Positions 1 through 15,825 are shown, counted from the stretch's first letter. The stretch: DNA of 15,825 nt from an uncultured Nitrososphaerota archaeon (GCA_964480775.1 CAYZRF010000032.1:1-15825); one strand, 5' to 3'. Numbers and translations: made by a program. Notes: generated from the sequence alone by a model not told the origin.

Positions 1-572
1 TAGTCGACGATTACGGAAGAACCAATGATCCCGACGTGTTTGCTGTAGGAGATTGTGTTGAAAGGAGAGATTTCATCACAGGAAGCTGCAGAAGTGTAAT
101 GCTTGCTTCATTAGCATGCAGGGATGCAAGAGTAGTGGGAAGTAATCTTTTTGAGATGAAAAGACTAAGGAGAATAGTTGGTGACTACCCGATTTTTTCA
201 ACGATAATCGGTGACACAGCGTTTGGGTGTGCAGGGTTAACTGAAAGACAGACAAAGGAGATGAAAATAGAAGTTGTGAGTGGTGAATTCTTAACAGTGA
301 ATCGACACCCTGGTTGTCTCTCTGACGCAAAACAGATTAAAATCAAACTTTTGTTCGATAAGAAATCTCATCTGCTTTTAGGTGGTCAAGTGAGTGGAGA
401 CAAAGCCGTGGCAGAGATAACTAACTTAATAGGTGTTGCATTACAGGCAAAGTTCACTTGTGAGGACATCTATTTGATGGAAGTAGGAACACACCCCATG
501 CTAACTTCTTCGCCCATCGTTTATCCCGTCATTAAGGCTGCAGAGGACGCTTTAATGAAACTTAGCGCCTAA
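1..572 (+). CDS. C-terminal part of an FAD-dependent pyridine nucleotide-disulfide oxidoreductase (NADH oxidase / CoA-disulfide reductase-like). The 5' end lies outside the window.
   Basis: The frame is open from position 3 (VDDYGRTNDPDVFAVGDC...), so the GTG at 36 in the ORF track is not the real start. The TxxxxxFAxGD FAD-binding motif is followed by a typical dimerisation-domain length. Stop codon TAA at 570-572. Confidence 0.85.
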   Translation, partial: VDDYGRTNDPDVFAVGDCVERRDFITGSCRSVMLASLACRDARVVGSNLFEMKRLRRIVGDYPIFSTIIGDTAFGCAGLTERQTKEMKIEVVSGEFLTVNRHPGCLSDAKQIKIKLLFDKKSHLLLGGQVSGDKAVAEITNLIGVALQAKFTCEDIYLMEVGTHPMLTSSPIVYPVIKAAEDALMKLSA

Positions 573-919
573 TTCTCTAATTTTTCTTTTTTTTCTTTTT
601 CAAACCAGCCTACTTCCCTCATGATTTTTGAAGCAGCTCTATTGCTTGGTCCATCTCCCCTTGCGACGTTTACAGACACACCTTCTCCAACGGCTTCTAC
701 TATTCGAGCTACCGATTTATGCGTGAAACCTGGGCATAAGATAAATGCGTGAACTCCTTCTTTTTGAGCAAGTTCCTTGCATACCTCAACTGCTTCATCA
801 TCATCTTTAACTAAAACGCTTGTAAGTTCGTAGAGAGAAGTCCTAATAACACACCAGTGTTTAGCTGGATCAGCATCTGGAACATGTGCTATAAAGGCAG
901 CCCTAAATACTCCAACCAT
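569..919 (-). CDS. Small conserved hypothetical alpha/beta protein, 116 aa, with a lysine/glutamate-rich tail.
   Basis: ATG at 919-917 and TAG at 571-569. It converges on the oxidoreductase gene and overlaps it by 4 nt. Composition matches the flanking core DNA. The sequence (AAFIAH.PDADP...AVEVCKELAQ.EGVHAFILCPGF) looks like a conserved small-domain family, but I cannot name it with certainty. Confidence 0.6.
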   Translation of the reverse strand: MVGVFRAAFIAHVPDADPAKHWCVIRTSLYELTSVLVKDDDEAVEVCKELAQKEGVHAFILCPGFTHKSVARIVEAVGEGVSVNVARGDGPSNRAASKIMREVGWFEKEKKEKLEN

Positions 920-1076
920 AATGATCCCATGTTTAGGGCATGAGTCTCGTTAAAAAGTTCGGTTTTGAAATCTCTTAGCTCTCCATCTTCCCTTTCCTCC
1001 ATTAATCTACAGGGTATTAGCGGACCTGTCCTTCTAGAGCGCAAGAAGATGAGGGGAAGAAGAGAATATTGGGGCT

Positions 1077-1109
1077 ATAAGGAGTTCTCTCTAATTTGGA
1101 ACTCCTTAT
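1077..1109. repeat. Perfect 11-bp stem with an 11-nt loop (ATAAGGAGTTC-N11-GAACTCCTTAT) in a noncoding stretch of about 350 nt.
   Basis: Read directly from the sequence: 1077-1087 is the exact reverse complement of 1099-1109. No ORF of 60 aa or more covers 920-1272 on either strand. Confidence 0.4.
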
Positions 1110-1272
1110 GGAGGTCTTCAAAGAACTAGGAAGTTAGAGAGGTAGGAAACTTTAGGAGGAGGCTTGGAAGCCTGCAGGAAAAGAAGATACCTATAAACAT
1201 TGAAAGATTCTCCAATCTTCAGGAGGGAAAGGGCTGCCTACTCAAGCATGTCCTAACATGAATGCTTGATCC

Positions 1273-1428
1273 TTACTTAGGCTCCTCTTCCTTGCTTCTC
1301 GCCAGCTCTATAAGCCTCCTTATTATGTCATCGTAGGTCTCCCCCTTCTTTCCAAGCTCCTTCAGTATCTCCCTAGTCTCCTTCGATATCTGGATTGTCG
1401 TGAGTTCCTTCCTGTCCTTGGGCATCAT
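1273..1428 (-). CDS. 51-aa ribbon-helix-helix (CopG/VapB-antitoxin-like) protein. Absent from the supplied ORF track, presumably because it is below the length cutoff.
   Basis: Manual translation gives MMPKDRKELTTIQISKETREILKELGKKGETYDDIIRRLIELARSKEEEPK*. The pattern is a beta-strand (TTIQIS) followed by two helices, as in RHH folds. ATG ATG at 1428-1423, TAA at 1275-1273. An A/T-rich TATA-like element (GATTTAAAATC, 1448-1458) lies about 25 nt upstream. Confidence 0.6.
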   Translation of the reverse strand: MMPKDRKELTTIQISKETREILKELGKKGETYDDIIRRLIELARSKEEEPK

Positions 1429-1526
1429 GGCTATATGACAAGCATGGATTTTAAATCTAATTATGTGAAAAGTTTTCTTATTAATGATATTTATATATAG
1501 TTATATGCTATTAAATAATATTAGAG
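1429..1526. promoter_or_regulatory. Very A/T-rich divergent promoter region between the RHH gene (-) and the HTH-LAGLIDADG gene (+).
   Basis: There are TATA-like boxes on both strands. TTTATATATA at 1490-1499 lies about 30 nt before the ATG at 1527. GATTTAAAATC (reverse complement of 1448-1458) lies about 25 nt before the ATG at 1428. No experimental support. Confidence 0.35.
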
Positions 1527-1840
1527 ATGGGGCTAATGCCTGAAAGCCTCAAGGACCCAAAGACCACGCCTGGAGGTAGAAGGATACCACATGACCTCCG
1601 AGTAGAGCTTTACCATTTCGTTAGAGAGCTAAACAAAAGCGGGATCGGCTACAGAAGGATCCAGAAGATCGTGGTGGAAAGGTATGGGGTCTGGATAAGC
1701 AGATCTAACATCTCCTACTGGGTTAGGGGCATGCACACTCCAGAAAGGGAGCCGTACAACAAGCCAGACTTCTCAAAGCCGGAGATGGCTTGGATAGCTG
1801 GCATGCTTGCTGGAGATGGATCAATAAAGGTGAACAAGAT
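1527..1840 (+). pseudogene. 5' fragment of an HTH plus LAGLIDADG-type homing-endonuclease-like gene, truncated about 4 codons after its LAGLIDADG motif.
   Basis: It has an N-terminal HTH-like segment (IGYRRIQKIVVERYGVWISRSNISYWVRG) and the motif AWIAGMLAGDGSI (LAGLIDADG type). After about nt 1840 the 158-aa ORF-track reading only runs antisense through the 3' end of the next gene (low-complexity FFLCASLPLRLSSSS). G+C also drops sharply at that point. Confidence 0.6.
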
Positions 1841-2827
1841 TCATAGGAACTTTTCCAATGAAGTTGTTTTCTTATATCGTGTGCCTTTTTTTCTTTGTGC
1901 TAGTCTTCCTCTTCGTTTAAGTTCAAGTTCTGCACTCTTCCGGATAAAAAAACCTAGGAAATCTGGTGCTCGTATGTACTTCTTAGGATTAAGGAAAATT
2001 TGATTCCTTCCTTTGTCCCATTTTAGAATTTTTAGGTCTTCTAAAAAAACCAGGGCTTTATTTAATTCACCTTTTGTTAATTGAGCTCTATCTTCAGACC
2101 CTTTAGCCAATCCAGCTATCCAAGGGGGATATAATGAGTTGAAGGCTTCTAAAATTATATCATAGTTAATAGGACTTTTGGGAGACAGTGGATCTTGCAA
2201 TGCTAGAATTATTTGATATACTCTTACCACAAGATAAGGAAGGGGTGGCCTACTACGAACTAACTGATATTTGAACACATCATCAGGAAGAGGTTCGTTA
2301 TTTGCTTCCAATAGTTGCATTAATCTTCCGTCAGAAATTTTTCCATAGATTTTTTTAGAAGAAACGTGCTCGTTCAGACTGTACTTATAGAGGGCCAAAG
2401 AACCTTCTTTAGGTGTTATTGATGCTATTAATTTGACGAAGATCTTCGAAGAACTCTCATGAACAAGGCCAACAACTTCTACAAAGACTTGCTTATCTTG
2501 ATTTGGTAGGGTATAATCGCCTAAATATCCAAGTATATCTTCAAGCTCTTTTTTGAGAACAAATGTATCTTTGCTTCTTGTTCCTTTATGTTCAATAGCT
2601 GTAAAAAGGTTTTCTTTAAAGTTCTGGACAAAAATATCTGGTTCCTTTTTATCGCCTTCTACTTTTGTAATTTTTGGCTCTATTCCTACTACAAAATCCT
2701 TGTTCTTCTCAATTTTTTTCTTAAAGAAGAAGAATAATCTTACTTTCTCCTGATACTGCTGACATTTTTTTCTTATTCTTTCAATTTCCTCATTGAGTAG
2801 ATCCCGTGACACCTTCTGACCACCCAT
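1841..2827 (-). CDS. Hypothetical protein B (about 328 aa). Predicted PD-(D/E)xK nuclease core with an N-terminal coiled coil, a C-terminal winged-helix-like segment and a basic tail.
   Basis: The motif E52 (GIEPKI) ... P65-D66 (EPDIFVQ) ... E81-H-K83 (TAIEHKG) is encoded at nt 2680-2585, with spacing like Hjc-type and restriction-endonuclease cores (PDIIAL..IEVK). The C-terminus has LTKGELNKALVFLEDLKILKWDKGRNQIFL plus KRRGRLAQRKKGTRYKK. The ORF-track start at 2833 is TTG, and I prefer the ATG at 2827. It overlaps the upstream gene by 38 nt. Confidence 0.7.
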   Translation of the reverse strand: MGGQKVSRDLLNEEIERIRKKCQQYQEKVRLFFFFKKKIEKNKDFVVGIEPKITKVEGDKKEPDIFVQNFKENLFTAIEHKGTRSKDTFVLKKELEDILGYLGDYTLPNQDKQVFVEVVGLVHESSSKIFVKLIASITPKEGSLALYKYSLNEHVSSKKIYGKISDGRLMQLLEANNEPLPDDVFKYQLVRSRPPLPYLVVRVYQIILALQDPLSPKSPINYDIILEAFNSLYPPWIAGLAKGSEDRAQLTKGELNKALVFLEDLKILKWDKGRNQIFLNPKKYIRAPDFLGFFIRKSAELELKRRGRLAQRKKGTRYKKTTSLEKFL

Positions 2828-3860
2828 GTTCAATTTTCGCCTGAGGAAATGTAGTTGTTATGATTTCGTCCAAAAGAGATAAGCTCATTGGGGTTGCTCT
2901 AAGAAACGGAATGATTTTTATTTCATCTTCATATATGAAGATGTCATATGTGCTTCTATCTTTTTTATCGGTAATAGCTAACCAAGCCCAAGGGTTTTCT
3001 CCAAATTTTGACATTATCCAGAAGTTACTTTTGAGAAAGTTAACAAAAGTCCTAATATTATCGCTAGACAGCTGAAAATCTCTTATTTTGTATGTAATAG
3101 GGAATATTTGAACTTCTTCTCTAATGATCTTTCTTTCTTTATTAGAAAATCCTATCATGTTTTGGTATGCTATTTTGAGATAAGAATCTATAAGAAGCCT
3201 AATGACCTCGAACAAACACTCTTGAGAACCCCCGTAAACAGTTATACTACCATCACGCCTTATTCTAACCTCGAATAGAACTTTTCCTTCGCTCAAATAA
3301 TCAAATAATAGAGCTTTTAGGCCAGCTTTCTCTCTATTTAATAATTCCTGCATCTCTTTCCGTGAGTATTCTTTTCGACCCCATTTTCTTGTTGTTTCCT
3401 TCCTTGCATAGGAAAAGAGAGTAAATTCTCTAATAAGAACTTTTGCAGCGTTTTCTGTCAACTGATCAATAAGAGAAAGAAGTTGTGGGGTCTTAATTCT
3501 AGCTCTTGCAAGAAGCGGGTACGAGTTGTATAAAAAGGAGGATGCAATGCTTCTTATATTTTCCTGTTGTCCCGTTCTTTTTGGTAAAAAGAAGCGCCAA
3601 TGTGTTTCATAAGGTATCAGGTAACCACTAATTTCTCGTACGTATCCTCGTAGTTTTACTTCATAGGTTTCTTCCGCAATTTGTAGATAGTTAAACCTGT
3701 CTCCTTTTTCAAGTGCTGATTCTAATAATTCATGAAATGTCTTTACGTTGTTACCTATTCTTTTATGTGGAAAGGCAAGAAAAATATGAACAGAAGACAA
3801 ACTTCCTGTTATTAGACCAGCGTTAAGATCGCTTAGTACTTGCCATGGAGTAGGGCTCAT
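2790..3860 (-). CDS. Hypothetical protein A (356 aa), with no domain I can recognise. First gene of the AT-rich two-gene cassette.
   Basis: Long uninterrupted ORF with ATG at 3860-3858 and TGA at 2792-2790, on the same strand as gene B and overlapping it. An A/T-rich upstream region (3861-3900) contains TATA-like strings. One weak D...E-x-K-like string (AITD...YEDEIKIIP) near the C-terminus is not enough for a call. Confidence 0.7.
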   Translation of the reverse strand: MSPTPWQVLSDLNAGLITGSLSSVHIFLAFPHKRIGNNVKTFHELLESALEKGDRFNYLQIAEETYEVKLRGYVREISGYLIPYETHWRFFLPKRTGQQENIRSIASSFLYNSYPLLARARIKTPQLLSLIDQLTENAAKVLIREFTLFSYARKETTRKWGRKEYSRKEMQELLNREKAGLKALLFDYLSEGKVLFEVRIRRDGSITVYGGSQECLFEVIRLLIDSYLKIAYQNMIGFSNKERKIIREEVQIFPITYKIRDFQLSSDNIRTFVNFLKSNFWIMSKFGENPWAWLAITDKKDRSTYDIFIYEDEIKIIPFLRATPMSLSLLDEIITTTFPQAKIEHGWSEGVTGSTQ

Positions 3861-3980
3861 TTTTGTGATTCATATAATACGAAATGTTAATACTAAAAAT
3901 TACTGATGAAATGAAAATTGGCCTGCCTCTTCTTTGGAGATAAAGACACCTTAAGTATGGCGCAGCCACACATAGAGAAC

Positions 3981-4345
3981 CTAAATCAATTTAGTTATCT
4001 CAGTTTTCAACAGGCTATAATCTCTTTCTAGAATCCTAGTAGTCCGCTCCTAAAGTATCCAGACCATCCTAATTTGTTCTTTATGAAGCTAAGCTTAGGC
4101 ACCAAAGGCTTAAACTCCAGATACTTCTTCTCCCAAAAGGGCTTAAGCCTAACCCTATTTGGGTATAAGCGGTCCTTGAATATCCTCTCGCTACTCGTAA
4201 ACGGATCCGATACAACCTCAAAAAGCCCTACAATTCTGATTGGAATCTTCTTATCCTTAATACCTCCTGCATTAGGTAAATGAAGGCCTTAGTTCTCCTT
4301 AAGACTCCTTGAACCATCAAAATCTAGCTCTAAAATCTTTAGAAC
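3981..4345 (-). pseudogene. Degraded inverted paralogue of the EVE/PUA-like gene at 14587-15021. It has at least 2 frameshifts, an internal deletion of about 27 nt and no start codon.
   Basis: Manual reverse-strand translation gives three fragments. They are ..KAFIYLMQE / GIKDKKIPIRIVGLFEVVSDPFTSSERIFKDRLYPNRVRLKPFWEKKYLEFKPLVPKLSFIKNKLGWSGYFRSGLLGF* / RILERDYSLLKTEITKLI*. They lie in three different frames and align with the intact protein. The ORF-track entries 4074-4283(+) and 14715-14927(-) both begin MFFMKLSLGTKGLNS because each is the antisense reading of one copy. Confidence 0.75.
4074..4114. repeat. Left arm core of the inverted repeat: 41 nt exactly reverse-complementary to 14887-14927.
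   Basis: TTGTTCTTTATGAAGCTAAGCTTAGGCACCAAAGGCTTAAA is the reverse complement of TTTAAGCCTTTGGTGCCTAAGCTTAGCTTCATAAAGAACAA. This was compared by hand, and the flanking bases mismatch on both sides. By eye the surrounding ~300 nt are about 80-85 percent identical. Confidence 0.9.
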
Positions 4346-4394
4346 CGTAAATAGGGTGTTAATGATTAAAGAATATTAACTTCAGATAAAAAAG

Positions 4395-6029
4395 ATGAAC
4401 TACGAAAATCACAAGGAGGAAATCAGCAAGACCCGAGAGCCTAGATGGCTAAGATTTGATGAGAGGGGCTTAAGAATCCTTGTTTATGGTTCATCGCTGC
4501 TTTGGTTCCTTCTAGTGATTTTGATTTGGAGGATAAGGCTGTCATTCAGTCTTAGTAAGGACGACTTAGGAGTAATAAGCCAGGTAACGGGCGGTTTTGC
4601 TGCCATATGTTTTGGCTTAATAGGTTTGGATATCATAAAGAGGGATAAATATGGCTTGCTTAGTTCCCTGATCCTTTCTGCTTCGTTCTCCATGACCTCA
4701 TTCCTCTCGCTTCTGACTGAGCTCAGGTTTTCTCCAGGAGGATTGGCTATCATAGACTTTGAAGCTGTCTTAATAGTTGGGATATGGTCGCTCGTTTGCT
4801 TAGTTCTGGATGCAGTTTCTCGGATCTTTAGAAGACGAAGGACAACGAGGATCCGAGAACCACCTGTTGTCTGGATGCTTCAGCCAATACTCGTTGGAAT
4901 ATCGCTAATAAAGCAAAGAACCCTTCTTCAAGGGGTTCTAACCCTATTGGTTGGATCAATCTCGTACTTCATAGGTTCTATCTTGGTTCTCTCTTGGCTT
5001 CTATGGAGAACAGCTGGTATGGATCTGGCGGGCAAAGTGTTAGATATTTTGAGCGAAGGATGGAGAAAACCAATGAGAGCAGGAGATATATTTGCTGAAC
5101 TCCAGTTGAGGGGAATAACCACGACACAGGAGAAAGTGCTCGAGGCTTTGGAGGTTCTAGTTGAGGAAGGAATAGTGACTGAGATTAGACGGGGAGAGTA
5201 TGCAATAGCGCCAGACCTACATTTCCTTAGGAGATCGTTTGAAAACGACGTTATCATTATGCCAGCTGAGTACGATGATGAAATGATTGCAAATCTATTG
5301 AAAATTGATGTTCTTTTGTTTAAGAGATATATAAGTCCAGCATTAAACGAGGTTTTTAGATCGCGCAGAAGCAGGAATTACTACTGTTTCTTGGGCGTCA
5401 AAGTAGCCAATCTTCCTCCAAGAGAAAGACTTAGAAGAGCAAAGTACACAGTTGCCCTTTCAGAGTCAGAGATCTTCTATGGCTCACCATGGGATATGGA
5501 AAGCAAGTTCCTTGAAAAGGTATTGAAGTTTGAGATCCCAGAGGAACTAGATTCCATATCCAAAGTTGTTGAAGAGATTGGTAAGTTTCTCGAGAAAGAG
5601 GTGAAGCACGATCCGAACGAAGGTCCTGTTACGTGCATCTGTTCACCAAAAAAGCATTTCTTACTCATGGATGATTCAAATATGCTTACTGTCGAATTTA
5701 TGCTCTTATTGCTCCCTTTCAATGTTCTCTTAAAATCTGAAAAGATCGCTTCACTCCTCCTTAAAGAGGAGCCAGCCTATAGACTTCTAGAATTTGTATT
5801 TGAATATTTTCATAAAAACAACATCATGCTACTTGAGATTAAATGGACAAGAAGTTTATATGAACCAGAATATAACAGAGTAACCGTTGGTCTAGTGGAA
5901 GATATCCATAATCCTCCTGTTAGAGCAAGAGAGATTTCCTGCAAGGGGGTTCCTAGCAACTGCGAGATTAGATTAAGGGAGATACTACTGGAAGTTATTA
6001 GGGAAGAGTCAACGGCGCCAGATCCATGA
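4395..6029 (+). CDS. Orphan membrane protein (544 aa): about 6 N-terminal transmembrane helices, a cytoplasmic winged-helix domain, and a C-terminal domain of about 270 aa with unknown fold.
   Basis: Hydrophobic segments lie at about aa 28-45, 60-81, 88-107, 117-141, 158-172 and 177-204. The wHTH-like segment RAGDIFAELQLRGITTTQEKVLEALEVLVEEGIVTEIRRGEYAI is at aa ~228-271 (nt ~5076-5210). The long ORF has coding-like composition. I cannot name any homolog. Confidence 0.75.
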   Translation: MNYENHKEEISKTREPRWLRFDERGLRILVYGSSLLWFLLVILIWRIRLSFSLSKDDLGVISQVTGGFAAICFGLIGLDIIKRDKYGLLSSLILSASFSMTSFLSLLTELRFSPGGLAIIDFEAVLIVGIWSLVCLVLDAVSRIFRRRRTTRIREPPVVWMLQPILVGISLIKQRTLLQGVLTLLVGSISYFIGSILVLSWLLWRTAGMDLAGKVLDILSEGWRKPMRAGDIFAELQLRGITTTQEKVLEALEVLVEEGIVTEIRRGEYAIAPDLHFLRRSFENDVIIMPAEYDDEMIANLLKIDVLLFKRYISPALNEVFRSRRSRNYYCFLGVKVANLPPRERLRRAKYTVALSESEIFYGSPWDMESKFLEKVLKFEIPEELDSISKVVEEIGKFLEKEVKHDPNEGPVTCICSPKKHFLLMDDSNMLTVEFMLLLLPFNVLLKSEKIASLLLKEEPAYRLLEFVFEYFHKNNIMLLEIKWTRSLYEPEYNRVTVGLVEDIHNPPVRAREISCKGVPSNCEIRLREILLEVIREESTAPDP

Positions 6030-6034
6030 ACTTG

Positions 6035-6187
6035 TTATTTTATGGCCCATTCTCTTCTTCGGAAACTCCCCAGGGGCCAGGAAGTGTAGCTAGTCATCAA
6101 TTCTTTGTCTGTGTTCAGCAGGACATCAATCCACTCAGCGATCGTGAACTTCCTCCTTCTATCAGCAAACTCATCTAAGATCTCTTC
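6035..6187 (-). pseudogene. Short gene relic (50 codons, no start codon). It possibly derives from a Lon-related/BrxL-type (TIGR02688-like) ATPase gene.
   Basis: Manual translation gives EEILDEFADRRRKFTIAEWIDVLLNTDKELMTSYTSWPLGSFRRREWAIK*, bounded upstream by an in-frame TAG (6188-6190). The F-T-x-x-E-W-I-D-x-L-L string resembles a segment I recall from BrxL-type proteins. This is a memory-based match to a very short fragment, so confidence is low. Confidence 0.25.
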
Positions 6188-6282
6188 CTAAAAAGCTCAT
6201 ATGTATTGGAATAGATGAGTTTGTGAAAGAGAGCATTAGTTAGAGTTAAGGATTTTTATCAATAAGAATTCTTCTTTGCTAG

Positions 6283-7122
6283 CTAACTTAAAGACCCTGC
6301 GATTGACCATTCAGCATCGAATTTCCGTTCAAAGTCTTCTATCTCCTTTTTTCGGTATAGTAAACTATATCTCGATATTTTCTTTCCCATATCTTTGAAG
6401 GAATGGCCGAAGTGGTAATACTCACATCTATTGACCACGATAAATCGGTCATGGTAAGCCCAACTAAACTTTATCTCTAGCTTATTTGAGACTCTTCTTA
6501 TTTCGCTAAGTTTTCTTTTATACTCTGGCTTCATTCTTGGGCTAGTTAGAACCTTAACCGATGTTCTCGGAGATGTGTATGAAATTAGTTGGAGCAAGGT
6601 GTCTGGATCCAAGTATGGATCTATGAGAATGAGCTCCCTGTCAGCTCTTCCTATCAAGGACTTTAGAGAAATTTGCCCTTCGGTCGGGATTAAAGACGAA
6701 GATACTAATTTTTCTGTGAGTCTTACTCTGGGAGCTTCGCCTCGTAATACATTGAAGGTCTTTCTGAAGATCGACTCCTCATCAAAGTAAACGATAATCT
6801 CAAATTTTCCATATTCTTGGAATAGCCAACGTATTGGAATGGCTACTACAAACATCTTATCTTTGTCTATCTCTCCTTCGATCTCTAGAGTAAACTTCTT
6901 GTCCTCTATTATTCTGTCGTTTTGATCTCTATATATAAGACGAATGGAGGTTCTCTTCAGCTCCCTGATACCAAAACTTCCCTCCATCACGATGTGTGTT
7001 TCCAATGTGTAGGATGTCTTATCAATTGCTATTTGATCTCCTGGATTATAGCCAATTAAGGTGAGTTTGTTGTACTGGCTTAGTTCAATCTCATCGCACA
7101 GATAGATTCTATGAACTTCCAC
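6283..7122 (-). CDS. Orphan two-domain protein (279 aa): a beta-rich N-terminal domain of unknown function and a C-terminal phospholipase-D-fold-like domain with an H-D-R variant of the HKD motif.
   Basis: The C-terminal half reads ELILIDPYLDPDTL...VKVLTS...WAYHDRFIVVNRCEYYHFGHSFKDMGKK. The HDR codons are at 6453-6445. The order H-x-(K->R)-x4-N ... G-x-S-x-x-D mirrors the HxK(x)4D...GSxN order of PLD/Nuc-type domains and of the non-catalytic MIT_C-type PLD fold. The start is GTG at 7122 with no clear RBS, so the start position is uncertain. Confidence 0.7.
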   Translation of the reverse strand: MEVHRIYLCDEIELSQYNKLTLIGYNPGDQIAIDKTSYTLETHIVMEGSFGIRELKRTSIRLIYRDQNDRIIEDKKFTLEIEGEIDKDKMFVVAIPIRWLFQEYGKFEIIVYFDEESIFRKTFNVLRGEAPRVRLTEKLVSSSLIPTEGQISLKSLIGRADRELILIDPYLDPDTLLQLISYTSPRTSVKVLTSPRMKPEYKRKLSEIRRVSNKLEIKFSWAYHDRFIVVNRCEYYHFGHSFKDMGKKISRYSLLYRKKEIEDFERKFDAEWSIAGSLS

Positions 7123-7192
7123 TTTATTCTCAAGAAAATGTAGTTGTGATAATTGGTTAAAAACACGTTTGTTGTTTTGATTTTCTAATATC

Positions 7193-7462
7193 TCAGCAGG
7201 TTTTTAGGACTCGCGCGCTTATGCCCTTTACTGTAAGCTCTCTGATGGTGACTTCGAAAAAATCATGAAAATCTTTTAGATGATCTCCTTTAAGGATTTC
7301 CAGAAAAATGAAAGGAAAAAGTAGGTTCCAGGACCAACATATGAAATATAATTTTCTGATCATATTAAGCCTGACGTTCATAGCTCGTAACTTCTGGCCT
7401 CCAGTTCCCAGTCCAATATGCCGGATAGTAAGCTATACAAGCACAGCAATTCTTTTCCTCAT
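7193..7462 (-). pseudogene. Decayed ORF with a good RBS and ATG, but an in-frame TAG after 9 codons.
   Basis: The reverse strand reads GAGGTGATGATAAG-ATG AGG AAA AGA ATT GCT GTG CTT GTA TAG, then continues as LTIRHIGLGTGGQKLRAMNVRL... into the 62-aa ORF-track entry (7193-7381). GGTGAT sits 6 nt before the ATG, a canonical Thermococcales-type RBS. The original function is unknown. Confidence 0.3.
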
Positions 7463-7480
7463 CTTATCATCACCTCAAAA

Positions 7481-7506
7481 AATACCTTAAATATATTTAA
7501 GGTATT
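7481..7506. promoter_or_regulatory. 26-bp perfect palindrome AATACCTTAAATA|TATTTAAGGTATT, a candidate operator and/or bidirectional TATA element upstream of hsdM.
   Basis: The two 13-nt halves are exact reverse complements, verified base by base. It ends 51 nt upstream of the hsdM ATG and begins 19 nt upstream of the decayed divergent ORF. The structure is certain. Any regulatory role is inferred. Confidence 0.45.
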
Positions 7507-7513
7507 GAATTCC

Positions 7514-7529
7514 GAAAAACTTTTATAGG
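7514..7529 (+). promoter_or_regulatory. Candidate BRE/TATA element (GAAAAAC-TTTTATAGG) for the hsdMSR operon.
   Basis: A purine-rich BRE-like string followed by TTTTATAG sits about 28-36 nt upstream of the ATG at 7557. That position fits a near-leaderless archaeal transcript. Confidence 0.35.
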
Positions 7530-7556
7530 TATAGATGTTGTGTTGCAGGATGTGAA

Positions 7557-9323
7557 ATGGACTCGAGCATAAGATGGGATCTGGTCAGTAAGCTAGATGA
7601 TTGGGTGAGAAAGCGCTATCTAGTGCTTATTAAGGAGCTTGGAGGCGAGAAATTTACGGTAGAAGAAGCCGAAGAGGTGTTAAGGAGGCGAGATCTGGAG
7701 ATAGAGAACATTAACAAGTTGATCTCGGCGCTCGTTAAGGCGAGACTTGTTAGGACAGAGATGGACCCGAGGGATTCAAGAAGAAGGATCTATAGCTTCA
7801 TTTTGCCCACAACCCTCTCTGTCGAGACTAAAGCCCCAGGAAGGGATGAGTTGATAAGGCTCCTAAAGAGCGGCGCGGACCTAATTAGGACCGCTGTCGA
7901 TTATAAGGTCCTCCTCCTCTTCCTCTTCTACAAAGTCGTAAGTGATAAGTGGAACAGGATAGTGGAGAAATATGAGAGAGAGGGTTTCTCAAAAGAAGAA
8001 GCTTATCTCCTAGCAAATAGCGAGTACTTGATCCTTTACGATGAGAAAGAGGGTAAATTATACAGTTGGGATGAGGTCACGAGGAGCAGGGAGACGATCA
8101 AGGAGATAGCTAACGCGATAATCAAGATATCAAGGATGAACGAGGGTCTCGGAGACTTGCAGAAGCTCGTCGAGGTCCTAGGGTTCCTAGGGTTCATAAC
8201 CGAGGACAACATGCACTTATTGGAGGGTCTGGTTCAGCTCTTCAACAAGTATGACTTCGTAGATGTGGATTACGACGCAATTGGAGACGCTTATCAATGG
8301 ATTCTTTCTTATTTTGCACCAGAGAGGGCAAAGGAAGGGGAGACTTACACTCCAAGAGAGGTAATTAGGCTCATAGTTAAACTGCTTGACGCAGAAGATG
8401 GGAGCAGGGTACTTGATCCTGCATGTGGATCAGGAGCAATGCTCATAGAAACTTATAACCATGTTAGGGAAAAGCTAGGGGGCAGAAAGCCTTCTTTAGA
8501 ACTGGTTGGACAAGAGAGAAATGAGATTATGGCCATCATAGCTAAGATGAACCTAATTCTTCACGGAATCGATGGCTACGAGATTCATCTGGGAGACAGT
8601 CTTACTAACCCTAGGTTCGGGAAGGCCGATTATGTGATAGCTAACCCTCCGTGGAACCAAGACGGCTATAGCGAGAGCAACTTGGGAGATCCTACGGTTA
8701 GGAGAATCTATACAAGCTTTGTTTCCAACGGCTTCCCTCCAAAGAGCAGTGCAGACTGGGCCTGGGTTCAGCTGATGCTATATCACACTGAGAAAAAGGT
8801 TGGAATTGTGTTGGATCAGGGAGCCCTTTTCAGAGGAGGAAGGGAGAAGAGGATAAGGAGAGCAATTGTAGAGAAAGATCTCATCGAAGCCGTGATTCTG
8901 TTGCCTGAAAAGCTCTTCTACAATGTGCAGGCTCCTGGAATAGTTATGATTCTGAACAGAAATAAGCCCGAAGAGAGAAAGAATAAGGTTCTCTTCATAA
9001 ATGCATCCCAGGAATATGAGAAGCATCCAGAGATAAGAAGACTGAACATACTTGGCGAAAAGAACATAGAACGAATCGTTGACGTCTATAAGAATTTCAA
9101 GGACGTGGAAGGATTTGCAAAAGTTGTCCCCATTGAGGAGATAAAGGAGAAAGACTACAACCTGAACGTAACTCTTTACGCGTTTCCTGTTGAGGAAATT
9201 GAAGAGATCGATTTAGCTGAGGAGCTTAAGGAGTTTCAAGAAATTGAGCAAAGAGAGAAGGAAGCCATAGAAAGAGCAGTAAGGTATGTGAGGGAGATCT
9301 TGGAGGTGATAGGAGATGAGTAG
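7557..9323 (+). CDS. hsdM: Type I restriction-modification system, N6-adenine DNA methyltransferase subunit (588 aa), with an extra N-terminal MarR-like winged-helix domain.
   Basis: The HsdM_N-like helical region is [27 protein letters not shown]. AdoMet motif I is [12 protein letters not shown] (nt 8415 onward). Catalytic motif IV is NPPW (nt 8643-8654). The first ~95 aa ([51 protein letters not shown]) form a wHTH-with-wing pattern that precedes the usual HsdM N-terminus. The stop overlaps the hsdS start by 8 nt. Confidence 0.95.
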
Positions 9324-10596
9324 GTTCTACAGAGAGACAGGATTCAAGAAAACAGAGATAGGAGAGATCCCTAAAGAGTGGGAGGTTGTTAGACTCAAAG
9401 AAGTCGCAAGGATAAGAAGAGGGAGAGTTCCTAGCAATGTCAGCAAGATAGCCTTCATTCCAATGGAGTTAATCCCAGACGATCATATCTATGTGAGTTT
9501 TAGAATGCGAGAGATAAAGGATGTAAGTAGTTATACATACTGTGAAGCAGGAGATTTGCTATTGGCCAAAATTACGCCTTGTTTGGAGAATGGAAAGCAA
9601 GGAATAGTCCCTGAGGATGTACCTCATGGTTTTGCACTCGCTACCACAGAAGTCTATCCGCTAGTTAGTAATGTACAGAAAATTCACAAGTTATTCCTAT
9701 TTTATACACTAAAATTTTCCAAATATAGAAGAATATTGGAATTTTCAATGAGAGGAACAACAGGCAGGCAGAGAGTTCCAAGAAGCGCTGTTGAAAACTT
9801 AATCATCGGCCTTCCCCCTCTTCAAGAACAGAAGAAGATAGCTGAAGTGCTCTCAGCCTTAGATGAAGCCATCCAAACGATTGATGAGGCTATAGCGAGG
9901 ACAGAGCGCCTGAAGAAGGGCTTGATGCAGGAGCTTCTAACAAAAGGGATAGGGCATAGGGAATTCAAGGAGACGGAGATAGGAAGGATACCAAAGGAGT
10001 GGGAGGTTGCTAAAGTCAAAGATAAGTTTTACGTTGAAACCGGTACCACACCTTCCACAAAGAGGAAGGAGTATTGGGAAAATGGGGTAATAAATTGGTT
10101 CACACCAATTGATTTGAGTAAGTTAAACGGAAAGATGTTCTTAGAGGAAAGTGAGAGAAAAATAACTAGAAAAGCTTTAGAGGATGCTCACTTGACGGTC
10201 ATTCCTAGAGGATCTATCTTAATTTCTACCCGAGCACCAGTTGGGTATGTAGCTGTACTGAAGAAAGAAGGCGCCTTTAATCAAGGCTGCAAGGGATTAG
10301 TACCTAAAAACCCACAAGAAATATGCTCTGAGTTCTATAGTTATTATTTTACCAGTATAAGGCGTATACTAGAGAGCTTAAGCGGCGGTAGCACCTTTAA
10401 AGAACTTTCAAAGAAAATGCTTGAAAACCTCGTCATCCCACTCCCACCAATCAGAGAGCAGAAGAAGATAGCTGAGATTCTCCTGACAATTGATGCAGTC
10501 TTAGAAAATAAGAGAAGGAAGAAAGAGAAGCTTGGGAGAATGAAGAGAGCGTTGATGAACCTCTTATTGACCGGGAAGGTGAGAGTAAGAACATGA
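9316..10596 (+). CDS. hsdS: Type I restriction-modification system, specificity subunit (426 aa, two target-recognition domains).
   Basis: Classic internal duplication. [19 protein letters not shown] (nt 9343-9399) matches [19 protein letters not shown] (nt 9964-10020). [21 protein letters not shown] (nt 9811-9873) matches [21 protein letters not shown] (nt 10441-10503). Two dissimilar TRDs lie between these conserved helical spacers. The stop overlaps the hsdR start (ATGA, 10593-10596). Confidence 0.95.
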
Positions 10597-13500
10597 GTTA
10601 CGCTCCATATCTTAATGACATAAGACCTTTGCTCCCTGAATGGCCTGACGCAAAAAAGCTTGAAGAAAAACTCAGAGAACTCGGATGGGAAGATGGGAAG
10701 AAATACAGTTTAGAGGAACACATGCTTCTAGAAGATCCGATCCACGATGAGATCTTTGAAGAAACATTTGAGAGGATAAATGAGCACTCCCTAATGGATC
10801 TAACTCCAGCTGAGAAAAGAGAGGTACTAGATCAGGTGAAGAGTCTCCTCAGGAATGCCAGCGAGGAGGCCCTTCTCGACTACCTTAAGCACGGTGTTGA
10901 CGTGACCGTAAAGAGGGAGAGGAGAACCTTTATCCTAATAGATTTCGAGAATTTGAGAGAGAACAAGTTCATTTACGCCCACGAGCTAAAGTTTCCAGGC
11001 TCGCCAGAGAACGTAAAACCAGATTTCACCCTGTTTGTGAATGGGATACCCCTAGCAGTTATAGAGGTCGAGCCGTCAACCAAGCTGGGCTCAGTTGAGG
11101 AGGGAATAAAGCAGATAAGGAGGTACGAGCAGCAGTCTCCTGATCTCTTCAGATTCGTTCAGCTCGGAGTAGCCTATGCCGACGATAAGCTGTTCATTCC
11201 TACTTTCCCTAACTGGGAGAAGAGAAAGAGGTTCCTTCCAGGCAACCCTTGGAAGGTGGAGAGGAAGATAAACGGAAAGACGGTTAAGGAGGAGGACATC
11301 CATCACCTATTAAGGCCAGGTACCATCTTGAATGTTGTTAGATGGTTTACCTTCTTCAGGGATAAAAACGGACTCAAGGAGAAGCTCATAGGCAGGTATA
11401 ACCAATACTCGGCAACAGAGAAGATCCTTAGAAGGATTCACGAGTATCTAAGCGGTGGAGAGAGGAGAAGGGGACTCATATGGCACTGGCAGGGGAGCGG
11501 TAAGACCTACACCATGTTCTTCGCAGCAAATAGGTTTTTCGAGGAATTTTTCGGTGAGGATCCACTCATCTTCTTTGTTGTTGATAGAAGAGATCTCCAG
11601 AGACAACTCAGAGATTTTCTAAATGGGTTGAGGGCCTTAAAATTCAAGAGCTACCTCCACATCGTAGATAACATCGATAAGCTGAAAGAAGCCATATCGG
11701 AAATAAAGAGGAGCGAGTACAAGAAGGGGATAATAGCTAGGGGGATCTACATAGTTCTCATACAGAAATTTAGAAGAGAGGATTTTGAGGACCTGCTTGA
11801 AGCCCTTGGAAGGGAATATCTCGACCACGTAAAGCAGGTTGATCCAGAGAAGTATGAATGGATCATTGATGAACTAGAAAAACTACCTCCAGAGGAGAGC
11901 AGGATAAGACTAATAGATCTTGGTGGAATAAAGAAGAAGGAGATACTCCTGTTGATAGACGAGGCTCATAGGAGCCAGTATGGTCTTTTGGCGTCGGTAA
12001 TGAAGAACGTCTTCCCCAACGCCATGAGGGTAGCTTTCACCGGCACCCCCGTGTTCAAGTTCGAGAGGAACACGTTCGAGGAGTTCGCTTATCCACCAAA
12101 GGAGTATTACTTAGATGTTTACTTTATAAGAGATTCAATAAGGGACAAGTTCACGCTACCAATAGCCTACGATGTAGTTCAGGAGGGAGAACCCCTATTC
12201 GAAGGCGTCAAGATACTTCTAAGCGATGAAGATGTTAAGAATTACATAGAGGAGTGGATCGAGGCTTCGGAGGAGGAGGGTGGAAGCATAGCTGACGATG
12301 TGGAGAGCGTACTGGATGCATGGGAGGAAGTACCTGCAACCATCCCGTTTGTGACGAAGAGTGAGATAAGGCGTTATCTCAACAAGGTTAAGGTCTTCCT
12401 GACAAATGAGAAGAGGTTAGAGAAGCTAGCTGAGTACATAGCAAGGAGAATGGAGGAGGATACTGAGGGCTTCAGGTTCAAGGCAATGGTGGTGGCAGCC
12501 AACAGGGAGGCCTGCGTCATCCTGAAGAGGTACTTGGATGAGAAGTTGCTCGAAATATATAGGCCTAAGTACGGCGAGGAGGTAAAGGAATGGACAGAAG
12601 TCGTGATGACGTACGATCAGAACGATAAGGACGAGGTCCTCAGATATAAGGAGGAGCTGATCAGGAGGAGGGGGAAGAGAGACACCAGTGAGATAAATTC
12701 CGACATACAAAGGGAGTTCAAGGAGGAGGAAAACCCAAAGATCCTGATAGTCACGGATATGTTGATAACTGGATTCGATGCTCCTAGGCTCAAGGTTATG
12801 TACCTTGATAAGCCCCTTTACGAGCACAGGCTCCTCCAAGCCATCGCTAGGGTGAACAGGCCATACGAGGATGGCGTCGTTAAGAAGGAAATGGGTCTTA
12901 TAGTCGACTCTGTAGGACTCTTAAGACATGTCAGGGAGAGCCTCAGGAAGTTCGAACTCATAGCTGAAGGGGAAATTGCATCGGACTTGGAGGAGAACCT
13001 ACTTAGCAAGGTTGAAGAGAGGTTCGAGGAGTTCAAGAAGATGTTGAAGGACACTAAGGGGCTGCTAAGGACCCTGAATGTTGAGGGTAGAGAACTAACG
13101 ATAGACATTGATCGCATAAAGGAAGCAATTGAGTCTGACAAGAGGATAGCCTTGGAACTCATGGATGAGTTAGATAGAAAGCTAAGGGTAATAGCGTTGT
13201 TCTGGGACAGAGCTGAAGTTCAGAGGATCCTTAGCTTAATGAGGGAAGTGATACAGCAGTACAGGGCTCTTGGATCCCACAGGGGAAAGATGCATTATGC
13301 CACGGACATCAAGATCCTAGCATACGCATACGGCAAGCTGCTCCACTATATAAGGGGGAAGAGAGCACCAAAGGAGTTCTGGGAGGGTCTGATAGAGATC
13401 ATACATGAGAAGACCTTAGTTGAAGACTTCAGAAAGGTTACCTCAGCTAGGATTACCGAAGAGGATTTGAGGGAATTGCTGAGTAGGTTAGAGAAGATCA

Positions 13501-14024
13501 GGGCAAGCGAACTAATTCCTGAGAGGGAGGTTGCTGATGCATACAGGATTATCAGAAGCCTACTCGACGAACTCCCGCAAAACCCAATTTACAAGGAGAT
13601 AAGGGATAGGATAGAGAGGGCCAGGAGGGACTGGATCGCCAGGAACATAGGGGTAGAGGAGTTCCTTAACCTGTTGATGAGCTCCATTAATGACAAGTTG
13701 GTGTATGATGAGAAGGTTGCCTCCATGGCGACAGAAGATAGGATAGCTGAGACCGTAAGGACGCTGATAGCGCGGAAGTATGGAGTAGGGAAGGAGGTAA
13801 AGCTAGAACTTCCGAACTTTAGAAGGAGCCTCTCAGAAGCGTGTATGGCCGCTAAAATCGTAACTCTTCACGAGAAGCGTATTAGAACCGCTCTTATGAG
13901 GGACCTGTTCAAGGAGTTGAAAAGGGAGGGTTTCGAAATTTCAGAGTTAAAGAGGTTCGCGGAAGAAGTCACTAGGGATTATGTTTTAAAGGAACTCGCC
14001 AGATCAAAGGGAGTGGCGCGCTAG
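10593..14024 (+). CDS. hsdR: Type I restriction-modification system, restriction/translocase subunit (1143 aa).
   Basis: The N-terminal PD-(D/E)xK region is [23 protein letters not shown]2 helicase motifs are I WQGSGKT (nt 11493-11507), II DEAH (nt 11958-11969), III FTGTP, and [18 protein letters not shown]...[10 protein letters not shown] long helical C-terminal domain follows. It is translationally coupled to hsdS. Confidence 0.95.
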
Positions 14025-14399
14025 ATGAACAGAGAACACATAACAAGGATGCTAGAGGAGCTCAAGACTATGCTAGGTATAAAGGAGAAGGTGAAGTTAG
14101 AGCTGAGACCTCTTAAGACGAAAGCAGCTTCGGTTTCCTTAAAGAGGAACGTCATCAGGCTGAGCAAGGGTGTAGTTTCAGGGCTAGATGAGAAACCGGT
14201 GAGGTACTTGATACTGCACGAGCTAGTTCATCTTAAGCTGAGGTCGATTCACCACACAAATGATTTCTACAGGATGGTCCACAGCATAGTTAAGGAGGAG
14301 GAAGTTAAGGAATTCGAGGAAGATATAATAGCAAAGCTCATAGAGTTGAATAGTAGAGGAATCAAGGCAGTAATTGATCGCTCAGGTACACCTTTTTGA
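14025..14399 (+). CDS. Short DUF45/YgjP-like (M48-type) zinc metallopeptidase-fold protein (124 aa), last gene of the type I RM operon.
   Basis: The HExxH motif sits in YLILHELVHLKLRSIHHTNDFYRMV, preceded by the ..VSLKRNVIRLSKGV.. segment typical of DUF45 proteins. The ATG at 14025 directly follows the hsdR TAG (14022-14024). DUF45 genes are a known frequent neighbour of hsdR. Confidence 0.8.
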   Translation: MNREHITRMLEELKTMLGIKEKVKLELRPLKTKAASVSLKRNVIRLSKGVVSGLDEKPVRYLILHELVHLKLRSIHHTNDFYRMVHSIVKEEEVKEFEEDIIAKLIELNSRGIKAVIDRSGTPF

Positions 14400-14586
14400 C
14401 ATAGGTCGATGAAGTGTTTCTCAAAAGGATTTCAGAATTGCAAGGGCTGAGAGTACTTCCATCATATTCTTCTCAACAATCGATTGCTTTTTCTCAGATT
14501 CCTTTTCTTGACCTTTTCAGCATAATTTGGCTTTAATTATTAGAATCCAGAAAAATCTTAAATGAATTCAGAACACAGTGAATGAG

Positions 14587-15021
14587 ATGTCTTACTGGAT
14601 CTTCGTAACCAACGAGCAGAACTGGAAGGTCGTAAAGGAGAAGAACGTATGGGGCCTGCCAAAGGGAAGGGAGAACTCTATAAAGAGGGTGAAGAAGGGG
14701 GATAAGGCCTTCATCTACCTAATGCAGGAAGCAACAAAGGATAGGACTATTCCAACGAGAATAGTTGGTCTTTTTGAGGTCGAATCGGATCCATTTACGA
14801 GTAGCGAGAGGATATTCAAGGATCGCCTATATCCGAATAGAGTTAGGCTTAAGCCAATTTTGGTTTTGGAGAGGAAGTATTTGGAATTTAAGCCTTTGGT
14901 GCCTAAGCTTAGCTTCATAAAGAACAAGTTAAGATGGTCTGGGTACTTTAGAAGTGGGCTTGTAAAGATTCCAGAGAGAGATTACAATCTGATTAAAACC
15001 AAGATATCTGAATTAGTCTAA
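14587..15021 (+). CDS. EVE/PUA-like (PH1033-type, YTH-like fold) domain protein, about 144 aa.
   Basis: MSYWIFVTNEQNWKVVKEKNVWGLPKGRENSIKRVKKGDKAFIYL...IVGLFEVESDPF...YPNRVRLKPI matches the EVE-domain pattern: an aromatic-rich N-terminal strand, a GD.a.iY segment and a basic beta-barrel. I prefer the ATG at 14587 over the GTG at 14578 used by the ORF track. A TATA-like CTTAAATG lies about 30 nt upstream. Confidence 0.8.
   Translation: MSYWIFVTNEQNWKVVKEKNVWGLPKGRENSIKRVKKGDKAFIYLMQEATKDRTIPTRIVGLFEVESDPFTSSERIFKDRLYPNRVRLKPILVLERKYLEFKPLVPKLSFIKNKLRWSGYFRSGLVKIPERDYNLIKTKISELV
14887..14927. repeat. Right arm core of the inverted repeat: 41 nt exactly reverse-complementary to 4074-4114.
   Basis: See the left arm entry. 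It lies inside the intact EVE gene. Confidence 0.9.
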
Positions 15022-15061
15022 GATCCTTTTAGCGCGTTAGATTCAATTTTGCGTTATATTC

Positions 15062-15825
15062 TTATCCCTTCTTCGATTTTAGTCCCTTCTCACCGGTCTT
15101 CTCCTTGAAAACTTCTCTTATTAGATAATTTACCATGAGATAAACTAAAGGAGCTGTGATGAACCATAGAAGGGGAAACTTCATAGGAAGGAGATAATCT
15201 TTTAGACCTTCAATGCTGGCCACTATCTCATCATCGCTCCAAAAGAATGAATTCCAGGAAATAGTGCTAAATAAGGATGAGACTGAGAGAATTAGCTTCA
15301 GTCCTCTCTTAACAGAAATTTTTGGTATTGAAAGGGTATGGAGAAAGCAAAGAAAGAGAGTAATTCCTGCTGCAATGAACCATCTGATCCTTAGAGAGTC
15401 ATATCTGCCGAAAGCTACTCTGAAAAGCAGAACTTTGTTGGGAAAGAGGTCCTTTCTTCTGAAAAAGTAGATATTTTCAGATTCTCTAAAGAATGGCATG
15501 ATATCTTGGCTCTTGATATTTCTACCCTCGATCTCGAAAACCGTCGGAGTGAAGGTTCCATTGTACAGAAGCTTGAAGTTCTTAGGCAATTCAACCTTCA
15601 AAATTCCGACGCTGCCATTAAAATGAGGAATAATGAATGAGTAGTAGTATATTTGAAAGGGAAATTTGTTCATAGTGTTCTGCTTCTTCAAAGGATAAGA
15701 AGCGGGCGCTACCTTAACCATAAAGCAAAATTCAGAGATATTTCCACTCTCTGATGGCTCTGGTTCTACTGCTACATTGACATAATACAATCCTGTCTCT
15801 TTATCAAGTGTAATATTACAGTTCT
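15062..15825 (-). CDS. AT-rich hypothetical membrane protein. The 5' end probably lies outside the window.
   Basis: The ORF-track start at 15790 is TTG, and the frame stays open to the window edge (..NCNITLDKETG-LYYVNVAVEPEP..). A beta-rich N-terminal part is followed by hydrophobic helices (WFIAAGITLFLCFLHTL; LILSVSSLFSTISW; FPLLWFITAPLVYLMVNYLI) and a basic tail. One sampled line (15241-15300) has 20/60 G+C. Confidence 0.6.
   Translation of the reverse strand, partial: NCNITLDKETGLYYVNVAVEPEPSESGNISEFCFMVKVAPASYPLKKQNTMNKFPFQIYYYSFIIPHFNGSVGILKVELPKNFKLLYNGTFTPTVFEIEGRNIKSQDIMPFFRESENIYFFRRKDLFPNKVLLFRVAFGRYDSLRIRWFIAAGITLFLCFLHTLSIPKISVKRGLKLILSVSSLFSTISWNSFFWSDDEIVASIEGLKDYLLPMKFPLLWFITAPLVYLMVNYLIREVFKEKTGEKGLKSKKG

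What the first reader, a model, noticed from the sequence alone, without database searches (positions are those of the whole stretch)
1841..3860. AT-rich two-gene cassette (unknown protein plus PD-(D/E)xK/winged-helix protein): candidate undescribed nuclease-based system
Two same-strand genes overlap by 38 nt, which implies co-translation as one unit.

They sit in a block of about 2 kb whose G+C is far lower than its neighbours. Hand counts on sampled 60-nt lines give 20/60, 20/60 and 19/60 at 1861, 2041 and 3061, against 28/60 and 32/60 at 1621 and 1741.

I could not match either protein to a named family. The downstream protein (B) does carry a textbook restriction-endonuclease/Hjc-like catalytic constellation: E52, PD66 and E81-x-K83 (EPDIFVQNFKENLFTAIEHKG). 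It also has an N-terminal coiled coil, a winged-helix-like C-terminus and a basic tail. The 356-aa partner (A) has no motif I can recognise.

The cassette is wedged between two broken genes and lies directly beside a type I RM island that also holds other orphan genes. That is the usual genomic signature of an exchangeable defence module. A nuclease effector paired with a novel sensor or regulator is a reasonable hypothesis.
Basis: partly seen in the sequence, partly recalled or inferred. Interest (0 to 1): 0.78.

Follow-up and report, generated by a model that had tools for sequence, protein, structure and literature searches.

The report
Clamp-tethered nuclease operon in defence island
The two overlapping genes are a real, always-paired and so far undescribed operon: a DNA-cutting enzyme whose tail looks built to grab the cell's DNA sliding clamp, plus an RdgC-like partner, found repeatedly beside restriction-modification genes and on plasmids, so it is most likely a new mobile defence-type module.

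Summary
Genes A (3860..2790, 356 aa) and B (2827..1841, 328 aa) lie on the minus strand and overlap by 38 nt. Their block has 35.0% G+C against 41.6% for the window.

Neither protein matches Pfam, NCBIfam, PHROGs, PADLOC or PDB sequences. They are not orphans: an exhaustive HMMER search found 72 A-like and 50 B-like cluster representatives.

In every locus holding both positions, A is directly followed by B. Their divergences track each other (Mantel r = 0.96).

B is a PD-(D/E)xK nuclease. The E50, P63-D64 and E/D79-x-K81 columns are at least 93% conserved and the AlphaFold model is confident. A winged helix and a basic helix follow.

New here: the B family ends in a sliding-clamp-binding peptide. 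Archaeal members carry a PIP box, and the two Arthrobacter plasmid copies carry QLSLF or QPSLF.

A is a three-module alpha/beta protein whose nearest folds are RdgC and TBP.

The pair sits beside type I or other restriction-modification genes in about 8 of 25 independent loci. It also occurs on plasmids and next to IS elements and integrases.

Best reading: a mobile, clamp-coupled nuclease module, probably defensive. The function is untested. The host is probably Korarchaeota or Thermoproteota, not Thermococcales.

The parts
2790..3860 (-). Gene A, 356 aa: the upstream partner. It has three alpha/beta modules of beta-alpha-beta4-alpha type, at about nt 3516-3803, 3150-3512 and 2841-3131. The nearest folds are RdgC and TBP. 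No catalytic motif was recognised.
   Evidence: ORF. AlphaFold2 model pLDDT 91.3, pTM 0.90. Foldseek matches: E. coli RdgC 2owl (prob 0.99, TM 0.28-0.31), Iml3, TBP, RnlA; phage RdgC-like proteins (prob 1.0, TM 0.31-0.37) and viral TBPs. 73 family members including this one. No Pfam, PADLOC, NCBIfam or PHROG hit.
2907..2996 (-). The most conserved stretch of A, in its third module: N289-P290, D298, D301-(G)-S303 and P318. The family consensus is GNPWL..xDRxDGSSFD...VP. The window copy has R302 in place of G.
   Evidence: Alignments A2 and A3. Coordinates checked.
1841..2827 (-). Gene B, 328 aa: PD-(D/E)xK endonuclease, then a middle domain, a winged helix, a basic helix and a clamp-binding-like tail. 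It overlaps the end of A by 38 nt.
   Evidence: ORF. AlphaFold2 model pLDDT 92.5, pTM 0.89. 51 family members including this one.
2420..2695 (-). Nuclease core of B (residues 45-136). Putative catalytic residues: E50 (2678-2680), P63-D64 (2636-2641) and E79-H-K81 (2585-2593).
   Evidence: Column conservation in 45 homologs: E50 42/45, P63 45/45, D64 44/45, E/D79 44/45, K81 44/45. Foldseek matches to PaqCI, Can2/Card1 nuclease domains, Bax1, MunI, AF1548 and RecU (prob up to 0.99, best E 1.7e-3). The profile matches the McrC motif in 6ut5_G at E 0.038.
1991..2074 (-). Winged helix-turn-helix of B (residues about 252-279), preceded by the invariant Q249.
   Evidence: Model secondary structure H252-264, E268-271, E276-279. 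Weak profile matches to GntR/FadR winged-helix domains. Q249 44/45 and L262 44/45.
1844..1960 (-). C-terminal basic helix and tail of B (residues 290-328). It ends in TTSLEKFL (1844-1867), the window's version of the family's terminal Q-x-x-[LIM]-x-x-[FYW] motif, here without the Q.
   Evidence: The strict motif occurs in the last 16 residues of 28/49 family members. The relaxed form occurs in 45/49. Shuffled tails give 0.36/49, and internal windows give 6/858. Haloarchaeal copies end GQSSLDDF, SQTSLGQF or TQPTIGEF. Arthrobacter copies carry QLSLF or QPSLF. Motif consensus definitions: PMC7776575 and PMC12309361.
3861..3987 (-). AT-rich (about 32% G+C) upstream region of A. It holds TATA-like runs (TTTTTAGTATTAA, TATTATAT) and is the presumed promoter of the A-B operon.
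   Evidence: Sequence. G+C. Promoter function is inferred and was not tested.
3988..4291 (-). Context: a pseudogene copy of an EVE-domain gene. It forms the left arm of an inverted repeat with the intact EVE gene at 14578-15021.
   Evidence: blastn 3988-4291 against 15014-14703: 83% over 312 nt. BLASTP: 86% identity to residues 54-129 of the intact protein. The intact copy hits Pfam EVE at 6e-17.
1527..1840 (+). Context: a truncated ORF that converges on B's stop codon. G+C is 0.50. It has weak HTH-like hits and a LAGLIDADG-like 'MLAGDGS' string.
   Evidence: No significant family hit was found, so the identity is unverified.

Best explanation
A and B form one obligate, co-inherited two-gene operon made of two protein families that have not been described.

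B is a metal-dependent PD-(D/E)xK DNA endonuclease. It carries its own winged-helix DNA-binding domain. A basic linker follows, and the protein ends in a short peptide of the kind that docks onto the replication sliding clamp: PCNA in archaea and the beta clamp in the actinobacterial copies.

A has no recognisable catalytic site. It is built of three alpha/beta modules whose nearest folds are RdgC and TBP. It most likely binds DNA or B itself, and either gates or directs the nuclease.

The operon is a small, horizontally mobile accessory module of defence islands and plasmids. The most likely job is to cut DNA at sites where a clamp is loaded, that is, on replicating or nicked DNA of an invading element. 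This would back up the neighbouring restriction-modification systems.

Shown here:
- the gene pair and its strict linkage;
- conservation of the nuclease motif, and the nuclease fold;
- the conserved terminal motif and its switch between archaeal and bacterial forms;
- the recurrent restriction-modification, mobile-element and plasmid contexts.

Inferred:
- actual clamp binding;
- the role of A;
- the defence function.
For: Linkage
- A is directly followed by B on the same strand, with spacing from -38 to +16 nt. This holds in the window, in 30 fetched loci with clear profile hits to both, and in 6 divergent plasmid loci. Loci were reached from both the A side and the B side.
- Pairwise identities of A and B across 19 non-redundant pairs correlate at r = 0.959, and 0 of 2000 permutations reached that value.

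Nuclease
- The motif columns are at least 93% conserved.
- The model has pLDDT 92.5, with D64 at the start of strand 2 and E79-x-K81 in strand 3.
- Foldseek matches are to restriction-endonuclease-fold nucleases, and the profile matches the McrC motif.

Clamp motif
- 28/49 members have the strict form and 45/49 the relaxed form within the last 16 residues. Shuffled tails give 0.36.
- The preceding linker is 29% K+R.
- The Arthrobacter copies carry QLSLF or QPSLF, matching the bacterial consensus QL[S/D]LF / QxxLF.
- Haloarchaeal copies match the PIP-box consensus QxxLxxF.

Context
- Type I RM genes adjoin the pair in the window, L012 (together with Mrr), L024 and L034-36.
- A methyltransferase, ResIII helicase and TnsA-like nuclease sit directly upstream in L033.
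- A methyltransferase plus helicase adjoin it in L002, and an HmaB-like methyltransferase in L001.
- An Mrr-like gene adjoins it in L016/L026.
- These A proteins are only 24-29% identical to one another, so the association spans deep lineages.
- Transposases, an integrase, a terminase and plasmids are also found next to the pair.

Other
- The cassette has low G+C.
- B carries an in-frame stop in L034 and L036 but is intact in L035. This would fit a costly nuclease.
Against: - No experiment exists, and no PADLOC model matches either family.
- Roughly half of the loci show no defence gene nearby. Some pairs sit between housekeeping genes (L005, L032, L037).
- No background rate was computed, so the enrichment near RM genes is not a statistic.
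- The window's own B lacks the Q of the motif (TTSLEKFL).
- The terminal peptide could instead dock onto A.
- The bacterial form of the motif rests on two related Arthrobacter plasmids only.
- In the plasmid clade the catalytic residues are degenerate, and Haloarcula pNG100 lacks both D and K. Not all pairs can therefore act through cleavage.
- A's match to RdgC is weak in global superposition (TM 0.28-0.37), and no sequence relation is detectable.
- Clamp-binding nucleases known so far are repair and replication enzymes, not defence proteins.
Confidence: 0.45

Rival explanations
1. Accessory clamp-coupled DNA repair or recombination module. B would cut a particular lesion, mismatch or branched intermediate at the replication fork, as NucS/EndoMS, Hjc, XPF and Fen1 do on PCNA. 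The RdgC-like A would bind DNA and modulate recombination afterwards.
For: The C-terminal clamp motif is the hallmark of archaeal replication and repair proteins. NucS shows the same switch between the archaeal and actinobacterial motif forms. RdgC is a DNA-binding ring protein that modulates RecA (as cited in PMC11390915), and A's best whole-chain fold matches are RdgC proteins. Some pairs lie among housekeeping genes.
Against: The pair is extremely rare and patchy. There are 124 representatives among 1.84 billion proteins, and clusters hold 1-14 members. It has atypical G+C. It is carried on plasmids and sits next to IS elements, an integrase and a terminase. RM adjacency recurs in deep lineages. 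Nonsense alleles of B exist. None of this is expected for a core repair pathway.
Confidence: 0.2
2. Selfish addiction or plasmid-maintenance module. B is a toxic nuclease and A is its neutralising partner, so losing the operon kills the cell (like a type II toxin-antitoxin or RM-style addiction). Alternatively, the pair acts in the replication or partition of the element that carries it.
For: The pair is present on six plasmids. It lies close to ParA/ParB genes and near record starts in L003, L028 and L029. The two genes are tightly overlapping and translationally coupled. The module moves as a bare two-gene unit into unrelated sites. B is inactivated in some populations.
Against: A is as large as B and equally conserved, which is unlike typical small, labile antitoxins. 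No autoregulatory DNA-binding domain was recognised in A. Chromosomal copies between housekeeping genes have no use for a plasmid replication function. A clamp-binding tail is not a feature of known toxin-antitoxin toxins.
Confidence: 0.2
3. Accessory or back-up arm of the adjacent restriction-modification system. It would be kept silent by, or would cooperate with, the RM complex and fire when that system is blocked or stalls at a fork. This is comparable in logic to the PrrC anticodon nuclease embedded in type Ic hsd loci (from my own knowledge, not checked in the literature here).
For: A-B follows hsdS-hsdR-YgjP directly and in the same direction in L034-36. It follows a methyltransferase-ResIII-TnsA-like operon in L033. 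It follows hsdMSR plus Mrr in L012. It precedes hsdM in L024. In the window, inverting the segment between the two EVE copies would give hsdMSR-YgjP-EVE-A-B all in one direction. These A proteins are only 24-29% identical to one another.
Against: Most loci have no RM genes within the available flanks. The adjacent RM systems are of different types. Co-location in defence islands explains the pattern without any functional coupling.
Confidence: 0.1

Closest known systems
NucS/EndoMS (archaeal and actinobacterial mismatch endonuclease)
   Same: Both are restriction-endonuclease-fold nucleases with a separate DNA-binding domain and a C-terminal clamp-binding peptide. In both, the peptide is a PIP motif in archaea and a beta-clamp motif in Actinobacteria (for NucS; for B). 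The taxonomic spread, archaea plus Actinobacteria, is also shared.
   Different: No sequence relation was found: no Pfam hit for any of 45 B members and no NucS chain in the PDB profile search. The domain order differs, since B has the nuclease first and the winged helix after. B always has a partner gene A. B is rare and mobile rather than a conserved single-copy chromosomal gene.
Type IV / McrC- and Mrr-type restriction nucleases
   Same: PD-(D/E)xK catalytic core. B's profile aligns to the McrC motif (PD...D-A-K) in 6ut5_G. Like Mrr, B combines a nuclease with a winged helix. Both occur in defence islands.
   Different: The McrC match is marginal (E 0.038). No Mrr_cat or McrC Pfam hit was found. 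The partner A is not a McrB-type AAA+ GTPase. No clamp-binding tail is known for those enzymes (from my own knowledge).
RdgC (recombination-associated DNA-binding protein) and phage RdgC-like proteins
   Same: These are the best whole-chain fold matches for A, with Foldseek probability 0.99-1.0 over 300-360 aligned columns. The size is similar (about 300-370 aa).
   Different: TM-scores are only 0.28-0.37. No RdgC Pfam hit was found in 57 A members. A has its own conserved GNP / DxxDGS loops. A is always paired with a nuclease gene.
RdgC-histone operons of Bacillus and Halobacteria (PMC11390915)
   Same: This is another prokaryotic operon built around a divergent RdgC-like protein. It is partnered with a winged-helix-containing protein and occurs in haloarchaea.
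   Different: That operon has three genes: a histone-fold protein, an RdgC-like protein and a transmembrane winged-helix protein. No nuclease or clamp motif is reported for it. Sequences could not be compared here.
Tn7 TnsA and IS transposases that bind the beta clamp
   Same: TnsA is a PD-(D/E)xK nuclease followed by a winged helix (from my own knowledge). Many transposases carry clamp-binding motifs (PMC4549789 and PMC3971601, titles and abstracts). IS transposase genes sit upstream of A-B in L011, L019 and L021-23.
   Different: No B member hits Tn7_TnsA-like_N. No conserved transposase partner exists. No terminal repeats or target duplications flank the cassette.

Membership tests
PD-(D/E)xK (restriction-endonuclease-like) superfamily - protein B | Catalytic constellation: an acidic residue, then (P)D, then (D/E)xK, on the core strands. 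| tested here: met
   E50 42/45, P63 45/45, D64 44/45, E/D79 44/45, K81 44/45. D64 lies at the start of strand 65-69 and E79-K81 at the end of strand 74-81 in the model.
PD-(D/E)xK (restriction-endonuclease-like) superfamily - protein B | Alpha-beta-beta-beta-alpha-beta core fold. | tested here: met
   Model pLDDT 92.5. Foldseek PDB matches are to PaqCI, Can2, Card1, Bax1, MunI, AF1548 and RecU, with probability up to 0.99. The E-values are weak (at best 1.7e-3) because only one domain matches.
PD-(D/E)xK (restriction-endonuclease-like) superfamily - protein B | Metal-dependent nuclease activity. | not testable with these tools
   Needs biochemistry.
NucS/EndoMS | Sequence membership: the NucS N-terminal DNA-binding domain plus the RecB-like C-terminal domain. 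| tested here: not met
   No Pfam hit for B or for any of 45 B members. No NucS chain appears in the PDB sequence or profile searches.
NucS/EndoMS | C-terminal sliding-clamp-binding peptide. | tested here: met
   Motif statistics. Archaeal and bacterial forms. Actual binding was not tested.
PIP-box / clamp-binding-motif proteins | Q-x-x-[LIM]-x-x-[FYW] (archaea) or QL[S/D]LF / QxxLF (bacteria), exposed at a terminus. | tested here: met
   Family level: 28/49 strict and 45/49 relaxed, against 0.36 expected. The Arthrobacter copies carry QLSLF and QPSLF. The window copy has only the relaxed form, TTSLEKFL. In the model the tail has pLDDT about 70 with a short helix at 324-327.
PIP-box / clamp-binding-motif proteins | Physical binding to PCNA or DnaN. 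| not testable with these tools
   No complex prediction or assay was available.
RdgC family - protein A | Sequence membership (Pfam RdgC model). | tested here: not met
   No Pfam hit in A or in any of 57 A members at E <= 0.01.
RdgC family - protein A | RdgC fold and ring-shaped DNA-binding dimer. | tested here: inconclusive
   Foldseek probability 0.99-1.0, but TM 0.28-0.37 and RMSD 7-10 A. The oligomeric state could not be tested.
McrBC-type restriction | A McrC nuclease paired with a McrB AAA+ GTPase. | tested here: not met
   A has no AAA+ or P-loop hit. B's match to McrC is marginal (E 0.038).
Known or candidate defence systems in PADLOC-DB v2.0.0 | A match of any component to a PADLOC model. 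| tested here: not met
   0 hits for A and B. Only scattered single chance-level hits appeared among 102 family members.
Defence-island resident (guilt by association) | Recurrent adjacency to known defence genes in unrelated genomes. | tested here: inconclusive
   About 8 of 25 independent loci have RM, Mrr or Hma genes within about 6 kb. No background rate was computed.
Type II toxin-antitoxin | A small labile antitoxin that neutralises the toxin and autoregulates the operon. | not tested
   A is 356 aa with no recognised DNA-binding repressor domain. Neutralisation was not testable.

The most novel reading that the evidence does not exclude
The pair is a new kind of immune module that uses the host's own sliding clamp as platform or signal. 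The nuclease B rides on PCNA (or the beta clamp) loaded on the replicating DNA of an invading virus or plasmid. The RdgC-like A encircles or reads the DNA and decides whether B may cut. This would restrict replicating foreign DNA independently of methylation. It would act as a second line behind the type I restriction systems next to which it is repeatedly found.
Probability: 0.3. Interest if true: 0.85.

Novelty: new variant of a known kind. Interest (0 to 1): 0.68.

Why it matters
Nuclease-based two-gene modules in defence islands are a familiar kind. This one is built from two families that no curated library covers. It combines features not reported together: a restriction-type nuclease with a sliding-clamp-binding tail, and an obligatory RdgC-like partner.

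The tail changes form between archaeal and actinobacterial hosts in the way expected for PCNA versus the beta clamp. If the clamp link is real, it would tie a mobile accessory nuclease directly to the replication machinery. That could serve immunity, inter-element competition or fork-associated repair.

The hypothesis is sharply testable: tail deletion, PCNA pull-down and D64A/K81A mutants. Cultured carriers exist (Haloarcula marismortui pNG100, Natrinema, Halosimplex and Halosegnis plasmids, and Arthrobacter plasmids), so genetics is feasible.

Tried and rejected
- Curated libraries. Pfam, NCBIfam, PHROGs, PADLOC and PDB-sequence searches with A and B gave nothing. Scanning 102 family members gave only scattered chance-level hits.
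- Word-seeded homolog search. It returned only the proteins themselves. That would have suggested orphans, but the exhaustive HMMER search with A and B concatenated overturned it.
- The search for related loci.
- Viral sources. IMG/VR and the phage collection hold no relative.
- Plasmid search with B. tblastn found nothing. The plasmid clade was reached through A and then shown to be homologous to B by HMM, tblastn and hhalign (prob 97.7%, E 2.5e-12).
- Integration signatures. No direct or inverted repeats flank the cassette and no tRNA is present. No remainder of the truncated ORF 1527-1840 lies on the other side of the cassette. A clean insertion could therefore not be shown.
- Rfam found nothing in the window.
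- Internal repeats in A. They are not detectable by profile-profile comparison (prob below 8%). The three-module description rests on the model's topology only.
- Third partner. No third conserved partner gene was found across loci. The exception is a gene of about 450 aa upstream of A in two haloarchaeal plasmids.
- Flanking fragments. The LAGLIDADG reading of ORF 1527-1840 and the EVE reading of the 4031-4261 fragment got no Pfam support. The EVE reading was rescued by BLASTP against the intact copy in the window.
- Literature. Searches for a described clamp-dependent defence system or an RdgC-plus-nuclease operon found none.
Full report
**1. What is in the sequence**

Two ORFs lie on the minus strand. 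A runs 3860..2790 (356 aa, ATG start). B runs 2827..1841 (328 aa from the ATG; the mechanical ORF starts two codons earlier at a TTG). They overlap by 38 nt in different frames.

The block 1841-3860 has 35.0% G+C. The window as a whole has 41.6%, the 314 nt next to B's stop have 50% and the stretch beyond A's upstream region has 41%. Other parts of the window are also below 39%, so the low G+C is not unique to this block.

**2. Not orphans, but two rare, uncatalogued families**

Pfam, NCBIfam, PHROGs, PADLOC and PDB sequences gave no hit for either protein. The word-seeded search of 5.8 billion clusters returned only the proteins themselves.

An exhaustive phmmer run over 1.84 billion representatives, using A and B concatenated, found 124 proteins. 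73 match only the A part and 51 only the B part, each count including the query itself. Identities are 21-33% and E-values go down to 2e-36.

Scanning 102 of these against Pfam and PADLOC again gave only scattered single chance-level hits. Their 90% clusters hold 1-14 sequences. All are named 'hypothetical protein' or unnamed, and most come only from metagenomes.

**3. The two genes are one unit**

Loci were fetched starting from A, from B and from further A members.

- The window and 30 loci show an A-family ORF directly followed by a B-family ORF on the same strand.
- The one exception, L024, starts inside the pair.
- In the gene calls, the spacing between A's stop and B's start runs from -23 to +16 nt. 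The window's is -38.
- Across 19 non-redundant pairs, the pairwise identities of A and of B correlate at r = 0.959. None of 2000 permutations reached that value.

A divergent clade of the same pair sits on plasmids:

| Host | Locus |
|---|---|
| Halosegnis marinus | L001 |
| Arthrobacter sp. J3.37 | L002 |
| Haloarcula marismortui pNG100 | L003 |
| Arthrobacter sp. NicSoilB4 | L028 |
| Natrinema sp. DC36 | L029 |
| Halosimplex aquaticum | L030 |

. In this clade the A-like genes match the A profile at 1e-45 to 1e-64. The downstream genes are homologous to B by hhalign (probability 97.7%, E 2.5e-12 over 274 columns).

Named sources for other members are Bathyarchaeia MAGs and a Methanomethylicia MAG.

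The window itself is a whole 15.8-kb NCBI contig. Its flanking protein at 569-919 is at least 90% identical to a protein of a Korarchaeota/Thermoproteota MAG.

**4. Protein B**

With the 45-sequence alignment, AlphaFold2 gives a confident model (pLDDT 92.5, pTM 0.89). Its parts, in order, are:

- a long helix (residues 8-40, carrying the invariant Y25);
- an alpha/beta core (45-136);
- a mixed middle domain;
- a winged helix (252-279);
- a long basic helix (290-318);
- a short tail.

The predicted catalytic residues fall where a PD-(D/E)xK enzyme needs them. E50 is at the end of strand 1, P63-D64 at the start of strand 2 and E79-H-K81 in strand 3. They are almost invariant in the family: 42, 45, 44, 44 and 44 of 45 for E50, P63, D64, E/D79 and K81.

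Foldseek against the PDB returns restriction-fold nucleases: PaqCI, Can2 and Card1 nuclease domains, Bax1, MunI, AF1548 and RecU. Probabilities reach 0.99, but E-values are modest, at best 1.7e-3.

The family profile's only PDB sequence matches are the nuclease motif of Thermococcus McrC (E 0.038) and GntR/FadR winged helices.

B is therefore a new family within the PD-(D/E)xK superfamily, with its own DNA-binding domain.

**5. The new feature: a clamp-binding tail**

Most B proteins end with a lysine- and arginine-rich linker (29% K+R) followed by Q-x-x-[L/I/M]-x-x-[F/Y/W] at the very C-terminus. Examples are GQKTLSNF, KQSSLEKF, GQATLSDFF and AQMSLDSF.

| Test | Result |
|---|---|
| Strict motif in the last 16 residues, B family | 28 of 49 full-length members |
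| Relaxed [LIM]xx[FYW] in the last 16 residues, B family | 45 of 49 |
| Strict motif, shuffled tails | 0.36 of 49 expected (maximum 4 in 1000 trials) |
| Strict motif, internal 16-residue windows of the same proteins | 6 of 858 |
| Strict motif, A family | 0 of 73 |

This is the archaeal PIP-box consensus QxxLxxF (PMC7776575).

- The haloarchaeal plasmid copies end GQSSLDDF, SQTSLGQF, TQPTIGEF and SESLESYE.
- The two bacterial copies carry AQLSLFD and EQPSLFD. These match the bacterial beta-clamp motif QL[S/D]LF / QxxLF (PMC12309361; sequences).
- The window's B has the Q-less form TTSLEKFL. In the model it forms a short helix (324-327) after a lower-confidence linker.

NucS/EndoMS is a precedent for a nuclease whose C-terminus is a PIP motif in archaea and a clamp motif in Actinobacteria (PMC8228993).

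Clamp binding here is an inference from sequence. It was not tested.

**6. Protein A**

The model is confident (pLDDT 91.3, pTM 0.90). It consists of three successive alpha/beta modules of beta-alpha-beta4-alpha type.

Foldseek's best whole-chain matches are E. coli RdgC (2owl; probability 0.99, TM 0.28-0.31) and phage RdgC-like proteins (probability 1.0, TM 0.31-0.37, RMSD 6.9 A over 334 columns). TBP, Iml3 and RnlA match at the single-module level.

No sequence relation to RdgC is detectable. The modules are not recognisable as repeats by profile comparison.

The conserved residues (N289-P290, D298, D301-G-S303, P318) lie in hairpin loops of the third module and do not form a known active site.

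A is best described as a non-enzymatic, RdgC/TBP-like binding protein.

**7. Context**

In the window the pair lies between two remnants:

- a truncated ORF at 1527-1840, whose identity is unverified;
- an EVE pseudogene at 3988-4291.

Further along come, in order:

- a 544-aa membrane and winged-helix protein found nowhere else;
- a DUF6941 / PLD-like gene that matches the PADLOC candidate PDC-S05;
- hsdM, hsdS and hsdR;
- a YgjP-like peptidase;
- an intact EVE gene.

The EVE pseudogene and the intact EVE gene form a 312-nt inverted repeat at 83% identity. Recombination between the two arms would turn the 10.4-kb segment around. That would place hsdMSR, YgjP, EVE, A and B all in one direction.

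That is the arrangement seen, without the EVE gene, in L034-36, where hsdS-hsdR-YgjP is followed after 107 nt by A-B.

Other loci:

| Locus | Neighbours of the pair |
|---|---|
| L012 | hsdMSR plus Mrr |
| L024 | hsdM right after B |
| L033 | methyltransferase, ResIII helicase, TnsA-like nuclease directly upstream |
| L002 | methyltransferase plus helicase |
| L001 | HmaB-like DUF1156 methyltransferase |
| L016/L026 | Mrr/UPF0102-like gene |
| L011, L019, L021-23 | IS transposases |
| L013 | integrase |
| L032 | terminase |
| L028, L029 | ParA/ParB |
| L005, L009, L037 | plain housekeeping genes |

The A proteins of the RM-linked loci are only 24-29% identical to each other. The association is therefore old or recurrent.

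No background rate was computed, so I treat this as suggestive.

B carries an in-frame stop in L034 and L036 but not in L035.

**8. Interpretation**

Shown:
- a strictly linked, co-diverging gene pair;
- a conserved nuclease site in a restriction-type fold;
- a conserved terminal motif of the clamp-binding type that changes form with the host domain;
- a patchy, mobile distribution with frequent RM neighbours.

Inferred:
- B is tethered to loaded clamps and cuts DNA there;
- A gates or directs it;
- the module defends against, or competes with, replicating foreign DNA.

I put this reading at 0.45. The rivals are:

| Rival | Confidence |
|---|---|
| Accessory clamp-coupled repair or recombination module | 0.2 |
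| Addiction or plasmid-maintenance module | 0.2 |
| Dependent back-up arm of the adjacent RM system | 0.1 |

The degenerate catalytic residues in the plasmid clade (pNG100 lacks both D and K) show that at least some pairs must work without cleavage. This keeps the non-defence readings open.

**9. Novelty**

No curated family, PADLOC model or paper found here describes the pair. The nearest published thing is a different three-gene operon with an RdgC-like protein (PMC11390915).

The kind of system, a nuclease-based accessory module, is known. The families, the obligatory RdgC-like partner and the clamp-binding tail are new. I file it as a new variant of a known kind, with interest 0.68.

Noticed in passing
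window 3988-4291 (-) and 14703-15014 (+): A 312-nt inverted repeat at 83% identity. The left arm is a 5'-truncated, prematurely stopped copy of the EVE-domain gene. The right arm lies inside the intact EVE gene (14578-15021). The arms bracket the 10.4-kb segment that holds the 544-aa gene, the PLD-like gene, hsdMSR and the YgjP-like gene. Inverting that segment would make hsdMSR-YgjP-EVE-A-B co-directional, as in L034-36.
   Followed up: partly
window 6283-7122 (-): A 279-aa protein with an N-terminal DUF6941 domain (E 1e-5). Its C-terminal part matches the PADLOC candidate PDC-S05 (E 6e-19) and the NCBIfam VPA1262 N-terminal domain. It is another candidate defence gene between the cassette and the type I RM genes.
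   Followed up: no
window 4395-6029 (+): A 544-aa protein. By eye it has several N-terminal membrane-spanning-looking segments, a winged-helix-like stretch around residues 215-275 and a long C-terminal part. It has no family hit and sits in a cluster of one. The RdgC-histone operons described in PMC11390915 also contain a transmembrane winged-helix protein. No comparison was possible.
   Followed up: no
window 1276-1428 (-): A 51-aa ORF matching DUF7557 (E 1e-9) and the VapB antitoxin family (E 1.6e-4). It looks like an antitoxin, but no toxin gene was recognised next to it.
   Followed up: no
window 14025-14399 (+): A YgjP/SprT-like metallopeptidase ORF of only 124 aa. It matches positions 113-194 of the 207-position Pfam model. 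The equivalent gene after hsdR in L034-36 is 187 aa, so the window copy may be N-terminally shortened or fused into the end of hsdR.
   Followed up: no
L034 5348-6307 and L036 3726-4589, compared with L035 6280-7239: In two metagenome contigs the B gene is split by an in-frame stop codon. A third contig of the same lineage has it intact. This is population-level inactivation of the nuclease.
   Followed up: partly
L003 5741-6871; L002 and L028 B-like genes; L029 and L030 B-like genes: In the plasmid clade the nuclease motif is degenerate. Haloarcula pNG100 has PT instead of PD and no (D/E)xK. The Arthrobacter copies have E-I-A. Natrinema and Halosimplex have A-K-V/I. The terminal clamp-type motif is nevertheless kept in all of them.
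   Followed up: partly
L029 3422-4807 and L030 3446-4768: The two haloarchaeal plasmids share an extra 440-461-aa gene of unknown family directly upstream of A on the same strand (25% identity, E 9e-50). It is absent from the other loci and could be a third component in that subclade.
   Followed up: partly
window 36-572 (+): The C-terminal part of a CoA-disulfide reductase or NADH oxidase-type flavoprotein that probably continues beyond the contig start. Together with 569-919 it looks like ordinary host flank.
   Followed up: no
window 9342-9401 and 9963-10022: A 60-nt direct repeat (82% identity) inside hsdS. It is probably the usual duplicated conserved region between the two target-recognition domains.
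   Followed up: no
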